The notes beneath the pieces were generated by a model. It was not told where the DNA came from and ran no database searches. It worked only from the letters and a program-made list of their open reading frames with translations. Shown one piece after another: positions 1-64,000 of a stretch of 64,000 nucleotides of DNA (positions within the stretch are counted from its first letter, which is position 1; every line of letters begins with the position of its first letter). The position numbers were made by a program, and so were the translations under genes. This DNA is from Bacteroidota bacterium (GTDB taxonomy: Bacteria; Bacteroidota; Bacteroidia; 2-12-FULL-35-15), in contig JBAXQU010000006.1 in the NCBI GenBank assembly GCA_037131555.1, positions 753 through 64,752 of the forward strand, in the 5' to 3' direction.

Positions 1-2485
1 TAACAAAACCGGTGGTATATGCTCCTGAATAAGCTACAGAAATAGAAGTAGTACCTTGCCCCGATAAAATAGTAGCACCTACAGCAGGCACTGTCCAGTT
101 GTAAGAAACAGCACCAGCAATAGCTACTATTGAATAAGTAATATTGGTTCCAGCCGCAATAGCAGCACAAGGGTTTGTTACACCAGTTATAGCAACAGGC
201 ATTGCAGGTATCTTGCCGTACACCGCCATCGAAACACCAGTAGCAATGCCACATGCATTCGTTGAGTTGACAGAAATGTTACCAGCAATATAATTAACAG
301 CCACATTTACATTAATAGCACTTGTTGATCCACCACTACTCAAGGTAAGTCCTGGAGGAAGAGACCATACATATGAGGTAGCACCCAAAGAAGTTGTTGT
401 ATAATGTGCCGTGGTAGCTCCGCACAACGATACAGGTCCTGTAATAGAAATAGGGCCAACAGGTCGACTCGCAACACTCTTACTGACAATGGCACTACTT
501 GCACAATTGCTTATGGCCTGAACAGTAATATTACCTAATATTGAACTAGAAGAAATGCTCACCGTAATAGCACTCGTTCCTTGACCTGCAGTAATATTAA
601 CACCACTCGGAACGGTCCATAAATAAGAATTAGCATTTACAACCGGAGCTATGGAGTAAGAGGTAGAAACAACACCACAAAGCACTGTAAGCCCCGAAAC
701 ACTTCCAACCAAAACAGGTAGAGAGGAAGTCAAATTCAAGCTTGCGCTAGCTACACTTGTGCCACAGCTATTGGTAGAATTCACAGTTAAGTCACCAGTT
801 GAAAATTCAACTTCAGGTATCACTGTCAATGCGCTTGTACCTTGCCCCGAAACATACGTAAGGCCTGTTGGTAGGGTCCATTGATATCCTGTTGCACCCG
901 CAACGTTTGAGCAAGTGAACGAAACTTCAGTTCCTGCCACCGCACATAATTCAGAAAGTCCATTTATTGTGGATGGAGCTAATGGAGGGTTCAATTGAAC
1001 ATGAATATAACTACTCACAATAAGGGAATCGCTTCCATTGCTGTTTGTTGCTTTTAACTTAATCGTTTTATTTCCTGTTGAAGAATAAGTAACTGTATAT
1101 GGCCCGAAACCATTGGCAGTAGCAGGCGTTGCTCCACTACCAAAATTCCAGACGTAACTATTCCCGTTTATCGAATTATTAGTAAATGTTGTGCTTCCAT
1201 CTGTTTTACAAAGAATAGTTAATGATGAAGCTGAGAAATCAGGAATAGGAAGGTTGGTAATATCAAAATCCAATTCGTTACTAGTTCCTCCACCTGGAGC
1301 CGAATTAGCAAGAGATACCTGATGAACTCCCAATGTAGGTGTTCCCGAAATAGTAATATTAGCAGTACACAACACATCCGAGTTCACCACAAAAGAATTC
1401 ACTGTAACGTCCGAATCGAAACTTACACTCGTGTGACCATCAATAAATCCTTCACCATTAAATTCGATATCTGTTGTTTGATTCACAGCAAATACACTAG
1501 GAGTAATAGAATACAAAATAGGGGCAGGAATAAGAGAACCAATTTGAAAATCACCGAAACTAGTGAGTGAAGAAGCTACATGAGAATTGACAGCATTACC
1601 CACATTTGGTATTTCAATCCACCCACCTGAAGTATACATTTTGATGGTAGCATACGAATCTAGAAAATCAGGATCTTTCTCGGAAACATCAAATGAAAAC
1701 AATGCAGTGTATTCATTAAAAACAACACCACTATTTATTAACGACCACGTTCTATTCACGGTTGCAGTTGCATCGAAGCCTGAAGTAGCTAATTCTAAAT
1801 GGTCACCAAGGCTAGTGGATGCAGTTACATAACCACTCGTGTTTACATTATCAAAATATAAATCGATAGGGTCAGACATACTACCATTTCCAATCGGGAA
1901 ATTAACCGAAACACCATATCCTTCAGATATAAATCCCTTTAGATTTCCATCCACAAAACCTCCAATTGGAAGAATGAAAGCATTTTCTTCCAATTGAACA
2001 AAGTTTGCTCCTGTAAGAATATTACCGTTTTCTAATTCAAAATAGCTTTTGATTAAGATATTACTATTCAAATAAAGCCCAGCAAGATTGTTAAGATAAA
2101 TATTATCAAAATCAACTTGCCCTGAAATACTTTGAGAACTATCCCCAAGAAATTTCACTGTACCTCCCCCCGATAGGAATGTTCCATCGTTTTGAATGTT
2201 TCCGAACACTTGAAGTTCTCCTAGTGGGCCCATACTGAATGTTGCGCCATTATCAACCACCAAGTTTTTACATGTTGCGCCCAACGAGTCGATAAGAGGA
2301 ACATTCGGTGCTCCCGAAGTTATCTCAACATCTGTTGCACCGTCAGGAACTGCACCCGACCAATTGCCAGGGTCGTTCCAACTTGAACTAAAGGTACCTA
2401 CCCATTGCACTTGGGCATAAATTTCTCTGCTTATTAATTGTAGCAAACAGAAGAGCACTACTAATTTGATTTTTTTTGATTTCAT
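1..2485 (-). CDS. Secreted multidomain surface protein, N-terminal 828 codons only: signal peptide, PKD domain, then at least 4 tandem ~85-aa PKD-like modules. The C-terminus lies beyond the window start.
   Basis: Absent from the ORF track because it has no stop in the window. The reverse complement from the ATG at 2485-2483 reads MKSKKIKLVVLFCLLQLISREIYAQ (signal peptide) and stays open to base 2. The modules repeat the pattern C..YS/T....A..Y.W..P.G....GQGT..I.V. Confidence 0.75.
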   Translation of the reverse strand, partial: MKSKKIKLVVLFCLLQLISREIYAQVQWVGTFSSSWNDPGNWSGAVPDGATDVEITSGAPNVPLIDSLGATCKNLVVDNGATFSMGPLGELQVFGNIQNDGTFLSGGGTVKFLGDSSQSISGQVDFDNIYLNNLAGLYLNSNILIKSYFELENGNILTGANFVQLEENAFILPIGGFVDGNLKGFISEGYGVSVNFPIGNGSMSDPIDLYFDNVNTSGYVTASTSLGDHLELATSGFDATATVNRTWSLINSGVVFNEYTALFSFDVSEKDPDFLDSYATIKMYTSGGWIEIPNVGNAVNSHVASSLTSFGDFQIGSLIPAPILYSITPSVFAVNQTTDIEFNGEGFIDGHTSVSFDSDVTVNSFVVNSDVLCTANITISGTPTLGVHQVSLANSAPGGGTSNELDFDITNLPIPDFSASSLTILCKTDGSTTFTNNSINGNSYVWNFGSGATPATANGFGPYTVTYSSTGNKTIKLKATNSNGSDSLIVSSYIHVQLNPPLAPSTINGLSELCAVAGTEVSFTCSNVAGATGYQWTLPTGLTYVSGQGTSALTVIPEVEFSTGDLTVNSTNSCGTSVASASLNLTSSLPVLVGSVSGLTVLCGVVSTSYSIAPVVNANSYLWTVPSGVNITAGQGTSAITVSISSSSILGNITVQAISNCASSAIVSKSVASRPVGPISITGPVSLCGATTAHYTTTSLGATSYVWSLPPGLTLSSGGSTSAINVNVAVNYIAGNISVNSTNACGIATGVSMAVYGKIPAMPVAITGVTNPCAAIAAGTNITYSIVAIAGAVSYNWTVPAVGATILSGQGTTSISVAYSGAYTTGFV

Positions 2486-2544
2486 TTTTTGTTTTTTTTA
2501 GGTTAACACTATTACTTATTTATTTTCACTTTCACTTATTTACA

Positions 2545-4161
2545 TTACAATTTTACTCCAACGATACAGATATCATCCACTTGTTCGTTGTCTAACTTCC
2601 ATTTATAGAAGGCTTCGATAATATGTTCTCCTTGTCTATTGATAGATTCGGATTTGCTATTAACAATCACTTCCTTTAATAGCTTTTTATTGGCCTTTTT
2701 CCCTTTCGGGCCACCAAACTGAGATTGATATCCATCCGAATACAGATAAATGCTATCGCCATCATTGTATATTATTTCTTCTTGTTCAAAGCATTCCTTG
2801 TTCTCATTCAGAAACGGAGAACCGATTGCTCGATGAGTTCCCGAAATTTCTTTCAATTCATCGTTGCTCAAATGCAGTAGAGGTCTATTTGCTCCAGAGA
2901 AAGATATCGTCCTCTTTGTTTCGTTGATTACACAAAGAGCGATGTCCATTCCATCACTAATATTGTATTCATCTATATTTGAATTACTGAAAACTTTCAG
3001 AATCTCCTTATCAAGGAACTCTAATATCTCTGATGAATTAATAAGAGAAAATTCATCAACGGCCTTATCTAAAAGTCTGTTTGCAATAATCGAAATGAAT
3101 GCTCCTGGGACACCATGTCCAGTGCAGTCAACCACTGCAACATACTTTAAATCGCCTTTTTGAGCGAACCAATAGAAGTCGCCACTTACGATATCTCTTG
3201 GCAATTCGAAAACAAATGATTCTTTGAAAAAATGTAATAAGTCTTTTTTCTTTGGTAGTACCGTCTTTTGAATTCTTAAAGCGTAATTTATGCTATCCCT
3301 AACTTCTTTGTTTTTTTGCTCTATTTCTACGTATGATTTAAGTAACTCCCCTGTCCTCTCTCTCACCAATGATTCAAGGTTTTTATTTAGGTTAATTATT
3401 TCCATCTCATGAGCCTTTCTCTCAATAATATCAATAGCTAGTATTGAGAAATCAGTAGAATCGCCCGAAGTTTGCTTCACGATAGAAGCAATCACGGGGA
3501 TTTCAGCACCATTCCTTTTTATAAAATTCAGTTCTCCTTCCCAAAAACCAATTTGATTGAGAGTAGGGAAAATAAATGATTCAAAATTGGAATACGTTTT
3601 TGATGAAAACAAATCTGATATCACATGATGATCTATGTCCAACCCATTTAACTGTAATGTTGTTATTGCAAATTTGTTCAGATAATTTACTTTTTCATTC
3701 ATATCGAAAGTCAGAACTATCTCCTTCGAAAATTCGATAATTCTTGAAAGTCGTTCCGATTGCTCTTGAAACTTCAACTTCATTTTTCTGTTATCAAATT
3801 CTTGTATTTCTCTTTTTATTGCTTCTGGTAATCTGATTAGGCTATTCTTCATCACATAGTCATTGGCTCCATTCTTTAAAATCGAAACAGCAGCCTCCTC
3901 TCCAATTGTTCCAGAAACCAAAATAAAAGGAATCTCCCTTTTCATTTCCTTGAGCAGCATCAAGGCTTCCAATCCCCCGAAACCGGGTATGTTATAGTCA
4001 GAAATGACCACATCCCATGTTTCATTTTCTAGTGCTTCTTTCATCATTTCATGAGAATCAACTTGAGTGGAATCAACATGAAACCCTGCTTTTTCGAGGT
4101 TTCTTAATATTAAGAAAACATCGGCACCATTATCCTCAACAATTAGCAATTTGAGATTCAT
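2545..4161 (-). CDS. Response regulator with receiver, PAS-like and PP2C/SpoIIE-type serine phosphatase output domains (RsbU-like)
   Basis: N-terminus LLIVEDNGADVFL...DVVISDYNIPGFGG...LVSG is a receiver domain. C-terminus SGDFYWF...VDCTGHGVPGAF...DGMD...YLYSDGY...DDICIVGVKL carries the PP2C/SpoIIE motifs. Confidence 0.85.
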   Translation of the reverse strand: MNLKLLIVEDNGADVFLILRNLEKAGFHVDSTQVDSHEMMKEALENETWDVVISDYNIPGFGGLEALMLLKEMKREIPFILVSGTIGEEAAVSILKNGANDYVMKNSLIRLPEAIKREIQEFDNRKMKLKFQEQSERLSRIIEFSKEIVLTFDMNEKVNYLNKFAITTLQLNGLDIDHHVISDLFSSKTYSNFESFIFPTLNQIGFWEGELNFIKRNGAEIPVIASIVKQTSGDSTDFSILAIDIIERKAHEMEIINLNKNLESLVRERTGELLKSYVEIEQKNKEVRDSINYALRIQKTVLPKKKDLLHFFKESFVFELPRDIVSGDFYWFAQKGDLKYVAVVDCTGHGVPGAFISIIANRLLDKAVDEFSLINSSEILEFLDKEILKVFSNSNIDEYNISDGMDIALCVINETKRTISFSGANRPLLHLSNDELKEISGTHRAIGSPFLNENKECFEQEEIIYNDGDSIYLYSDGYQSQFGGPKGKKANKKLLKEVIVNSKSESINRQGEHIIEAFYKWKLDNEQVDDICIVGVKL

Positions 4162-4242
4162 GATAATAATCGATTTGGTGATTCATTAAGTAGTAACCAA
4201 TAAAATCCTATTTGTCTCATCGCTTGTAAAAACTCATTTAAA

Positions 4243-4503
4243 TCAACAGGTATATTTAAACTTAATAGAATTTATTACAAACGAGTTACTGCTTAACTCT
4301 TCTCCGACTATTTCGCCTGCAGTGAAGCATACAATCATGGGGATTTTTCCTGATTTCTCACGTATTATAGTTGAAATTTCGGTATCGGCAATAAACTTCT
4401 TATCAGAAAAAACAATCACAAAACTTGCCTCTATAGTAGCAAGTTTTCCAAAATACTGAGGTATTTCAATCTTGTTATTTGAGCTAAATTGGGTTGTAAT
4501 CAT
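4243..4503 (-). pseudogene. Short FIST_N-like fragment, probably a remnant of a longer sensory-domain gene
   Basis: The 86-aa ORF contains IPMIVCFTAGEIVG, which resembles the FIST hallmark G-C-x-T-A-G-E-I. Only about 0.5 kb is available between the flanking genes. Other frames up- and downstream carry short open stretches, one ending in an ATGA overlap with the 4161 start. Confidence 0.3.
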
Positions 4504-4655
4504 AACCCAAAATTATCTTTTCGGATTTACAGTTGGCTATTTTTTCGTTGATAAAATCAAATGACAAGCCGAACTTCTTTTTCGGTGCGGTGAACGTCTT
4601 TAAGCCATTTTCAACTAGTGGATAATTTATGAATTCAACTATCAACTATGAGGGT

Positions 4656-5006
4656 TTAACGGAAATGGCGTTCTAAAAAATCTACTATTTCTCCACTTTG
4701 GTATGGTTTTGAAAATGATTTAATAAAGGTCGAATTATTTTCGTTTGTAGTCTCAAGATTACGTTTTGTTCCCAAATATATTATTGACGGTTGTGAGGTT
4801 TTCAAGTGTGTAGTAATTAAAGCTAATAGCTTTCCATTGAGAATGGTATTGTCAGAAATAATTACATCAGGTGGCGCATTAAGCATGGAACTTTTTGCAG
4901 CAAACAGTGTTTTAGGCTGATCAACTTCATAGCCTTTCCTCTCGAGACTACGCTTCAAATCATACCCCGCAATTCTTTCTTTTTCAATAATAAGTATTCT
5001 TCGCAT
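4656..5006 (-). CDS. Single-domain CheY-like receiver protein with a degenerate acidic pocket
   Basis: RILIIEKE...DVIISD...IIYLGT...FSKPY follows the receiver layout (phospho-acceptor D, T, K-P), but the N-terminal DD pair is replaced by EKE. Confidence 0.6.
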   Translation of the reverse strand: MRRILIIEKERIAGYDLKRSLERKGYEVDQPKTLFAAKSSMLNAPPDVIISDNTILNGKLLALITTHLKTSQPSIIYLGTKRNLETTNENNSTFIKSFSKPYQSGEIVDFLERHFR

Positions 5007-5038
5007 TCCTAAATTATTGCTTTATTTTATACCGTTCA

Positions 5039-5428
5039 TTAATTAGCGTCAACGAAATTATGAATTGGACGCTCGAAGAACTCTGAATTAGTATAATTAT
5101 TCTCGAAGCAATCTTTTGTAATAAGTACTTCTCTTAATGAAGAATTCTTCGAAACTAATTTCTCAAAAGATGATTGAGATACAACAAAAATTAATTTTGA
5201 TTTTGGACTGCATTCCTTACAATAGTCGTATAAATCAAGTAGAGAAGACTTCAAATCTCTTTCATCAATAATATAAATATTGATTTTATGATTATTCACA
5301 TATTCTTGCAATGAATCATTAAAATCAGGAAAAGAGGTGAAATATTTTGATTTAAATTTAAATTTCAACTTTGCTTTTAGGTCTTTGTCACTCGAAATAA
5401 TAGATATTGTTTTCTTCCTCATGCTCAC
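5039..5428 (-). CDS. Hypothetical protein, possibly a pseudo-receiver
   Basis: ISIISSDKD...IYIIDE...LIFVVSQ...LITKD loosely follows receiver beta-strand spacing. No confident family match by eye. Confidence 0.4.
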   Translation of the reverse strand: MSMRKKTISIISSDKDLKAKLKFKFKSKYFTSFPDFNDSLQEYVNNHKINIYIIDERDLKSSLLDLYDYCKECSPKSKLIFVVSQSSFEKLVSKNSSLREVLITKDCFENNYTNSEFFERPIHNFVDAN

Positions 5429-5822
5429 TCCTTATTTTTTGTTTTAATATTTTTGAATTGACTTGAAAATATTAAACAAATCTAAAAGGATGATTACAAC
5501 GGAGTTCAAATATTCGTTAAAAGAAAATATGCTGTCGCTGTAGTTATCTAAATGTTGGGTAAAAAAACAACTACTATTCGACTAAAAACAAAATCAGGTA
5601 GAAAATGGAAGGCTATTTAGAGTTTTAATGTCTAATTTCTACCCTTTAAATCATCAAGATTAATCATTATTTAAAATTTAGGAGACTCAATCCCTAAATT
5701 ATATTATACAATGTCAGTTTTCTGGAGATGTTACTATAAAAACACAAGCCAATTGTTGGTAAAGATAACGGCAAACTGAAGAAATCAGCTCAAATAGAAA
5801 ATGAATCCGTTTGTTAAAGCAA

Positions 5823-6521
5823 TTATATAAGATTGATGAAACTATAAAACTCTTCTTTGTACTTTTTTCCTATTGGAATCATTTCATTGTTACATTTAAT
5901 AACATGATCTTCGATACTTTTAATTTTGTTAATGTTAACTAGATATGACCGATGAACTCTAACCAAACTTTTCCAATTAATGTTTTTTTCAATTTCATTC
6001 ATTGTAATATGCAGTACTATTTTTTCCTCACCGCCTAAATGGATCGTTACATAATCACCTAACGCTTTAATGAAATAAATGTCATCCTTTTTATATTTTA
6101 CGACACTTTGTTCATTCTTTAGAAAAATGAATTCGCTTTTTCCCTCAATAAATTTAGAAGGTTCCACCTGACGTTTTTTAAATCTTTCTACACCTGCTAC
6201 CAATCGAGAGAAAGAGACTGGTTTTTGTAAATAATCTAATACATCCAATTCAAAACCTTTTACTGCATACTTTTCGTGAGCGGAGACAAGAATAAATGAT
6301 AGAGATTCGTTTTTTGTCAGCTGAACGAATTCAATTCCATTAATATTTGGCATTTCTATATCAAGAAATACTAAATCAATATTATTTTCTTTTACATAAG
6401 AAATTGCATCGATAGGATTTGTGAACACCTTTTCCAATGAAACCCCTTCTATCTTTGATAGGTATCCTGATAATAATTCACAAGTAATTACATCATCATC
6501 TATAACAATAGCTTTTATCAT
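5823..6521 (-). CDS. LytR/AlgR-family response regulator (receiver + LytTR DNA-binding domain)
   Basis: MIKAIVIDDD...DLVFLDIEMPNINGIEF...SAHEKYAVKGFELDVLDYLQKP is the receiver domain. The C-terminal part has ...VRVHRSYLVNINKI, the LytTR signature. Confidence 0.9.
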   Translation of the reverse strand: MIKAIVIDDDVITCELLSGYLSKIEGVSLEKVFTNPIDAISYVKENNIDLVFLDIEMPNINGIEFVQLTKNESLSFILVSAHEKYAVKGFELDVLDYLQKPVSFSRLVAGVERFKKRQVEPSKFIEGKSEFIFLKNEQSVVKYKKDDIYFIKALGDYVTIHLGGEEKIVLHITMNEIEKNINWKSLVRVHRSYLVNINKIKSIEDHVIKCNNEMIPIGKKYKEEFYSFINLI

Positions 6522-6587
6522 AAATTTTTTGTTTGCAAATGTACAAATTTTCTTACTATTGTGCTCTCAAAAAAAATCCCACACATA

Positions 6588-7130
6588 ATGTACGGAATCG
6601 TTAACAAAGCAATCCAAGAATTAATCGAGACTCAGTATGGCATAAATACATGGGAAAAAGTAAGAAACAATGCTCGAATAGAAGATGAGATATTTCTTAG
6701 TAACCAAGTTTATGACGACACTGTAACATTCTCTCTGGCAACATCGGCAGCCATGGTTCTTTCTATTAGTTTAGAAAGTTTCTTGATAGCACTTGGCGAG
6801 TATTGGATATTAGAAACGGGGCAACGACACTATAACCATTACATGATCGCTGGCGGAGCTAACCTGAAAGATTTCCTAATTAATTTACCTCATTTTCATA
6901 CTCGAATCAAGTTAATCTACAATGAACTTCGCCCACCTGAATTTGAAATTTCCGACATCAAAGAAAACTCATTAAGAATTCATTATTTTTCTACAAGAAC
7001 AGGACTCACTCAATTTGTTGTTGGTTTATTATATGGAGTTGGTAAAATGTTTAATCAAGAAATTAAAGTTATTGTTGAGTCTGTCGAGCAAGATGGAAAT
7101 ATACATGACGTGTTTCTTATAAATTGGTAG
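6588..7130 (+). CDS. H-NOX (heme nitric oxide/oxygen binding) sensor protein
   Basis: MYGIVNKAIQELI is the typical H-NOX N-terminus. NLPHFHTRIKLIYNELRPPEF aligns with the proximal-His region of sGC beta1. The Y-x-S-x-R heme-propionate motif is present as YFSTR. I prefer the ATG at 6588 over the GTG at 6561 used in the track. Confidence 0.9.
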   Translation: MYGIVNKAIQELIETQYGINTWEKVRNNARIEDEIFLSNQVYDDTVTFSLATSAAMVLSISLESFLIALGEYWILETGQRHYNHYMIAGGANLKDFLINLPHFHTRIKLIYNELRPPEFEISDIKENSLRIHYFSTRTGLTQFVVGLLYGVGKMFNQEIKVIVESVEQDGNIHDVFLINW

Positions 7131-7137
7131 AGGAGTC

Positions 7138-10100
7138 ATGTCAAATGAAATTAAAGTGCTTTTTTCTAAGCTATTTCCTTTCTATTTTTCGATAAACGAA
7201 GACTGGAAAATCACATCAGCAGGTCCATCATTAACAAAACACTTTCCCTCAATTCTTGGAAATAACTTCAAGCAAGAATATTCTCCGTTGAGTTTAATTC
7301 GTTTTACTGATAGTGTTGAACAATCAAACTTAGAAAACAAGCTTGTAGTATTGAAAAAACAAAATTCTAATTTTGTGTTTAGAGGGCAGTTTATTCGAAT
7401 GAATGCTTCTCTATTCTTTTGTGGTTCCCCTTGGATTTATGAGATGTCTGATTTAACGAATAATAATATTTCCTTGTCTGACTTTTCCTTATCAGACAAC
7501 ACAGTCGATTTACTTCAGCTGATTCAATTGCAAGAAAGAGCGACAAAAGAAATAAAAGATTTGTACAATCTCTATATTCAAAAAAATAGAGATTTGGAAG
7601 TTTCGCAAACAAGATTGAAAAAGCTGATAAGGGCAACTAATGACTTAATTTTCGAAATCAAAGAAGATTTAACTTTTTCAGATGTATGGGTTCAATCCGA
7701 AAAGAATTTGTCTATTCCCAAAGAAGATTTCATTGGGAAACATGTTTCGTATATGTTTCCCAATGAATTAGGACAAACTATTATTAGGTCATTAACTGAA
7801 GTATTTCGTACAAAGGAAGCATTAGAAATTGAGTACAAAATTCCTTCACCAGACACTGACGAATGGCACACTGCTAAAATAAACTATTTCAACATTAATG
7901 AAGAAATATCAGTTACCGTTACCGTAAGCAATATAACAGAAAAAAAGAGACATCAATTAAAGCTAGAAACATCAAATGCTCGTTTATCGACATTAATTAG
8001 CAATCTTACTCAAGGTGTATTACTTGAAAATTCAACACGCGAAATTGTTTTAATCAACAAGAAATTCTGTGAAATATTTTCAATTGATCTTGATCCCGAA
8101 TCTTTAGTTGGAGCCGATTGTTCGAATAGCGCGAAACAATCTGCTTTCCTTTTCAAAAACCCAGAGGAGTTTATTTCTAGAATTTCTGAAATAATTCAAA
8201 AAAGGGAGATGGTTTCTGGAGAAGTAATAGAAATGTCATCGGGAAAAATCTTAGAACGAGATTTTATACCTGTTTTTAGCAACAGTTTATATTTAGGTCA
8301 CCTTTGGAAATATGCGGATATTACAGCCAGAGCTAAAGCACAAGAATTGCTTAAAATAACCAAAGAAAAGTACGAGAACATAATAGAAAATATGGGGCTA
8401 GGATTTCTTGAAGTAGATATAAATGACGTTATTGTTGGAACCAACAAACGAATGCTTGAAATTCTGGATTACAAGGATGAAAATGACCTTCTCAACAAAG
8501 TTGCTTCGGAGATACTAATATCAAGGAAAGACAAAAATATAGTTGAAAAGGAGATTGAAAAAAGGAAGAAAGGAAAGTCTAACCTGTATGAAATCTCTAT
8601 GAAGAAAAGAGATGGAACATTCGTCCCAAATTTAATTAGTGGAGCTCCATTGTTTGATACAGAAAAAAATATTATAGGATCGATTGGAATTCACCTAGAC
8701 ATTAGTAAACAAAAGGCGGCTGAAAAAGAACTGAAAGAACAAACTGAACTCGCATTGAAATCAGTAGAAGCTAAACAAGCTTTTCTTTCAAATATGAGTC
8801 ATGAAATAAGAACACCTTTAAATGCAATTACCAGCTCGGCCGCTTTGTTAGAGAAACAACACAGAACCAAGGAAGAAATTGATTACTTATCAATAATTCA
8901 AGACGCCTCTAAATCATTGTCTTTAATTGTAAATGACATCCTTGATTTAGCTAAGATTGAGGATGATAAAATTGAATTAGAAAAAAGGGAATTCAATATA
9001 TTTAGAATTATGAATTCCATATATTCCCAGCACAGACTAATCGCCAATAATAAAAACATATCCCTTACCCTGAATATTGACTCTAAAATACCAACCAATT
9101 TAGCAGGAGACTCTTTTAGGATTTCTCAGATTATCAATAACCTTGTTAGTAATGGAATAAAATTCACAGAAAATGGTGGTGTGATTATCAATGTCGGCAT
9201 CTCAAAATTGAAGGCTAAGAAAATTATGATTTCTTTTGAAGTTGAGGACACTGGAATCGGTATTACAAAAAAGTATCTTAAAGACTTATTTCAACCTTTC
9301 TCTCAAGAAGATTCTTCGGTAATTCGTAAATATGGCGGAACAGGTTTAGGGCTGAGTATTTCAAAAAAACTAATTGAGTTGCTTGGTGGGAAGTTATTTG
9401 TTGAAAGCAAAAAGAATATTGGAAGTAAATTCCATTTTATTATTCCTCTTTCTGTGTCTCAAGTTAACGAGACAGTTTCATTAATTAATAAGCCAATAGA
9501 CAAAGCAAAACTAAAGTCCTCGACAATATTATTAGTAGACGACAATCTAGTCAACCAAATTCTAACAAAAGAAATTCTCAAAAAAGAAGTTGGTGAGGTA
9601 ATTTGTTTCGACCGTGCGAAAAAAGCGATTGAATATTTGAAGAGTAATTCACATAAAGTGGATTTAATTCTAATGGATTTACAAATGCCTGAAATGGATG
9701 GTATAAAAGCAACAAAAGTAATTAGAAAAGAGATATCGATCAACATCCCAATTATTGGATTTTCAGCAAATGCATTTACTACCCATGTTCGAAAAGCAAC
9801 ATCAGCGGGTATGAATGATTATGTAACAAAACCTTTTGAAATTGATTCGTTGCTTGAAAAGATATCTCTTCACCTTTCTCTCTCTCATTTGCCCAAATAT
9901 TACAATAGAATGTCTCTATTAAAGCAGGTTGGAGGTGATCATTCGATTGAAAAAAGAGTTTGTTCATCTTTTGTTCAGATTATAGAATCAAAGTGGGAGA
10001 TTCTTATCAATAGTCACATTGATAACAATCATAAAACTTTTCGCTCTACGTTGCATGAACTGACACCAAGCATCAAAATGTTTTTAACTCCAACGCATGT

Positions 10101-10227
10101 TGACTACTTTAATTCAATTGTACAAAAATCAAAAGTAAATTTACTTGAAATCAACAACATTGAATTAAATTCGTTTTTAAATGTCATTTCTAAAACAATA
10201 GAGCAAATAAAGAAGTGCATTGATTAG
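7138..10227 (+). CDS. Hybrid sensor histidine kinase: HNOBA-like N-terminus, PAS domains, HisKA, HATPase_c, receiver, HPt
   Basis: The start is 7 nt after the H-NOX stop. LFPFYFSINEDWKITSAGPSL...FVFRGQF...FFCGSPW resembles HNOBA. The H-box is SNMSHEIRTPLNAI and the G-boxes include GGTGLGLSISKKL. The receiver is ILLVDDN...LILMDLQMPEMDG...KPF. The C-terminal LHELTPSIKMF is HPt-like. Confidence 0.9.
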   Translation: MSNEIKVLFSKLFPFYFSINEDWKITSAGPSLTKHFPSILGNNFKQEYSPLSLIRFTDSVEQSNLENKLVVLKKQNSNFVFRGQFIRMNASLFFCGSPWIYEMSDLTNNNISLSDFSLSDNTVDLLQLIQLQERATKEIKDLYNLYIQKNRDLEVSQTRLKKLIRATNDLIFEIKEDLTFSDVWVQSEKNLSIPKEDFIGKHVSYMFPNELGQTIIRSLTEVFRTKEALEIEYKIPSPDTDEWHTAKINYFNINEEISVTVTVSNITEKKRHQLKLETSNARLSTLISNLTQGVLLENSTREIVLINKKFCEIFSIDLDPESLVGADCSNSAKQSAFLFKNPEEFISRISEIIQKREMVSGEVIEMSSGKILERDFIPVFSNSLYLGHLWKYADITARAKAQELLKITKEKYENIIENMGLGFLEVDINDVIVGTNKRMLEILDYKDENDLLNKVASEILISRKDKNIVEKEIEKRKKGKSNLYEISMKKRDGTFVPNLISGAPLFDTEKNIIGSIGIHLDISKQKAAEKELKEQTELALKSVEAKQAFLSNMSHEIRTPLNAITSSAALLEKQHRTKEEIDYLSIIQDASKSLSLIVNDILDLAKIEDDKIELEKREFNIFRIMNSIYSQHRLIANNKNISLTLNIDSKIPTNLAGDSFRISQIINNLVSNGIKFTENGGVIINVGISKLKAKKIMISFEVEDTGIGITKKYLKDLFQPFSQEDSSVIRKYGGTGLGLSISKKLIELLGGKLFVESKKNIGSKFHFIIPLSVSQVNETVSLINKPIDKAKLKSSTILLVDDNLVNQILTKEILKKEVGEVICFDRAKKAIEYLKSNSHKVDLILMDLQMPEMDGIKATKVIRKEISINIPIIGFSANAFTTHVRKATSAGMNDYVTKPFEIDSLLEKISLHLSLSHLPKYYNRMSLLKQVGGDHSIEKRVCSSFVQIIESKWEILINSHIDNNHKTFRSTLHELTPSIKMFLTPTHVDYFNSIVQKSKVNLLEINNIELNSFLNVISKTIEQIKKCID

Positions 10228-10339
10228 AATTTCAATACATTTTGCTTTATTGTTACATTACCACTTATAAATGTTATATTTTTATACGAAAGTAAAACTG
10301 AGCAGTAGTTCTGGTTTTTCTACACAAAAATCCATTTCA

Positions 10340-11581
10340 TTAAATCCCCAACACCACTTCATAAGGGTCTTTTCCACCAAACAGCATTCGTGCCGGGTTC
10401 TCGAGCATTTCTTTTACCTTCACCAAAAACCCTACCGATTCGCGTCCATCAATCACCCTATGGTCGTACGACAAAGCAACATACATCATCGGCCGAATCA
10501 CCACTTGGCCATTCACAGCTATCGGTCGGTCCACCACATTGTGCATTCCCAATATGGCGCTCTGAGGAGGATTAAGAATAGGAGTACTCATCATCGACCC
10601 AAACACACCACCATTGGTAATCGTAAACGTGCCGCCTGTCATATCATCCAATGTAATTTTATTTTCACGCGCTTTCACAGCAAGCGCCTTTATCGACAGT
10701 TCAATCTCCGAAAGGCTCATCTTCTCCGCATTTCGTAGCACCGGCACCACCAGCCCTTTCGGAGCACTCACCGCTATTCCTATATCAGCATATTTATGGT
10801 AAAGTAGTTCGTCACCGTCTATCATCGCATTCACAGCCGGGAAATGAGATAGCGCCTCGGTTACTGCTTTCGTGAAAAAACTCATGAACCCAAGATTAGT
10901 GCCGTATTGCTCCTTAAATTTATCTTTGTATTTCGAACGAATGGCGTAAATGGCGCTCATATCCACCTCATTGAAGGTAGTTAGCATGGCCGTTTCGTTT
11001 TTAACAGCTACCAATCGTTGCGACAATTTTTTTCTCAACGAAGAAATCTTAGCACGTTCCACCTCTCTGCTTCCTCCCCAATTTGGCAACGATTCGGTAG
11101 TAAATCCTTTCGAAATTAAACTCATTACATCCCCTTTCGTTATCCTTCCATCTTTCCCCGTAGCCACCACTTGGTTGCTCGCAATTTTGTTTTCGTCCAT
11201 CATCTTTTTTGCCGCAGGCGATGCCGTCCCTGATGCATAAGTAGTAGTGGTTGGTTTTGTAGTAGCCACCGCTTCTTTAGCAGGTTCGGCCACCGCCTTT
11301 TTGGTTTCTTTTTTCGCTTCCACCTTCGCAGCATCTGGCTTGGCAGCAGTGTCTATCGAACAAACCACATCACCCACTTTCACCGTGTCGCCTTCGGCCA
11401 CAAGGGTTTTTATCGCACCTGCTTCTTCAGCATTCAATGTCAACGTTGCTTTATCCGAATCAATCTCCGCTATCACTTCATCCTTCTCGGCATATTCTCC
11501 ATCCTTTTTCACCCATCGCGCTATCACCACTTCAGTAATCGATTCGCCTGGACTTGGTACTTTTATTTCTATAATGGCCAT
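10340..11581 (-). CDS. sucB: Dihydrolipoyllysine-residue succinyltransferase, E2 of 2-oxoglutarate dehydrogenase
   Basis: Lipoyl domain with the ...[11 protein letters not shown] motif, an Ala/Pro/Lys-rich linker, and a catalytic domain with ...[12 protein letters not shown]. Confidence 0.95.
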
Positions 11582-11628
11582 CTTGTTTTTGGTTTTTTAT
11601 TTCAATTCTTTTTTTGTGATGTATCTAA

Positions 11629-14349
11629 TTATTTATTCACCGTTGTTTTTTGAAACACCGAATTCACTATTGTTTCTTGCTGTTGATTATGAAGCTTACC
11701 ATAGCCTGTAGCAGGGCTCGCGCTTTCATTTCGGCCAACGTATTTCAAATTCACTTCTCTGAATTTGCTTTGCATATACGTCCATGCACCCATGTTCTCG
11801 GGCTCCTCTTGTACCCAAAGAAATTCTTTTGCTTTGCTATATTTTGCAAGCAGTTCGTTCAACTGAACGATAGGCAACGGATACAGTTGTTCGATGCGCA
11901 CAATGGCAATATCGTTCAGCTCCTTTTGTTTTTGTTCAATCAAGTCGTAGTATATTTTTCCTGAACAAAAAGCAATAGTAGTCACGTTTTCGGCAACAGC
12001 TGTTACATCGTCTATCACTTCGCGAAACGAGTTTTCGGTAAAGTCTTTCAACGAAGAAACACAAGAAGGATAACGCAATAATTTTTTAGGAGTGAAACAA
12101 ATCAAAGGTTTTCTAAAGTCTCTTTTTATCTGCCTTCTCAACACATGAAACTGATTGGCAGGTGTGGTGCAGTTCACTATTTGCATATTGTTTTCAGCAC
12201 ATTGTTGCAGAAATCGTTCGATGCGCGCACTCGAATGTTCAGGCCCCATGCCTTCGTAACCGTGTGGCAACAGCATTACCAAGCCACTCATCCGTTTCCA
12301 TTTATATTCTGATGAAGTAATAAATTGGTCAATTACAATTTGAGCCCCATTAAAAAAGTCACCAAATTGAGCTTCCCAAATGGTTAGTGCTCCCGGAACT
12401 GCCAATGAATAGCCGAATTCGAAGCCTAGCACACCATACTCAGAGAGTGATGAATTGTAGATGTACAATTTTGCATCAGTACCGAGATTGTTCAACGGGA
12501 TGTATTTTTCTTCCGAATCTTCCACCTTCACCACTGCATGTCGGTGCGAAAAAGTTCCGCGCTCCACATCCTGTCCGCTGAATCGAACATTGGTACCTTC
12601 ATTTATTAATGTTGCGTATGCCATCAATTCGCCCATTGCCCAGTCGTATTTATCAGTCGATATCATTGCCGCTCTATCTTCGAACAGTTTTTTCACCTTA
12701 TTGAAAAAAGGTTTTTCCGTTGGCAATTGTACTATTTGCTTCGCAATCGAGAGAAATGTTTCACTCGTCACGCTTGTATCAGGCGACTTATCGAATGCAT
12801 TTGTTTCGGCTGTTATAAGCCCACTCCATTGGCCTTTCAGAAAAGAAGTGATTTTCGTTTTCTCTCTTTTCTTTGCTAAATCCAATTTGTCTTGGAGCAA
12901 TTCTCTAAAGTTCTTTTCTATTTCTTTCGAATAATCATCATCTATTATTCCTTGAGCAATTAACTCTTTTGTATAAATCACTTTTGGATTAGGATGAGCC
13001 GCTATGGCCTTGTACAGCAGCGGTTGCGTGAATCTTGGTTCATCGCCTTCGTTATGTCCATATTTACGATAACACAATACATCAATAAACACATCTCTAT
13101 TGAACTTCTGACGAAACTCCATTGCCATTTGCGACACAAGCGCCAATGCTTCCACATCATCACCGTTTACATGAAATACAGGCGATAGCGTTACCTTGGC
13201 TACATCAGTGCAATAGGTCGAAGACCTTGCATCATGGTAATTGGTAGTAAAACCAATTTGATTATTAATCACAAGATGTATGGTTCCTCCCGTTTTGTAT
13301 CCATCCAATTGCGACATTTGCAATACCTCATACACTAATCCTTGGCCTGCCAATGCAGCATCACCATGAATTAATATTGGGCAAACTTTATTAATGTCGC
13401 CATGATGAATCGAATCTATTTTTGCTCGCGATATACCTTCCACCACAGCATCCACCGTTTCTAAATGCGAAGGATTTGGAGTTAAGCTTAAGTGAAAAGA
13501 GTTGCCATTGGTACTAATCCGGTCACTCGAATAACCTTGATGATATTTAACATCCCCATCAAAATCTACATCTTCGGTCAAGTACCCTTCAAATTCAGAG
13601 AACACATCTTCATATTTTTTGTGAAGAATATTGGTAAGGATGTTCAATCTTCCTCGATGTGCCATCCCTATTACATAATCCTTTATTCCTAAATCAGCAC
13701 CTTTTTCACAAACGGTATCCAATGCAGGAATGGCTGCTTCTGCGCCTTCAAGCGAAAATCTTTTTTGCCCAACAAATTTGGTATGTAAAAAGTTCTCAAA
13801 TATTACAGCTTGATTTAATTTATCTAAGATGGATAACTTCTCGAAATTGGAAAAAGCAGGAGTGTTCTTAGTGCTTTCCATTTTCGTTTGCAACCAATTT
13901 ACCATTTCTGGTATTCGCATGTACATATACTCTGCACCTATCGATTGACAATACGTTTGATGCAGGTGTGCAATGATATCCTTTAATTTTGCAGGTCCTA
14001 TTCCTATTTGAGTACCTGCATGAAACACCGTTTCTAAATCTGTGGATGCAAGTCCGAAATTTTCAATATCAAGCGTTGGTGTATAATGTCTTCGTTCGCG
14101 TACTGGATTGGTAATGGTGAAAAGATGCCCACGTGTTCGGTAACCATTTATCAAGTTGATTACATCGAATTCCTTCTTCACATTCTCAGGAATTTCGCCT
14201 GATGATTCATAATTTTTTATTGCAAATTCGAATCCCGAAAAAAACTGTTGCCACTCAGCTTCAACAGAATTTTTGTCCTTTAAGAACGATTGAAATAACT
14301 CATCAATGGCAACGGGATCGGCATTGCCTAAAAAGGAAAATTTATCCAT
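11629..14349 (-). CDS. sucA: 2-oxoglutarate dehydrogenase E1 component
   Basis: 906 aa immediately upstream of sucB. Has typical E1o blocks (GMAHRGRLNIL, HGDAALAGQG, LLPHGYEGMGPEHSSARIERFLQ). Confidence 0.95.
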   Translation of the reverse strand: MDKFSFLGNADPVAIDELFQSFLKDKNSVEAEWQQFFSGFEFAIKNYESSGEIPENVKKEFDVINLINGYRTRGHLFTITNPVRERRHYTPTLDIENFGLASTDLETVFHAGTQIGIGPAKLKDIIAHLHQTYCQSIGAEYMYMRIPEMVNWLQTKMESTKNTPAFSNFEKLSILDKLNQAVIFENFLHTKFVGQKRFSLEGAEAAIPALDTVCEKGADLGIKDYVIGMAHRGRLNILTNILHKKYEDVFSEFEGYLTEDVDFDGDVKYHQGYSSDRISTNGNSFHLSLTPNPSHLETVDAVVEGISRAKIDSIHHGDINKVCPILIHGDAALAGQGLVYEVLQMSQLDGYKTGGTIHLVINNQIGFTTNYHDARSSTYCTDVAKVTLSPVFHVNGDDVEALALVSQMAMEFRQKFNRDVFIDVLCYRKYGHNEGDEPRFTQPLLYKAIAAHPNPKVIYTKELIAQGIIDDDYSKEIEKNFRELLQDKLDLAKKREKTKITSFLKGQWSGLITAETNAFDKSPDTSVTSETFLSIAKQIVQLPTEKPFFNKVKKLFEDRAAMISTDKYDWAMGELMAYATLINEGTNVRFSGQDVERGTFSHRHAVVKVEDSEEKYIPLNNLGTDAKLYIYNSSLSEYGVLGFEFGYSLAVPGALTIWEAQFGDFFNGAQIVIDQFITSSEYKWKRMSGLVMLLPHGYEGMGPEHSSARIERFLQQCAENNMQIVNCTTPANQFHVLRRQIKRDFRKPLICFTPKKLLRYPSCVSSLKDFTENSFREVIDDVTAVAENVTTIAFCSGKIYYDLIEQKQKELNDIAIVRIEQLYPLPIVQLNELLAKYSKAKEFLWVQEEPENMGAWTYMQSKFREVNLKYVGRNESASPATGYGKLHNQQQETIVNSVFQKTTVNK

Positions 14350-14376
14350 TATTGATATTTCTTTGGTTTAGAGAAG

Positions 14377-14384
14377 CAAAAATA
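14377..14384 (-). promoter_or_regulatory. Bacteroidota-type -7 box (TATTTTTG) upstream of sucA
   Basis: Matches TAnnTTTG on the minus strand, about 28 nt upstream of the sucA ATG. Confidence 0.4.
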
Positions 14385-14626
14385 CTGATTTTTATCATGC
14401 TAATTAATTTTGATTTTCTACCGATTATTATCCTCTCGAAAAAAAGCTTAGTTTTGCGACCACTCAAGGTATTCATCATTTATTTTAAATTAAATTATTG
14501 AAACAACATTTACGTCAAATTGTAACTAACAAAACCAAATCTCAAATTGTTTAACTAAATGTGTTCCTCTCGTAAATTTATACCAATCATTCAAGTGAAG
14601 TTTTCAGCTAATTGATGTTCTAAGAA

Positions 14627-15580
14627 ATGGACTTAAATTATATCATCATGGTTCATACTGAGCCAAAACACTTCAACAGATTGATTAGAGCATTGAACGA
14701 TACCGATGTTCACTTTTATATACATGTTGATAAAGGAGCAGACATTAATTCTTTCAGAGATGAAGTGAAGGATCTTCCAAACATCAACTTTATGAAAGAT
14801 GAATTCAGAGAGAATTCGAGTTGGGGAGATTTTACTTTTTTAAGGGCAATTTTGAATAGTATCCGTGAGGTTGTAAAGCACTCTAACAACGGCTACATTA
14901 CCATACTGAGTGGGCAGGATTATCCTATCAAATCAAAAAAACACATCAAAGACTTTTATCACAAAAACAGTGGAAGCCATTTTATGGAAGTGAATGCACT
15001 ACCTTATGATGGTTGGAGAGAGTTCGGGATGAATCGTCTATTAAAATACAAAGTCAATTTATCGCACAAACGAGGACATTTCTTCTTGTATCCATCGATT
15101 TATGAAAAGTCGTTTTATAGTTTCGAGCTGTTTCTAAATTTTATTCGGTTAAGCCTGAGAGGAAATTTTTCATACCTCTCTAAAATAATTCGCAGGCGAA
15201 AAATACCTTCGTATGTTAAACCTTATGGAGGCTCCGATTGGTGGTCGATGCCAGTGGATACGGTGAATGAAATGCTAAGCTTTCTGGACGAACACCCCGA
15301 CTATTTAAAATATTTCGAGGATAGTTTACTTGCATCCGAAATGTTTTTTCAAACCATATTAATGAGCCTGCCGCTTAAGGATTCGAAAACTCGGGATATA
15401 AAACCCGCAGTAACCTATGCCAACTGGACAAGGCCAGGAGTAATAACACCTCCCGTTCTTTTTGTAGAATCAGATTTTGACGAATTGATGTCGCAAGAGC
15501 CTTGTCTATTTGCAAGAAAATTTTCTCAGAAAGTTGATGTAAAAATTCTTGATTTACTTGATAAGGCTAATCTAAAATAA
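14627..15580 (+). CDS. Glycosyltransferase family 14 (core-2/I-branching beta-1,6-GlcNAc-transferase-like)
   Basis: IIMVHTEPKHFNRLIRAL...FYIHVDK...LSGQDYPIKS...GSDWWSM resembles the Branch/GT14 domain. Confidence 0.75.
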   Translation: MDLNYIIMVHTEPKHFNRLIRALNDTDVHFYIHVDKGADINSFRDEVKDLPNINFMKDEFRENSSWGDFTFLRAILNSIREVVKHSNNGYITILSGQDYPIKSKKHIKDFYHKNSGSHFMEVNALPYDGWREFGMNRLLKYKVNLSHKRGHFFLYPSIYEKSFYSFELFLNFIRLSLRGNFSYLSKIIRRRKIPSYVKPYGGSDWWSMPVDTVNEMLSFLDEHPDYLKYFEDSLLASEMFFQTILMSLPLKDSKTRDIKPAVTYANWTRPGVITPPVLFVESDFDELMSQEPCLFARKFSQKVDVKILDLLDKANLK

Positions 15581-15607
15581 TCATCGTACGATACAATAAA
15601 TAGTTGG

Positions 15608-16579
15608 TTATTTAGCCACTACTCCTTCAACGGGCTTCAAAGCCGCTTTCACCGAAAACTCATTATCGGGAAAATAGAGTTTATACATAATGTTGAGTAG
15701 CATGTATGGTATAGAAGGATTTAAGAACAATGAAATGGCGCTTAAGTTGGATGCTGTTTTGATTATGAACGAACACTTTGTTAGAATCAACATATTCACG
15801 ATTGCATCTTTATTCATATTAAATCGATCTACATCTAATCTTGTGTGTACTGCCTTCTCGTCATCCGAACGATAGGTATCTTGGCGATAACAGATATAAG
15901 ATGACAAATGAGAATGCTTGAGAAACTCAATGAATTTATTGTCATCGGTGGATATAAATATTTTGTTGAAATGATTGAAATGCTTGAAACAATGGTCGAT
16001 GTTGGCCAAAGCAGTTTGATGACTTACAAACCCTGCTTCCGTTATTTTATCCGTACTTCGATAATGTACCCCTAGTACTTTATCATTTCCAAAATGAGAG
16101 GATGCAAAACTATTTGCTTCGTCAATGAATTCCTTCTTTATGGTAATGAACTCTTGTGCCAAGGAGTTCGCCATTTCAACACTCAGTTTATTTTTATCGT
16201 AATGCTCACCAAAATTTAAATCCCAAAGTGTGACAATTCTGATGTACTTGATGTCATTAGGAATAGTGTACTTAGAAGCAATGAATTGATTAAAGTAATC
16301 CTCTTCGCGATTATCATCGTAGGTAAATTTTATATACGGTTTCAAATTGTTTTCCTTACAATACAATAGTATTTGTAAATACCACAACAACTTTGCTCCA
16401 ATTCCTGCATCACTACCGACCTCAACAGGAAGAAACCCTTTTGCTTTGTAGTAATTGATTTGACGCTTGATTCGATTCTTTCTTATTCGTTCGGTATACG
16501 GAAAAAGCTTCCATGCAATCAATTTCTTTAGTGAAATGAATTTGCGTTTCCAGAAAACAAACGTAAAATACTTTAACAT
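15608..16579 (-). CDS. Hypothetical protein, possibly a fucosyltransferase-like glycosyltransferase
   Basis: GVHYRSTDK (an H-x-R-x-x-D-like motif) and IFISTDDNKFIEFL resemble GT11/GT23-type donor-binding motifs. The similarity is weak. Confidence 0.35.
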   Translation of the reverse strand: MLKYFTFVFWKRKFISLKKLIAWKLFPYTERIRKNRIKRQINYYKAKGFLPVEVGSDAGIGAKLLWYLQILLYCKENNLKPYIKFTYDDNREEDYFNQFIASKYTIPNDIKYIRIVTLWDLNFGEHYDKNKLSVEMANSLAQEFITIKKEFIDEANSFASSHFGNDKVLGVHYRSTDKITEAGFVSHQTALANIDHCFKHFNHFNKIFISTDDNKFIEFLKHSHLSSYICYRQDTYRSDDEKAVHTRLDVDRFNMNKDAIVNMLILTKCSFIIKTASNLSAISLFLNPSIPYMLLNIMYKLYFPDNEFSVKAALKPVEGVVAK

Positions 16580-16823
16580 AAAAACAGTGACTATTACATT
16601 AATTGAAATTGATAATTCTGCATGGCTTTGATAAAGCGCGAAATTAGTATATTTTAGGATATTCCCCTCTCGAAGTAAAACTCTCTTAACTAAACATGCT
16701 CCTTCCCAAATAAAACCTTATTGTTTTAGTATGGATTTTAATTTCTATTACATAGTATGATTGGTTTTAATTAACTTCGCCACAAAATTAGATTATCTAA
16801 ACCTTATTTAATATTCTATAAAA

Positions 16824-17789
16824 ATGGATTTGAAACCGGAGATTATTGAACGAATTAAAAAACTTGATGAAAAGTTTAGTCAAATGGGACAAGACCTTTC
16901 ATCCTACCTTGATGGATTGCTTTATGCTGATTACTTAACCTATTGGGATTATATCCATCTCGACACTTTGTTGAGTTTGCAGAATCCTAAAACAAACATA
17001 CCAGATGAAGAGATTTTTATCATGTATCATCAGATAACTGAACTCTATTTTAAATTGTGTTTGCATGAATATCATCAGTTGGCAGAAACTCAAAATTTAG
17101 ATGCTAAGTTTCTTACCAATCGTATCTCCCGCATCAATCGTTATTTTGATGCATTGATAGCTTCGTTCGACATTATGGTGGATGGTATGGATCCTCAACA
17201 GTTTTTAAAATTCCGAATGAGTTTGTTACCTGCTTCGGGTTTCCAATCGGGTCAATATAGAATGATTGAGATCTGTTCTGCACATTTCAAAAGGCTTGTG
17301 GCGAAAGAAGTACGCGATACATTTGCTGACGACTTGACCGAAAACGAAATTGAGAAAATGTACGAACACATTTATTGGAAGGCTGGTGCCACGGAGTTAG
17401 CAACGGGTAAAAAAACATTGACCTTGATTCAGTTTGAAGAAAAATACCAATCGCAACTTATTCAGCTTGCAAAGAAATTTAACACGACTAATCTTTGGTC
17501 GCTTTACAAATCGCTGCCAGAGAAGGAACAAAGCGATGTGAATTTACAGCTTGCATTGCGTCAGATGGATGTGAATGTAAACATCAACTGGCCGCTGTCG
17601 CATTATAAATCGGCTGTGAGGTATCTGCAAAAAGACCCTGAAGATATAGCAGCTACTGGTGGTACCAATTGGCAAAAGTATTTACCTCCGCGTTTTCAAA
17701 AACGAATATTCTACCCCGAACTATGGAGCAATGAAGAGAAAGAGGAATGGGGTAAAGCTTGGGTAAAGAGTGTAATCTTTAATCAATAA
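16824..17789 (+). CDS. kynA: Tryptophan 2,3-dioxygenase
   Basis: YLTYWDYIHLDTLLSLQ...DEEIFIMYHQITELYFKL and ...ASGFQSGQYRMIE are typical TDO family blocks. Confidence 0.85.
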   Translation: MDLKPEIIERIKKLDEKFSQMGQDLSSYLDGLLYADYLTYWDYIHLDTLLSLQNPKTNIPDEEIFIMYHQITELYFKLCLHEYHQLAETQNLDAKFLTNRISRINRYFDALIASFDIMVDGMDPQQFLKFRMSLLPASGFQSGQYRMIEICSAHFKRLVAKEVRDTFADDLTENEIEKMYEHIYWKAGATELATGKKTLTLIQFEEKYQSQLIQLAKKFNTTNLWSLYKSLPEKEQSDVNLQLALRQMDVNVNINWPLSHYKSAVRYLQKDPEDIAATGGTNWQKYLPPRFQKRIFYPELWSNEEKEEWGKAWVKSVIFNQ

Positions 17790-17794
17790 AAAAA

Positions 17795-18895
17795 CTATTT
17801 GTTCGAAGCTTGATTCATTACATCTGTTTGTCTACGGATGGACTCGTCATGAATCAGCTGAAACAAGCCTTTTATAAACTCTTCGGGCAAACCAAGCAGG
17901 TCGCCTGTTTTTATGCTGTTTTCCACAAGCTGTTTCCAATGCGACACTTGAAGAATGGTTAAATTATTGGCGCTTTTGTATTCTCCTATTTGCGTTGAAA
18001 TAGACATTCGTTTTGCCAACACTTCCATAAGGTCTTTGTCGAGTTGATTGATGATGCACCTAAGTTCCTCTAACTTATTTCTCAATTCTAAATTATCGAT
18101 GGATGAATTGCGAACGTGCAATGCATCCATTATTTCTTTTAATTGATGAGGAGTAACCTGTTGTTTTGCATCGCTAAGTGCTGCTGTTGGGTTGCAATGT
18201 GTTTCAATCATTAAACCATCCATATCCATGTCCATGGCTTTTTGAGCTATGTAAGGAATAAGTTCAGGCGAACCTCCTATGTGCGAAGGGTCGCAAATGA
18301 TAGGTAGTTCGGGACAAGCCGCTTTGATATCGATGGCTAGTTCCCATTTGGGCGAATTGCGAAAAGGGCCATTATCGTAAGAATGAAAACCACGATGGAT
18401 GGCTGCAATCTTCGTAATGCCTGCATTGTTTACTCGTTCCAAGGCACCCACCCAAAGCTGAACATCAGGATAAATTGGATTTTTTACAAATACGGGTATG
18501 TCGACTCCTTTTAAGGCATCGGCTATTTCTTGTACCGAAAACGGATTAACTGTGGTGCGTGCGCCTATCCATAATATGTCGATTCCTGCTTTTAAACATT
18601 CCTCCACATGTGTGGCATTGGCCACTTCGGTGGCGGTGAGCAATCCTGTTTCTTGTTTCACTTCTTGCATCCATTGCAAACCTATATTGCCTATTCCTTC
18701 GAATGTATTGGGGCGTGTGCGGGGTTTCCAGATACCTGCTCTGAAAACGCTATGCGGATAAAGGGCCGCTATCTCGCGTGCCGTGGTAAGCATCTGTTGT
18801 TGGCTTTCGGCACTGCACGGGCCCGATATTAATAATGGCTTTTTATAATTGGGAAACCATGTGGATAATGGTGTGATGTTTAATTCTAGTTTCAA
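17795..18895 (-). CDS. Bifunctional 3-deoxy-7-phosphoheptulonate synthase / chorismate mutase type II
   Basis: N-terminal KDO8P/DAHP-synthase-like TIM barrel (LISGPCSAES...IWKPRT...ICDPSH). C-terminal chorismate mutase helices (LRCIINQLDKDLMEVLAKRMSISTQIGEYK). Confidence 0.9.
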   Translation of the reverse strand: MKLELNITPLSTWFPNYKKPLLISGPCSAESQQQMLTTAREIAALYPHSVFRAGIWKPRTRPNTFEGIGNIGLQWMQEVKQETGLLTATEVANATHVEECLKAGIDILWIGARTTVNPFSVQEIADALKGVDIPVFVKNPIYPDVQLWVGALERVNNAGITKIAAIHRGFHSYDNGPFRNSPKWELAIDIKAACPELPIICDPSHIGGSPELIPYIAQKAMDMDMDGLMIETHCNPTAALSDAKQQVTPHQLKEIMDALHVRNSSIDNLELRNKLEELRCIINQLDKDLMEVLAKRMSISTQIGEYKSANNLTILQVSHWKQLVENSIKTGDLLGLPEEFIKGLFQLIHDESIRRQTDVMNQASNK

Positions 18896-18950
18896 AATAA
18901 ATGTTTCGAGTGTTTAATCGTGTCGAACAATAAGAGAACCATTAAGGAGC

Positions 18951-20090
18951 TCAATTGTTCTTTTCTTTTTTGTTTTGTTTTTCGGTAATCTCTTCCAAAT
19001 CGGCTGTGAGGTGTTGAACAATTTTGAAATTATTGAAAAACTCCTTCGCAATAATTCGGATGATGGTATACACCGGAATAGCCACTACCATGCCCGTGAT
19101 ACCACCAATGGTACCTGCTGTAAGTATCACCAAAAATATTTCGAGGGGATGTGCTTTCACAGTATTGGAGATAACCAAGGGTTGAAAAAACAAGGCATCT
19201 ACCAATTGTACGCACATAAAAGTTAATCCTATTTTTCCGGCTAGTGGCATCAACTGCTGATAAAAATCGAGTTGAAGATTGCTAGAAACGCCAATGAGCA
19301 AAGCAAACCCACAACCTAGCAAAGGACCTATATAGGGTATAACGTTGAGGATACCTGCAAACAAACCAATGAGCATAGCATTCTTAACCCCAAATATGGA
19401 GAGGCCAATGGCCGTGAGGGTGGCCACAAATACCATATCGAGAAAGATGCCGAGGAAATAACGAGTAAGGATGAGTTTCGAATCTTTCATGATGTCGCTT
19501 ACGGCTTGCACATGTTTGGGTGGTGTAAGCATCAACACCATGTTATGTATCAATCGGTCGTCTTTCATAAAAAAGAAGGTCATGAAGGAGATGGAAAAAA
19601 ATGCGGCTACAATACTTCCCATAAAACCTAAGATGCGAGTGGCATAAAACGAAATTTCTTGAAAGCCAAGTATAGAGGTGAGTTTCGAAGCCATTACTTT
19701 TTCGATGGGTTCGTTGCCAGCTGCCGATAACTGAAAGCGCTCAAGCATGCTTTCGAGCTGGTGCAATGGCTGGTCGAATGCCAATACTACGTCTTGCGAA
19801 TTGATGCTACTTACGATGCGTGCTTCTTCGATAACTAAGGGAATGAATAGCGAGAACAAACCTACCACCACTGCCATCAACGTGAATAAGGCTAATACGG
19901 ATGAGATGGTGATGGATAGCCGATGTTGCTTGATGCGTATGCGGCTATAGATTTTAACCAAGGGTTGCCCTAATAACGAAAGCAGGATGGACACCACTAG
20001 GTAAACCACAATGGTTTTGAGAAACCAAGCCATGAAGCCCAAAAACAAAACAAGAATAGCTATTAAAAAGTATTTCGATCTATTTTGCAT
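18951..20090 (-). CDS. AI-2E family transporter (PerM/UPF0118 permease)
   Basis: Multi-TM protein with ...NVIPYIGPLLG..., characteristic of the family. Confidence 0.85.
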   Translation of the reverse strand: MQNRSKYFLIAILVLFLGFMAWFLKTIVVYLVVSILLSLLGQPLVKIYSRIRIKQHRLSITISSVLALFTLMAVVVGLFSLFIPLVIEEARIVSSINSQDVVLAFDQPLHQLESMLERFQLSAAGNEPIEKVMASKLTSILGFQEISFYATRILGFMGSIVAAFFSISFMTFFFMKDDRLIHNMVLMLTPPKHVQAVSDIMKDSKLILTRYFLGIFLDMVFVATLTAIGLSIFGVKNAMLIGLFAGILNVIPYIGPLLGCGFALLIGVSSNLQLDFYQQLMPLAGKIGLTFMCVQLVDALFFQPLVISNTVKAHPLEIFLVILTAGTIGGITGMVVAIPVYTIIRIIAKEFFNNFKIVQHLTADLEEITEKQNKKEKNN

Positions 20091-20247
20091 TTACTCAATA
20101 TTGTTGACAGGGTAAAAGTATTAAAAATAAATAGAAATGGTTGGTACTTAGTTCGAAGTTTATGGTTAGAGAGTATAAAGTTACCGCTCCCGAAGCTTCG
20201 GGACTAGAAATCTAAAATCAAAAAAAAGCCCGAATTAGTAAAAATGC

Positions 20248-20583
20248 CTAATTAGGCAGATGCGGAAAAACGTTACTTTGGGCACTTGTCTAATTAGGCA
20301 ACACGAGAAAAACGATACTTTTGACAGTTGTCTAATTAGGCAACACGAGAAAAACGATACTTTTGGCAGTTGTCTAATTAGGCAACAGGGGAAAAACGTT
20401 ACTTTGGGCACTTGTCTAATTAGACAACAGGGGAAAAACGTTACTTTGGGCACTTGCCTAATTAGGCAACACGAGAAAAACGTTACTTTGGGCACTTGCC
20501 TAATTAGGCACCACGAGAAAAACGATACTTTTGGCAGTTGACTAATTAGTCATTTGCCAAAAACCGCCATTTTGGCAGAAAAC
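20248..20583. repeat. Tandem array of 8 x 42 bp. Each unit carries the palindrome (T)GCCTAATTAGGC(A), and there are two unit sub-types.
   Basis: CTAATTAG cores start at 20248, 20290, 20332, 20374, 20416, 20458, 20500 and 20542, giving an exact 42-bp period. Sub-types are ...ACGTTACTTTGGGCACTTG and ...ACGATACTTTTGGCAGTTG. The last unit is degenerate. Confidence 0.95.
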
Positions 20584-20856
20584 CTAAACCACATATTGAC
20601 GAAAGGGATATTTTTTCACCCTCACCTAAAATGATACCTATATATATAGTATATTTGAATAATGAAAATTAGGGTGAATTTTGAGGATAGTTCGTTTTTA
20701 GCAACAAATTACCATTGTAGATTTCGATAATCTCATTTTCGATTGCAAAAATTGCCTACTGCACAAATTGAACCTTTGTTCCTTTCTGTCTTCGCGGTGA
20801 AAAACAATCTACATTTCACTAACCATTGCTTCGCTAACAACTAAAAAACAAATAAC

Positions 20857-20864
20857 TATCTTTG
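20857..20864 (+). promoter_or_regulatory. Bacteroidota-type -7 box (TATCTTTG) 8 nt upstream of the M23 peptidase ATG
   Basis: Matches TAnnTTTG. The very short distance to the ATG at 20873 implies a leaderless or near-leaderless mRNA. Confidence 0.4.
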
Positions 20865-20872
20865 TCGCCCTT

Positions 20873-21739
20873 ATGACGGAAGAAAAAAACAAACGCAAAC
20901 TCATCGAACGCCTCCGCAACCGTTATCGCTTAACGATAATGAATGACGACACGTTCGAAGAACAATTTACGTTGCGCCTCACACCACTTGGCGTAGTTAT
21001 TCTTATAGGCTCCGTCACCATTGTGTTCACCATCTTGGTTATTTCCATGCTTGCATTCACTTCGCTTCGCGAGTATATACCTGGTTATGCCGATGTGGGA
21101 GTGCGAAGAGAGATGATAAAACTAGCTTTAAAATCCGACTCGCTCGAACAAACCATTTCCGAACAAAATCTTTACATGCAAAACATAAGTGCGGTGCTCA
21201 AAGGCGAGCCCAAAAACGATAGCGCACAAACTCGCCCTGAGAAAGGAACCAAACCGGTGAATGCTAAGATGTCGCCATCATCCAAAGAAGTCGCCTTGCG
21301 CAAAAACATCGAGTCGCAAGACCAATATAGTTTGGCCTACGCCACCGAAACCAATAAAACAGGCATAAGCAATTTCTTTTTCTTCACCCCTGTGAAAGGA
21401 AGAATTACTGCCTCTTACAGCTACAAAGAACAGCATTTTGGTGTCGACATTGTAGCTGCCGAAAACGAACCTATTAAATCAACATTAGACGGAACAGTAG
21501 TATTAGCTACGTTTTCGTCAGAAACAGGATATACCATCACTGTGCAACATTCGAACAATTTAATATCGGTGTACAAACACAATTCGGTATTATTAAAAAA
21601 ACTTGGCGATTATGTGAAAGCGGGCGAACCAATTGCCATCATTGGCAATTCGGGCGAACAAACCACTGGCCCTCATTTACATTTCGAACTTTGGTACAAT
21701 GGCAATGCCATCAATCCCCAGGAATATATGGTGTTTTAA
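20873..21739 (+). CDS. M23 family metallopeptidase (LytM domain) with an N-terminal membrane anchor
   Basis: HFGVDIVA...GNSGEQTTGPHLHFELW are M23 motifs. A TM segment follows the basic N-terminus. Confidence 0.85.
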   Translation: MTEEKNKRKLIERLRNRYRLTIMNDDTFEEQFTLRLTPLGVVILIGSVTIVFTILVISMLAFTSLREYIPGYADVGVRREMIKLALKSDSLEQTISEQNLYMQNISAVLKGEPKNDSAQTRPEKGTKPVNAKMSPSSKEVALRKNIESQDQYSLAYATETNKTGISNFFFFTPVKGRITASYSYKEQHFGVDIVAAENEPIKSTLDGTVVLATFSSETGYTITVQHSNNLISVYKHNSVLLKKLGDYVKAGEPIAIIGNSGEQTTGPHLHFELWYNGNAINPQEYMVF

Positions 21740-21768
21740 TAGTTAGTTAGGAAATTTATAACAGAACA

Positions 21769-22941
21769 TTGAGAGAGAAAAAAAACATAGCCATACTTGG
21801 TAGCACTGGTTCTATTGGTACACAGGCGTTGGATGTAATACGTGCCAATGCTGATAGCTTTGCTGTGGAAGTACTCACAGGCCATAGCAATGCCGATTTG
21901 TTGATACAACAAGCCATCGAATTTAACCCCAACACGGTGGTGATAGCGGATGAAGAAAAATACAAGTATGTGAAAGAAGCCTTGCTTCCTCACGATATAA
22001 AGGTGTTTGCAGGCAAAAAAGCAATAGCCGAAGTAGTGACAATGGATAGCATCGATTTGGTATTAACTGCCATTGTTGGTTATGCTGGCCTCGAATCGAC
22101 TTTGGCTGCCATCAAAGCTGGAAAACAAATAGCACTTGCCAACAAAGAAACCTTAGTGGTAGCAGGTGAACTTGTAACTGCACTTGCTAAAGAAAAAGCA
22201 GTGAACCTCTATCCTGTCGACTCGGAACATTCAGCCATTTTTCAATGCCTTGCTGGTGAGTTTCACAACCCTATTGAAAAGATTTACCTCACCGCATCAG
22301 GCGGACCCTTCAGAGGAAAAGACAAAACTTTTTTGGCTACTGTAAAAAAAGAACAAGCCCTCAAACATCCTAATTGGGACATGGGAGCAAAGATCACTAT
22401 CGATTCGGCAAGTCTTATGAACAAAGGACTAGAAGTAATAGAAGCGAAATGGTTATTTGGATTAAAAGCAGAACAGATTAATGTCATTGTTCATCCACAA
22501 AGCATCGTTCACTCCATTGTTCAATTTGCCGATGGAAGTATGAAAGCACAAATGGGCTTGCCCGATATGAAGCTTCCCATACAATATGCCATCGGTTATC
22601 CAAACCGCATGAAATCAGACTTTCCGCGTTTTAGTTTTTTTAACTATCCTCAACTCACATTTGAACAAGCCGATACAAAAACATTTCGTAATCTTGCACT
22701 TGCTTTTGAAGCTATGAATAAAGGTGGTAACTCTCCCTGCGTGCTCAATGCAGCCAACGAAATAGCTGTTGCGGCTTTCCTGAAAGATAAAATCGGATTT
22801 TTAGAGATGAGTGATGTGGTTGAAAATTGTTTACAAACCATTGCTTTTATCGCCAAACCAAGCTACGATGATTATGTAGCCACCGATAATGAATCAAGAA
22901 GAATTGCCACAGCGCTAGTAGCAAACGGAATGAAGCACTAG
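21769..22941 (+). CDS. dxr: 1-deoxy-D-xylulose 5-phosphate reductoisomerase
   Basis: ILGSTGSIGTQALDV, LANKETLV, PVDSEHSAIFQCL and HPNWDMGAKITIDSA are all present. The start is TTG. Confidence 0.95.
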   Translation: MREKKNIAILGSTGSIGTQALDVIRANADSFAVEVLTGHSNADLLIQQAIEFNPNTVVIADEEKYKYVKEALLPHDIKVFAGKKAIAEVVTMDSIDLVLTAIVGYAGLESTLAAIKAGKQIALANKETLVVAGELVTALAKEKAVNLYPVDSEHSAIFQCLAGEFHNPIEKIYLTASGGPFRGKDKTFLATVKKEQALKHPNWDMGAKITIDSASLMNKGLEVIEAKWLFGLKAEQINVIVHPQSIVHSIVQFADGSMKAQMGLPDMKLPIQYAIGYPNRMKSDFPRFSFFNYPQLTFEQADTKTFRNLALAFEAMNKGGNSPCVLNAANEIAVAAFLKDKIGFLEMSDVVENCLQTIAFIAKPSYDDYVATDNESRRIATALVANGMKH

Positions 22942-23007
22942 GAAAGAGCAAACAAGAACAAAACGATTGACAATTGAACTAATAAATTAAGTGAACCAAC
23001 TATACTA

Positions 23008-24330
23008 ATGGGAGTACTAACACAAGCTGCACAATTAATATTAAGCCTTTCTATCCTAGTAGTAATGCACGAACTAGGACATTTTATTCCTTCGAAACTA
23101 TTCAAAACAAGAGTGGAAAAATTCTACCTCTTCTTCGATCCTTGGTTTTCATTATTCAAATTCAAAAAAGGAGATACCGAATATGGTATAGGTTGGCTGC
23201 CACTTGGAGGATATGTAAAAATATCAGGAATGATTGACGAATCGCTTGACAAAGAGCAAATGAAATTACCTCCACAAGATTGGGAGTTTCGTTCGAAACC
23301 AGCATGGCAACGTTTAATCATTATGCTAGGTGGTGTTACGGTAAACGTATTGCTTGCAATGGCTATTTTCTCGATGGTAATGTTTGTTTGGGGAGAAGAA
23401 TATTTACCAGCTAAAAACGCAACTTACGGTGTAGCCTGCGATTCGCTTGCCTATCAAATGGGCCTAAAAGATGGAGATAAAGTACTTTCCGTTGACAATA
23501 AACCTATCGAAAGTATTGATAGAGTTTTTGGAGATGTGTTAATTAACAAAGCTAAAAGCATACAAGTAGAACGCGATGGACAGAAAGTAGAAATCTCAGT
23601 CACGGATGATGATTTAAGTGAAATGATTCGTGGAAAATTTCATTTGGTTCAAGCTCGTTATCCATTAGATGTTATTTCTGTTAGCCCTTCGAATCCTGCT
23701 GCCGAAGCAGGAATACAAGTGGGTGATCGAGTTATTTCAGTTGCCAACACACCTACACCATATAGGCAAGATGTTACTAAAGTCTTGCAAAATAATAGAA
23801 ACCTAATGGTTGATATTGGTGTATTGCGCGGGAAAGATACATTGATGAAAAAGTTAACTGTATCTGAAGCAGGTACAATTGGAGTTGGTATCAACACTGA
23901 TGTCAGGAAGTATTTTCAAACTCAAGTGATTCACTATTCATTTCTTGAATCTATACCTGCAGGTATATCCAAAACTCAAGAAACAACACTTAGTTATTTG
24001 AAACAAATAAAAGTAATGTTCACGGTGAAGGGTGCGGCTAAAGAGGCAGGAGGTTTTCTTTCCATAGGCAAAGCATACAATACATCTTGGGACTGGCAAA
24101 GCTTCTGGGCATTCACTGCTTTTTTAAGCATCATGCTTGCCGTAGTGAACTTGCTTCCTATTCCTGCATTGGATGGAGGACATGTGGTATTTCTTATCTA
24201 TGAAATTATTACTCGAAGAAAACCGCATGAAAAAGTGATGGAATACGCTCAGTATGCTGGTATGATTATTCTATTGGCATTAATTTTGTTTACAAACGGA
24301 AACGATATAGTAAGATTGTTCAGCAAATAA
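23008..24330 (+). CDS. rseP: RIP site-2 metalloprotease RseP
   Basis: HELGH near the N-terminus, central PDZ domains, C-terminal NLLPIPALDGGH. Confidence 0.9.
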   Translation: MGVLTQAAQLILSLSILVVMHELGHFIPSKLFKTRVEKFYLFFDPWFSLFKFKKGDTEYGIGWLPLGGYVKISGMIDESLDKEQMKLPPQDWEFRSKPAWQRLIIMLGGVTVNVLLAMAIFSMVMFVWGEEYLPAKNATYGVACDSLAYQMGLKDGDKVLSVDNKPIESIDRVFGDVLINKAKSIQVERDGQKVEISVTDDDLSEMIRGKFHLVQARYPLDVISVSPSNPAAEAGIQVGDRVISVANTPTPYRQDVTKVLQNNRNLMVDIGVLRGKDTLMKKLTVSEAGTIGVGINTDVRKYFQTQVIHYSFLESIPAGISKTQETTLSYLKQIKVMFTVKGAAKEAGGFLSIGKAYNTSWDWQSFWAFTAFLSIMLAVVNLLPIPALDGGHVVFLIYEIITRRKPHEKVMEYAQYAGMIILLALILFTNGNDIVRLFSK

Positions 24331-24336
24331 AAGTGA

Positions 24337-25116
24337 ATGCGCCAACTCAACCGATTTCTAGTTCTTGTATTGTTCATTCTTCCTCATTTTTCGGAGGCTC
24401 AAGAAGGAACTAGAAATACCAAAACTGGTGAACTAAGCGGCAAAGTTCTGCTTATTCCATTCGAACCTAAACTTTACATGAGCGAGATTGACATGAAAAT
24501 CAATCAGCAAACAAAGTGGAATTTCGAACAAATACGCGAAAACTTTCGTCATCAACTCGACAATCAATTAAAATCAAAGTTACAAAACATTTCATCAGTA
24601 GTTTCTTTTTATACCGATTCGTCAAAAACCTGGAAAGACCTCATGTATATGTATAAGTCGACTAGCTTAGGGTTTGAGTTAGTCGAAAAATCATCAAAAC
24701 CTGCTTCTCCCAATCAAAAACAGTCAGGAATAATAAATGGTCAACTTCAAGTGGAAGTAAACAATGATAAAAAATTTATGACCGCACGTATTGATGATAA
24801 AGAAATGCTGACCTATTTCAACAACAAATACAAAACAGAATATTTTGTTTTTATCAATGAACTTGACCTAAAATCCGTTCCTGAATCATACAACCTTAGC
24901 ACCGATAGTTATTTACGAGAAGCAACTGTGCACTATACTATTATTGATAAAGCTGGTAAAACTATATCTTCGGGATTGATTCCTACTTCCTTTTCTTCGA
25001 AAGAAAACAATCCAAAGAAAATAAGTAACACCTGTTTTGTTCCCATAGCAAGTACTATTGCCACACGACTTTCGGATATAATCAATCCAAAACCAGAAAC
25101 AACCCAAAAAAAATAA
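24337..25116 (+). CDS. Hypothetical secreted protein
   Basis: Signal peptide FLVLVLFILPHFSEAQ. No recognisable domain. Confidence 0.55.
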   Translation: MRQLNRFLVLVLFILPHFSEAQEGTRNTKTGELSGKVLLIPFEPKLYMSEIDMKINQQTKWNFEQIRENFRHQLDNQLKSKLQNISSVVSFYTDSSKTWKDLMYMYKSTSLGFELVEKSSKPASPNQKQSGIINGQLQVEVNNDKKFMTARIDDKEMLTYFNNKYKTEYFVFINELDLKSVPESYNLSTDSYLREATVHYTIIDKAGKTISSGLIPTSFSSKENNPKKISNTCFVPIASTIATRLSDIINPKPETTQKK

Positions 25117-25121
25117 TTTGT

Positions 25122-25802
25122 TTACTTTTCGATTCGCCAATCGATTGGCTGAATCAAATTATGTTCGAGAAGTTTATTGGTCTTCGAAAAATGTTTACAC
25201 CCAAAAAACTTTCCTCCCGCTAATGGAGACGGATGTGCTGCCTTCAAAACAAAGTGCTTTTCCGTATTAATCAATACTTCTTTCGTTTCGGCATATTTAC
25301 CCCATAGCAAAAACACAATGCCTTTTTTTTCATCCGATATTTTTCTGATTACTGCATCTGTAAACTGTTCCCAGCCTTTTTTTTGATGTGAACCTGGATG
25401 GTTTGCTCTTACTGTTAAGGTCGCATTTAACAATAAGATGCCTTGGTTTGCCCAAGGTCCAAGATTTCCGCTCACTGGAATGGGAATGCCAAGGTCTGTC
25501 TGAATTTCTTTAAAAATATTAACCAATGATGGTGGCTTTTTAACTTCATCGTTCACCGAAAAACTTAAACCATTGGCTTGTCCTGGTCCATGATATGGAT
25601 CTTGCCCAATTATTACAGCCTTTAATTTATCGAAAGGGGTTTGGTCGAATGCTGCAAATATCCTATTACCTGCGGGATAAACTGTAAATTGTTTCTTTTC
25701 TTCTACCAAAAATTCTTTCAACTTTGCAAAGTATGGAGTCGAAAACTCTTCCTTTAGAACAGCCTTCCAACTTGGGTCTATACTTATATTCGATGCATTC
25801 AT
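25122..25802 (-). CDS. ung: Uracil-DNA glycosylase, family 1
   Basis: GQDPYHGPGQANGLSFSV, GILLLNATLTV and AAHPSPL are present. Confidence 0.95.
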   Translation of the reverse strand: MNASNISIDPSWKAVLKEEFSTPYFAKLKEFLVEEKKQFTVYPAGNRIFAAFDQTPFDKLKAVIIGQDPYHGPGQANGLSFSVNDEVKKPPSLVNIFKEIQTDLGIPIPVSGNLGPWANQGILLLNATLTVRANHPGSHQKKGWEQFTDAVIRKISDEKKGIVFLLWGKYAETKEVLINTEKHFVLKAAHPSPLAGGKFFGCKHFSKTNKLLEHNLIQPIDWRIEK

Positions 25803-25956
25803 AAATAATAATTAACATTTAATCCGACTAAAGTACTATCAATTATTCTTGTTTTGATTGTTGTTTATAAAAAAATAATTTGTAATTTTGCCTATGTTAA
25901 GAATTATCTTAATTTTGCACCTTAATTAAATGAGAAAGAATTTTATCCCGATAAAG

Positions 25957-26109
25957 ATGAAAAAGTTTTTAGTAATTGCAATGTCTGTTGTTTTCATAAG
26001 TGTTTCAATGACATCGTGCAGAAGCCACGAGCGTTGTGCAGCGTATGGAAAAATAAATAAAATAGACTCTGGTAAAGCTTTTACGGATAAAACCCAAAAG
26101 GCGATATAG
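25957..26109 (+). CDS. Small putative lipoprotein (50 aa), below the ORF-track size cut-off
   Basis: MKKFLVIAMSVVFISVSMTSC is a lipobox-like signal with Cys. TAATTTTG -7 boxes lie upstream at 25883-25890 and 25911-25918. An alternative start is the ATG at 25930. Confidence 0.45.
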   Translation: MKKFLVIAMSVVFISVSMTSCRSHERCAAYGKINKIDSGKAFTDKTQKAI

Positions 26110-26196
26110 CTTATTTTCATTTTTTGATTTTATTCTCCCCTAAAATAATATTTCCCTTCTATTAATATAATGCGACTTATTTTAAAGTTTTCATTG

Positions 26197-26204
26197 TATC
26201 TTTG
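26197..26204 (+). promoter_or_regulatory. Bacteroidota-type -7 box (TATCTTTG) upstream of the 26248 gene
   Basis: Matches TAnnTTTG. Confidence 0.4.
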
Positions 26205-26247
26205 CCATTCCGATTTTTAGTTTCAGAAATTAGAATTGAATATATAC

Positions 26248-27015
26248 ATGCCTAATAAAATTGTCTTTTGTTCATTTTTTCTATCCATGCTTAGTTTTGC
26301 TGCATTGGCACAAAAGGGAGAGGATAACGAAACTCGTTTGCAAAAGGGAGAAGACCTAAATGTAATTTACCGCAATGAAGCGAGCTTTGGAGTATTTGCT
26401 CATAGCGAAGGAGGATTAGGCATCTCATATCGAAGGGGCCGACAAGTTACTGTAGAGCATAAAAGAATGTTTGAAATAGAAACACAGAATTTCAAACATC
26501 CAAAAGAAGTAAAGAGCGTGAGCTCTTTGGGACAAGGAGCGAAGGGCTATGTGTACGGCAAACTGAATTCCTTTTTAATATTTCGTCCAGGGCTTGGTTA
26601 TCAAAATAGACTTTATCAAAAAACCGATAAAAAAAGTGTTGAAATAAGATATGCTTACTTTTTAGGTGCCACCATTAATCTTGCTAAACCAGTTTACTTA
26701 GAAATACGAAATAGTCAGAACGATCAAACTTCCACAATTGAACGGTATGACCCTGCATTACACAATCAAACCAATATTTATGGTAAGGCCCCTTTCCTTA
26801 GTGGCATTGAAAACACAACAATTTACCCTGGAGGATACGCTCGATTTGCATTAAGTGCTGAATATTCGAATCGCTACAATGGTGTAAAAGCAATAGAAAC
26901 AGGGGCTTTGGTGGATATATATCCGCAGGTTATCCCAATGATGGCTTATAATGAAAATCAACAAGTGTTTGTTGAGTTGTACTTAAAAATAATGTTCGGA
27001 AAAAAATGGTTCTAA
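26248..27015 (+). CDS. Hypothetical outer-membrane beta-barrel-like protein
   Basis: Signal peptide ending ...AALAQ, alternating beta-strand-like sequence and a C-terminal aromatic residue (KKWF). I prefer the ATG at 26248 over the TTG at 26236. Confidence 0.55.
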   Translation: MPNKIVFCSFFLSMLSFAALAQKGEDNETRLQKGEDLNVIYRNEASFGVFAHSEGGLGISYRRGRQVTVEHKRMFEIETQNFKHPKEVKSVSSLGQGAKGYVYGKLNSFLIFRPGLGYQNRLYQKTDKKSVEIRYAYFLGATINLAKPVYLEIRNSQNDQTSTIERYDPALHNQTNIYGKAPFLSGIENTTIYPGGYARFALSAEYSNRYNGVKAIETGALVDIYPQVIPMMAYNENQQVFVELYLKIMFGKKWF

Positions 27016-27059
27016 AAGCCCCCCGTTTGAACCAACCGAATGATAACTAATCCAAATTA

Positions 27060-27938
27060 ATGTCTGACACAACAACCACTACTAATACAGAAACTAAATT
27101 AATTCGCAAACCAGAATGGTTGCGTGTAAAATTGCCAACAGGAAAAGAATACGCTCAAGTAAGAGAAATCGTTTCAAAACATAAGTTGCACACAATTTGC
27201 GAAAGCGGTAATTGCCCCAATATGGGTGAATGCTGGGGAGAAGGCACTGCGACATTCATGATACTTGGCAATATCTGTACCCGTTCGTGTGGTTTTTGTA
27301 ACGTTGCCACAGGTCGCCCATTGGCTGTTGATTTACAAGAACCAAAGCGAATTGCAGAATCTGTTCGACTGATGAATGTAAAACATTGCGTTATCACGTC
27401 TGTGGATAGAGACGATTTAAAAGACGGTGGTTCGATAATTTGGGCAGAAACTATTAATGCAATTCGTGCTGCTAGTCCACAAACCAAATTCGAGACATTG
27501 ATACCCGATTTTCAAGGCATCTGGGAAAACTTGCAACGCATCATCGATGTAAAGCCTGACATTGTTTCTCATAACTTGGAAACTGTGAGAAGACTTACCA
27601 AACAAGTTCGGATTCAAGCAAAATACGACAGAAGCCTAGAGCTAATAAAACGTTTGCATGATGCTGGAATGAAAACCAAATCAGGTATTATGCTTGGGTT
27701 GGGAGAAACAGAGAAAGAAGTTTATGAAACCATGGAAGATTTGCGAAAAGTAGGTTGTGATGTTTTAACAATTGGCCAATATTTGCAACCTACACCCAAA
27801 CACCTCCCCGTGGTTGCTTTTATTCGTCCCGAAATATTCTCAAATTACAAACTGAAAGGAATAGAAATGGGATTTCGTTTTGTTGAAAGTGGCCCATTGG
27901 TTCGCTCCTCTTATCACGCAGAAAAGCATATCTTTTAA
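27060..27938 (+). CDS. lipA: Lipoyl synthase
   Basis: [13 protein letters not shown] plus the radical-SAM motif CTRSCGFC. Confidence 0.95.
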
Positions 27939-28090
27939 TATCATTTTTTTCAACTTACCAATTCGGTTGTTAAACTATTAACCTATTTATCCAATTCAAA
28001 TAGTTATGTGTAATTGGAAATGATTAAAAACCCACGATAATTTATTATTTCAATATTTTTTCAATTGATAACATACATCCATTATATATG

Positions 28091-28098
28091 TATATTTG
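28091..28098 (+). promoter_or_regulatory. Bacteroidota-type -7 box (TATATTTG) upstream of the POT transporter
   Basis: Matches TAnnTTTG, about 38 nt upstream of the ATG at 28136. Confidence 0.4.
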
Positions 28099-28135
28099 GA
28101 CATTAAAAGTTATTTAAGAATTCAAGAATATCAGA

Positions 28136-29635
28136 ATGGAAAAACAATTGACATTAGACGAAATCCGCAATTTTAAAGGAAATTACCCGAAACAGTTATG
28201 GTTTCTTTTCCTAGTCGAAATGTGGGAGCGCTTTTGTTTCTATGGCATGCGAGGCGTACTAACCATATTTATGGCCGACAAACTTCTTGGACTTTCACTG
28301 TCGGATAAAGATGCCAATTTGAAATACGGAGCCATTCAGGCATTTGTTTATGCATTCACTTTTATAGGTGGTATTTTTGCAGACAAAGTTCTTGGATTCA
28401 AAAAATCACTCATGTTTGGAGCAGTTGTAATGATTACCGGAAATTTAATAATAGTAGCTTCTCCACAGAATTTCTTTTACTTAGGAATCACACTTTCGAT
28501 TATCGGAACTGGATTTTTTAAACCAAACATTTCATCAATGGTTGGCGAACTTTATCATGAAGGAGATGCTAGAAGAGATGCAGGATTCGGATTATTTTAT
28601 TCAGGTATAAATATTGGAGCCTTGCTCGGAGGCGCTGTTTGTGTTTATTTAGGAGAGAGTAAAGATTTCGGTTGGAGTTATGCATTTCTCTCTGCTGCTA
28701 TCGTTATGACTATTGGCTTAATCACTTTTCTACTTACAAAAAAATCATTGGGCCCTATTGGAGATTCACCTCTTTTACATCTGAGTACAGGTAAACGAAC
28801 AACCAAGGAAATAATGGTCTATGCAGGTTCTATCATAAGCATCCCTCTTATTTTTATTATGATAAAAAATACAGATTACACCGACTATTTTATGTACACC
28901 ATTGGCCCTCTAGCCTTTATCTATTTTATTTTCGAAACATTTAAAGAGAAGGAAGCCAGGGCTCGAAAAAAATTAATTGCTGCATTTATTTTTATTTTAT
29001 TCTCCATCATCTTTTGGGCTTTCTTCGAACAAAGTGGAGGCTCTTTGGCGCTTTTCGCAAAAAACAATCTACATCATAATTTATTGTTTTTTAATGCAAG
29101 CCCGAACATTATCAACAACACTTCAAATTCCTTATTTGTAATCATTTTTAGTCCTATACTTGGTTTAGTGTGGCTTGCCATGGCAAAACGAAAAATTGAA
29201 CCTAACACCGTTATTAAATTCGGTATCGGATTTTTGTTTTTAGCATTAGCCTTTTTTACTTTTTATTACACACGTTTTTTTGCAGATGCAGAGGGGCTGA
29301 CTTCTTTGAACATTTTTACACTCGCTTATTTGGTTATCACATTCGGAGAGCTGGCTCTATCACCAATTGGTTTGTCTATCATGACCAAGTTATCACCAAA
29401 AAGATTATCAGGAATGATGATGGGAATGTGGTTTTTGGCTAGCGCTTATGGCCAATACGCTGCTGGATTATTAGGCGCGGATATGTCGAGTTCTGATACA
29501 AATGCTAGTCTACTTGTGAAATTGCAAGGCTATACTGACGGGTACAAACAATTAGCTATTTATGCTTTAATAGCAGGAATTGCCATGATTGTCATTTCAC
29601 CACTTATTCGCAAGTTGATGCAAGAAGTAAAATAA
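28136..29635 (+). CDS. Proton-dependent oligopeptide transporter (POT/PTR2 family)
   Basis: EMWERFCFYGMRGVLTIF and FGAVVMITGN...GTGFFKPNISSMVGELY are PTR2 signatures. Confidence 0.9.
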   Translation: MEKQLTLDEIRNFKGNYPKQLWFLFLVEMWERFCFYGMRGVLTIFMADKLLGLSLSDKDANLKYGAIQAFVYAFTFIGGIFADKVLGFKKSLMFGAVVMITGNLIIVASPQNFFYLGITLSIIGTGFFKPNISSMVGELYHEGDARRDAGFGLFYSGINIGALLGGAVCVYLGESKDFGWSYAFLSAAIVMTIGLITFLLTKKSLGPIGDSPLLHLSTGKRTTKEIMVYAGSIISIPLIFIMIKNTDYTDYFMYTIGPLAFIYFIFETFKEKEARARKKLIAAFIFILFSIIFWAFFEQSGGSLALFAKNNLHHNLLFFNASPNIINNTSNSLFVIIFSPILGLVWLAMAKRKIEPNTVIKFGIGFLFLALAFFTFYYTRFFADAEGLTSLNIFTLAYLVITFGELALSPIGLSIMTKLSPKRLSGMMMGMWFLASAYGQYAAGLLGADMSSSDTNASLLVKLQGYTDGYKQLAIYALIAGIAMIVISPLIRKLMQEVK

Positions 29636-29641
29636 TTCGCC

Positions 29642-30661
29642 TTGGCAACAACAGTTTCTATTTCTGAATTCTTAAAACTAGCCGAAATTCATCCAATTCT
29701 TGATGTTCGTACCCCTGCAGAGTTCGAGCAAGGTCATATCGTAGGTGCAATCAATTTGTCATTGTTCACTAATGAAGAACGAAAAATAATTGGAACACTG
29801 TACAAACAACGAGGCAAACAAGTTGCCATTCTTGAAGCTCTGGCCATAGTTGGGCCAAAGTTACAAAGCTATGTGAAGCAGGCAATTTCATTATCCACTA
29901 CAGGAACATTTTTAGTTCATTGTTGGCGAGGAGGTATGCGTAGTTCAAGCATGGCATGGTTTATAGAAACCTATGGATTCAAATGTGTTACTTTAAAAGG
30001 AGGATATAAGTCTTACAGAAAACTTGTACTCAAAGGTTTTGAAGAAAGGAAAAATTTAGTTATCTTAGGAGGTAAAACAGGAACAGGAAAAACCTTGGTA
30101 CTCCACCAACTTGAAAGACTGGGTGAACAAATACTAGATCTTGAAAAGCTAGCTCATCACAAAGGTTCTTCATTTGGCTCATTGGGAGAACTTCCTCAAA
30201 ATTCACAAGAACAGTTTGAAAATGAATTGTGGTATTCCTTTTCAAAAATTGATTCAACAAGGAGATGTTGGGTTGAAAACGAAAGTAGAAAAATTGGAAG
30301 AAACATTTTACCTCTTGGCTTTTGGCTTCAAATGCAAAATGCGCTTGTATTGACTATCCATTTACCTAAAGAAGAACGATTGAAATATTTGGTGAACGAA
30401 TATGGAAATTTTGATAAGGAACATTTAATAGCTGCTACGAGCCGCATCAGTAAAAAACTAGGTGGTGTACAAGCTAAAAATGCAATTGAAGCTATTCGCG
30501 CAGGAAATTTAATTCTAGCATTCGAAATCTGTCTATTCTATTACGACAAGACCTACAACTTCGGCCAAGAACAAAGGGAAAATAGTAAGATTATCGATAT
30601 TGAATTTGAGGAATTGAACCCAAATAAAATGGCACAACATCTAATCATTAAAACCTCTTAA
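29642..30661 (+). CDS. selU: tRNA 2-selenouridine synthase
   Basis: N-terminal rhodanese domain with CWRGGMRS, followed by the P-loop GGKTGTGKT. The start is TTG. Confidence 0.9.
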   Translation: MATTVSISEFLKLAEIHPILDVRTPAEFEQGHIVGAINLSLFTNEERKIIGTLYKQRGKQVAILEALAIVGPKLQSYVKQAISLSTTGTFLVHCWRGGMRSSSMAWFIETYGFKCVTLKGGYKSYRKLVLKGFEERKNLVILGGKTGTGKTLVLHQLERLGEQILDLEKLAHHKGSSFGSLGELPQNSQEQFENELWYSFSKIDSTRRCWVENESRKIGRNILPLGFWLQMQNALVLTIHLPKEERLKYLVNEYGNFDKEHLIAATSRISKKLGGVQAKNAIEAIRAGNLILAFEICLFYYDKTYNFGQEQRENSKIIDIEFEELNPNKMAQHLIIKTS

Positions 30662-30664
30662 ATA

Positions 30665-31708
30665 ATGAATATCGAAAAAATAAAACTAACCCAATTTTCG
30701 CACGGTGCAGGATGTGGGTGTAAAATAGCTCCTCACGTATTAGAAGAAATACTTAAAACTAATATAATAACACCGACTAATTCCAATCTTATTGTAGGAA
30801 ATTCAACCAAAGACGATGCAGCTGTATTTGATATTGGCGATGGAAAAGGCATCATAAGCACGACTGATTTTTTTATGCCCATTGTTGATGATGCCTTTGA
30901 CTTTGGAAAGATTGCTGCCGCAAATTCGATTAGTGACATTTATGCCATGGGAGGAAAACCATTAATGGCAATCGCGATTCTCGGATGGCCAATAAAAAAG
31001 CTGAGTGTTGAAGTCGCCCAAAAAGTAATAGAAGGCGGCAGAGCGATATGTGCTGAAGCGGGTATTCCCCTAGCAGGAGGTCATAGCATCGATAGTCCTG
31101 AACCTATTTTTGGACTTGCTGTAACCGGCATTGTAAATTTGAAAAACCTAAAACAAAACAATACAGCAAAAGCTGGAGATCTATTGTACCTAACTAAAAA
31201 AATTGGAGTTGGAATACTCACTACGGCCGAAAAAAGGGGAATGTTAAAAGAAGAACATATCGGTATCGCTGCAAAACAAATGATGCAATTAAATCACTTT
31301 GGAATGCATGTCTCGCATCTCATATCTTTAAATGCCATGACAGATGTGACAGGCTTTGGGCTGTTAGGGCATCTTATAGAAATGGCAGAAGGAAGCAACT
31401 TGACAGCTGAATTGAATTATAGTAAAGTACCAAAATTTCCTAATTTAGATTTTTACAACTCTCAAGTTTGTGTTCCTGATGGTACCTTCCGTAATTGGAG
31501 TGGTTATGACCCAAAGGTGAAGGGAATTACAGGTGATTCTTTATTAATACTTTCAGATCCTCAAACCAATGGAGGCCTTCTTATGAGTGTAAGTCCAGAA
31601 GCTAAAGACACATTCGAAAAACTGATGATTGAAGCCGGACTAGGCGAATTTGCAAGCCCCATCGGAAGAATGAAACTAAAAACTGAAAAACAAGTAGAGA
31701 TCATTTGA
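30665..31708 (+). CDS. selD: Selenide, water dikinase (selenophosphate synthetase), Cys-type
   Basis: SHGAGCGCKI N-terminal motif with Cys and no in-frame TGA. PurM-like fold blocks are present. Confidence 0.95.
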   Translation: MNIEKIKLTQFSHGAGCGCKIAPHVLEEILKTNIITPTNSNLIVGNSTKDDAAVFDIGDGKGIISTTDFFMPIVDDAFDFGKIAAANSISDIYAMGGKPLMAIAILGWPIKKLSVEVAQKVIEGGRAICAEAGIPLAGGHSIDSPEPIFGLAVTGIVNLKNLKQNNTAKAGDLLYLTKKIGVGILTTAEKRGMLKEEHIGIAAKQMMQLNHFGMHVSHLISLNAMTDVTGFGLLGHLIEMAEGSNLTAELNYSKVPKFPNLDFYNSQVCVPDGTFRNWSGYDPKVKGITGDSLLILSDPQTNGGLLMSVSPEAKDTFEKLMIEAGLGEFASPIGRMKLKTEKQVEII

Positions 31709-31767
31709 TACTTTTTGAGTTTACTTGTTAATACAAAATTACAGGATTTAATTGGTGATGATTTAGG

Positions 31768-32490
31768 CTAAAATCCAAGACTAGCACACGCCACTTCAGC
31801 TGCTAGTTGCTCTGCTCTTTTTTTTGAGAAATGTTGAGCAGTACCAATCACCTCTTCATTCATTATTAAGTGGATGGTGAAAAGTTTATCCGGTGAGGAA
31901 TTTCCATCAATAACCGTTTCAAAACGAAATTCTTTCCTTTCCTTTTGAGACCATTCTATAAATTTACTTTTGAAGTCAACTTCCTTTGTCACCAACTCTT
32001 CCATATCAATATGAACATTGATAATACGGGTAAGTAGAAATTTTTGTGCAAATTCAAATCCTTTATCAAGATATATTGCTCCAATTAATGCTTCGTAAGC
32101 ATCACCATTAATAGAACTTGGAATTCCTTTTCTTTCGTTATTCGCTTCAATAAAATTGCTTAGCCCAAGCTTCTGTGCAATATTATTGTGCTGATTCCGA
32201 CTCACCATTTTTGAACGCATCTTAGTTAAAAACCCTTCATCTTTAAAAGGAAATTTTTTAAAAAGATAATCAGCAACCACTGTCCCAATGACAGAGTCTC
32301 CTAAGAACTCCAAACGTTCGTTACTATCTTTTACTCCATCTTTTATAAGTGTAGCGGCCGAACTATGACGAAAAGCTGATTTGTAAAGGGAAATGTTTGA
32401 AGGATAAAATCCTAGTACATTTCGAAGAGACTGATTTAATTTTCTGTCAGGAGTAAAAAGTACTCGTAAGGAATGCGAAAATATTGGCAA
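31768..32490 (-). CDS. rnc: Ribonuclease III
   Basis: NERLEFLGDSV signature and a C-terminal dsRBD. Confidence 0.9.
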   Translation of the reverse strand: MPIFSHSLRVLFTPDRKLNQSLRNVLGFYPSNISLYKSAFRHSSAATLIKDGVKDSNERLEFLGDSVIGTVVADYLFKKFPFKDEGFLTKMRSKMVSRNQHNNIAQKLGLSNFIEANNERKGIPSSINGDAYEALIGAIYLDKGFEFAQKFLLTRIINVHIDMEELVTKEVDFKSKFIEWSQKERKEFRFETVIDGNSSPDKLFTIHLIMNEEVIGTAQHFSKKRAEQLAAEVACASLGF

Positions 32491-32499
32491 AGAGAAGTT

Positions 32500-33756
32500 T
32501 TATGCGATGTATTTCTTCACAATTACTGAGGCATTGTGACCTCCAAAACCAAATGTATTGCTAAGGGCAGCACGTACTACTCGTTTTTGAGCAGTTCCAA
32601 AGGTAAAATTCAAACGATTATCCAATGCTGGATCATCTGTAAAATGGTTAATAGTAGGAGGAACAATATCATGTTTTACTGCGAGTATTGCTGCCATAGC
32701 TTCAATTGCACCAGCAGCACCCAATAAGTGACCAGTCATAGACTTAGTAGAACTGATATTTAATTTGTATGCACTTTCGCCAAAAACGGCAACAATTGCT
32801 TTTGTTTCGGCTATATCACCTAGAGGTGTAGATGTTCCATGAACATTAACATAGTCAATGTCCTCAGGATTCATTTCCGCATCGTGTAAAGCATTTCTCA
32901 TCACGTTTCGAGCACCTAATCCTTCAGGATGAGGGGCGGTGATGTGATTGGCATCAGCTGTCATACCACCTCCAACTATTTCGGCATAAATTTTTGCACC
33001 TCGTTTTAGTGCGTGTTCCAAATCTTCCAAAATCAATGCTCCTGCACCTTCACCCAACACAAAACCATCTCTATCCAAATCGAATGGGCGAGATGCCGTA
33101 GCAGGAGAATCGTTACGAGTAGAGAGAGCATGCATAGCATTGAACCCACCAACACCTGCTGCATATATAGCAGCTTCCGAACCACCTGCAACAATGATAT
33201 CAGCTTTCCCTAATTTTATATAGGTTGCCGCATCTATCAATGCATTAGTAGAAGAAGCACAAGCTGATACCGTAGTAAAGTTAGGACCACGCATTCCGAA
33301 ACGGATGGAAATGTGGCCAGAACAAATATCGGCAATCATTTTGGGGATAAAGAAAGGATTGAAACGTGGAGTACCATCACCTCTATCATAATTTATACAC
33401 TCGTCTTGGAAAGTTTGTAACCCACCAATACCCGAGCCCCAAATAACTCCTGCTCTATCTGGATCGAAAGCATTCTCACCATCCAAACCTGCATCTTTTA
33501 CAGCTTGTATAGAGGCGCATAATCCGAATTGAGAGTACGGATCAAGTTTTCGTGCTTCTTTACGATCTAAATAATCTTCAGGGTTAAAGCCTTTTACCTC
33601 GCAGGCAAATTGTGTTTTGAACTTTGAAGCGTCAAAACGAGTAATAGGCGCAGCCCCGCTAACTCCATTGATAAGATTGTTCCAATAGTCTGAAACATTA
33701 TTACCAAGTGGAGTAATCGCACCTAGACCTGTAACTACTACTCGCCTTAACTTCAT
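32500..33756 (-). CDS. fabF: Beta-ketoacyl-ACP synthase II
   Basis: VSACASS (active-site Cys), HGTSTPLGD and GFGGHN. Confidence 0.95.
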   Translation of the reverse strand: MKLRRVVVTGLGAITPLGNNVSDYWNNLINGVSGAAPITRFDASKFKTQFACEVKGFNPEDYLDRKEARKLDPYSQFGLCASIQAVKDAGLDGENAFDPDRAGVIWGSGIGGLQTFQDECINYDRGDGTPRFNPFFIPKMIADICSGHISIRFGMRGPNFTTVSACASSTNALIDAATYIKLGKADIIVAGGSEAAIYAAGVGGFNAMHALSTRNDSPATASRPFDLDRDGFVLGEGAGALILEDLEHALKRGAKIYAEIVGGGMTADANHITAPHPEGLGARNVMRNALHDAEMNPEDIDYVNVHGTSTPLGDIAETKAIVAVFGESAYKLNISSTKSMTGHLLGAAGAIEAMAAILAVKHDIVPPTINHFTDDPALDNRLNFTFGTAQKRVVRAALSNTFGFGGHNASVIVKKYIA

Positions 33757-33774
33757 TAAATAAATCTTTTGGAA

Positions 33775-34011
33775 TTATTTTGCGTTTGCTTCAATGTAAG
33801 TAATTGCTTCACCTACAGTACCAATTTTTTCAGCTTGGTCGTCTGGAATAGCAATGTTAAATTCTTTTTCAAACTCCATTATCAACTCTACAGTATCTAA
33901 TGAGTCTGCACCTAAATCATTTGTAAAGCTCGCTGTTAGCGTTACTTCTTTCTCGTCTACGCCTAGTTTATCAACGATGATAGCTTTTACTTTTGTTGCA
34001 ATGTCTGACAT
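33775..34011 (-). CDS. acpP: Acyl carrier protein
   Basis: [16 protein letters not shown] phosphopantetheine-attachment motif. Confidence 0.95.
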
Positions 34012-34041
34012 TTTTAAAATGTTTTTTAGTTAATTCGGTTG

Positions 34042-34049
34042 CAAAGATA
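34042..34049 (-). promoter_or_regulatory. Bacteroidota-type -7 box (TATCTTTG) upstream of acpP
   Basis: Matches TAnnTTTG on the minus strand, 30 nt upstream of the acpP ATG. Confidence 0.45.
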
Positions 34050-34198
34050 GAGTTATGTGTAGAATAACAAAAAAAAATCTGAGTTTATTAACATTTTTCC
34101 TGCCCTTATTTTCTGTTTTCTTTTACAAATCAAGGATTTAAACTTATTGTTAAGGTTTTCATCTCGAAATACTTTGAATGAGATATGGTATTAAAAGC

Positions 34199-34206
34199 TA
34201 ATTTTG
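34199..34206 (+). promoter_or_regulatory. Bacteroidota-type -7 box (TAATTTTG) 4 nt upstream of the purN ATG
   Basis: Matches TAnnTTTG. The ATG is at 34211, implying a leaderless mRNA. Confidence 0.4.
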
Positions 34207-34210
34207 CACC

Positions 34211-34804
34211 ATGAAAACGAACAAGATTGCCATTTTTGCCTCCGGAGAAGGTACTAATGCTCAAAATATCATTAATTATTTCAGAGATTCAAACAACATC
34301 GAGGTTGCCTTGGTGGTGTCAAACAAAACTACTGCTAATGTTCTGAATCGAGCTAAACTGGCTAATATTCCTGCCTTAGTAATTACAAAAACTGATTTTT
34401 TTGAATCCATGAACACTTTGAATCAATTAAAATCCTTTGGCATCAATTGGATTGTACTAGCTGGATTTCTATGGAAAGTTCCACAAACTTTTATTCAAGA
34501 GTATCCATCAAAGATTATTAACATCCACCCAGCTCTTCTTCCTAAATATGGTGGCAAAGGAATGTACGGAATGCATGTTCACGAGGCTGTAATCGCGGCT
34601 AAAGAAATTCAAAGTGGCATTTCTATTCATTATGTAAACGAACATTATGATGAAGGTGCAATCATCTCACAACATCGATGTGATATAGCTGAAAACGAAA
34701 CACCTTATACCTTGGCGGCTAAAATACACGAACTGGAATATACATTTTTTCCGAAGGACATAGAACAGATTATTATTGGACATCAGAAGCAAGAATTTAA
34801 GTGA
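34211..34804 (+). CDS. purN: Phosphoribosylglycinamide formyltransferase
   Basis: IAIFASGEGTNAQNII, AGFLWKV and NIHPALLPKYGG are present. Confidence 0.9.
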   Translation: MKTNKIAIFASGEGTNAQNIINYFRDSNNIEVALVVSNKTTANVLNRAKLANIPALVITKTDFFESMNTLNQLKSFGINWIVLAGFLWKVPQTFIQEYPSKIINIHPALLPKYGGKGMYGMHVHEAVIAAKEIQSGISIHYVNEHYDEGAIISQHRCDIAENETPYTLAAKIHELEYTFFPKDIEQIIIGHQKQEFK

Positions 34805-34831
34805 TTCAACTTTTTATAATTTTACTAAACC

Positions 34832-35392
34832 ATGGAATATAAAGAAATTCTTACCATTACAATGATATTGTTTGCGGTGATTGATGTTATTGGATCTTTG
34901 CCTGTGATACTTGACTTGCAAACAAAACATGGTGATATACAAGCGGTGAAAGCAACGCTTGTGTCTGGAGTAATAATGATTGCTTTTATGTTTCTTGGCG
35001 AACAAATACTCAATGTAATTGGAATTGATGTAAGCTCATTTGCAATCGCTGGATCTTTTATCATCTTTTTTCTGGCGTTAGAAATGATTCTTGGAGTAAA
35101 ATTTTACAAAGACGATTCGGCAACTACAGCGTCTATCGTGCCCATCGCTTTCCCTCTTATAGCTGGTACAGGAACACTCACCACCTTGCTTTCTATTCGA
35201 GCCGAATATAAAACGCAAAACATCATCATCGCGATTCTTATTAATCTTGTATTTGTATACCTTGTCTTGCGAAACACTTATCGACTCGAAAAAATTCTAG
35301 GTGTGGGAGGTATCAACATTTTAAGAAAAGTATTTGGAGTGATCCTCTTAGCAATAGCCGTAAAATTATTCCGAACCCATGCTGGGATTTAG
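34832..35392 (+). CDS. MarC family (UPF0056) integral membrane protein
   Basis: Six-TM protein with FAVIDVIGSLPV and IVPIAFPLIAGTG blocks. Confidence 0.8.
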   Translation: MEYKEILTITMILFAVIDVIGSLPVILDLQTKHGDIQAVKATLVSGVIMIAFMFLGEQILNVIGIDVSSFAIAGSFIIFFLALEMILGVKFYKDDSATTASIVPIAFPLIAGTGTLTTLLSIRAEYKTQNIIIAILINLVFVYLVLRNTYRLEKILGVGGINILRKVFGVILLAIAVKLFRTHAGI

Positions 35393-35423
35393 ATGCAAAC
35401 TAATAGTTAAATAACAAAATAGA

Positions 35424-35879
35424 ATGGTTTCAATATTTACAGATGGCTCATCAAGAGGAAATCCAGGACCAGGAGGTTATGGTGTAGTGATGCTGGCAGG
35501 AGAGCTACGAAAAGAGATCTCGGAAGGATTTCGATTAACCACCAACAACAGAATGGAACTATTGAGTGTGATTGTTGCATTGGAGGCATTAAAAAAAGAA
35601 GGGACATCGGTCACCATCTATTCCGACAGCAAATATGTGGTTGATTCAGTTGAAAAGAAATGGGTTTTTGGTTGGGAAAAAAAACAGTTTAAAGATAAGA
35701 AAAATGAAGATTTATGGATTCGATTTCTGAGATCGTACCGAAAACAACATGTAAAATTTGTATGGGTGAAAGGCCATGCAGCTAATAAAGAAAACAACCG
35801 TTGCGATGAACTCGCTACTGCTGCTGCAATGGGAAAAGGCTTAAAGGCTGATCATTGGTTCGAGGAAAATAATGCATAA
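35424..35879 (+). CDS. rnhA: Ribonuclease HI
   Basis: IFTDGSSRGNPGPGGYG...TNNRMEL...IYSDSKYV...WVKGHA..NNRCDELA. Confidence 0.9.
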   Translation: MVSIFTDGSSRGNPGPGGYGVVMLAGELRKEISEGFRLTTNNRMELLSVIVALEALKKEGTSVTIYSDSKYVVDSVEKKWVFGWEKKQFKDKKNEDLWIRFLRSYRKQHVKFVWVKGHAANKENNRCDELATAAAMGKGLKADHWFEENNA

Positions 35880-35917
35880 TTTCTTTTTCAATATCCATAA
35901 TCTAAATCAAGAACAAC

Positions 35918-36706
35918 CTATAAACATCCTGTTCGACCTCCATCAATTGGCACATTAATTCCAGTAATGTAAGCTGCCGCAGGAGATGCTAAAAATGCAA
36001 CCGCGTTGGCTACTTCTGACGCTTCAGCAAACCGCCCCATCGGTATTTCTTCCATCATTTCTTTTTGAATGGTATCGATCGATTTATTTTTACTTTTCGA
36101 ATTATTAGTGATGATGGTTTGCAATCTACCGGTAAGTGTAGCTCCAGGAAGCACATTGTTTACCGTAATTCCGAAAGGTGCCAGTTCTGTGGCCAAGGTT
36201 TTGCTCCAGTTGGCTACTGCGGCACGAATGGTATTGGATACACCTAAATTTTTCAAAGGCATTTTCACTGAAGTGCTGATAATGTTCACAATCCTGCCAT
36301 ACTTTTCTTTTTTCATTCCTTCCATCAAGGCTTGAACCAAAATATGGTTGCAAATTAAATGATTGTTAAACGCTTTCAAAAACTCTTCCACCTTCGCATT
36401 CTGAATAAGTCCGCTGGCTGGGCCTCCTGTGTTGTTAACAAGTATGTGAATTGCTCCTTTGGTTTTAACAAACGCCTCAACTTTCGATTTCAAATTAGCT
36501 TGATTTTCGAAATCGGCTACTATAAAATCGTGATGTTGACCATTAGCGGTATCTAAGTCATTCAGCGATTCTTTTAAAGCATTTTCATTACGAGCAAGTA
36601 ATATTACATTAGCACCTAACGAAGCTAATTCAATTGCTGATGCCTTACCAATACCCTGTGTACTTCCACATACCAAGGCAGTTTTCCCTTTTAAGCTTAA
36701 ATTCAT
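35918..36706 (-). CDS. SDR family oxidoreductase
   Basis: GKTALVCGSTQGIGKA (TGxxxGxG) and NNTG; the sequence is FabG-like. Confidence 0.85.
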   Translation of the reverse strand: MNLSLKGKTALVCGSTQGIGKASAIELASLGANVILLARNENALKESLNDLDTANGQHHDFIVADFENQANLKSKVEAFVKTKGAIHILVNNTGGPASGLIQNAKVEEFLKAFNNHLICNHILVQALMEGMKKEKYGRIVNIISTSVKMPLKNLGVSNTIRAAVANWSKTLATELAPFGITVNNVLPGATLTGRLQTIITNNSKSKNKSIDTIQKEMMEEIPMGRFAEASEVANAVAFLASPAAAYITGINVPIDGGRTGCL

Positions 36707-36760
36707 ACAACAAAGATAAATTAAATAATAATGTAGAAGGTCCGCAATATCGTAAATCTG

Positions 36761-37747
36761 CTAATCATAATACGTGTAACCAAATTTAACAATACCAACC
36801 GAAGCATTAATATGGTCACGATTGACTTCCGACTTGGGCAAACGAGTGGTATCGTCATACAAAATATTTATCTCATCCGTGAGTACGCCTTTTTTAAATC
36901 GTTTTTCGGTTATCACATCTCCGTATGCATTGTACTCATAAGTCGATTCGGTTTTCATTTCGCCACTTTCGTTACTCGAAAATGTTTTCCCAATGAGGTT
37001 ACTCGTTGAATCATATTTATAATAATAATCGGCTTGCATCCAACTCACAATGAACTCGTAATTTTCAGAAAGTTTTTTCTTGTGTTCATCATAGTTAATG
37101 ATGGCCTTTTTGTATTCGCGACCTTCGTCATTCAAGCACGATTTTTTCAATTGTGTTGCTGTCAAAGTAGTATATTGAAACGTCTCTGACGAAAGGATAC
37201 TTTGAACACCTAATTTAAACTCCTTGATGTTTTCACTAACATTCGTTTCGCGGCAATGTACTTCCTTTTGTATTCTTCCTTCAGTATTATACTCGTAGTA
37301 GTAAGCATCGTAATAATCTCCTGTGCGAGCACGTTTTGCAATCACCCAATTGGTGTTGTTATAAAACACATCCACAAATATTGTATCGTTAAAATATTTT
37401 TTTACAGTGCGTGTTCCTGCCTGACGCACCACTTTTGCTCTTCTCACCAATTGCGAAACATCTTCCTCAAGGTTCTCTGTTCTATTCAAGATGGTGTAAT
37501 AATATCTTGTGAGATTCCCATTCCTATCGAATTCATATCCCTGTGTTCCGCCTTTATCTATTATCATTTCACCATCTGGTTTATCGACCATCACGAGTTG
37601 AATATTTTTAATTTTATTTTGTTTCACGATGGCCGCATTAAAGTTAACCGGGCCAAGTGGAATTTCTAAAGGCTTCGTATTGATGAGCTGAGCTATACAA
37701 AATTGACTGAAAAGAAATGTCGTTATTACTAGAGTGAGTTGTTTCAA
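36761..37747 (-). CDS. Hypothetical secreted protein
   Basis: Signal peptide LVITTFLFSQFCIAQ. Tyr-rich YD-like short repeats (YYYEYNTEG, TYEYNAYGD). Confidence 0.55.
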   Translation of the reverse strand: MKQLTLVITTFLFSQFCIAQLINTKPLEIPLGPVNFNAAIVKQNKIKNIQLVMVDKPDGEMIIDKGGTQGYEFDRNGNLTRYYYTILNRTENLEEDVSQLVRRAKVVRQAGTRTVKKYFNDTIFVDVFYNNTNWVIAKRARTGDYYDAYYYEYNTEGRIQKEVHCRETNVSENIKEFKLGVQSILSSETFQYTTLTATQLKKSCLNDEGREYKKAIINYDEHKKKLSENYEFIVSWMQADYYYKYDSTSNLIGKTFSSNESGEMKTESTYEYNAYGDVITEKRFKKGVLTDEINILYDDTTRLPKSEVNRDHINASVGIVKFGYTYYD

Positions 37748-37748
37748 A

Positions 37749-39770
37749 TTATTTCAATTGTTGTAAAGCTTCATTTACATTGCTCACTGGTTTATTACAC
37801 GTTTTGTTGGTACACACATATATGAGTGTTTCTCCTTTTTCACCCCGATTAAGCAGCAATGGCATATCACTTTGGATTTCACATCCTGCCATTATCACAT
37901 TAGGTATATAAATTTGATTGAATGATTTTCTTTTTTCGTGAAACGATTTCCCAACAATTGCAATTTCATAAAAAGGTTGAGTAAAGTTCAAAAGCAGCAT
38001 AGCCCAATTGCTGTATCCAGCGCCATACGATTCGATTTGATCTAAAACATTATTCAACATTTTTTTACTCATCGCCAAATAGGATTCATTTTCTAAATGA
38101 TGCCCAAGCAAAAACAAGGATTTAGCTATGCTAGAATTGGAAGCAGGAATCACGTTGTCCGACAATTCCATTTTTTTACTGATCAGCGCTTTGTCTTCGT
38201 TAGATGTAAAATAAAACATACCTGAGTCATTATCTTGAAAATGTTCGATACAATACTTCATCAAATCATTTGCTTTAAAAAGATATTTTTCATCAAATGT
38301 TGATTCATAAAGCGCAATTAAAGATTCTATCAAAAATGAATAATCTTCGAGAAAACCATTCGCCTTTTTTCCGATTAAGTGCGAAAGTTGATTACCATCT
38401 ATAACCGCATTTGCAAAAATAAAATCCAAGTTCTTTATGGCCGTATTCAAGAATTTACTTTCATCAAATGCTTTTGCAGCATCCACATAAGCTTTTAGCA
38501 TTAAAGCGTTCCACGAAGTAAGCAATTTGTTATCCAATCCAGGTCGTACTCTTGTTTCTCGTTGTTTCAATAAACATACTTTTAGTTCCTCGATGATTAA
38601 CTTCAAATTGTCAACCGAAATTGAATGTTTTTGTGCTACCACCTCCTCACTTTCATTCCTGAGTAAAATATAATTATTATGTTCCCACCATCCTTTTTCA
38701 TTTACGTTGTAATAATCAGCAAAGATGTTATAGTTCTCTTTCAATACGTCTTTCAATTCATCTTTTTGCCAAACATAATATTTCCCTTCCACTCCTTCCG
38801 AATCGGCATCTAATGCAGAATAAAAACCACCATCCGCTGAAGTTAATTCTCGTTCAACAAAAGCTAATGTTTCGAAAACAACTTCTTTGTACAATGGGTT
38901 TTTAGTAGCCTGAAAAGCTTCTGAATAAAGACTTACAAGTTGAGCATTATCATAAAGCATTTTTTCGAAATGCGGCACTTTCCAATATCTATCCACCGAA
39001 TAGCGAGAAAACCCTCCTCCTATTTGGTCATAGATTCCTCCATAAGCCATTTTAGTAAGCGTCCTATTGACATGTTCAAGCACCTCCTCTTTAATATTTG
39101 AGAATGAAAACGCATACCTCAGCAGAAAAAGATAATTGTTAGGCAAAGGGAATTTGGGTGCTCCATCCGGTCCCCCTTCTATATTGTCAAATCTATTTTT
39201 CAAATTCAAATATGATTGATGCAATGTTTCAGCACTAAACTCCTCCATGCTCTCATTCACTTTCACCAATTCGGAAAGTCTTACTCCTTCGGTTAAACGC
39301 GTTGCATATTCAATTGCCTTTTCCCTATCGTTTTGATACACATCAGCAATATTCAACAAAACATTCATCCATTGTTGTTTTGGAAAATAAGTACCACCAT
39401 AAATTGGCCTACCATCAGGTAAGGCTATACAATTCAATGGCCAACCTCCTTTGCCTGTCATCAACTGCACAGCAAGCATGTATATTTGGTCTACATCAGG
39501 GCGTTCCTCTCGGTCTACTTTAATGCATATAAAATAGTCGTTCATCAATTGAGCTACTTGCTCGTCTTCAAAACTTTCGTGTTCCATCACATGGCACCAA
39601 TGGCAGGCTGAATAACCTATACTTATCAGAATAAGTTTATCCTCTTGTTTTGCTTTTAGCAACGTCTCCTCATTCCACGGATACCAATTGACAGGATTGT
39701 GAGCATGTTGAAGCAAGTAAGGACTTGTTTCGTGTATTAATGAATTGGTATGTTTATGCGTTATGCTCAT
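37749..39770 (-). CDS. Thioredoxin-domain protein of the YyaL/DUF255 family with a C-terminal (alpha/alpha)6-barrel
   Basis: NPVNWYPW...[22 protein letters not shown] is typical of DUF255. Confidence 0.85.
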
Positions 39771-40267
39771 TTTGTTAGGTTCAAGGGTACATTGCGAGTA
39801 AGATTTACAGGAAAAGATTTTTTTACTAAAAATTTTCCGGCTTGAATATTTCCCTTAATACCAATCTCTACATTTTTACTCATCGCCATTGCTATTACCT
39901 TAGGAATATCGGTAATGCTCAATCCTGAAAAGTCGGATTTTATTTTGAAGGTATATGATTCTTCGCTATTTGCTTTTATCCTAACATTGTTTGCCAAATG
40001 AGCTTTACCAGCATTTAAACCACTCAGTGTTACATCTACATCCGATTTGTAAATAGTGAAAGCACTTGAATTGGGATTTTTTATTCGAGCTGTTATCTCT
40101 GCTTCTACACCATTCTGCGATAGTTTCACCAATTTCATACTCTCTATTCCACTGAAACTTACTTCCTGAAAATTGCGATTGCAGGAACTAACAAGTACAA
40201 TTAATAATAAAAGAAACGCCCCCATTCTTACGAACAAGGGCGCTTTTGCAAAGGTGTTTTTTATCAT
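39767..40267 (-). CDS. LEA_2 / NDR1-HIN1-like lipoprotein
   Basis: Lipobox LVSSC and an IKNPN motif. Overlaps the upstream gene by 4 nt. Confidence 0.5.
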
Positions 40268-40290
40268 CTACGTTGTTTCGTGTAGGTTGA

Positions 40291-41661
40291 TTATTTGCTC
40301 ATTTCAGCATAGTACTGAAAGAAATAAGGAATTGTTTCTATTCCTTTTAAATAATTAAATACACCATAATGTTCGTTTGGAGAATGGATTGCATCTGAAT
40401 CGAGGCCGAAACCAAGCAATACCGTATCTAATCCCAATTCAGATTTAAACATAGCCACTATAGGAATACTACCTCCACTACGCACAGGAATTGGCTTTTT
40501 GCCAAATGTTGTTTCCATGGCTTTGCTAGCTGCTTTGTAGGCAATCGAGTTGCTTGGAGTTACAGCAGCTTCGCCTCCATGATGTGGTGTCACTTTTACC
40601 GTTACCGATGATGGTGCAATGGATTCGAAATATTTTTTGAACTGTTCGAATGTTTTATCAGAGTTTTGATACGGAACCAAACGCATGGATATTTTTGCAA
40701 AGGCTTTTGAAGCAATTACTGTTTTAGCTCCCTCTCCTTGATAACCTCCCCAAATACCATTCACATCCAATGTTGGGCGGATGGAATTACGTTCGTTAGT
40801 GGTATACCCTTCTTCGCCTATTACATCTTTTAAATCCAATGATTTTTTGTACTCATCCAAACTGAATGGTGCTTTTGCCATTTCAGCACGTTCTTCGGCT
40901 GATAGTACTTCCACATCATCATAAAATCCTGGTATGGTAATGTGTTTGTTATCGTCTTTCAACTTTGCAATCATTTCGCAAAGAATATTGATTGGATTAG
41001 GCACAGCACCACCATAAAGTCCTGAATGCAAATCACGATTAGGACCCGTTACTTCAACCTCTAAGTAAGTAAGTCCTCTTAATCCAACGGTAATGGAAGG
41101 AATGTCGTTGGCAATAATTCCAGTATCTGAAACAAGAATAACATCTGCTTTTAATTTCTCTTTATTGTTTTTTACAAAAATCCCAAGGTTGTCGGAACCA
41201 ATTTCTTCCTCACCTTCTAACATAAACTTGATATTACAAGGAAGTGAATTTGTTTTCATCATAAATTCGAATGCTTTCACATGCGAAAACATTTGTCCTT
41301 TATCATCACATGCACCACGTGCATATATTTTTCCGTCTTTTATAACGGGTTCGAAAGGACCTGAAGTCCATAGTTCCAATGGGTCGGCTGGTTGAACATC
41401 ATAGTGTCCATAAACTAATACGGTAGGCAACTTAGGGTCAATCATTTTTTCAGCATATACTATCGGATAACCTGCAGTAAGGCAGATTTCGGCTTTATCG
41501 GCACCTGCTTTAGTTAAGCTAGCTTTGATAGAATCGGCTGTGCGAAACACATCATCCTTGTATTTCGGGTCAGCACTTACGCTTGGTATTCTTAATAATT
41601 CGAAAAGTTCGCTTAAAAAACGTTCTTTGTTTGCTTCAATGTACTCGTTAATTTTTGCCAT
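40291..41661 (-). CDS. M20 family dipeptidase
   Basis: VYGHYDVQP, ARGACDDKGQ and MLEGEEEIGS are M20 metal-binding blocks. I prefer the start at MAKINEY (41661) over 41709. Confidence 0.85.
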   Translation of the reverse strand: MAKINEYIEANKERFLSELFELLRIPSVSADPKYKDDVFRTADSIKASLTKAGADKAEICLTAGYPIVYAEKMIDPKLPTVLVYGHYDVQPADPLELWTSGPFEPVIKDGKIYARGACDDKGQMFSHVKAFEFMMKTNSLPCNIKFMLEGEEEIGSDNLGIFVKNNKEKLKADVILVSDTGIIANDIPSITVGLRGLTYLEVEVTGPNRDLHSGLYGGAVPNPINILCEMIAKLKDDNKHITIPGFYDDVEVLSAEERAEMAKAPFSLDEYKKSLDLKDVIGEEGYTTNERNSIRPTLDVNGIWGGYQGEGAKTVIASKAFAKISMRLVPYQNSDKTFEQFKKYFESIAPSSVTVKVTPHHGGEAAVTPSNSIAYKAASKAMETTFGKKPIPVRSGGSIPIVAMFKSELGLDTVLLGFGLDSDAIHSPNEHYGVFNYLKGIETIPYFFQYYAEMSK

Positions 41662-41805
41662 TTTTATTTTATTATAAAGTTTAAAGTTCGAAAGTAAATA
41701 GGAACGCAAATTTGCAATTAAATATTTAGATAGAGGAACGAAATATGATAAATTATTTAATATTTATCGATAAGCTATGTACTAGAACTTATCGAAAACA
41801 AAAAA

Positions 41806-41833
41806 GGCAAGAAACAATTGTTTCTCGCCTTTT
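41806..41833. terminator. Orphan stem-loop flanked by an A-run and a T-run (bidirectional terminator-like) at the island junction
   Basis: The sequence is AAAAAA GGCAAGAAAC AATT GTTTCTCGCC TTTT, with one mismatch in a 10-bp stem. No convergent gene ends here in the present arrangement. Confidence 0.45.
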
Positions 41834-42074
41834 GGTTGAGGTCCCGTGCGTCCTGTTTTTGAGTACTTTTGGGTGATTCAAAATTCGCCATTTACTCAAT
41901 GTTTACAATCATCTCAGCAGTTATACAATTTTTTGGTAAAATCCGAAAATCACCCAGAAATTTCCCGATTTTGCCACACGTTTTGCCACACTTTTTTTGG
42001 ACAAATCTATCTCTGTTTTTCTTGCTTTCTGTCCAGCCGATACAAACGTATAATAAATATCAATACAAATAACT

Positions 42075-43316
42075 ATGCACGTAAAATTTTTTTTAAGAGA
42101 CATCAGCAAAGAAGGAGCTTATTCCAAAAAATCAAAAGAACATTTGGTAAATGCCTACTTCACTTATCATGGGCAACGTATCCGTTTGTCAACTAAGTTA
42201 AGAGTAAATAAAAATGATTGGAATGAAAAGAGAGAGGAGTTTCGAGGCTTCGGGGATGATGTGGCAACAAAGAATGCTACACTAAAAAAAATTCGACAAA
42301 AAGCGGATGGAGTTTATAATACCCTTATGTCTAAAGGAATTCCATTGACAGCTAACATTGTAAAAAAAGAAATTCTAAAAGAAATTTTTCCTGAAAAATA
42401 TGTCAAAACAGAAAAGGTTTACAATTTATTTAATTTTTTAGAATGGTATATTAAAGAAAATCCGAATAACGTAAAGCTTGGGACAATGAAGGCTTATATG
42501 CAGTTAATACCATTGCTTAAAGACATTTCAAAAAAAGAAGGAGACTTGTTTTTAGAATTTGAACAAGTAACTAATCCTTGGGAGTCTGCCTTTAAAACAT
42601 TTCTTATTAATAAAGGTCATGGAAAGAACACAATCGGAAGGCATATAAAAAATATTAAATCTCTAATGACATTGGCGTATAAGAAAAAATTGCACACTAA
42701 TACCGAGTACAGAGAATTTAAAAAGACATCAGAAGAAACCAAAGCAATTTATTTAACTGAAGAAGAAATTCTTTCAATATATAACACTGACTTGCCTTCT
42801 CACTTAGTAGAGGCGAGAGATGTTTTTGTTTTCTCCTGTTTAACTGGGCTCCGATTCAGTGATACCATAGCTTTGAGAAAGTATAATTGGAAAGGAGATT
42901 TTCTTGAAATCACAACAATAAAAACGGAAGACGCACTAAAAATACCACTTCGAAAAACAGCTAAAATTATTTTAGAAAAGTATAAAGGACAAATACCTTA
43001 TTTTTATAATCAAAAATATAATCGTCAGATAAAAGAAATTTGCTCAATGGTTGATTCTCTCAAAGTTGATGAAACATATACTATTACAAAAGGCTCTAAA
43101 CGAAAGGAAATTGTAATAAAGAAATATAAACTGGTACAAAGCCATACAGCCAGAAGAAGCTTTGCAACAAATGAATATAAAAGAGGTACAAAAACTGCAA
43201 TTATAATGGCAGTAACAGGTCACAAATCGGAACGTGACTTTTGGACATACATCCGATTAAAACAAACGGAGAAAGCTGAAGATTTATTTGAAGATTTTCA
43301 AAAAAGAGATTTTTAA
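42075..43316 (+). CDS. Tyrosine-type site-specific integrase
   Basis: C-terminal catalytic residues ...GLRFSD...HTARRSFAT...GHKSERDFWTYIRL (R, H-x-x-R, H, Y). N-terminal SAM-like domain. Confidence 0.9.
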   Translation: MHVKFFLRDISKEGAYSKKSKEHLVNAYFTYHGQRIRLSTKLRVNKNDWNEKREEFRGFGDDVATKNATLKKIRQKADGVYNTLMSKGIPLTANIVKKEILKEIFPEKYVKTEKVYNLFNFLEWYIKENPNNVKLGTMKAYMQLIPLLKDISKKEGDLFLEFEQVTNPWESAFKTFLINKGHGKNTIGRHIKNIKSLMTLAYKKKLHTNTEYREFKKTSEETKAIYLTEEEILSIYNTDLPSHLVEARDVFVFSCLTGLRFSDTIALRKYNWKGDFLEITTIKTEDALKIPLRKTAKIILEKYKGQIPYFYNQKYNRQIKEICSMVDSLKVDETYTITKGSKRKEIVIKKYKLVQSHTARRSFATNEYKRGTKTAIIMAVTGHKSERDFWTYIRLKQTEKAEDLFEDFQKRDF

Positions 43317-43325
43317 TTACTGCAT

Positions 43326-43658
43326 TTATTGCCTAATAAATGTAGGTTTTTCGGCTTTGTAATTTCTTAATGATTGTACAAACTGCTCCACATGATAAAC
43401 TTTATATCTACCTTGTTGGATAGAATGAAAATAGTTTTGTTTTTTACACTTGTGGAATTTATTCCGACTAATTTTATATTCACCCAATAAATCTTCCATG
43501 TGCATGTATTCTTTATTCGCACTCAACTCTGACATTAGTGCAAGCTCACGCCTTATAACATCCTTTACAACTTCTTTTAATTCTTCCAAAAAGTCATCTT
43601 TTATTTCTTTCTTCAATTCGTCTTTTAAAATGTCTAATACGGTTTTCCAAGAATTCAT
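43326..43658 (-). CDS. Excisionase-like / HTH DNA-binding protein
   Basis: A 110-aa protein convergent with the integrase. MEDLLGEYKISRNKFHKCKK...GRYKVYHVEQF resembles the HTH_17 excisionase pattern. Confidence 0.45.
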   Translation of the reverse strand: MNSWKTVLDILKDELKKEIKDDFLEELKEVVKDVIRRELALMSELSANKEYMHMEDLLGEYKISRNKFHKCKKQNYFHSIQQGRYKVYHVEQFVQSLRNYKAEKPTFIRQ

Positions 43659-43711
43659 TTGTTTTATTTAATTTAGTTTTTATTTTATTTACTTCCCTTT
43701 GGTAACAGTAA

Positions 43712-43960
43712 TTAGTTTAGTTCAAACCAGTCAGGGCACGAAAGGTGCTCTACTTTTAGGAAGTGGGTTTCGCTCAACTCCAAACAAATATTAATGAGCT
43801 CTTCATCCCCCTTACATGCACAGGCAATTGTCTCTTCCTCTTGTATAGTGGGGATACATACAATAAAATAGTCATAGCCAATTTTCCGTACTTTTTCTTT
43901 AAATGATTCAAAATTTAACTCTTCCTCTCCAACGATTATTGTTTCAAAATTCTTTTTCAT
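43712..43960 (-). CDS. Hypothetical protein (82 aa)
   Basis: ORF only. Lies 19 nt downstream of the Gp37/Gp68 gene on the same strand. Confidence 0.4.
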   Translation of the reverse strand: MKKNFETIIVGEEELNFESFKEKVRKIGYDYFIVCIPTIQEEETIACACKGDEELINICLELSETHFLKVEHLSCPDWFELN

Positions 43961-43979
43961 AATTTTTTTGATTTAATAT

Positions 43980-44741
43980 TTAATTTTTTATTATTGGCAT
44001 TGCTCGATAAATTTTACCATTTAACTCACACCCTCCCTTAGCATAGCTTGGGTTTCCCTTTATCATTGTAGGGTCGTTAGGATTTGGGTTAAATTGCTTT
44101 TTGCCCCATTGTTTAAAGAAGAATTTAACTTTCTGTTTTGCACACTGTCTCTTTATATCGACAACCCATTCCTTCTTTAATGGTCTCGCTCCATGCCCAG
44201 ATTCTCCACCCGTAATTACCCAGTCAATCCCTTTAAGGTTTAAGTTTGAAAGTGGACCTAAAAGAGGTTCAAGCGAAAGGAATTTTATTTTCGCTCCTGA
44301 CTTTTTTAAATACTTCAGACGCTCTACAACCCGCTCATCTTCTATGGACACACCCATCCATATATTGTTTGTCCAGGTTAATTCTGAACTGATTTCAGCC
44401 AACCTCTTTGCCCTTTTGGTCAATATCTGGTAGGTGTGCTGAGGAGTAGCGTTCATAGTTAAAAACACTTGTTTGATAAACTCTAATGGTACATCTTCGT
44501 GAAAAAGGTCGCTCATAGAATTTACAAAAACTACACTTGGCTTTTTCCAAGTAAAAGGTCTTAACAGCTCGTCTTGATGAATAGTAAGTTTAAATCCGTT
44601 TTCATATTTTTTTTGTCCCATATATTGCAGCCTTTTGGACATTACTAAGGCATAACACAGTTTGCAACCAGCTGAGATTTTTGTACAACCTGTTGTTGGA
44701 TTCCAGGTAAAACCTGTCCATTCGATACTTGATTTACTCAT
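43980..44741 (-). CDS. Phage Gp37/Gp68 family protein (DUF5131)
   Basis: N-terminus SSIEWTGFTWNPTTGCTKISAGCKLCYA is the hallmark of this family. Confidence 0.85.
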   Translation of the reverse strand: MSKSSIEWTGFTWNPTTGCTKISAGCKLCYALVMSKRLQYMGQKKYENGFKLTIHQDELLRPFTWKKPSVVFVNSMSDLFHEDVPLEFIKQVFLTMNATPQHTYQILTKRAKRLAEISSELTWTNNIWMGVSIEDERVVERLKYLKKSGAKIKFLSLEPLLGPLSNLNLKGIDWVITGGESGHGARPLKKEWVVDIKRQCAKQKVKFFFKQWGKKQFNPNPNDPTMIKGNPSYAKGGCELNGKIYRAMPIIKN

Positions 44742-44874
44742 AATTTTTATTTTGTTTTTAATTAATTAGGACTACTCCTTTTCGTCCTTCCAGTTATTAT
44801 ACGTTAGTGGCAGTTGGACATAACTATAAAATAAACGCATTAGTTTTGTCCAAGACACCGAAGGGACTATTGCC

Positions 44875-44908
44875 AAATAAAAAAGGTGAAACCTTTACGA
44901 TTTCACCT
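44875..44908 (-). terminator. Rho-independent terminator after the 306-aa gene
   Basis: Minus strand reads AGGTGAAA-tcgtaaagg-TTTCACCT followed by TTTTTT. Confidence 0.6.
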
Positions 44909-44932
44909 TAAGATAATGAGCGATGGGAAGGA

Positions 44933-45853
44933 TTATTTATTTCTACGATTTATTATTTGTTTAACTCGGTCAGCATATACTTGAGTTAATTTGGATTTAT
45001 CAAATCTTGCTTTGTTGTCCATATAACTTCTCGGTGGAAATATTTTAATTAAACTAAAAACATGTCCTATTATTCCGTGCCTATTATTAGGAATTTTCAT
45101 TCCCATCTCAATCAACAGGTCATTCAGACTATTAGCATATTCTTGTAAAATCATACTCTCCTTTACAGAACTCTTTTTATAAGTTTTTAAGAATGTTTCA
45201 CAATCATTTTTTACATCACTTAAAAATATTTTAGAATTCATGTTTGAATTTAATGGAAAATGTTTTCTGAAAAAACTTTCAAATATCAAAAACAGTTCTG
45301 TAGAAAAAATGGTTGACTTAGAGGAAATTCCAACACCCGTTTGAATAGTTATTTTTTTTATTTCAAAAGGGTTATAATCTTTTTGATTAATTTCCTCAAT
45401 CAAATTTATGGATTTGACCAATTTTTTTGCATACTCTTTTTTATTTTCAAATTCTCCTTCTTCCTCATGCTCCCGCATATAAAGATAGCTCCTGTTAAAT
45501 GTATCAATACGAAGAGCAGCATGACATAAATTAGCTACAGATTTTTCGTCAAAATTCCCATCCGAATCAGAAAGTAGACGTGCGATTGAATAATAAAAAT
45601 CTTTTTTTATTTCTTGCTTAAAATCATTATCATCCTCAATTGAAATTTCTGTTTCATACATTTCTTCTTCTTGTGTTTCATTCGCTGAATTACCATTCGC
45701 ACTTTTTTCATAAGCAAGAAACAATTCATACAATTCAAAATCGAGATACGAGTTATCATTAATCCCTATTTCTGGGTAATTGATATATTTATCTATCAAG
45801 CTTCTGTCCGATACAATTTCTATTAATTCTTCTCCAAAATTATTTGTTGTCAT
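44933..45853 (-). CDS. Hypothetical protein (306 aa, acidic N-terminal half)
   Basis: Long ORF with its own terminator. No recognisable domain. Confidence 0.5.
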   Translation of the reverse strand: MTTNNFGEELIEIVSDRSLIDKYINYPEIGINDNSYLDFELYELFLAYEKSANGNSANETQEEEMYETEISIEDDNDFKQEIKKDFYYSIARLLSDSDGNFDEKSVANLCHAALRIDTFNRSYLYMREHEEEGEFENKKEYAKKLVKSINLIEEINQKDYNPFEIKKITIQTGVGISSKSTIFSTELFLIFESFFRKHFPLNSNMNSKIFLSDVKNDCETFLKTYKKSSVKESMILQEYANSLNDLLIEMGMKIPNNRHGIIGHVFSLIKIFPPRSYMDNKARFDKSKLTQVYADRVKQIINRRNK

Positions 45854-46023
45854 TGTTTAAGATAAAAGCGGTTACCTCATTATTTTCACTCGTTGTATTT
45901 TAGTTAATCTTTATAAAAGGCATTAATTTCGTATGGGATTTGGTTCGATTTGGTTCGCAAATATCCGCAAATTATTCGTTATTGACTCCGATTAGCCTTT
46001 ACTTGTAAGGAATAATCAATCAT

Positions 46024-46827
46024 TTAAAACTTAAAGTGTCGTTTCGCTTCTCTGAAAACATTTTCATATTTTGGCAAGTCGTGAATTTGTGATGCAAGTT
46101 TATTTTCCCAATCACGCTTGAATGCGGCTTCTTTACTTAAAACTTTTTTTGCAAAATCTTTTGGGTTATGTTTTTTTCTTATTGCTTTGTTATGAAAAGG
46201 GATTGTATGGTCCGCAACTTTTATTCTTTCGATTTCTGTTAAATACCAGAAGTCGTATAGGTCTCTTGGTTCTGTTCTGCCCATCAATGCTGCCATTTTC
46301 TCTATTAACACTTCGGATAATGAATAACAGGACAATTCGAAATTTTCTCCAAGGTCAGAATAATTTCTATAAATTGATTTACTCATAACATCTGTTTCTA
46401 AAACCTCCCCTCTGGTAATATCAATCTTTAAATCTCGACTACCCATACCACCTTTTAAGGGTCCAACATAATCAATGTAAAATTGTGGACTTCCTGTTTC
46501 GTGTATCATCCATTTCTTGTCATCTATCTGCATTTCAATATTTGCTTCTTCTTTGATGAAATCAAAAAGATTTTTAAACTCGCCTCGAATTTGTTCATTG
46601 GAAATAGCTTCATCTACAATCGTGAAATCTAAATCTTCAGAGAAACGATAATCCTCAATGTATGCTTTCTTTAATACCGTACCACCTTTAAAAACTAAAC
46701 AGTTGTTTAGAATTTTATTTTTTGAAATCGCATAAAGCACCCAAGACAAAATGTAATCTTTCTCAATCTGTCTATCGCTTACTCTGTTTACAGTAGCTAC
46801 TTTATTTAATTCTTTAGGTTCAATCAT
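46024..46827 (-). CDS. AbiEii/AbiGii nucleotidyltransferase toxin (type IV TA / abortive infection)
   Basis: DYILSWVL...LVFKGGTVLKKAY...RFSEDLDF is the family signature. Confidence 0.85.
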   Translation of the reverse strand: MIEPKELNKVATVNRVSDRQIEKDYILSWVLYAISKNKILNNCLVFKGGTVLKKAYIEDYRFSEDLDFTIVDEAISNEQIRGEFKNLFDFIKEEANIEMQIDDKKWMIHETGSPQFYIDYVGPLKGGMGSRDLKIDITRGEVLETDVMSKSIYRNYSDLGENFELSCYSLSEVLIEKMAALMGRTEPRDLYDFWYLTEIERIKVADHTIPFHNKAIRKKHNPKDFAKKVLSKEAAFKRDWENKLASQIHDLPKYENVFREAKRHFKF

Positions 46828-46828
46828 A

Positions 46829-47656
46829 TCAACTAAAAATGGGTGAAAGGATAGAGTCGCTGTCTATGTTTTGTTGTATAGCCCAACGGAAAATTGTTTT
46901 TCCCTCTTTCGGATAAGTTGGCTCTAATAAAACAAAGGAATTCGTTCTCAACCTTTGTAATTGCTCAATGATGGGATGTTTAATTTCCAAAATTTCTAAA
47001 ATAAATCCTAATCTCTTTATAACTGCCTGTGATTTGAATTGCTCTGCATATTCAAAAAGCTTTCTGTAATCAATTTTATCTTTCGACTTGTAAATTGCTT
47101 TTACAATTTCTGTTATTCCACCAGCATAGCTGGGCTTGAACAAACAATCAATAAGTGTTTTCTCCAAATCAGAACATTGAACTTTGTTGAAACTATCAAT
47201 CCATGTTTTTTTATTTCCAAAAAAATGTTCTTCGTTGTGATAAATAAATTGAAAAGGAATGTTCTTTATTTTAAGTGCTGATGGCTTTATTTGTTTGCTC
47301 ACAACAATTTGTTCTTTCAAGTTTGGTTGTGTTGTTAAACTATGAATTTGAAGAGCGGAAAAATATCCGATGTAATAATTTGCATCACCAACCAAATATT
47401 GCGAAAGCAAATGCCAGTCGGGCATAAATGTTTTTGCATCTTGCTCAAAAGGAATGATGTAATAAACACCATCTTTTATTCGCATAAGCAAACCTCTCTT
47501 GGTCATATCACTTAATAATTTTTTTACTGCATCAGGATTTGAGTTCGGAAGAAGTTTATTTGCCTTGTCAATACCAAAGCAAAGTAACCCTGCTTGATTT
47601 AGTTGGTCAAGTAGTTTATTTGCCTGAAATGAAAGATTTTTATCTTTTATAGCCAT
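46829..47656 (-). CDS. AbiEi family antitoxin / transcriptional regulator
   Basis: Its stop is 1 nt from the AbiEii start. The N-terminal wHTH ...KKLLSDMTKRGLLMRIKDGVYYI is typical. Confidence 0.8.
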   Translation of the reverse strand: MAIKDKNLSFQANKLLDQLNQAGLLCFGIDKANKLLPNSNPDAVKKLLSDMTKRGLLMRIKDGVYYIIPFEQDAKTFMPDWHLLSQYLVGDANYYIGYFSALQIHSLTTQPNLKEQIVVSKQIKPSALKIKNIPFQFIYHNEEHFFGNKKTWIDSFNKVQCSDLEKTLIDCLFKPSYAGGITEIVKAIYKSKDKIDYRKLFEYAEQFKSQAVIKRLGFILEILEIKHPIIEQLQRLRTNSFVLLEPTYPKEGKTIFRWAIQQNIDSDSILSPIFS

Positions 47657-47792
47657 TTAGTGAGTTTTAAACTCACCACAAAGATACGAAACATAAATGA
47701 CATAGTGTCTTTCGGTTTCATTTTATTCTTTGCTTTGATAAGGAGTTCTATAAATCTTAATTTTTAAAAAGAAGTTCAAACAGAAAAATAAA

Positions 47793-49163
47793 TTAAAGTA
47801 AATTAATTTTTTTTGTAATCTTAACCATTCCGAATGTATCTAATTGACAATATTCAAGTAAATGTTTTCGTTGTTCTTTTTGTGTTTCCTCTGACTGATT
47901 CTTCAACTCCGAATAAATTAAACTTGCGCTACCACCATCCTGTATTGTCAAATCACCATAAGTTAATTCTGGAACAAGTACAGGTAATACCTTTTTTATT
48001 GAATACGATTCATTAAAATCTGGATGATAAAATTGCTTCTTTCGGAATGGAACCATAAGGTCAACAACTCGTTCAATCACATGATAAATTTGAGTTTCGT
48101 ATTGTGGGAAATCTCGTCCAAGTTCCTTCAAACGGCTTATCTCAAAGGTTTGATTCCAAACAATAATGCTTCCTTTGTTTCCGAGTGAAGAGAGCAAACC
48201 CTTTATTAACAATTCTCTTGGGTCATTAGTTCCATCTCCGAGAAATTCTTTGTGTTCCAATTCTGAATTTTTATTCCTTTGAATATGTAAAGAATATTGA
48301 AATGGGATTTGCTGATAAGGTCTGCTATTATTGAATTCAGGGACAGCTGGCATTATTGTTTCAAAGTCAAAATAGAATAAAGGGTATTGAAATTCGCTAA
48401 AAAATTCTTTCAAGTACTCTTTATTTATATACTCTTCAAGGTCTGAATTTCTTTCTTCCACTTCAACATTTTTCCAACAATAGTCAGAAAAGTCGCAAGG
48501 ATAAGGTTTGTCGCACTGGTCTCCCACTTCAATGATAGGTTCTATTCTGTCGGAAATCACTTTCTTTAGTTCTACAATTTTTGTTTCAATAAATTCCTGC
48601 TGCGCTTTTACTTGTTCGTGAATTGTTTGCTTTGTAAATAATTCCTGAACATTAATTTCTCCTCTCCGAACATATTGATTATTCAAGTGAACAATAAATA
48701 TATCTTCAAGTTTTATTCCTGATTTTATTATTACAAAGTACTGCAATGCAGCATCAACAATATGTTGCGACTTAACCCCCGTTGTTCCTTTTACTTCAAA
48801 AGCATACCATTTATTATCTTCTTTTACAAGAACATCAATCGCACATAAAACACCATCATAGTTAAAACACGCTTCATATATGATGTTTACGCCTTCTTTA
48901 ATTAATTGCTGAGTTTTCTCAACAGAAAGATGATATGAAAACGCATCAGGTGGTTCAGCATTAATACCTCCTGGAAAAAGTCCTTGAGCCAACAAACCAA
49001 CATTTGTTCCTGAAGAAAAAATTGATTGTTGGGCTTCATCTTCAGGATTTCTCAACTCAGGTTTGAACTTATGTAGATACAGTCGTTTCGGACATTGGCA
49101 GCCGTAAACGAATGTGGATTTTGACAGTATGTGTTTAGTGTAATTCATTAACTTATTTGACAA
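47793..49163 (-). CDS. DUF2779-type protein: Cas4/RecB-like PD-(D/E)xK nuclease with Fe-S cysteines plus a DEDD-like exonuclease domain
   Basis: N-terminus LSKSTFVYGCQCPKRLYL. The Cys cluster is CDKPYPCDFSDYC. The C-terminal half has FYFDFETIMPAVP (a D-x-E exonuclease-like motif). Confidence 0.75.
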   Translation of the reverse strand: MSNKLMNYTKHILSKSTFVYGCQCPKRLYLHKFKPELRNPEDEAQQSIFSSGTNVGLLAQGLFPGGINAEPPDAFSYHLSVEKTQQLIKEGVNIIYEACFNYDGVLCAIDVLVKEDNKWYAFEVKGTTGVKSQHIVDAALQYFVIIKSGIKLEDIFIVHLNNQYVRRGEINVQELFTKQTIHEQVKAQQEFIETKIVELKKVISDRIEPIIEVGDQCDKPYPCDFSDYCWKNVEVEERNSDLEEYINKEYLKEFFSEFQYPLFYFDFETIMPAVPEFNNSRPYQQIPFQYSLHIQRNKNSELEHKEFLGDGTNDPRELLIKGLLSSLGNKGSIIVWNQTFEISRLKELGRDFPQYETQIYHVIERVVDLMVPFRKKQFYHPDFNESYSIKKVLPVLVPELTYGDLTIQDGGSASLIYSELKNQSEETQKEQRKHLLEYCQLDTFGMVKITKKINLL

Positions 49164-49268
49164 AGATAGTTTGTTTTGTTCTATCCTTATAGGTTAAAGA
49201 ATACAAAATAAAGAATTGAGACAAGTAAATATTCTCTTGTATCAGTTGATAATCCAAGTGTTTTAGGA

Positions 49269-50021
49269 CTAAATATTGTTTTGAATTATTTCATTTGTTT
49301 GAAGTGCTCTGTTTAATAACATCAGAACGTTGCTTGGTCTAAATTGTTTTCCACGGCTACTCCTGAAACCCTCTGAATTCAACTTGTCTGCAATTTGTTG
49401 AAGAGTACTACCTGAATTGCGAAGAAGTATAATATATCCAGAAGCCTTTCTATTGTTATCGTTTAAGCTTGCCAACTCCTTTCTTCTGTCTTTACCTTTT
49501 TTTATATTCTCTTCTGTTAATCCATGTTTACTTGTATCACGTTTGAATCCTCTGTCTTTAAGGGCTTTTAAGGCTGCCTTGGTTCTTTCAGAAATTCTTA
49601 ATAATTCTTCTTCGGCTAAACTTGTTTTAAGTTTTACAATAAAAGCTGTATCGCTTGGAGCATCAGCAAATTCAAAGGTTATACCACTCTTGAGTAAAAA
49701 TTCCATAAGTAAAGAATACCTCGTTAATCGAGAGCTTTCCTTCGCTACTATTATAGCTCCATTAGTTTCAGCTAATTTTAAAGCACTAAGAAGAAGTGGA
49801 CGTTTTGATAACAAACTTTCAATGCTTACTTGTTTGTCAACCGAGATTTTATCTTTTGAACCAGCGGTTTCAACTTCTGTGAAAGAATCAATAATTTCTC
49901 CACCGACATTCTTGACAAAAAGTTCAACAGATGATTTTTGAGATTCCAAACCGAGGTGTGAAATATTTTGTTTGACGGTTGAGACTCTATAATAAGATAT
50001 GTATTTTTTGATTTTTACCAT
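49269..50021 (-). CDS. Small serine recombinase (resolvase/invertase family)
   Basis: YYRVSTVKQ catalytic Ser motif, with a C-terminal HTH (STLQQIADKLNSEGF). Confidence 0.85.
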   Translation of the reverse strand: MVKIKKYISYYRVSTVKQNISHLGLESQKSSVELFVKNVGGEIIDSFTEVETAGSKDKISVDKQVSIESLLSKRPLLLSALKLAETNGAIIVAKESSRLTRYSLLMEFLLKSGITFEFADAPSDTAFIVKLKTSLAEEELLRISERTKAALKALKDRGFKRDTSKHGLTEENIKKGKDRRKELASLNDNNRKASGYIILLRNSGSTLQQIADKLNSEGFRSSRGKQFRPSNVLMLLNRALQTNEIIQNNI

Positions 50022-50056
50022 TTTTCCAATATTAACTACGAACGTTATTATAATTG

Positions 50057-50086
50057 TATAGGTTTGCTTTTCGGAAAAAAAGAAAG
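50057..50086 (-). promoter_or_regulatory. Island promoter-like element, copy 1 (variant), upstream of the serine recombinase
   Basis: In gene orientation: TTTCTTTTTTTCCGAAAAGCAAACCTATA, 35 nt from the ATG. Confidence 0.5.
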
Positions 50087-50106
50087 AAAGTTTGAAAATT
50101 GAACAA

Positions 50107-50134
50107 TAAAAAAAGCAGCAATTAATTTTGCTGC
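50107..50134 (-). terminator. Rho-independent terminator after the 166-aa gene
   Basis: Minus strand reads GCAGCAA-aattaa-TTGCTGC followed by TTTTTTT. Confidence 0.6.
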
Positions 50135-50162
50135 CCTTTAAAAAATGTATTTTCTTTTGAGA

Positions 50163-50663
50163 TTAAAGTAATCTGAATTTTAGGTCCCTGAGATATTCTG
50201 TTCCGACAAGAAATCCTATTGGCTTTTTTCCGAAATCGGAAACAATATAAATAGTAACCATCCCTCTTTGCTTATCAAGATAATTAAAACCTTTTTTGAT
50301 GATTGTTCGAAAGTGGATGCTCTTTCTTAGATACACAATATCATCCTGTGTTATATTCCTGTTCAAAGTATAAATCGCAAAAACAATTAAGTCTGGTGAA
50401 ATCAACGCAATGGCATTATCCAAAGCTTTCTCTGCCTCATTTACGTTTGAATACCAAAAGATTCTCTCCTCTATCGTTTGAAAAAGGAACTCTGCTTCCT
50501 TCCTGGTCTCGAACTTTATTCTACCAAAACTCCGAGTCTGATTCACCACATCTACAAAGTACTCTCCGTCAGCAATGATAAGCATTACACATAATTCTCC
50601 TCCATAATATATCTTTGATTTTTCACTAAGAATTGTAATTGTCTCTTCCTCCTTCATAACCAA
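50163..50663 (-). CDS. Hypothetical protein (166 aa)
   Basis: ORF that overlaps the upstream DUF2958 gene by 10 nt, suggesting an operon. Confidence 0.5.
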   Translation of the reverse strand: MVMKEEETITILSEKSKIYYGGELCVMLIIADGEYFVDVVNQTRSFGRIKFETRKEAEFLFQTIEERIFWYSNVNEAEKALDNAIALISPDLIVFAIYTLNRNITQDDIVYLRKSIHFRTIIKKGFNYLDKQRGMVTIYIVSDFGKKPIGFLVGTEYLRDLKFRLL

Positions 50664-50998
50664 TACTTAATTTCATCGTACACATCTTTCAGTTTTATTT
50701 GTGCAATTGGAAAGTGCTCATCACGCACAATTCGCAAACCAAATGGGAGCTTCAAATTCGAAAGCTCATTCAAGGAAATCATTTCCAAGTTTGCAAACAA
50801 AGCATCACCCTTATTCGTAAAAGATAAATATCTATCTGCCTCAAAGTGTTCATATAGATACCAACAAGCCGAGCCTAAAGGGTTATAGAGCTTGCAAATA
50901 ATTTTTATATCACTTTGCCCTTTACCAGTTGCTGTCCCCTGTAAATTAAAAGCTTGCTCAATCTCTTCTGAAATCAAGTGTCTTAAATGTTGCTCCAT
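50654..50998 (-). CDS. DUF2958-like protein, common on conjugative elements
   Basis: KLYNPLGSACWYLYEH...LEMISLNEL...FGLRIVRDEHF follows the DUF2958 pattern. Confidence 0.7.
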   Translation of the reverse strand: MEQHLRHLISEEIEQAFNLQGTATGKGQSDIKIICKLYNPLGSACWYLYEHFEADRYLSFTNKGDALFANLEMISLNELSNLKLPFGLRIVRDEHFPIAQIKLKDVYDEIKYWL

Positions 50999-51015
50999 AA
51001 TTTTAATTTTTGGAT

Positions 51016-51045
51016 TATAGGTAATGGATTCCGAAAAAAAGAATC
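51016..51045 (-). promoter_or_regulatory. Island promoter-like element, copy 2
   Basis: In gene orientation: GATTCTTTTTTTCGGAATCCATTACCTATAA, 17 nt from the ATG at 50998. Confidence 0.55.
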
Positions 51046-51129
51046 TAAATGAGTCCCAGGACTCTTAATTTAGAAAATTCACAAGAGATAAAAATGAATT
51101 AAATTTGTAGTTAAACTAAGTCGAAAAAA

Positions 51130-51774
51130 ATGAAAAAACAAAAAGTAGTATACGAATACAAAGTAAAGACAATTGACTATCTAAAAGCTCTCGCACAATA
51201 TCCAAATTTTTTGAAATTAATAAACATTGAAGATAAGCCGTACAAAGAGATAATTGAGTGGGTGCTACAAAAAGAAACCAGTCTTCAGGATGATTCCTTT
51301 GTAACACCTTCTGTTAAAACACTTTCAGAAGAAATCGGCATGGACTATGCTAAAGTCACCAAGTATCTAAAATATATTTATTTTGAAATAATTGATTTGA
51401 ACAATAAACATCCAGAACTTTTTGTTAGGCAAGGCCAAATGAAGTGTTACTTTGGTTTTAAATATTTTGAATCGTCTCACACTTTTATTTTAGGGATGGA
51501 TTATTTACCCCGAATAGAAGAGCATTTCACCTTTAATTTTATCAATCCAATATTAGGAAATTCCAGCTTTTATGTTCAGCAAGTTTGGCATGACTATGAA
51601 CATTCAGGTCATAGTGTAATATTTACTATGGTTCCACGATTACCTTATAAATATATGGCTTTGCTCAAAGAAAAAGCATACTTGAATAGAGATATATCAT
51701 TTCATGAATTCTATGATTTTGAACGTAATTCTGAGCTCGAAGAAAAACTTCTGAAGCTTTACAAAACCTTATAG
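51130..51774 (+). CDS. Hypothetical protein with a possible N-terminal HTH
   Basis: SVKTLSEEIGMDYAKVTKYLKYIY looks like a helix-turn-helix. It is one of only two plus-strand genes in the small-ORF block (the other is ArdC). Confidence 0.45.
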   Translation: MKKQKVVYEYKVKTIDYLKALAQYPNFLKLINIEDKPYKEIIEWVLQKETSLQDDSFVTPSVKTLSEEIGMDYAKVTKYLKYIYFEIIDLNNKHPELFVRQGQMKCYFGFKYFESSHTFILGMDYLPRIEEHFTFNFINPILGNSSFYVQQVWHDYEHSGHSVIFTMVPRLPYKYMALLKEKAYLNRDISFHEFYDFERNSELEEKLLKLYKTL

Positions 51775-51785
51775 GTACTGTTCTT

Positions 51786-52082
51786 CTAAGATTTAATAAT
51801 ATCACAGAGCTTCCAGTAACCAAAGTCAATAATGGCATCATCGTAGCAGATGATGCTCTGCATTTCTGTTGACAAGGGACTCATCCCATTCTCAAGTACG
51901 TCTTCCCAGTTTGTCTCATTATGCTTATCAAAGAACTCTAAAGACCAATTTACAATTTCTTCAGCTGTGGAAATATACCCAGTACCTCTTTCCTGCATAA
52001 TCGGATAAAGTTGGTCTACAAAGTGGTCTCCAAGTATTGTTGCAATGAATGCCGTTTCCCGTATTTGTTCTTTGATTTCCAT
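51786..52082 (-). CDS. Hypothetical protein (98 aa)
   Basis: Start moved to MEIKEQ (52082). The track start at 52175 reads through the repeated element and overlaps the upstream gene. Confidence 0.5.
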   Translation of the reverse strand: MEIKEQIRETAFIATILGDHFVDQLYPIMQERGTGYISTAEEIVNWSLEFFDKHNETNWEDVLENGMSPLSTEMQSIICYDDAIIDFGYWKLCDIIKS

Positions 52083-52090
52083 TTTATATT

Positions 52091-52119
52091 TATAGGTCGG
52101 TGATTCCGAAAAAAAGAAA
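52091..52119 (-). promoter_or_regulatory. Island promoter-like element, copy 3
   Basis: In gene orientation: TTTCTTTTTTTCGGAATCACCGACCTATAA. It almost fills the 37-bp gap between the stop at 52120 and the ATG at 52082. Confidence 0.55.
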
Positions 52120-52392
52120 TTATCTGAACTGAAATTTATCAAGGACATCGTATTCCTCTTTTGATATTTCTTCAACTGTGGTCAGCTTTACAGCAACTGA
52201 ACCACCGTGAAAATAATACCATTGCTCTCCTGGTGTAAACTGAAAAGGTTTTTCTCCGTAAAAATTCATAGCATAATCCCTTCCGAATTTCTCTGTGCTT
52301 TTTCTTGAGGAAATTTGATTCACTGAAATAGAAGTATATTCGTATTCACCGTTTCTAATTTTTAAGGATATGAAGATATATTTTAATTTCAT
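52120..52392 (-). CDS. Hypothetical protein (90 aa)
   Basis: ORF preceded by element copy 4. Confidence 0.5.
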   Translation of the reverse strand: MKLKYIFISLKIRNGEYEYTSISVNQISSRKSTEKFGRDYAMNFYGEKPFQFTPGEQWYYFHGGSVAVKLTTVEEISKEEYDVLDKFQFR

Positions 52393-52407
52393 CTTTTTGT
52401 TTATTTT

Positions 52408-52437
52408 TATAGGTCGGAGATTCCGAAAAAAAGAAAG
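52408..52437 (-). promoter_or_regulatory. Island promoter-like element, copy 4
   Basis: In gene orientation: CTTTCTTTTTTTCGGAATCTCCGACCTATA, 15 nt from the ATG at 52392. Confidence 0.55.
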
Positions 52438-52496
52438 GACTGAATTTCTTCAAGTCCCTTCCCCCGATTAATAAGAAAACCTCAAAACTTATTAAT

Positions 52497-52910
52497 CTAT
52501 ACCTGTCGATTGCACTTGAGGTATGTCTCAGAAAACTCCATTATGTTTCTGTATTTTCTACCTCCGCTTTTATAATATACTCCATTGAGATTTGCAGGTG
52601 CTGCCTGTGTATTCAGCTTGTCAACTTCTGAAACGTGGACATAAGTTACATCATTACATAACGAATTTCCATTCATTATTTCTTCTGCTATTTCATCTAT
52701 TATTTCTTTTTCAGAATAAGAATACAACGAAATTAATGAATATGATGGAGCCAATTCGCATGGGTAGATGTGTTCGTTTGCATTATACATATAGACTCCG
52801 TATATCCGTCCACAAGCATTTGCAATATCTCCTCTCCAGTTCCTTGTTTCCTCTATTGAAACAAGTCTGAAGTCTGTCCGTTTTGCTTTATTTATTATTT
52901 CTGATTCCAT
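52497..52910 (-). CDS. Hypothetical protein (137 aa)
   Basis: ORF preceded by element copy 5. Confidence 0.5.
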   Translation of the reverse strand: MESEIINKAKRTDFRLVSIEETRNWRGDIANACGRIYGVYMYNANEHIYPCELAPSYSLISLYSYSEKEIIDEIAEEIMNGNSLCNDVTYVHVSEVDKLNTQAAPANLNGVYYKSGGRKYRNIMEFSETYLKCNRQV

Positions 52911-52915
52911 GTTAT

Positions 52916-52945
52916 TATAGGTAAAAGAATCCGAAAAAAAGAATA
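52916..52945 (-). promoter_or_regulatory. Island promoter-like element, copy 5
   Basis: In gene orientation: TATTCTTTTTTTCGGATTCTTTTACCTATA, with the TATAA ending 4 nt before the ATG. Confidence 0.55.
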
Positions 52946-52946
52946 A

Positions 52947-53150
52947 TTAATTCTCGATTTTTTTCTTTGCTATAACGTAGTTTTCAGTTAGGTCTCTGAA
53001 CTTAACTCTAATCATCTGGTATATATGTGTGCCTGATTTATTTGTAAATAAGTCAACCGCTTCCCCTATGCTATTAGGGCTTAAACATGAAACGTCTTTA
53101 CGAGTCACTTTCCCAGTTTTTTTGTCGTAGACAATTAGTTTGTTTTCCAT
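52947..53150 (-). CDS. Hypothetical protein (67 aa)
   Basis: Start moved to MENKLIV (53150). The track start at 53192 reads through element copy 6. Confidence 0.45.
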   Translation of the reverse strand: MENKLIVYDKKTGKVTRKDVSCLSPNSIGEAVDLFTNKSGTHIYQMIRVKFRDLTENYVIAKKKIEN

Positions 53151-53155
53151 AATCT

Positions 53156-53184
53156 TATAGGTCGGTATTTCCAAAAAAAAGAAA
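53156..53184 (-). promoter_or_regulatory. Island promoter-like element, copy 6
   Basis: In gene orientation: TTTCTTTTTTTTGGAAATACCGACCTATA. Confidence 0.55.
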
Positions 53185-53391
53185 CTATTCAATATCTATT
53201 TTTAAGTCCTCGAACATCTCACCAACCGAAATACCAGCACCTTCCTTTACTTCAATTTCTATTGTAAGTTTCCCTGAGTTGAAAGAATCAATCGTATTTA
53301 AAATTCCAGTAATTGCTGCTTCTGAAAGTTTTGGCACTACGTTATTTTCTAAGTGCCACTGTAGTTCTGAATTACTATGCGTTGTTTTCAT
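53185..53391 (-). CDS. Hypothetical protein (68 aa)
   Basis: ORF starting 2 nt after the upstream gene's stop, with no element between them, so probably co-transcribed. Confidence 0.45.
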   Translation of the reverse strand: MKTTHSNSELQWHLENNVVPKLSEAAITGILNTIDSFNSGKLTIEIEVKEGAGISVGEMFEDLKIDIE

Positions 53392-53393
53392 CT

Positions 53394-53777
53394 TTATATG
53401 TTATTTATGTTAAAATTATCAGCACAATATCTTTTTAATTTCAGAGCATTATAAGCATCATTGCTAAGTACCTTTTCCTGCACAGGTTGATTAAATACAG
53501 CGTGGTTTATTGCTTTTATTATTGTTTCCTGGGTTGGTATTTGTTGCCACTCCTCCTCGCAACACTTGCTCCTTGTGAAGCTTGGATTTACAGCCAATAC
53601 TGCTTGCCACAATGTTGAATCCTTACTCCTATGATTTATGATTAGTGAATAAGTATCATTCCAAGTTATTTGGTTAGGTTTATCAATTACAGTTTGTAAT
53701 CGGGCTTTGATTTCGGGCGATAGAATCCCGTTCATGTTCTTTGCAAACTCCAGGGCCAAAGTGCTTTTCTTCTTCAT
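53394..53777 (-). CDS. Hypothetical protein (127 aa)
   Basis: ORF preceded by element copy 7. Confidence 0.5.
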   Translation of the reverse strand: MKKKSTLALEFAKNMNGILSPEIKARLQTVIDKPNQITWNDTYSLIINHRSKDSTLWQAVLAVNPSFTRSKCCEEEWQQIPTQETIIKAINHAVFNQPVQEKVLSNDAYNALKLKRYCADNFNINNI

Positions 53778-53782
53778 GTCTT

Positions 53783-53813
53783 TATAGGTTGACGATTCCG
53801 AAAAAAAGGAATC
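53783..53813 (-). promoter_or_regulatory. Island promoter-like element, copy 7
   Basis: In gene orientation: GATTCCTTTTTTTCGGAATCGTCAACCTATA. Confidence 0.55.
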
Positions 53814-53816
53814 CTC

Positions 53817-54584
53817 TTAGAAACAAATTGGAATCTTAAATCCACGTTCCTGCCCATTTTCAAAGGTTCCTACTTGCAGTGTTTCGTAATTCTTTTTGTT
53901 GAAATCAAGATGCAAATTTTGTTCTCTCAACACATACATAAACCGTTCAACTGCTTTATCTGTTGTAGTTTCGTAGGTTGTGAATTTATAACGGTATGAA
54001 CTTTGGTCTTTTAGGTATCCGAACAAAAGACAGAATTTTCTCATTTTTATCTCTCTTGTTTGTCCGAAGAAACTGCTTGTAAACTCAGTCGTCTTTCTTG
54101 CACGTAGAATCTGACAGGAATCTTTGAACTCCTTTTTTGACATCATTTTGCCTGTGCTTTGACTTTTCAAATGAGGCTCATTATTGAATATTAGCAACTC
54201 ATCCACCTCCCTCAACAATTTGAAATATTCCTTGGTTGCATTTTGCACCATTTTAATCGCTTTGATGCAATCTTTGTCAGAAATGGACGCAAAGTACTTG
54301 TTTCGCTTTATATGCTCCCATATCTCATTTGTTGAGGAATTATAAGGCAAATTTGTATTCCAATCATCTTCTTTGGCAAATCCAATACCGAGGGTGTTAA
54401 ACTTTGGAAACCCAACAATGGCTTGCTCTTTGTCAACCATAACACGGAACTGCCAGTATTCTTCATCAATGGGAGGTGTAATCACAAATAATGTGTTACC
54501 AAGTTTTACATTATTCTCATCTCCGCCAAAATACTTTTTATTGACTTCTAAGATAAGTTGTGATTTTTTGTTTGTCTTTTTCAT
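53817..54584 (-). CDS. Hypothetical protein (255 aa)
   Basis: Start moved to MKKTNKKSQ (54584). The track start at 54608 lies inside element copy 8. Confidence 0.5.
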   Translation of the reverse strand: MKKTNKKSQLILEVNKKYFGGDENNVKLGNTLFVITPPIDEEYWQFRVMVDKEQAIVGFPKFNTLGIGFAKEDDWNTNLPYNSSTNEIWEHIKRNKYFASISDKDCIKAIKMVQNATKEYFKLLREVDELLIFNNEPHLKSQSTGKMMSKKEFKDSCQILRARKTTEFTSSFFGQTREIKMRKFCLLFGYLKDQSSYRYKFTTYETTTDKAVERFMYVLREQNLHLDFNKKNYETLQVGTFENGQERGFKIPICF

Positions 54585-54589
54585 GTTGT

Positions 54590-54619
54590 TATAGGTAAAG
54601 GAATCCAAAAAAAAGAAAC
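54590..54619 (-). promoter_or_regulatory. Island promoter-like element, copy 8
   Basis: In gene orientation: GTTTCTTTTTTTTGGATTCCTTTACCTATA. It sits back-to-back with copy 9. Confidence 0.55.
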
Positions 54620-54625
54620 TACTAT

Positions 54626-54657
54626 TCTTTCTTTTTTTCGGAAACTCCTACCTATAA
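54626..54657 (+). promoter_or_regulatory. Island promoter-like element, copy 9, the only plus-strand copy; drives ArdC
   Basis: TCTTTCTTTTTTTCGGAAACTCCTACCTATAA, 13 nt from the ATG at 54671. Confidence 0.55.
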
Positions 54658-54670
54658 GAATAAAAACAGA

Positions 54671-55540
54671 ATGAAAAAAGAGGACATATATACTATGGTA
54701 ACTGATAGAATCATTAGTAAGCTTAACACTGGCGTTGTGCCTTGGAACTGCGGATACACAAGCATGGCTCCACAAAATTTCCTGACAAAGAAACCTTACC
54801 GTGGAATTAATCATTGGATAACGATAAGTAATAATTTCTCTTCACCTTATTATTTATCATTCAAACAGGTGAAGGATTTAGGAGGTGCAGTGATTGCAGG
54901 TTCAAAGGGAACTCCCGTTGTCTATTGGCAAATACTTGAGAAGAAAGAAAGGAATGCGGATGGAGTTATGGAGAAAAAAACAATTCCGCTTTTGAAATAT
55001 TATACTGTGTTCAATGCTGAACAAACCACAGGAATAGACTTTCCAGTGGTAGAAAATAAGATTTCAAATATAGCTTTGCTTGATGAAGTGCTTGGAAAGA
55101 TGAATCAGAAGCCTGTTATTCGTGAAAGCCAAATCTACTCTCCATGCTACATTCCTGCACTCGATGAAATAAGAATGCCTTTAAAAAACAGCTATGAATC
55201 ATCAGCAAGATATTATAAAACTTTGCTGCATGAGATAGGTCACTGGACAGGAGCTTCAACCAGACTTAAGAGAGAAGGCATTATGAACTTTGATGGATTT
55301 GGTTCTCACAAATATAGTGTGGAGGAATTGGTTGCAGAGCTTACAGCAAGCTATGCAATGACCTTTGCTGGAATGGAGGAGCAGACGATAGACAACTCAG
55401 CTGCTTATATTCAAAGCTGGATTAAGGCTTTGCAAAACGACACCAAGTTTATTTTCAAAGCAGCCAAGCAAGCTGAACTCGCATGGAAATTTATTAATAA
55501 CGATATAGGTTGCAAGGATGAAATAAAAGAAGCGGCATAA
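54671..55540 (+). CDS. ardC: ArdC-like antirestriction protein (N-terminal ssDNA-binding DUF1738 domain + zincin metallopeptidase)
   Basis: VPWN......KKPYRGINHWI is the ArdC-N pattern. The C-terminal LLHEIGHWTG is HExxH. Confidence 0.8.
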   Translation: MKKEDIYTMVTDRIISKLNTGVVPWNCGYTSMAPQNFLTKKPYRGINHWITISNNFSSPYYLSFKQVKDLGGAVIAGSKGTPVVYWQILEKKERNADGVMEKKTIPLLKYYTVFNAEQTTGIDFPVVENKISNIALLDEVLGKMNQKPVIRESQIYSPCYIPALDEIRMPLKNSYESSARYYKTLLHEIGHWTGASTRLKREGIMNFDGFGSHKYSVEELVAELTASYAMTFAGMEEQTIDNSAAYIQSWIKALQNDTKFIFKAAKQAELAWKFINNDIGCKDEIKEAA

Positions 55541-55546
55541 ACAAAA

Positions 55547-55870
55547 ATGAAAATAATTCCGAGGTGGTTCAATCGGAAAGGTATGGTGATTGCAAGGTTG
55601 CAGTTGCTATATCTTTTCGTATTTATTATTAATAGCTTGCTCTCTCCTGTTGGATGGAGGGTGTTACATAGCATCCTCTCCCTGGCAATTGGTTATTCCA
55701 TTTACAATCTCTCCCTGAAGATGTTTCTCTTTCTGATAGGTTATATAATCGGGTTAGAATTAATATCAAACAGCTTGGTATTTCCTTTTGATTATTTTCA
55801 TCCAATTGGCAAAGAAATTCTCAAGGAAATTTATGAATTAATTAATAGCGAAAAACAGAAAGATGGTTAA
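55547..55870 (+). CDS. Hypothetical small membrane protein; coding status is doubtful
   Basis: Hydrophobic 107-aa ORF containing 2 of the 5 CTCTCCCTG motif copies, so it may be non-coding. Confidence 0.3.
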   Translation: MKIIPRWFNRKGMVIARLQLLYLFVFIINSLLSPVGWRVLHSILSLAIGYSIYNLSLKMFLFLIGYIIGLELISNSLVFPFDYFHPIGKEILKEIYELINSEKQKDG

Positions 55871-55946
55871 TAAATGTATATGATATAGTGTTGCTATGAC
55901 TCTCCCTGAAATAGGTGAAATAATTAAGCAGGAATTAGCAAAGAAA

Positions 55947-56183
55947 TTACTTGACGAATTTCCTGTAATATTCCCAGAAATTAACTGCCACTTCTGTTGG
56001 AAATAAAATCAAGTTTTTGTACTCTGTTGTTTCGATAAACGGTTCCAGTTTTTTCATCAATCGGAAGCTCTCTACCTTGTTATTGCAGTGAAGGATTTGT
56101 TGCAGTGTGAAGTGGTCAACGTAGAGTCGCTTGTTTATTAAATATTGTACAAAGCTATATTCGCCTGTTGGAAGTTGTTCCAT
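55947..56183 (-). CDS. Hypothetical protein (78 aa)
   Basis: ORF with an upstream TTATAAATAGTCGAAAAAAA variant motif. Confidence 0.4.
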   Translation of the reverse strand: MEQLPTGEYSFVQYLINKRLYVDHFTLQQILHCNNKVESFRLMKKLEPFIETTEYKNLILFPTEVAVNFWEYYRKFVK

Positions 56184-56548
56184 AGTTTTTTTGTTATAAA
56201 TAGTCGAAAAAAATAAATGTTACAAAACATTATCTTATAAAAGAAGGAAATTTTAGATGTTGCAATTTTATCCTGGAAAACCCAACCTCTCCCTGGAGCG
56301 ACCCAAATGGGCGTTTTAATGAAACATATCATTACTAGGTTTAAGCACGTTTTGTATTCCGAAATATCCGCCTCTCCCTGGACACTGGTTCCTTAAATAA
56401 GACCCCATTGGCTTAATTTAGTGGCGGTAATGAAGGGGGTAATTTTAGGGCAGGGGCTTAAATAGACCCCCTAAATTTCGTAAAGAAAAAATGTGTTATG
56501 AAAGATTATATTTAGCTATTTATAAGCAGAGAAATCAACAAAAGAATT

Positions 56549-57139
56549 ATGAAAGAAATTGAAGTAAAAACATCTGGAAATAAAGAGGGAGAAAACACTT
56601 ATTTATACTTGAGCACTGTAAAATTTGAGCACCTCAAATATTTGGGAAATATTGAATTTAATGTGGAGCTATTTGTGGCCAATAAAAAGGATGGAAATGA
56701 AGTCTATTTTATTGATGAATTTAACATGAGTGATGTCTTCGAACACTTGAGTCGAAAAGCAACCATAGAAAAATTAATTGAAGTGATGAATGATTACGAT
56801 TTGTTAGTAAAAGAATATGTCCTTTCTACTGAGGAGTTCAGACTTCAATCAGTCGTTGGCAAGGATGTGTTAATTCAAATGACTGGTGAAAAGAAATCAT
56901 TAAAAATGCTGATGGACAAGCTGTATGACTTATGGGATATTCCAAACTTGACTGTGACACTTGAACTTGTTTCAAAGATTCGTTCTGGTCGTCTTCTTGA
57001 GATTTCAGGCGCTGATATAAAAATTGTGAGAGACATGCCTTCTCCCCATTACCTTATCTATTGGCTAATTCAGGACTTCGAAAAAAGAGTGATTGGTAAG
57101 GCCCAAGAAATTTATCCTCAAAGGTTTTATATGTGCTAA
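56549..57139 (+). CDS. Hypothetical protein (196 aa)
   Basis: ORF only. Confidence 0.5.
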   Translation: MKEIEVKTSGNKEGENTYLYLSTVKFEHLKYLGNIEFNVELFVANKKDGNEVYFIDEFNMSDVFEHLSRKATIEKLIEVMNDYDLLVKEYVLSTEEFRLQSVVGKDVLIQMTGEKKSLKMLMDKLYDLWDIPNLTVTLELVSKIRSGRLLEISGADIKIVRDMPSPHYLIYWLIQDFEKRVIGKAQEIYPQRFYMC

Positions 57140-57201
57140 TAATTTCTTGGAACAACAAAAAATGATACTGCCTTTTGAATTAAGCTGTATCCTCCTTCTT
57201 C

Positions 57202-57549
57202 CTATTCCCTGTATGTGTAACCAAGTTCTGCGAAATATTTCTCGCACATAAATTCAATGAAACCCTCTGGGGAAAAATGTTCCTCATCTGCAAAATAACG
57301 CAAGTAGAGCAAAATTAAATTCGGGTGCAGGTCTCTGTTCTGCACGTGATGGAATGCTGGGTTCCCATTGTCAAAGAAAAAGAATTCGTCCTCTTGTGTG
57401 CCAGATTTCAACGTTACTTTGGCAATCTTCTTTGCATTGCTTCGGAATACATTATATGTGATTCCATGCTTGATACTGCCCACTTTCGTTGGTCTTCCAC
57501 TTTTATTTAGGAGAATTATTTCTCCGTTTTCGTTTACTAAATTTTTCAT
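57202..57549 (-). CDS. Hypothetical protein, paralog A of the retron-adjacent small protein
   Basis: Shares collinear blocks with the 59492-59857 product: LLN..G.PT.V...K.G.TYN, KKI.KVT.KSG..EDEF.FF..G.PAFH and EGFI.FMC. Confidence 0.55.
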   Translation of the reverse strand: MKNLVNENGEIILLNKSGRPTKVGSIKHGITYNVFRSNAKKIAKVTLKSGTQEDEFFFFDNGNPAFHHVQNRDLHPNLILLYLRYFADEEHFSPEGFIEFMCEKYFAELGYTYRE

Positions 57550-57776
57550 AATTCTTTTTTCTTATAAATAGTTAAGAAAAAGTGAAAAACTACGTTACAA
57601 TACAAAAAGACTCTTGCTTAAAAGCAACAAGATTGGGTTTCCCGAACTACAAATTCCACAATATTGAATCTGATATATTATACATATTCTCAACAATAAA
57701 ATATCTACTTCAGTATTGCATATTAAACCTATTTAATAAGATGTCAGGTCTCCGTTTTTAATTCCAAAAATATAGT

Positions 57777-57784
57777 TACATTTG
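57777..57784 (+). promoter_or_regulatory. Bacteroidota-type -7 box (TACATTTG) upstream of the PD-(D/E)xK operon
   Basis: Matches TAnnTTTG, 17 nt upstream of the ATG at 57801. Confidence 0.4.
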
Positions 57785-57800
57785 ATAAAAATTTAAAACC

Positions 57801-58826
57801 ATGAAGCCAAATATTTTCGAAATTTCAACAAAAGAACTTAGTCAAGACGCCTTTATAACTTGGTTGTTACAATGGGCTGATATATCTAACATTGAATATG
57901 ATGCTAACTTGAGAATTTGTGGTTCTGAATTTATCTCTGAATTAATCAAAAAGGAAATGCCTGAATTTAATGAACCCATAACTACTGTTCGAGCTGGAAG
58001 GCAATGGGAGAATATTGATGTATGGGCAGAAGTAAATGACAAATACTTAATTATTATTGAAGATAAAACTTATACAGGGCAACATTCAGGCCAGTTAGCC
58101 AGATATAGAGCAATTGCAGAAAAATGGTGTAATGAACAGACTCCAAAATATAATTCTCCCATTTGTATTTATTTAAAAACAGGAAATGAATCTCAACAAA
58201 GTCTAAAGATAGTTCAGGAAGATGGTTTTAAAATTTATCAAAGACATGATTTTATTACACTCCTACAAAATCACAACTTAAACAATGATATTATTAATGA
58301 TTTTAAAGCTCGCATTATTAATATTGAAAAAGTAAATAATGAGTGGGAATCTAAACTTATTAAAGAATGGAATGGAAACGACTGGCAGGGATTTTTCCAG
58401 TATTTAGAAAAGGAAATAAATATAGCTGGATGGAACTTTGTAAATAATCCAAATGGCGGATTTTGGAACTCAGTCTTAAATTGGGAGTATTGGAATGATT
58501 ATCCTGTTTATTTGCAAACTGAAGAATTTAAACTTTGTTTTAAAATTTCAACTGACCCAGAAGAAGTTGATATGCCGCAAGATATTACTCGTGGTGAAAT
58601 ACGAGACGAAATTAGTACTTTGATTCTCAAAAACGCAAAGGAAAAAGGTCTTAATTTTATTCGCCGACCTGATAGATTTGGGAATGGAAAATCTATGACT
58701 GTGGCTATTGTGGATGGTATTCATTGGCTTGGAGATAAAGAACAGAAAATAGTTAAAGAAAATGTGGTAGCAATACTTAAATCTTACAAAAACTTTCTAA
58801 TTGAGGTAATTAAAACTGGTAAATAA
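57801..58826 (+). CDS. PD-(D/E)xK nuclease superfamily protein
   Basis: N-terminus ELSQDAFITWLLQW, then IDVWAEV...YLIIIEDKTYT, which fits the D...ExK core. Confidence 0.65.
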   Translation: MKPNIFEISTKELSQDAFITWLLQWADISNIEYDANLRICGSEFISELIKKEMPEFNEPITTVRAGRQWENIDVWAEVNDKYLIIIEDKTYTGQHSGQLARYRAIAEKWCNEQTPKYNSPICIYLKTGNESQQSLKIVQEDGFKIYQRHDFITLLQNHNLNNDIINDFKARIINIEKVNNEWESKLIKEWNGNDWQGFFQYLEKEINIAGWNFVNNPNGGFWNSVLNWEYWNDYPVYLQTEEFKLCFKISTDPEEVDMPQDITRGEIRDEISTLILKNAKEKGLNFIRRPDRFGNGKSMTVAIVDGIHWLGDKEQKIVKENVVAILKSYKNFLIEVIKTGK

Positions 58827-58839
58827 ATTATAATTTAAT

Positions 58840-59409
58840 ATGGAGTTAATAAAATTAGCTGATATAATATACAAGAATACAAATAAACTAAATTTTGGAG
58901 GGAATAAGGATTGGGATGATTCAATTTTTTTGAAGATTTGGTTTGACAATTTAGCTGAATCCATACCTAATAACAAAGGATTGTACTGGTTTATTTCTGA
59001 TTGTAATTTATCGCAATTAAAACTACCTAAAGAATTCCCCAAGAATGGTTGCAATTTTAGTGAAACGAGCTATAATAATGTTAAAACGTTTGGGGACTCA
59101 TTATTGACTTATTTAGATGAAAAGAAACAAAGAGTAGTATATAATGGACATCAACAAAATGTAATGAATAGAGTCCGCCAGCACTTTCATTTGGATAACC
59201 AAACAACAGGTGCTTTAGGAATAAAAAAGTATTCACTCTCATCCTCAACTTGGATTTTAAAATACTTTACATTAAATGACGTTCCAAAAATTATTGATGA
59301 AAAAGAAAAGAGCCAAATAACGAGTTTGCTTAATTCAACCACTGGAAGAATTGCATTGGAAAATGCATGGAGAATAAAATATGGATGGCCACCACTTTGT
59401 AAACTTTAA
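58840..59409 (+). CDS. Hypothetical protein; weak GIY-YIG-like features
   Basis: KGLYWFI ... VVYNGHQQNVMNRVRQH ... LENAW, but the GIY-to-YIG spacing is far longer than canonical. Starts 13 nt after the nuclease gene, suggesting an operon. Confidence 0.35.
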   Translation: MELIKLADIIYKNTNKLNFGGNKDWDDSIFLKIWFDNLAESIPNNKGLYWFISDCNLSQLKLPKEFPKNGCNFSETSYNNVKTFGDSLLTYLDEKKQRVVYNGHQQNVMNRVRQHFHLDNQTTGALGIKKYSLSSSTWILKYFTLNDVPKIIDEKEKSQITSLLNSTTGRIALENAWRIKYGWPPLCKL

Positions 59410-59491
59410 AGATGTCAATTCCTGAATTCAATAATCACAATTGGGAGTTTAATTAAATCACTTAATTTTTCTGCAAAAACAATTCTTATTT

Positions 59492-59857
59492 CTATTCACT
59501 CTCTTCATATTCTTGACATGTGTAGCCCTCAATTGCAAAGTGGCAACCACACATGAAATCTATAAATCCTTCAGCGCTTTTCTGGGTTTCTTTGGTGAAA
59601 TATTTTAAATAGATTCCTTTCAATTGAAAGGAATCGCCTGTATCTTGCTGTATATTATGGAAAGCGGGTGTTCCGCTTTCAAAGAAATAAAATTCATCTT
59701 CAAGTTGACCAGATTTGATTGTTACTTTGGTTATCTTCTTTGGACCGTTCATTGACTCATTATAAGTAACTCCTTGCTTCAAGGTTGCAACCCTTGTGGG
59801 AATTCCATTCGCATTGAGGAGAACGATGTGCCCATATTGGTTAGGTATATATTCCAT
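59492..59857 (-). CDS. Hypothetical protein, paralog B, starting 12 nt downstream of the retron RT
   Basis: See paralog A. Its position makes it a candidate retron partner or effector. Confidence 0.55.
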   Translation of the reverse strand: MEYIPNQYGHIVLLNANGIPTRVATLKQGVTYNESMNGPKKITKVTIKSGQLEDEFYFFESGTPAFHNIQQDTGDSFQLKGIYLKYFTKETQKSAEGFIDFMCGCHFAIEGYTCQEYEESE

Positions 59858-59869
59858 GTTTTTTCTTGT

Positions 59870-60922
59870 TTAAAAAATTGATACGTTAGGATTCCTCTTT
59901 CCAGAACCCATCCTAAACATTCCCACTTCTTTACTTTGCTGCAACAATCCCCTGTAAACCCCATCATCCTTTCCCTTCACTTGTCCGACAAAATTTATTT
60001 TTCCTTCAATCTTTTGTAATAGACTTTGCATTAATTTCTTGTCTACCTCCTTAAGGACATAATGTTTTTGTGTTGCTGCTTCAAGTCCATTTAGTTTTAT
60101 ATCATGTATTGTTGCACGGATATTTCTCACATATTTCCTATCAACATTTGTTTTTGCATTGACTTTTATTCCTGTAACAGTTTGTTGCCGAAACTTGCTT
60201 TGCATTCTGAACTTCTTTTCATTCAATTGGAATCCAAAAGCGGTTATTGATGCTTTTATTTGTGTGATTGCCTCATCACTGATGTTTTCGTTTGATGAAA
60301 AAGTCATGTCATCTGCATATCTTGTGTAGGTCAGTTTGTGCTCTTGTGCAATTGCCATAAGTTGCTTGTCAAGTGGAATGCAAATCAGATTGGAGACTAC
60401 AGGAGATGTCGGAGCACCCATCGGCAATCTTCCTTTGTAACAACAAATGAGGGCGAGGCATGTTGCCAGGTCGTCATTAAAGTTATAGGGGTGTTTCTTG
60501 AAAAACTCTCTTACCTGTATGGCAGAAATACTATGAAAGAAATCTTTGAGGTCAATATTAAGCACATACTTTTTATTCAAGTGATTTTTTGCATTTGAAA
60601 TAATAGTATGAGGTTTTGCATCCTCTTGATAAGATAATACAAAGCCATAGGCAGCCTCTGGTTTAATAATGCAATAGAGAGCCTGAAGAAATGAATTCAG
60701 ACGTTTTTGCAATTCTCTAAGTTGTAGGTTGGGAGACTCTATTGTTCTATACCCTTTTTTTTTCTTTGGAATCTTAAACTCAAAATAGCTTGCGTTTTTT
60801 ATTACCCCAATAAATTCAGGAAAATAACACATCAATAACTTCGACAATTCATTTGCACTTTTAAGTGAAAGGAATTTAACCGAGTTCTCGATAAGCTCTT
60901 TATGTTTAAGTATAGTTTTCAT
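59870..60922 (-). CDS. Retron-type reverse transcriptase
   Basis: RT motifs IPKKKKGYRTI, LNIDLKDFFHSI, LPMGAPTSPVVSN and YTRYADDMTFSS, plus the retron-typical NAKNH (NAxxH) and QTVTGIKVN (VTG) signatures. At 350 aa it has no maturase, endonuclease or other fused domain. Confidence 0.88.
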   Translation of the reverse strand: MKTILKHKELIENSVKFLSLKSANELSKLLMCYFPEFIGVIKNASYFEFKIPKKKKGYRTIESPNLQLRELQKRLNSFLQALYCIIKPEAAYGFVLSYQEDAKPHTIISNAKNHLNKKYVLNIDLKDFFHSISAIQVREFFKKHPYNFNDDLATCLALICCYKGRLPMGAPTSPVVSNLICIPLDKQLMAIAQEHKLTYTRYADDMTFSSNENISDEAITQIKASITAFGFQLNEKKFRMQSKFRQQTVTGIKVNAKTNVDRKYVRNIRATIHDIKLNGLEAATQKHYVLKEVDKKLMQSLLQKIEGKINFVGQVKGKDDGVYRGLLQQSKEVGMFRMGSGKRNPNVSIF

Positions 60923-60925
60923 TTT

Positions 60926-61095
60926 GAAAAAGGAAGAACCGATTGATTTTCTAAAAGAAGTTTGATGCTTTAGAATTTTTTATTTCAAAAAATTCTAAAG
61001 CATCTACTATTTCATCTCATTATGATGACGATTGCAGGTACACAATCAATAGCTTTAGTCCGCTCAAAATCTTCTTCGGTTCTATCCTTTTGTTT
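60926..61095 (-). ncRNA. Candidate retron msr-msd non-coding RNA
   Basis: Lies between the helicase stop and the RT start. The 5' arm (61066-61091) pairs with the 3' arm (60927-60950) as 15 + 6 bp. A perfect 18-bp hairpin at 60964-61004 has a 5-nt loop. Two 5-bp stem-loops lie in the 5' half. The 3' arm ends 4 nt before the RT ATG. Confidence 0.5.
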
Positions 61096-61108
61096 TATAA
61101 ATAAATTT

Positions 61109-62245
61109 TCAGAATGGGTGGTCTTCTTCAATATCATTAGACTTGCTTCCTCTATTCTTCAAATCAGTATTAAATTCATTCTTGCGCATATCCTTGAAGA
61201 ACTCTCCTTCAATTCCTGAAAAGAACGTTTCTTCATAGTCTTTGAATGAAGCAGATTTTGCAGTGAATCTGAGGCGAACAGTATCCAATGGCCCGCTCCT
61301 GTTTTTTGCAATGATTATATCTGCAATTCCCAATGTGCTGTTCCCCTCTCCGTCTTCTGTAATATTATAATATTCTGGGCGATGAAGGAAAAAAACTTTA
61401 TCAGCATCCTGCTCGATTGCTCCAGACTCACGCAGGTCAGAAAGAACAGGTCGCTTGTCTCCACCACGAGTCTCCACAGCCCTGCTAAGTTGGGAACTCA
61501 CAAATACGGCAACATTATATTTCCTTGCCATCCTTTTTAGTTCCCTGCAAATGGTGGCGATTTCCATTTCCCTATTCTCCCTCCTGCTTCTGGTTCTTAT
61601 CAACTGAAGGTAGTCAATGATTATGAGCTGGATTCCTTTCTCTCGCACAAGAAAATCGGTTCTTGAAATAATATCATCCAAAGAAAAAAAAGTGTCTTCA
61701 ATTGTGAGATTTGCAGTCTCCAGAATAGCTGATTTGCGAGAGATTTCCTGCAACTGATACTCTTCAAGTTTTTTCGATACAAGATGATGATAGCTGCAGT
61801 CAGCAATGTTACTAAGCATCCTGAGAAGCATATACTGAGCAGAGTTCTCAAGTGAGAAAAATGCTATTGGAGAATTTTTATTTAATATAGAATTTATCAT
61901 AATTGATACCATGAATGCTGACTTTCCCATTGCAGGACGAGCACCAAGAATTATTAATTCACCAAGAGGAAGGCCTCCTATAATTCTGTCCAAATCAGCA
62001 AACCCAGTTGGTACACAAGAAAACAAATTGCTTGTCTCGTTTGGTGTAACCACCTCCTTAACTGTTTCGCTGAGCAGTTCCTGAAAGTTGGATTCGTTTC
62101 TGTCATCTCTGTATTCATTATTCAGAGATAAGAACCTTGCTGTCCACTTGCTTAGCATCTCCTGCTCGGAAAGATTGTATTTTTTTATATCCAGCTCCAT
62201 TTCTTCAGGAATTCGAGAAAGCATTTCATTTAATTTTTTTGTCAT
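61109..62245 (-). CDS. DnaB-like helicase C-terminal (RecA-fold) protein lacking most of the DnaB N-terminal domain
   Basis: TGFADLDRIIGGLPLGELIILGARPAMGKSAF, IIIDYLQLI, SQLSRAVETRGGDKRPVLSDLRESGAIEQDADKV and IIAKNRSGP. Only about 85 aa precede the ATPase domain. Confidence 0.85.
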   Translation of the reverse strand: MTKKLNEMLSRIPEEMELDIKKYNLSEQEMLSKWTARFLSLNNEYRDDRNESNFQELLSETVKEVVTPNETSNLFSCVPTGFADLDRIIGGLPLGELIILGARPAMGKSAFMVSIMINSILNKNSPIAFFSLENSAQYMLLRMLSNIADCSYHHLVSKKLEEYQLQEISRKSAILETANLTIEDTFFSLDDIISRTDFLVREKGIQLIIIDYLQLIRTRSRRENREMEIATICRELKRMARKYNVAVFVSSQLSRAVETRGGDKRPVLSDLRESGAIEQDADKVFFLHRPEYYNITEDGEGNSTLGIADIIIAKNRSGPLDTVRLRFTAKSASFKDYEETFFSGIEGEFFKDMRKNEFNTDLKNRGSKSNDIEEDHPF

Positions 62246-62393
62246 GTGTTATAAATTTTGGTCAAAGGAATAGAATTATTTATTCTGTTTTTGTATTGTT
62301 TATAAATTAAAATATAATTATCAACATCTGATATTTGTTGCTCTGAATTACAATTTATGGAAGCATATAATTGAATTAAATTGTCCCATCCTA

Positions 62394-63389
62394 TTAAGCA
62401 ATATCCCTAAGCATTCCACTCTTTTCTTGCCAATAATATTTATGGTCATCCCTACGTGAATTGCGAAAATCAGGGTGGCATACAACCCTCCAGCTTTCTT
62501 TAATGGGCATTTGAATTCCTGGGACTTCAAGAAGCTTATATCCGCTATCTAATGGTTTATCTTTCCTTCTTAAAAGCTTTTCAGCACCTCTTGTCAATAG
62601 AACTTTTGTGTCAGGAATCGCATACAACAACTGATTCAAGTAATTAGATAATTTTATTTGATACCTCATTGGCTTTAATTTACCAATCGGGAAATAACTC
62701 GCATTTACCAATCCAACGCCACTTTCAGTGACAAGGTTCATAAATATATCCTCAGTGTTTTTAATGTTATTGTATTTCTGTGATAAAATATCTGTGCCAA
62801 AACCATTAAGTAGATAGCGACCTGAGCAATTTGGTTTTCTCGATTCCTTTAGGTCATTTTTACAGAAAGGTATTCCCATAGGGTCATTGGGATAAGGGTC
62901 TCGACCAATGAAAAGTATTTTTAATTTACCTCTGTTTGCTAAAAGGGAATCAAAATACTTTGGATAAATTTTTAACTTGTCATTAATAAGTTTGTTGTCC
63001 AATCTGTCATTCAGGTAAAATGCTAGTTCAGAAAATGTGTTTATGTTATCAGTGTCTAAATCATAAATTTGTATATCTAATGCTTGCTCAAGCTCCATAT
63101 AAAAGCCCATACAATCCCAGGAATAGTTGAGAAACTTATTTGAATAATAGTTGTTTAAATTCTCTCCCAGTTTTTTTGCTTCAGCTTTTCTTGCAAGTTG
63201 AAACATATCTTCTTCAGCAATTTCATCAGGTTTAAGCTCCAGATAGTTTTCAAATACTCTTTTTAAAAGAAAAATTAAATTGGTTATGTCAGTCAAATTT
63301 GCTGACTTTTCTTTAGAAAAATTCGCTGGTAGAACTTTACCTTGTACCTCTAGCTCCTTTTGAACTTTAACTTTTTCTCTTGGCTTCAT
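62394..63389 (-). CDS. Divergent UDG-superfamily domain protein with a ~160-aa N-terminal extension of unknown function
   Basis: Four collinear blocks match the window's own ung: FIGRDPYP / IGQDPYH, GVGLVN / GILLLN, KVLLTRG / IVFLLWG, CHPD / AHPS, with similar spacing. I prefer the start at 63389 (1 nt after the WYL stop); the alternative is 63410. Confidence 0.55.
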   Translation of the reverse strand: MKPREKVKVQKELEVQGKVLPANFSKEKSANLTDITNLIFLLKRVFENYLELKPDEIAEEDMFQLARKAEAKKLGENLNNYYSNKFLNYSWDCMGFYMELEQALDIQIYDLDTDNINTFSELAFYLNDRLDNKLINDKLKIYPKYFDSLLANRGKLKILFIGRDPYPNDPMGIPFCKNDLKESRKPNCSGRYLLNGFGTDILSQKYNNIKNTEDIFMNLVTESGVGLVNASYFPIGKLKPMRYQIKLSNYLNQLLYAIPDTKVLLTRGAEKLLRRKDKPLDSGYKLLEVPGIQMPIKESWRVVCHPDFRNSRRDDHKYYWQEKSGMLRDIA

Positions 63390-63390
63390 T

Positions 63391-64000
63391 TTAGTACCGA
63401 TTTGATGCATCTTGATGGGCAGCCTTGATTTTATTCATTAATATTTTTGGTTTGATAACTTTTACATTATCTCCGTGGGAAAGCAGTTCCATTATGAAAT
63501 CATAAGTAATAAAAAGTTTAAGTTTAATTTGTAGTTCTTCTTCTGTATCCTTTATAATCTGCTGTGTTGAATGCAACGGAAGGGTTTTAATAAACTTGCC
63601 TTGCAAAGCAGTAAAACTTAAAATGATTTCGTACGGAGCAGCTTCATTTGGGCTTATAATACCAAAACAATAACGATAATTTTCTTCCACCTGGTTAAGG
63701 TTCTTTTGCTCATACTTTGATATAGTTATTTCCAAATTAGATAATCTGTCCAGAGCAAAACTTTTCAATGTATCATCTTTGAGGTCTTTTGCCATCACAT
63801 ACCACCTGGATTTGAATTCCTTCAAAACATAGGGTTCAACATGGCGAGTGCTTGAATCTTGTTCCCAGAATTTCTTGTAGATAAATTTTATTTTAAGTTT
63901 ATTTTTGATTGCGTGAAGCAATCCGTATAGGTTCTCTGTGCCCTGCGGCTGGCGACTTTCAAGATGTATGAATGGCTTAAGGTCTTGTGCCAGGTTAAGA
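63391..64000 (-). CDS. WYL-domain transcriptional regulator, C-terminal part; the N-terminus is outside the window
   Basis: The frame stays open from 63921 to base 63999, the last complete codon before the window edge. ...IKFIYKKF....STRHVEPYVLKEFKSRWYVMAKD... is the WYL core. Confidence 0.75.
   Translation of the reverse strand, partial: LNLAQDLKPFIHLESRQPQGTENLYGLLHAIKNKLKIKFIYKKFWEQDSSTRHVEPYVLKEFKSRWYVMAKDLKDDTLKSFALDRLSNLEITISKYEQKNLNQVEENYRYCFGIISPNEAAPYEIILSFTALQGKFIKTLPLHSTQQIIKDTEEELQIKLKLFITYDFIMELLSHGDNVKVIKPKILMNKIKAAHQDASNRY

Follow-up and report, generated by a model that had tools for sequence, protein, structure and literature searches.

A 30-bp element placed directly before the small genes of one module in an integrated Bacteroidota element is read here as a module-specific promoter, which would keep the −33/−7 layout of Bacteroidota promoters with other letters in both boxes; we put the probability of this reading at roughly 60%. 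An upstream block, (A/T)TTC and then a T-tract (motif positions 1–11, about −34 to −24), would be followed by a free spacer of 11 nt and by the box ACCTATAA (positions 23–30, about −12 to −5), with the transcription start predicted 5 nt downstream of the box, where position 35 is a conserved A. An ATG at position 35 would give a leaderless mRNA, and the other genes would have A-rich leaders of about 2–18 nt. Since almost all small genes in the ArdC-linked array have a motif copy of their own, they would be independently started units under one common control, and the factor reading the box may be (i) an alternative or element-associated sigma-like factor, (ii) an activator, or (iii) a repressor. 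If this reading is true, the motif is different from the normal promoter of the host, and its control is private to a mobile-element module.

Motif copies in the window and in related elements

The window, by which we mean the whole 64,000-nucleotide stretch analyzed, contains exactly nine matches to TTTCTTTTTTTCGGAAWC-N4-ACCTATAA in a pattern search with up to three mismatches, compared with none in 100 of 100 dinucleotide-preserving shuffles. These are the nine copies, eight on the minus strand and one on the plus strand, that a first-pass annotation had described. On the minus strand, variant copy 1 (50056–50085), which ends in ACCTATAC, lies 34 nt before the ATG of the serine recombinase gene; copy 2 (51015–51044) lies 16 nt before that of the DUF2958 gene (50654–50998), copy 3 (52090–52119) 7 nt before that of g3 (98 aa, 51786–52082), and copy 4 (52407–52436) 14 nt before that of g4 (90 aa, 52120–52392). 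The next four minus-strand copies each lie 4 nt before an ATG, namely copy 5 (52915–52944) before g5 (137 aa, 52497–52910), copy 6 (53155–53184) before g6 (67 aa, 52947–53150), copy 7 (53782–53811) before g7 (127 aa, 53394–53777), and copy 8 (54589–54618) before g8 (255 aa, 53817–54584). On the plus strand, copy 9, TTTCTTTTTTTCGGAAACTCCTACCTATAA (54628–54657), stands 13 nt before the ArdC ATG (54671), back-to-back with copy 8 at a distance of 9 bp, again as first described. With copy 1 set apart, the TATAA-to-ATG distances are 4, 4, 4, 4, 7, 13, 14, and 16 nt, in agreement with the earlier values. The 68-aa gene downstream of g7 (53185–53391) and the 164-aa gene that overlaps the DUF2958 gene (50163–50657) are without a copy of their own.

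A weight-matrix scan added a tenth, degenerate copy, ATTCTTTATTTTGTATTCTTTAACCTATAA, on the minus strand at 49187–49216, upstream of the DUF2779 nuclease gene (47793–49148), and found nothing comparable in the remaining 54 kb of the window. The copies are confined to a shared module (47793–57139) comprising DUF2779, the serine recombinase, the small-ORF array, ArdC, and a 196-aa gene, and the 42 kb of host DNA within the window contain none. Within the window, the motif is thus not the genome-wide repeat that the first-pass annotation had allowed for, nor is it scattered in the manner of REP or MITE sequences. Of the genomes of 185,579 species representatives and the contigs of IMG/VR, none has more than one copy.

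The first-pass annotation had also suggested a search of related elements, and relatives, located in metagenomes through protein similarity, do carry the motif. Three related elements have 15–19 copies each, among them L133 with 19 copies (ArdC 72% identical) and L163 with 15; L162 has a divergent motif pair (ArdC 64% identical), and copies are also present in L128–130 and L138–139. In the window and in the relatives alike, every copy is oriented like the gene next downstream, the relatives' copies occupy the same gene junctions as those of the window, and orthologous copies precede ArdC in L133, L138, L139, L162, and L163.

Conserved blocks and the predicted start site

Across the 50 unique pooled copies, among which those of related elements share ancestry, so that statistics on them overstate independence, only two blocks are kept: TTCTTTTTTT (positions 2–11; 84–100% conservation) and ACCTATAA (positions 23–30), the conservation of ACCTATA in this set being fixed by our own selection step. 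In the upstream block, the C of (A/T)TTC is present in 48 of the 50 copies. Of the two-part motif first described, these blocks stand, but its CGGAAWC, typical of the window element and L163, is not conserved in L133. No such conservation is seen in the 11-nt spacer or the leader, which differ freely even among orthologous putative ArdC promoters.

Position 35 is an A in 48 of 50 copies. Where the ATG does not itself lie there, the A is still found in 35 of 37 copies, as compared with 10, 24, 20, and 15 of 37 at positions 31–34, and A-richness sets in abruptly at this point. The excess at position 35 has a binomial P of about 3e-7 against local A content with copies that are not independent, and it is less surprising than it looks, given the A-rich leader. 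The gap between box and ATG is never 0–3 or 5 nt in the pooled copies, and it is exactly 4 nt in 13 of them. This 4-nt minimum, the spike at 4 nt, and the conserved A together fit leaderless or near-leaderless transcripts, with a predicted start for copy 9 at the A at 54662 and for copy 8 at the A of the g8 ATG (54584), the latter giving a leaderless mRNA. Counting against such short leaders, only about 3.7% of Bacteroides leaders are shorter than 10 nt (PMC7366714).

Longer leaders would result if transcription started inside the motif, near position 15–16, with the T-block TTCTTTTTTT as a weak −7-like box and ACCTATAA lying in the first 8–15 nt of the transcript or just downstream of the start, as a repressor operator, as when leading-region genes undergo zygotic induction, or as a 5′-UTR signal for translation control. 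We consider this arrangement improbable, although it is the strongest competitor. Position 15 is an A in 41 of 50 copies and position 16 in 32 of 50, the leaders would measure 19–38 nt, matching the usual Bacteroides length (mode 23, median 32 nt; PMC7366714), and the T-block ends in TTTG in some copies, like the host box. Near-invariance of ACCTATAA is, moreover, typical for a protein operator: with 8–9 bp nearly invariant, the box exceeds most sigma −10-type elements in conservation, and it could equally be an operator. However, the T-block is without the TA of TAnnTTTG, and positions 12–22 vary and include C and G, whereas host-type boxes in these sequences are followed by A-rich leaders. 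An internal start would also leave unexplained why the ATG keeps at least 4 nt from the box, why the 4-nt spike is so sharp, and why A-richness begins abruptly at position 35.

Relation to host-type promoters

The first-pass annotation had found the motif unlike the host TAnnTTTG box, and indeed no such box overlaps copies 2–9, where the box is ACCTATAA. In place of the −33 TTTG of sigma-ABfr promoters, the motif has (A/T)TTC, while its spacing would fit the −33/−7 layout with the start at the predicted site, position 35. An E. coli-type sigma-70 consensus (TTGACA, 16–18 nt, TATAAT, the second hexamer having A and T at its positions 2 and 6) called none of the 10 copies in a scan of 47500–57800, and its total matches fell below the shuffle mean.

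Real host-type boxes adjoin the motif in the same island, which marks the motif as a separate class. TAnnTTTG precedes the PDDEXK_4 gene (57777), where it had been noted before the PD-(D/E)xK operon, as well as the 214-aa gene (51100), AbiEi (47686), and DUF2779 (49168). In the case of DUF2779, the exact box TATCTTTG (49161–49168) lies between the degenerate copy and the ATG, an arrangement that recurs in L133. Similarly, a near-match, TAATATTG, lies between variant copy 1, whose form is conserved in L133, and the ATG of the serine recombinase. Because the motif copies of both genes are degenerate and host-type boxes stand nearer to their ATGs, their membership in the regulon is doubtful, including that of the recombinase, which had initially been tied to it.

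As for a regulator, the 214-aa HTH-like protein put forward by the first-pass annotation is ruled out as a dedicated one, since L133 has 19 motif copies without a homolog; a homolog that is 47% identical resides in a polysaccharide-synthesis locus without motif copies. Within the module, no sigma-like or DNA-binding protein was recognized.

Gene junctions and the need for promoters

Several copies begin where the preceding gene stops: copy 6 adjoins the 68-aa stop codon on its 3′ side, and copy 3 adjoins that of g4 in the same way. Terminator-like hairpins were called upstream of copies 1 and 2 only, the latter at 51051–64, so that the T-run of the motif is not in general the tail of an intrinsic terminator, whose G+C-rich hairpin would directly precede it. 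A stem-loop directly upstream of copy 4 was read by eye and was not called by the terminator scan.

The divergent gap between g8 and ArdC measures 86 bp and contains only copies 8 and 9, and the DUF2958 gene is located beyond a convergent gene and a hairpin. A promoter must exist at both places, neither of which has a TAnnTTTG box, and the motif is the sole conserved sequence there, which supports the promoter reading. The first-pass annotation had proposed an element-specific promoter or regulon, with an alternative sigma factor, an element-encoded activator or repressor, or expression on entry as candidate modes of control; the motif's restriction to the module, its co-orientation, its non-host box, and its position as the only conserved sequence where a promoter is needed all stand, while promoter function, along with the start site and leaderless translation, is predicted from comparative footprint and geometry.

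The divergent pair (54589–54657) forms an imperfect 69-bp palindrome, which takes up the greater part of the 86-bp gap. As single-stranded DNA, it would fold into a hairpin of ∼30 bp (ΔG −14.5 and −16.9 kcal/mol; z −4.2 and −5.6), which is expected from any inverted pair of the same motif. The Rfam 15 covariance models found no meaningful family, and their lone match, a sub-threshold miRNA on the divergent pair, is an artefact of the palindrome.

Where co-directional genes are tightly packed, the motif takes up the space between them, often from the stop codon onward, which would also suit an intercistronic element acting at the RNA level within a single long operon mRNA, as a processing site or as the target of a translational regulator or a ribosomal factor, with no initiation. 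A U-rich tract with A-rich sequence downstream of it likewise suits Shine-Dalgarno-independent initiation in Bacteroidota. Such an element is nevertheless unlikely, and more so than a start inside the motif. RNA folding of the copies gave z-scores of −1.2 to +1.3 with no stable or common structure, and two rigidly spaced blocks with a free spacer resemble a DNA–protein site. Further, the distance to the ATG varies from 4 to 22 nt, which is unfit for a ribosome-positioning signal, and the g8–ArdC gap and the DUF2958 gene would be left without the promoters they need.

Cassette replacement at the motif

The arrays are collinear but mosaic, with gene order differing between elements and with duplicated cassettes in L133; g5 is common to all three related elements. 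The shared module set recurs in L133 within an element having an unrelated integrase. Between the window and L163, homology is lost immediately past one box and picks up again at position 1 of the following copy. The swap of the g6 and 97-aa genes lies between two motif copies, so that the g6 cassette replacement is bounded by copies 6 and 5. Given that the same 30 bp stand at every gene junction, the motif most likely also serves as a seam for cassette swapping between related elements.

These exact boundaries, together with the changed gene order and the duplications, raise the question of a recombination site run by the adjacent serine recombinase, in an integron-like system with another enzyme and with promoter activity as a secondary property. 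The recombinase gene (49269–50021), which has a variant copy of its own, is located at the array end, and its product is 94–95% identical between the window and L133, compared with 50–82% for the array genes. Sites of resolvase/invertase-type serine recombinases, however, have dyad symmetry and a central crossover core, and the motif has neither: judged from the logo, the conserved blocks TTCTTTTTTT and ACCTATAA are neither palindromic nor the reverse complement of one another, and neither an attC-like nor a serine-recombinase dyad is present. Strict orientation and ATG spacing would be unnecessary for such a site, and 30 bp of near-identity suffice for homologous recombination, as in the PeSLs (PMC2839356). 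We therefore regard a dedicated recombination site as very unlikely. A selfish or neutral MITE/REP-like repeat, or a leftover of serial duplication, without a function in expression, would account for a short repeated sequence in intergenic DNA and for the duplicated cassettes of L133, but it is the least probable of all, since the motif precedes unrelated genes, is absent from host DNA, has constant orientation and a constrained ATG distance, and is kept at 50–82% shared-protein identity while spacer and flanks diverge.

Comparison with known systems

In an integron, a repeated site separates the single-gene cassettes of an array and a recombinase gene stands at one end, and the module resembles it in all of these respects. 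The site here, however, lies 5′ of each gene without attC-like symmetry or a hairpin, the enzyme is a small serine recombinase and not IntI, and each cassette apparently has its own, predicted promoter. Promoter sets read by phage sigma-like factors, such as T4 late TATAAATA with gp55/gp33 and those of SPO1 gp28 and gp33/34, share with the motif a nearly invariant short box that is private to one mobile element, stands before many genes, and is unlike the host consensus; a sigma-like protein is recognized in those systems and none in the module.

ArdC and many small genes are also features of plasmid leading regions with their Frpo/ssi single-strand promoters (Samuel et al. 2024; PMC11541004), and the hairpin of the divergent pair would rebuild both boxes as a duplex on single-stranded DNA. 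Frpo, in contrast, are long folded structures that mimic the sigma-70 −35/−10 boxes, whereas 8 of 10 copies here are single and without a fold, a hairpin arising from the divergent pair only, and the element yielded no genes for conjugation or a relaxase.

Bacteroides promoters have elements centered at −7 and −33 (PMC7366714), and the two blocks of the motif would match those of sigma-ABfr promoters (−33 TTTG/−7 TAnnTTTG) in their spacing and, given the proposed start, in their distance to it, with TTC and a T-tract in place of TTTG and ACCTATAA in place of TAnnTTTG. The strong middle promoters of the Cellulophaga crAss-like phage phi14:2, which are read by host RNA polymerase, show the same tight order of an 8-nt box, 4–5 nt, and an ATG (TATCTTTG-N4-ATG and TATATTTG-N5-ATG).

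The PeSL (promoter-early stem-loop) regulatory cassettes of T4-type phages (Arbiol et al. 2010; PMC2839356) differ from the motif in that (i) they match the host sigma-70 consensus, whereas both boxes here depart from the host consensus; (ii) they carry an obligatory stem-loop terminator and a Shine-Dalgarno sequence, whereas here the stem-loop is limited to some copies, a Shine-Dalgarno sequence is lacking, and leaderless mRNAs are predicted for many genes; and (iii) their carrier is a lytic phage and not an integrated Bacteroidota element. In both systems, however, a short conserved cassette, predicted here to be a promoter, fills the stop-to-start gap between small genes (non-essential in the PeSL case) in a variable array. 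The PeSL array is a hyperplastic one of ORFans, in which single-gene modules are replaced, deleted, or duplicated as the copies recombine, and module exchange with breakpoints in the cassettes is likewise what the window shows against L163 and what the mosaic arrays display.

Motif copies in the ArdC-linked array

We read the 30-bp element that precedes the small genes of the ArdC-linked module, with a probability of roughly 0.6, as a module-specific promoter of host-like geometry and non-host boxes, which would give leaderless or very-short-leader starts and would also form the seam between exchangeable gene cassettes. A pattern search of the window returned exactly the nine copies listed in the first-pass annotation (50056-54657; all but one of them on the minus strand), and 0 of 100 shuffles contained any match. 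The common orientation toward the next gene claimed there was borne out on reading the flanks, as were the TATAA-to-ATG distances of 4, 4, 4, 4, 7, 13, 14, and 16 nt, with 34 nt for the variant copy 1. Scanning with a weight matrix made from copies 2-9 added a tenth, degenerate copy (49187-49216, minus strand) before the DUF2779/PD-(D/E)xK gene, and no comparable copy was present in the other 54 kb of the window. Only two array genes, of 68 aa (53185-53391) and 164 aa (50163-50657), have no copy of their own, and each of them directly adjoins or overlaps its upstream neighbour.

The DUF2779 and serine recombinase genes are the two largest genes with degenerate copies. A host-type -7 box, TATCTTTG (49161-49168, minus strand), lies between the degenerate copy and the DUF2779 ATG, and a near host-type box, TAATATTG (50027-50034, minus strand), lies between the motif copy and the recombinase ATG. 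The proposed membership of the recombinase in the motif regulon is doubtful, as is that of DUF2779: the variant recombinase copy is degenerate and is followed by the near host-type box. Expression of the two genes may depend on the host promoter or on both signals. Further, a weak motif-like CTTCTTTTATTTCATCCTTGCAACCTATAT, below the weight-matrix threshold, runs antisense within the 3' end of ArdC (55503-55532, minus strand); it is probably a chance match and might conceivably act as an antisense promoter.

Relatives of the module and distribution of the motif

The search of related elements proposed in the first-pass annotation, for which relatives were located via protein similarity, found copies at their gene junctions. 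The same element as in the window is present in ENA ERZ27300129 and Logan SRR7053525, and close variants are present in loci L128-L130 and L138/L139. Among the more diverged loci, L133 is a complete element of ~18 kb flanked by two host genes, L162 carries an ArdC 64% identical to that of the window, and L163, found through its 196-aa protein, adjoins a Por_Secre_tail host gene. L133 holds 19 motif copies, L163 holds 15, and L162 holds one divergent pair, all of them facing the next gene.

The window and L133 share DUF2779 (82% identity), the serine recombinase (94%), DUF2958 (50%), g3 (61%), g4 (58%), g5 (76%), ArdC (72%), and the 196-aa protein (30%), whereas the L133 integrase is unrelated to that of the window (26%) and the remaining backbone has no detectable match. 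Because only the module is common to both, the motif moves with the module and not with one integrative backbone. The serine recombinase (49269-50021, minus strand; L133 2488-3231) is 94-95% identical, against 30-82% for the other shared genes and unrelated integrases, so that this gene is either exceptionally well conserved or was recently transferred on its own. Distant ArdC relatives (43-45% identical) and plasmid homologs (ArdC at most 43%, recombinase at most 37%) were set aside as comparison loci, their contexts being unrelated; the closest plasmid homologs of the recombinase are from Hymenobacter, Spirosoma, and Rufibacter. These homologs, the integrase type, the host-type TAnnTTTG boxes, and the Por_Secre_tail gene beside L163 make a member of Bacteroidota the most likely host. 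No ArdC relatives were found in IMG/VR.

None of 185,579 GTDB species-representative genomes contained more than one match to the exact motif, TTTTTTTCGGAA-N6-ACCTATAA; the five single matches among them look like chance, and IMG/VR had no match. The generic TTCTTTTTTT-N11-ACCTATAA matched 18 IMG/VR loci singly, none of them with a repeat, and further CCTATAA sites in these loci lay in unrelated contexts. Background sequence from metagenome loci amounted to ~0.7 Mb, and a literature search for the motif sequence returned irrelevant matches only. Confinement of the motif to the island, as first proposed, holds for the ~42 kb of host DNA inspected; with no copy in that DNA, a genome-wide repeat is ruled out for the window.

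Conserved blocks and start-site signature

A pooled alignment of 50 unique copies, in which positions 23-29 are fixed by the selection criterion, resolved two blocks, namely positions 2-11 (TTCTTTTTTT, 84-100% conserved per position) and positions 23-30 (ACCTATAA, with an A at position 30 in 38 of 50). Between them, position 15 is an A in 41 copies; positions 12-14 and 16-22, covering the CGGAAWC that had been taken for a conserved core, vary freely in L133, and that core is accordingly abandoned. In the orthologous predicted ArdC promoters of four elements, both blocks are kept, while spacer and leader have diverged. Judged from these alignments, the motif is a DNA site of two blocks at a fixed distance, which stands out as a phylogenetic footprint.

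Position 35, which is 5 nt past the box, is an A in 48 of the 50 copies and in 35 of 37 after removal of the 13 copies that have the A of the ATG there, compared with 10, 24, 20, and 15 of 37 at positions 31-34 (binomial P ~3e-7 against the local A content, for copies that are not independent of one another); the sequence is A-rich from position 35 onward. Moreover, 13 copies have a box-to-ATG gap of exactly 4 nt, gaps of 0-3 or 5 nt are absent, and the remainder span 6-22 nt, with a few longer. A start site at position 35 accounts for the lower limit of the gap, the 4-nt spike, and the conserved A together. With +1 at this position, ACCTATAA would extend from -12 to -5 and (A/T)TTC from -34 to -31, and nearly every gene of the ArdC-linked array would have its own transcript with no leader or a very short one. 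In the main rival reading, transcription would instead start within the motif, the conserved ACCTATAA then being a shared operator or a 5'-UTR signal; we consider this unlikely, position 35 being the start that accommodates both the gap distribution and the A.

The gene layout bears on the promoter reading at two places. The 86-bp gap between the start codons of the divergent g8 and ArdC genes contains only two back-to-back copies, and the DUF2958 gene follows a convergent gene and a hairpin resembling a terminator, with its motif copy as the only candidate signal. No host-type box was found in the g8/ArdC gap or before the DUF2958 gene; in the compared loci, such boxes lie 12-26 nt before the ATG. 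From this layout, a promoter is predicted to be needed at both places.

Candidate reading factors and the divergent pair

The 214-aa protein, earlier suggested as a regulator, is absent from L133 despite the 19 motif copies there and loses this role. It has four homologs only, one of which (47% identical) belongs to L126, a polysaccharide-biosynthesis cluster without mobile-element genes. The proteins common to the window element, L133, and L163 are g4, g5, ArdC, and the 196-aa protein, of which only ArdC has a recognisable domain. Pfam, NCBIfam, and PHROGs gave no match for the 196-, 189-, 115-, 107-, 78-, 214-, and 255-aa proteins, nor did a PDB sequence search for the 196-, 214-, and 115-aa proteins, and the AlphaFold models of the 196-aa (pLDDT 33) and 115-aa (pLDDT 44) proteins were too poor for structure search. 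A host alternative sigma factor is an equally possible reader of the motif, and the ~42 kb of inspected host DNA carries no copy.

At a slim probability, the module would have a transcription code of its own, in which g4, g5, or the 196-aa protein is a small sigma-like or RNA-polymerase-retargeting orphan, diverged beyond recognition, that directs Bacteroidota RNA polymerase to TTC-T7/ACCTATAA promoters. On entry into a new cell, anti-defence and establishment genes would then be transcribed in a burst as leaderless mRNAs, and the palindromic g8/ArdC pair would serve the incoming single strand as a hairpin promoter. This divergent pair is an imperfect palindrome. In each of the four elements tested, its single-stranded DNA gives a ~30-bp hairpin, with dG between -13 and -20 kcal/mol and z between -3.9 and -6.8. 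The hairpin would restore both boxes as duplex and would leave the start region single-stranded; it is also the trivial result of two inverted motif copies, and we give a role like that of Frpo promoters low weight.

Other identities were rejected. The sigma-28 consensus, which we take to be TAAAGTTT-N11-GCCGATAA, resembles T-tract-N11-ACCTATAA, but sigma-28 boxes usually lie 6-7 nt from the start site, against an ATG spacing of 4 nt here, and the Bacteroidota are, to our knowledge, not known for FliA. An E. coli-type promoter was ruled out by a promoter scan, an intrinsic terminator by hairpin calls upstream of copies 1 and 2 only (a further stem-loop, seen by eye, adjoins copy 4), and a structured RNA by z-scores of -1.2 to +1.3, no common fold, and no meaningful Rfam match.

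Cassette exchange at the motif

The arrays of the window, L133, and L163 are collinear but mosaic, with element-specific genes interspersed among shared ones (g8, g7, the 68-aa gene, g5, g4, g3, and DUF2958); in L133, the order of g3 and DUF2958 differs and cassettes are duplicated. Paralogous cassettes at L133 5897-6686 and 7773-8760 (80% identity for the 107/103-aa pair and 73% for the 142/86-aa pair) indicate a segmental duplication within that array. The window and L163 are homologous across the 68-aa gene and the motif as far as the ATG; there, an unrelated 97-aa gene in L163 takes the place of g6, and homology restarts at position 1 of the next copy. In L128, the junction falls within a motif copy. 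These swaps require no more than homologous exchange between the 30-bp repeats, and a role for the conserved serine recombinase is conceivable. A palindromic recombinase site was rejected, since the logo of the 50 copies lacks the symmetry that such enzymes use.

The surrounding island

The island starts in the window with a tyrosine integrase at 42075 (Arm-DNA-bind_5 and Phage_int_SAM_5 architecture) and includes DUF5131, AbiEi/AbiEii, DUF2779, the small serine recombinase, the block of small orphan genes with DUF2958, ArdC, PDDEXK_4, a reverse transcriptase, and a DnaB-like helicase, followed past the window end (L131 1-5856) by WYL, AAA, GmrSD_N, and RNase T genes. Across window positions 42075-64000 and L131 1-5856, defence-type genes are abundant (AbiEi/AbiEii, PDDEXK_4, and the reverse transcriptase with a 121-aa partner), and no relaxase or conjugation genes were recognised. 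Host-type boxes precede PDDEXK_4, AbiEi, and DUF2779, as well as the 214-aa gene (51130-51774, plus strand; TAAATTTG), which lies mid-array in the opposite orientation.

To the right of ArdC, a second upstream motif, (A)CTATTTATAA, is found at 56187-56213 (minus strand), 56518-56527 (plus strand), and 57555-57581 (minus strand), at distances of 9 nt (78-aa gene), 26 nt (196-aa gene), and 11 nt (115-aa gene) from the ATG, with an A 5 nt past TATAA in all three copies. It occurs three times in L138 and in the upstream regions of the same genes in L163, and L133 has a longer variant, ACTATTTATTTATAA, upstream of the 196-aa homolog. This motif may represent a sister promoter class (A-TT-TATAA versus A-CC-TATAA). 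The interval from ArdC to the 196-aa gene contains five direct, irregularly spaced copies of CTCTCCCTG(A/G)(A/C) (55678-56382, plus strand), of which two fall within a doubtful 107-aa ORF (55547-55870); these copies could be bound by a protein or could be the iterons of an origin of replication or transfer.

Relation to known systems

Apart from the TAnnTTTG type and a few ECF sigma motifs, little is known to us of the promoter classes in Bacteroidota, and we know of almost nothing on how establishment and anti-defence genes of mobile elements in this phylum are switched on. With its host-like geometry, the sharply defined 30-bp motif is a candidate second promoter code, from which leaderless mRNAs, a rarity in Bacteroidota, are predicted. 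If the factor reading it were found, factor and motif together could be put to use in Bacteroidota as an orthogonal switch for gene expression; proof of a dedicated reading factor, or of promoter activity on a single strand, would make the finding weightier.

In Bacteroides, promoters have elements whose centres lie at -7 and -33 (PMC7366714), and the motif would share this geometry, given +1 at position 35, while differing in its letters. Bacteroides leaders usually measure 23-32 nt, with <10 nt in only ~3.7% (PMC7366714). The middle promoters of Cellulophaga phage phi14:2, which are read by host RNA polymerase (bioRxiv 10.1101/2020.03.07.982082), have in the phage sequence the same tight layout of an 8-nt box, 4-5 nt, and the ATG (TATCTTTG-tagt-ATG for g110 and TATATTTG-tataa-ATG for g070), so this layout exists in the phylum. 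The divergent pair would resemble the Frpo promoters of plasmid leading regions (PMC11541004), in that duplex boxes would be rebuilt on a single strand. The same exchange behaviour has been described for the PeSL promoter cassettes of T4-type phages (PMC2839356), which are repeated promoters tied to cassette shuffling; the motif belongs to an integrated bacterial element. Element-specific promoter sets and PeSL-like regulatory cassettes are known already, and the motif would be a variant of both.

Follow-up and report, generated by a model that had tools for sequence, protein, structure and literature searches.

Does the reverse transcriptase (RT) gene in this 64,000-nucleotide stretch of Bacteroidota DNA (the window) belong to a retron and, if so, which of its neighbors is the partner? 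The preliminary description of the locus had proposed a retron with either a small 121-aa protein or a DnaB-like ATPase as effector. All the features it named were found at their coordinates on the minus strand, between 59492 and 62245, in the order DnaB-like ATPase, structured RNA, RT and 121-aa open reading frame (ORF). The genes and the RNA are as follows:

61109..62245, minus strand: DnaB-derived ATPase, 378 aa, conserved third component and putative effector (DnaB_C match, structure match, linkage)
60927..61091, minus strand: msr/msd-like retron non-coding RNA, 165 nt, filling the space from the DnaB-like stop to the RT start (fold, covariation, covariance model)
59870..60922, minus strand: retron RT, 350 aa, unfused (RVT_1, retron HMMs, motifs)
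59492..59857, minus strand: 121-aa ORF, lineage-specific passenger or accessory (distribution)
63391..64000, minus strand: WYL-WCX regulator gene (WYL 2e-13, WCX 2e-6), with the frame open up to the window end, where the gene is cut

Locus organization and genomic setting

The three-part module formed by the DnaB-derived ATPase, the RNA and the RT spans about 2.7 kb. In the window, the stop of the DnaB-like ORF lies ~13-17 nt 5' of the structured RNA, and the 121-aa ORF starts 12 nt past the RT stop on the same strand. Because the order DnaB-like gene, RNA, RT is repeated in 26 independent loci, defined by an unfused RT about 36-92% identical to that of the window, the locus was judged to be more than a chance arrangement. 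The surrounding island is integrated and carries an integrase, a resolvase, AbiEi/AbiEii, a PD-(D/E)XK protein resembling PDC-S26, and ArdC, in line with the defense-rich mobile island described before; a tRNA attachment site for the island was not found. A sigma-70 promoter scan of the locus, using a model ill-suited to Bacteroidota, gave matches at chance level only and identified no separate promoter for the RNA, which sits between two ORFs. A WYL gene is present within 5 kb in 6 of the 26 loci (about a quarter) and likewise in L093 and L098, two further loci discussed below, making the WYL-WCX gene a possible, non-obligate regulator of the retron module.

The RT is an unfused retron RT

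The RT carries the motifs NAKNH (residues 110-114), YADD (202-205) and QTVTGIKVN (VTG at 249-251), and NAxxH, YADD and VTG were invariant in 40 RT homologs. Pfam RVT_1 was matched with E=1e-23 and was the only Pfam domain found in the 350 aa, in agreement with the earlier view that no effector is fused to this RT. No TIR domain was found, nor a TOPRIM-bearing or other C-terminal extension, as the protein ends after the thumb region.

The best PADLOC models for the RT were RT-Protease_XI, RT-TIR_XII and RT-Toprim_I-C (E~1e-100, range 1e-96 to 3e-100), compared with only 1.8e-16 for the group II intron RT model, and these values together with the NAxxH and VTG signatures uphold the assignment to the retron type. 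The RT-Protease_XI match (3e-100) covered positions 4-321 of 510 only, which are the RT portion of this model. An assignment to type XI, XII or I-C was considered and dropped, as the respective scores of 334, 323 and 322 bits are too close. Two NCBIfam models, retron_Ec67_fus (274.7 bits, cut-off 450) and Retron_TIR_antiphage (275 bits, cut-off 600), were both matched with E of 1e-81, under their cut-offs. In a neighbor-joining (NJ) tree of the RTs, a plain distance tree built without reference retron sequences, the DnaB_C-linked RTs, including that of the window, were monophyletic. In our genome scan, RTs 33-39% identical carried the type XI/XII/I-C fusions. It is well supported that this lineage consists of monophyletic, unfused "clade 8" retron RTs related to types XI, XII and I-C, and that in it a separate upstream gene stands in for the usual C-terminal fused effector.

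The intergenic RNA has the layout of a retron msr/msd

A structured non-coding region of ~170 nt had been described 5' of the RT. The 186-nt spacer between the two genes was predicted to fold at -56.1 kcal/mol (z=-6.5), a value equaled by none of 200 shuffles, and it contains a perfect 18-bp hairpin between flanking inverted repeats of 16 nt. Across the 26 loci, the RNA begins 0-15 nt past the DnaB-like stop. Its elements in the window, listed 5' to 3', are:

61076..61091, minus strand: a1 arm of the outer inverted repeat, AAAAGGAUAGAACCGA (inverted-repeat search)
61065, minus strand: unpaired G, candidate branching (priming) G (invariant alignment column; position from inner-stem counts)
61030..61047, minus strand: most conserved RNA hairpin, GAUUGUGUACCUGCAAUC (invariant loop letters U-GUG..C.GCA, stem covariation)
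60964..61004, minus strand: perfect 18-19-bp hairpin, candidate msd stem (fold and repeat search)
60927..60942, minus strand: a2 arm, UCGGUUCUUCCUUUUU, ending ~4 nt 5' of the RT start codon (inverted-repeat search and covariation)

When the RNAs of the 26 loci were aligned, the 22 base pairs were 93% paired, as opposed to at most 57% when the alignment was slid; both sides had changed in 17 of the 22 pairs, and the observed value was reached by none of 500 shuffles. Compensatory changes were seen in all 10 pairs of helix 1 (a1/a2), and helix 3 was 100% paired across loci. An inner a1/a2 stem pairs 61071..61066 with 60950..60945, and directly 3' of it, within a conserved U(A/U)UG-AG motif, lies G 61065, which by analogy with canonical retron geometry would be the priming G. 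The hairpin at 61030..61047 is probably the RT-recognition stem-loop in the msr. The one at 60964..61004 sits where every homologous locus has a variable long hairpin and is probably the msd stem to be copied into msDNA.

A covariance model (R1) built from loci outside the window's clade matched 61090..60928 on the minus strand (E=0.004), its sole match in the 64-kb window. R1 also found the RNA in L093, L094 and L096, loci retrieved via the DnaB-like protein, and in L098, a predicted viral contig; loci with fused, WYL-type or cyanobacterial RTs gave no match. Rfam, at gathering thresholds, returned no family for the whole window. The fold, the covariation over 26 loci and the R1 match confirm the structured RNA, and with its RT and this RNA the locus is a real retron. 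The terminator scan did pick up the 18-bp hairpin, as it would if the RT were an orphan and the intergenic hairpin merely ended transcription of the DnaB-like gene. However, the T-run after this hairpin is weak, the a1/a2 arms and two more helices covary over the 26 loci, and the whole 160-nt architecture was recovered by the covariance model only beside RTs of this clade. Because of the covariation we rejected the terminator reading, which is hardly credible.

The DnaB-like gene, not the 121-aa gene, is the conserved partner

In all 26 loci, the gene directly upstream of the RT, and on its strand, was a DnaB-like gene lacking the N-domain. All-against-all clustering of the neighboring genes of these loci gave DnaB-like and RT as the common clusters. 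There was no third conserved gene, with flanks differing in all 26 loci, and no conserved initiator or other mobile-element gene beside them. The distances among RTs and among DnaB-like proteins were strongly correlated (Mantel r=0.83, a value not reached in any of 5000 permutations), matching the RT-partner co-evolution reported for other retron types (PMC7736814). Reverse look-ups from two DnaB-like proteins (P0168 and P0172) led to loci beside RTs, and in the IMG/VR viral contigs the module was present in 1 of 80 RT relatives (L098). The conserved retron partner is the DnaB-like gene rather than the 121-aa gene, and of the two candidate effectors first proposed, it is the one borne out by co-occurrence with the RT.

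The 121-aa gene was found only in L001-L006, six near-identical metagenomic loci with RTs at least 87% identical. It was absent beside an 81%-identical RT (P0002) and in the 20-plus loci with RT identities of 36-63%. A stand-alone paralog, 50% identical, lies 2 kb away, the distant homologs P0124 and P0125 are not adjacent to an RT, and the family counts just 25 representatives among 1.8 billion proteins. The protein had no match in Pfam, PADLOC, NCBIfam or PHROG, as expected from the earlier remark that it has no recognizable domain, and its confident AF2 model (pLDDT 86.5) had no match in PDB or BFVD. If the 121-aa protein were the retron effector and the DnaB-like gene a mere neighbor, one could explain why it starts so close to the RT stop on the same strand and why this position is kept in the six loci, and the apparently novel predicted fold would fit as well. 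This is very improbable given the absence of the gene already at the 81%-identical RT, the paralog standing alone and the tiny family with distant members away from RTs, and it was because of the gene distribution that we rejected it. We read the 121-aa gene as a recent passenger, or accessory, that occupies a variable slot 3' of the RT and lies outside the conserved retron.

The partner derives from a replicative DnaB helicase

The 378-aa protein comprises three N-terminal helices (residues 2-43), a linker helix (54-66), a RecA core (78-336), a variable spacer (337-364) and an acidic tail (365-378, ...RGSKSNDIEEDHPF) predicted to be disordered. Pfam DnaB_C was matched with E=2e-80 and no Pfam match was obtained for the DnaB N-terminal domain (PF00772, the primase-binding collar), in accordance with the N-terminal truncation noted before. 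The curated equivalog TIGR00665 was matched over positions 104-434 with 302.9 bits, under its cut-off of 385.25, and Geobacillus DnaB (2vye) over chain residues 160-445 with E=2e-56. The AF2 model (pLDDT 80.5) was aligned by Foldseek to DnaB with TM 0.71-0.75. Walker A, Walker B, SQLSR and SDLRESGxIEQDAD are conserved in the family, the Arg-finger region is common to the protein and DnaB, and the catalytic Glu of DnaB (SLE) is replaced by Asp in most family members. Judged from its motifs, the RecA core is apparently ATPase-competent.

By BLASTP, residues 49-378 aligned with residues 179-513 of a 513-aa Bacteroidota DnaB (P0211) at 43% identity, and the two tails are identical, including ...NDIEEDHPF. 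Alignments to full-length DnaBs begin at residue ~134-179, and a conserved 48-residue N-terminus is peculiar to the DnaB-like proteins. The nearest relatives beyond the clade itself are full-length chromosomal Bacteroidota DnaBs (42-46% identity). That the gene is a replicative DnaB helicase minus the first ~130-180 residues, that is, the N-terminal collar, is well supported. A phage origin was considered and rejected: phage DnaBs, at most 43% identical, are no closer than host DnaBs, and their alignment never extends beyond residue 342, leaving the tail absent.

The terminal PF is shared by 37 of 40 clade members (30 of 40 end in ND-x-acidic-PF) and by 75 of 77 full-length DnaBs. Conservation is 0.75 in the tail and 0.74 in the RecA core, compared with 0.44 in the variable spacer between them. 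In more distant retron-linked DnaB-like proteins the tail is acidic and ends in PF or in an aromatic residue (PF in 11 of 22), and clear tail identity with host DnaB is limited to the window's clade. In one rumen locus, the DnaB_C-like gene and the genomic DnaB have unrelated tails. The window-clade proteins grouped with full-length DnaBs in the NJ tree, apart from other retron-linked ones, which may reflect rate differences or secondary gene replacement, and a single origin is not established. Acidic C-terminal tips ending in Phe are found in Escherichia coli SSB (...DDDIPF) and in T7 gp4 and gp2.5; the likeness, a disordered acidic tail ending in PF with a variable spacer, is a lead only. 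Our literature search for the tail of Bacteroidota DnaB, and for DnaB_C in defense, returned nothing beyond one preprint (Toro 2026, bioRxiv 10.64898/2026.05.14.725207).

Such a protein could also serve outside defense, the DnaB-like gene and the RT forming a replication or maintenance module of a mobile element, for example with RT-made DNA as primer and a helicase joining the host replisome via the common tail. The integrated element around the locus does carry an integrase, a resolvase and ArdC, DnaB-family helicases are frequent on mobile elements (NCBIfam dnaB_SPI-7_type matches at 1e-65), and a host-type tail would fit coupling to the host replisome. We nevertheless consider this improbable, as the protein lacks the N-terminal collar required for primase coupling and no initiator or mobile-element gene is conserved in the differing flanks of the 26 loci. 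Moreover, some loci lie among ordinary chromosomal or defense genes (GmrSD, caspase, AhpC), the RT nests among defense retron types, and the arrangement of a1/a2 in the RNA is the canonical one.

Proposed mechanism

In Sen2/Eco1, Eco8, Eco11 and Ec48, an RT-msDNA complex restrains a separate toxic effector, and these systems respond to phage replication or recombination proteins. They share the three-part logic of the module and are compared here for its likely working, not for membership. The best explanation of the data, to which we give a probability of roughly 0.55, is a three-part retron operon with a DnaB-derived effector that would poison replication and be held by RT-msDNA. The DnaB-like gene, the RNA and the RT would be co-transcribed; the RT would bind the conserved msr hairpin, prime from the invariant G 61065 and copy the msd, including the 18-bp hairpin, into msDNA. 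By analogy with the effectors of studied retrons, the RT-msDNA complex would keep the DnaB-like ring inactive until phage infection perturbs the msDNA or the complex. The freed collar-less helicase, with its host-type loader-binding body and putative partner-binding tail, could then compete with or poison the genuine DnaB, either by forming mixed rings with it or by sequestering the loader or a replisome partner, so that replication would stall and the infection would be aborted. According to the titles of PDB entries 6kza, 9oa1 and 8a3v, the loaders DnaC, lambda P and DciA bind the C-terminal part of DnaB that is retained here.

A further, more tentative proposal, which we hold to be possible though doubtful, is that the effector is a molecular mimic of the host replicative helicase, acting by dominant-negative replisome poisoning or by baiting DnaB-hijacking phage proteins. 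One could also imagine the DnaB-like protein as the bait of a guard, phage loaders or inhibitors of DnaB binding to it as the trigger and the activated complex being toxic by other means than competition with DnaB, such as unregulated activity as an ATPase or translocase on DNA or released msDNA. The likeness to host DnaB serves this equally, and solved structures show lambda P, DnaC and DciA bound to the region retained here. There are documented cases of retrons with phage replication proteins as triggers, among them phage helicases for Retron-Eco11 (PMC12746101) and phage SSB for Eco8 (PMC13402713). It would, however, leave a two-protein system without obvious killing activity, as no nuclease, TIR, protease or membrane domain was found in the conserved genes, and we consider it unlikely. 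Whether by poisoning or as a decoy, the features of the DnaB-like protein would fit an effector restrained by RT-msDNA.

Relation to known systems

The effectors of the retrons known to us are nucleases, NDT, PRTase, 2TM and the like, and we know of none derived from an essential host replication protein. The closest RT sequences are those of types XI (RT-trypsin protease), XII (RT-TIR) and I-C (RT-TOPRIM, Retron-Eco2/Ec67; PMC7736814), which are single-gene fusions, whereas the window has a 350-aa RT and a separate upstream DnaB-derived ATPase. Mestre et al. 2020 (PMC7736814), who distinguish 13 retron types, mention no helicase or DnaB, and the DnaB-like neighbor is, as first remarked, unlike the recognized partners. 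The architecture is new with respect to these types, but not wholly so, as a DnaB_C-RT association in protease-less type XI-like retrons (TXI_noncan_h) has been reported on computational grounds (Toro 2026, bioRxiv 10.64898/2026.05.14.725207). Rows "WCX;UDG,DnaB_C" in Table S2 of that preprint, which have the window's layout, are filed undiscussed as low-confidence "type1-C3" (I-C3).

As a protease-less type XI-like RT with DnaB_C within +/-2 genes, the window's RT agrees with TXI_noncan_h in this respect. Both groups, known computationally only, have an unfused clade-8 RT with NAxxH and VTG, an adjacent stand-alone DnaB_C protein and an a1/a2-flanked predicted RNA 5' of the RT. TXI_noncan_h occurs in gut Bacillota and Bacteroidota, mostly with DnaB_C at offset +1 (downstream); its RNA, a compact double stem-loop, is located 22-104 bp from the RT, and there is no WYL gene. 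In the window's lineage, in contrast, the DnaB-like gene is always directly upstream. This lineage is found mainly in environmental or aquatic Bacteroidota, its RNA forms 3-4 internal hairpins and directly adjoins the two genes, and about a quarter of its loci have a WYL gene nearby. The rumen locus L068, in which the RT is followed by a 248-aa gene and then by a 308-aa DnaB_C gene, resembles the TXI_noncan_h arrangement. The host-DnaB tail noted here is absent from the account of Toro 2026. Compared with bacterial DnaB (E. coli, Vibrio, Geobacillus, Bacteroidota), the protein shares Walker A/B, the fold and the tail, with 43-46% identity to Bacteroidota DnaB from the linker helix to the last residue, but lacks ~130-180 N-terminal residues and is constantly found beside a retron RT.

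Implications

This analysis defines a compact three-part module with a delimited RNA and a named candidate priming G, and it replaces the 121-aa gene with the DnaB-like gene as candidate effector. The lineage, previously seen in a single survey and listed there as low-confidence "I-C3", proves to be a coherent family of DnaB_C-linked retrons. New here, on sequence comparison, is that the partner corresponds to residues ~179-513 of the Bacteroidota replicative DnaB with the identical tail ...NDIEEDHPF, and the finding draws attention to this conserved C-terminal peptide. To our knowledge, the retron effectors described to date destroy or deplete DNA, nucleotides, NAD, membranes or proteins. A trimmed replicative helicase as the conserved effector suggests another stopping point, the replication fork or helicase loading, a step that many phages must take over. 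If the mimic proposal is true, this would be the first retron, and among very few defense systems, with an effector or sensor recently derived from an essential replication protein, and it would point to an uncharacterized SSB-like tail interaction in Bacteroidota replisomes.

The retron locus and its surroundings

The first 41.7 kb of the window (1-41.7 kb) are made up of housekeeping genes. A tyrosine integrase gene, near which no tRNA was found, then marks the start of an island that extends to the window end. The preliminary description called this a defence-rich mobile island, which is fair given the integrase, AbiEi/AbiEii, resolvase, ArdC and PDC-S26-like genes present. It also described a DnaB-like ORF, a structured spacer, a reverse transcriptase (RT) ORF and a small ORF, and all four were found in the sequence on the minus strand.

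Features of the island and of the retron module

42075-43316, tyrosine integrase, start of the island
43980-44741, DUF5131
46024-46827, AbiEii
46829-47656, AbiEi
47793-49163, DUF2779
49269-50021, serine resolvase
54671-55540, ArdC
57801-58826, PD-(D/E)XK_4 protein, PDC-S26-like, 341 aa
59857..59492, minus, small ORF, 121 aa, start 12 nt past the RT stop
60922..59870, minus, RT ORF, 350 aa, with NAKNH, YADD and QTVTGIKVN
186 nt between the RT and the DnaB-like gene, minus, intergenic spacer
62245..61109, minus, DnaB-like ORF, 378 aa
62394-63410, ORF between the WYL and DnaB-like genes, 338 aa, weakly UDG-like
beyond the UDG-like gene, cut by the window end, WYL-WCX regulator

The 338-aa ORF carries a GRDPYPN...GIPF motif with a sub-threshold UDG match (E=0.14) and is kept only in the nearest relative, locus L001.

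RVT_1 was the sole Pfam match of the RT. The top PADLOC models were RT-Protease_XI (3e-100), RT-TIR_XII (1e-96) and RT-Toprim_I-C (1e-96), each matched over its RT portion only, and the NCBIfam models retron_Ec67_fus and Retron_TIR_antiphage (both 1e-81) stayed under their whole-protein cut-offs. With a group II intron RT model reaching only 1.8e-16, the earlier reading of a retron-type RT free of any fused effector was upheld; the enzyme is a retron RT from the “fused-effector” neighbourhood, yet unfused. Its homologs number in the thousands, and the closest 120 are almost all 330-380 aa long and from Bacteroidota wherever the source gives the organism. Among RTs 33-39% identical to it, some have a C-terminal extension (trypsin, TIR or other) and the rest fall into a cyanobacterial group that lacks DnaB. 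In a neighbor-joining tree, the DnaB_C-linked RTs formed a single clade. Among clade-8 RTs, one (locus L038) bears a C-terminal Schlafen/AlbA_2 fusion and another (L087) is fused to a “HisKin-conflict” histidine-kinase-like domain, while a C-terminal extension cluster of 12 members (L048 and others), with zero Pfam matches, is probably the I-C TOPRIM.

The RNA element

The predicted folding energy of the 186-nt spacer is -56.1 kcal/mol, compared with -30.5 for shuffled sequences (z=-6.5). The spacer contains a perfect 18-bp hairpin as well as 16-nt inverted repeats at its flanks. In all loci, the space between the DnaB-like gene and the RT is occupied by a structured element, beginning 0-15 nt past the DnaB-like stop and ending a few nucleotides short of the RT start.

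Parts of the RNA

outer stem, a1/a2 (the flanking inverted-repeat arms)
inner stem, AUUAU/AUAAU, in the window GAUUUU/AAAAUC
invariant unpaired G, within the motif U(A/U)UG-AG
small hairpin
hairpin of near-invariant sequence, GGUUGUGUUCCUGCAACC
one or two variable hairpins, a long one among them
conserved AGAUAA box, preceding a2

Across 22 pairs drawn from three helices, pairing was seen in 93% of cells, and in no more than 57% once the partners were slid. Both sides had changed across loci in 17 of these pairs. None of 500 shuffles came up to the observed value, and RNAalifold agreed with the covarying helices. A covariance model (R1), built from 21 loci with the window's clade excluded, gave a single match in the 64-kb window, at 61090..60928 on the minus strand (E=0.004). 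It also matched loci L007, L093, L094, L096, L001, L058, L033 and L098, and gave zero matches at loci where the RT is fused, of WYL type or cyanobacterial; no Rfam family matched the RNA. Fold, covariation and model match bear out the proposed structured non-coding region, which is of retron type. Its layout is canonical for retrons, and the G at 61065 is a candidate priming G.

In many distant loci (L010, L013, L016, L019, L023, L025, L059 and others), a conserved stretch of ~28 nt (GCGAUGCUCACUGCGUUCCGCUUCUCAU; msd, columns ~118-150 of the RNA alignment A6) makes up the loop at the tip of the long msd hairpin, which would give the msDNA a conserved loop of single-stranded DNA. This stretch is absent from the window's clade, where the hairpin is perfect and its loop is 3-5 nt long.

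Identification of the retron partner

The linkage sample comprised 80 loci around RT relatives in species-representative genomes, together with metagenomic loci. A DnaB_C-like gene was found directly upstream, on the same strand, in every locus with an unfused RT ~36-92% identical to that of the window (26 loci). These genes were 269-446 aa as called, the shorter calls being truncations by start-codon choice or contig end. When all neighbouring ORFs of the 26 loci were clustered, the DnaB-like protein and the RT were the only common clusters and the flanks were unrelated. Pairwise distances of the two proteins were correlated (r=0.83), at a level that none of 5000 permutations reached. For at least 15 pairs of RT and DnaB-like matches, the longest contig was of equal length. 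Reverse look-ups from two truncated DnaB-like proteins (P0168 and P0172) both landed beside RTs, and the complete module was present on a predicted viral contig (L098), whose RT is 37% identical. The DnaB-like gene, the RNA and the RT constitute a co-inherited three-part module.

The 121-aa gene was found only beside RTs at least 87% identical (L001-L006) and not at the locus of an 81%-identical RT, where the WYL-DnaB_C-RT arrangement is retained. A 50%-identical paralog (57549..57202) stands alone, the family has 25 representatives (about 25 clusters) among 1.8 billion proteins, and no RT neighbours were found for its distant members. Because of this limited distribution, the stand-alone paralog, the tiny family and the RT-less distant members, we regard the gene as a passenger specific to its lineage, sitting 3' of the RT in a slot whose occupant varies. 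Of the two effector candidates put forward earlier, then, the DnaB-like protein stands as the retron partner, and the 121-aa gene is no part of the retron. Its product has a confident predicted fold of five strands and two helices (pLDDT 86.5), for which searches of PDB, BFVD and profile libraries returned zero matches.

The 121-aa gene and its paralog flank a 2.3-kb block that holds the PD-(D/E)XK_4 gene and a 189-aa ORF with a weak GIY-YIG hint (E=0.085). The block is wholly absent at the 81%-identical RT locus, where the RT adjoins a homolog of a 196-aa gene; L001 and L002 have only the 121-aa gene, plus a different 184-aa gene. The region 57202-59857 looks like a nested-insertion hotspot 3' of the RT. 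In one sublineage (L094-L096), the RT stop is followed after 8 nt by a gene for a 1172-aa DUF559-DEAD/Helicase_C protein, a further lineage-specific occupant of the downstream slot.

Relationship of the partner to the host replicative helicase

Pfam matches of the DnaB-like protein were limited to DnaB_C/KaiC/AAA_25, and the DnaB N-terminal domain was absent. The gene upstream was considered as a split-off N-domain and rejected, as PF00772 is absent from it and the gene varies between loci. Geobacillus DnaB was matched at E=2e-56 (query 52-341 to chain residues 160-445), E. coli DnaB over query 7-338 (residues 134-464), and TIGR00665 over model positions 104-434, under its cut-off. Judged by these alignments, the protein is a true DnaB homolog. 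Its AlphaFold model (pLDDT 80.5) predicts three N-terminal helices, a linker helix, a RecA core and ~35 disordered C-terminal residues, and Foldseek retrieved DnaB chains at TM 0.71-0.75, some bound to DnaC, lambda P or DciA. Walker A (GKS/T), Walker B (D), SQLSR and SDLRESGxIEQDAD are kept across the retron-linked family, and the catalytic Glu of DnaB is Asp in most members.

Beyond its own ~380-aa clade, the best matches were Bacteroidota chromosomal DnaBs of 512-513 aa (42-46% identity), with an alignment collinear up to the last residue (query 49-378 to DnaB 179-513). The tail RGSK(S/M)NDIEEDHPF is identical to that of full-length DnaB at 13 of 14 positions. PF ends 75 of the 77 full-length matches, 45 of them ending exactly in NDIEEDHPF, and 37 of the 40 truncated-clade proteins, despite body divergence to 50% identity. 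Within the clade, conservation was 0.75 in the tail, 0.74 in the RecA core, 0.44 in the preceding spacer and 0.67 in the new 48-residue N-terminus. In E. coli and Geobacillus DnaB, the chain stops within 7-9 residues past the aligned core, so the extension is missing; phage DnaBs never aligned past residue 342. Taken at the sequence level, these features strongly point to an ATPase-competent, collar-less DnaB (lacking the primase-binding N-terminal domain) with a host-type tail. In more distant retron-linked proteins, all that is kept is an acidic C-terminus finishing in PF or an aromatic residue (PF in 11 of 22), and a rumen Bacteroidales DnaB (L068, 12762-14297) has a differing tail, ...DLFEDE; strict tail mimicry is thus a property of the window's clade, not of the entire DnaB-like family.

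Many Bacteroidota chromosomal DnaBs (P0187-P0266) carry a ~40-residue C-terminal extension with the near-invariant ending ...SKMNDIEEDHPF; in the window gene the tail lies at 61109-61150. We take the acidic PF tip to be reminiscent of the SSB C-terminus. A literature search on this extension found nothing. A distance tree places the window's DnaB-like clade with full-length Bacteroidota DnaBs, apart from the other retron-linked proteins, whereas the RT tree keeps all DnaB_C-linked RTs together. Rate heterogeneity could possibly account for this conflict, as could host dnaB having later replaced the partner gene or overwritten it by gene conversion.

Comparison with known retrons

A helicase or DnaB partner is absent from the 13-type retron classification (PMC7736814). 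A May 2026 preprint describes two protease-less type XI-like lineages with gut Bacillota and Bacteroidota hosts and a double stem-loop RNA, and terms the role of DnaB_C unclear (Toro, bioRxiv 10.64898/2026.05.14.725207); gene order, habitat and RNA all differ from those of the window's lineage. In its Table S2, the five lowest-scoring “type1-C3, low” rows, a group scored without novelty, each have a DnaB_C neighbour and come from aquatic or anthropogenic Bacteroidota, one Crocinitomicaceae included (Toro, bioRxiv 10.64898/2026.05.14.725207). One row, “WCX;UDG,DnaB_C,” is the window's own layout. The lineage was seen in that survey but unrecognised. Because of the preprint and these rows, the suggestion of a new retron architecture has to be narrowed: the DnaB_C-retron link is already in the literature, computationally, while our literature search found no account of the partner as a derivative of the host replicative helicase, or of the identity between their tails.

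A different DnaB_C-retron arrangement was observed in a rumen Bacteroidetes (L068, 5693-8797), where the DnaB_C-like gene lies downstream: an RT (475 aa) is followed by a 248-aa gene with an overlapping start and a 308-aa DnaB_C-like gene. The R1 model found no match there. This is probably the TXI_noncan_h type of the preprint, the protease-less lineage with DnaB_C neighbours.

A possible mode of action

We propose that the RT would make msDNA from the RNA and that, by analogy with studied retrons, RT-msDNA would hold a DnaB-like oligomer inactive. Infection would upset this control, and the freed protein may then disturb replication: it could take up the binding partners of the real DnaB's body and tail, and would be unable to form the primase-binding collar. 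In a close variant, the DnaB-like protein would be a decoy sensing phage proteins that target DnaB. One could also imagine that the DnaB-like gene and the RT serve the replication of a mobile element. This is less likely, as the collar is missing, no further mobile-element gene is conserved alongside the pair, and some loci lie in plain chromosomal or defence surroundings. The interest of the retron model lies in an effector that would mimic the host helicase, and in the directly testable hypotheses that follow from it.
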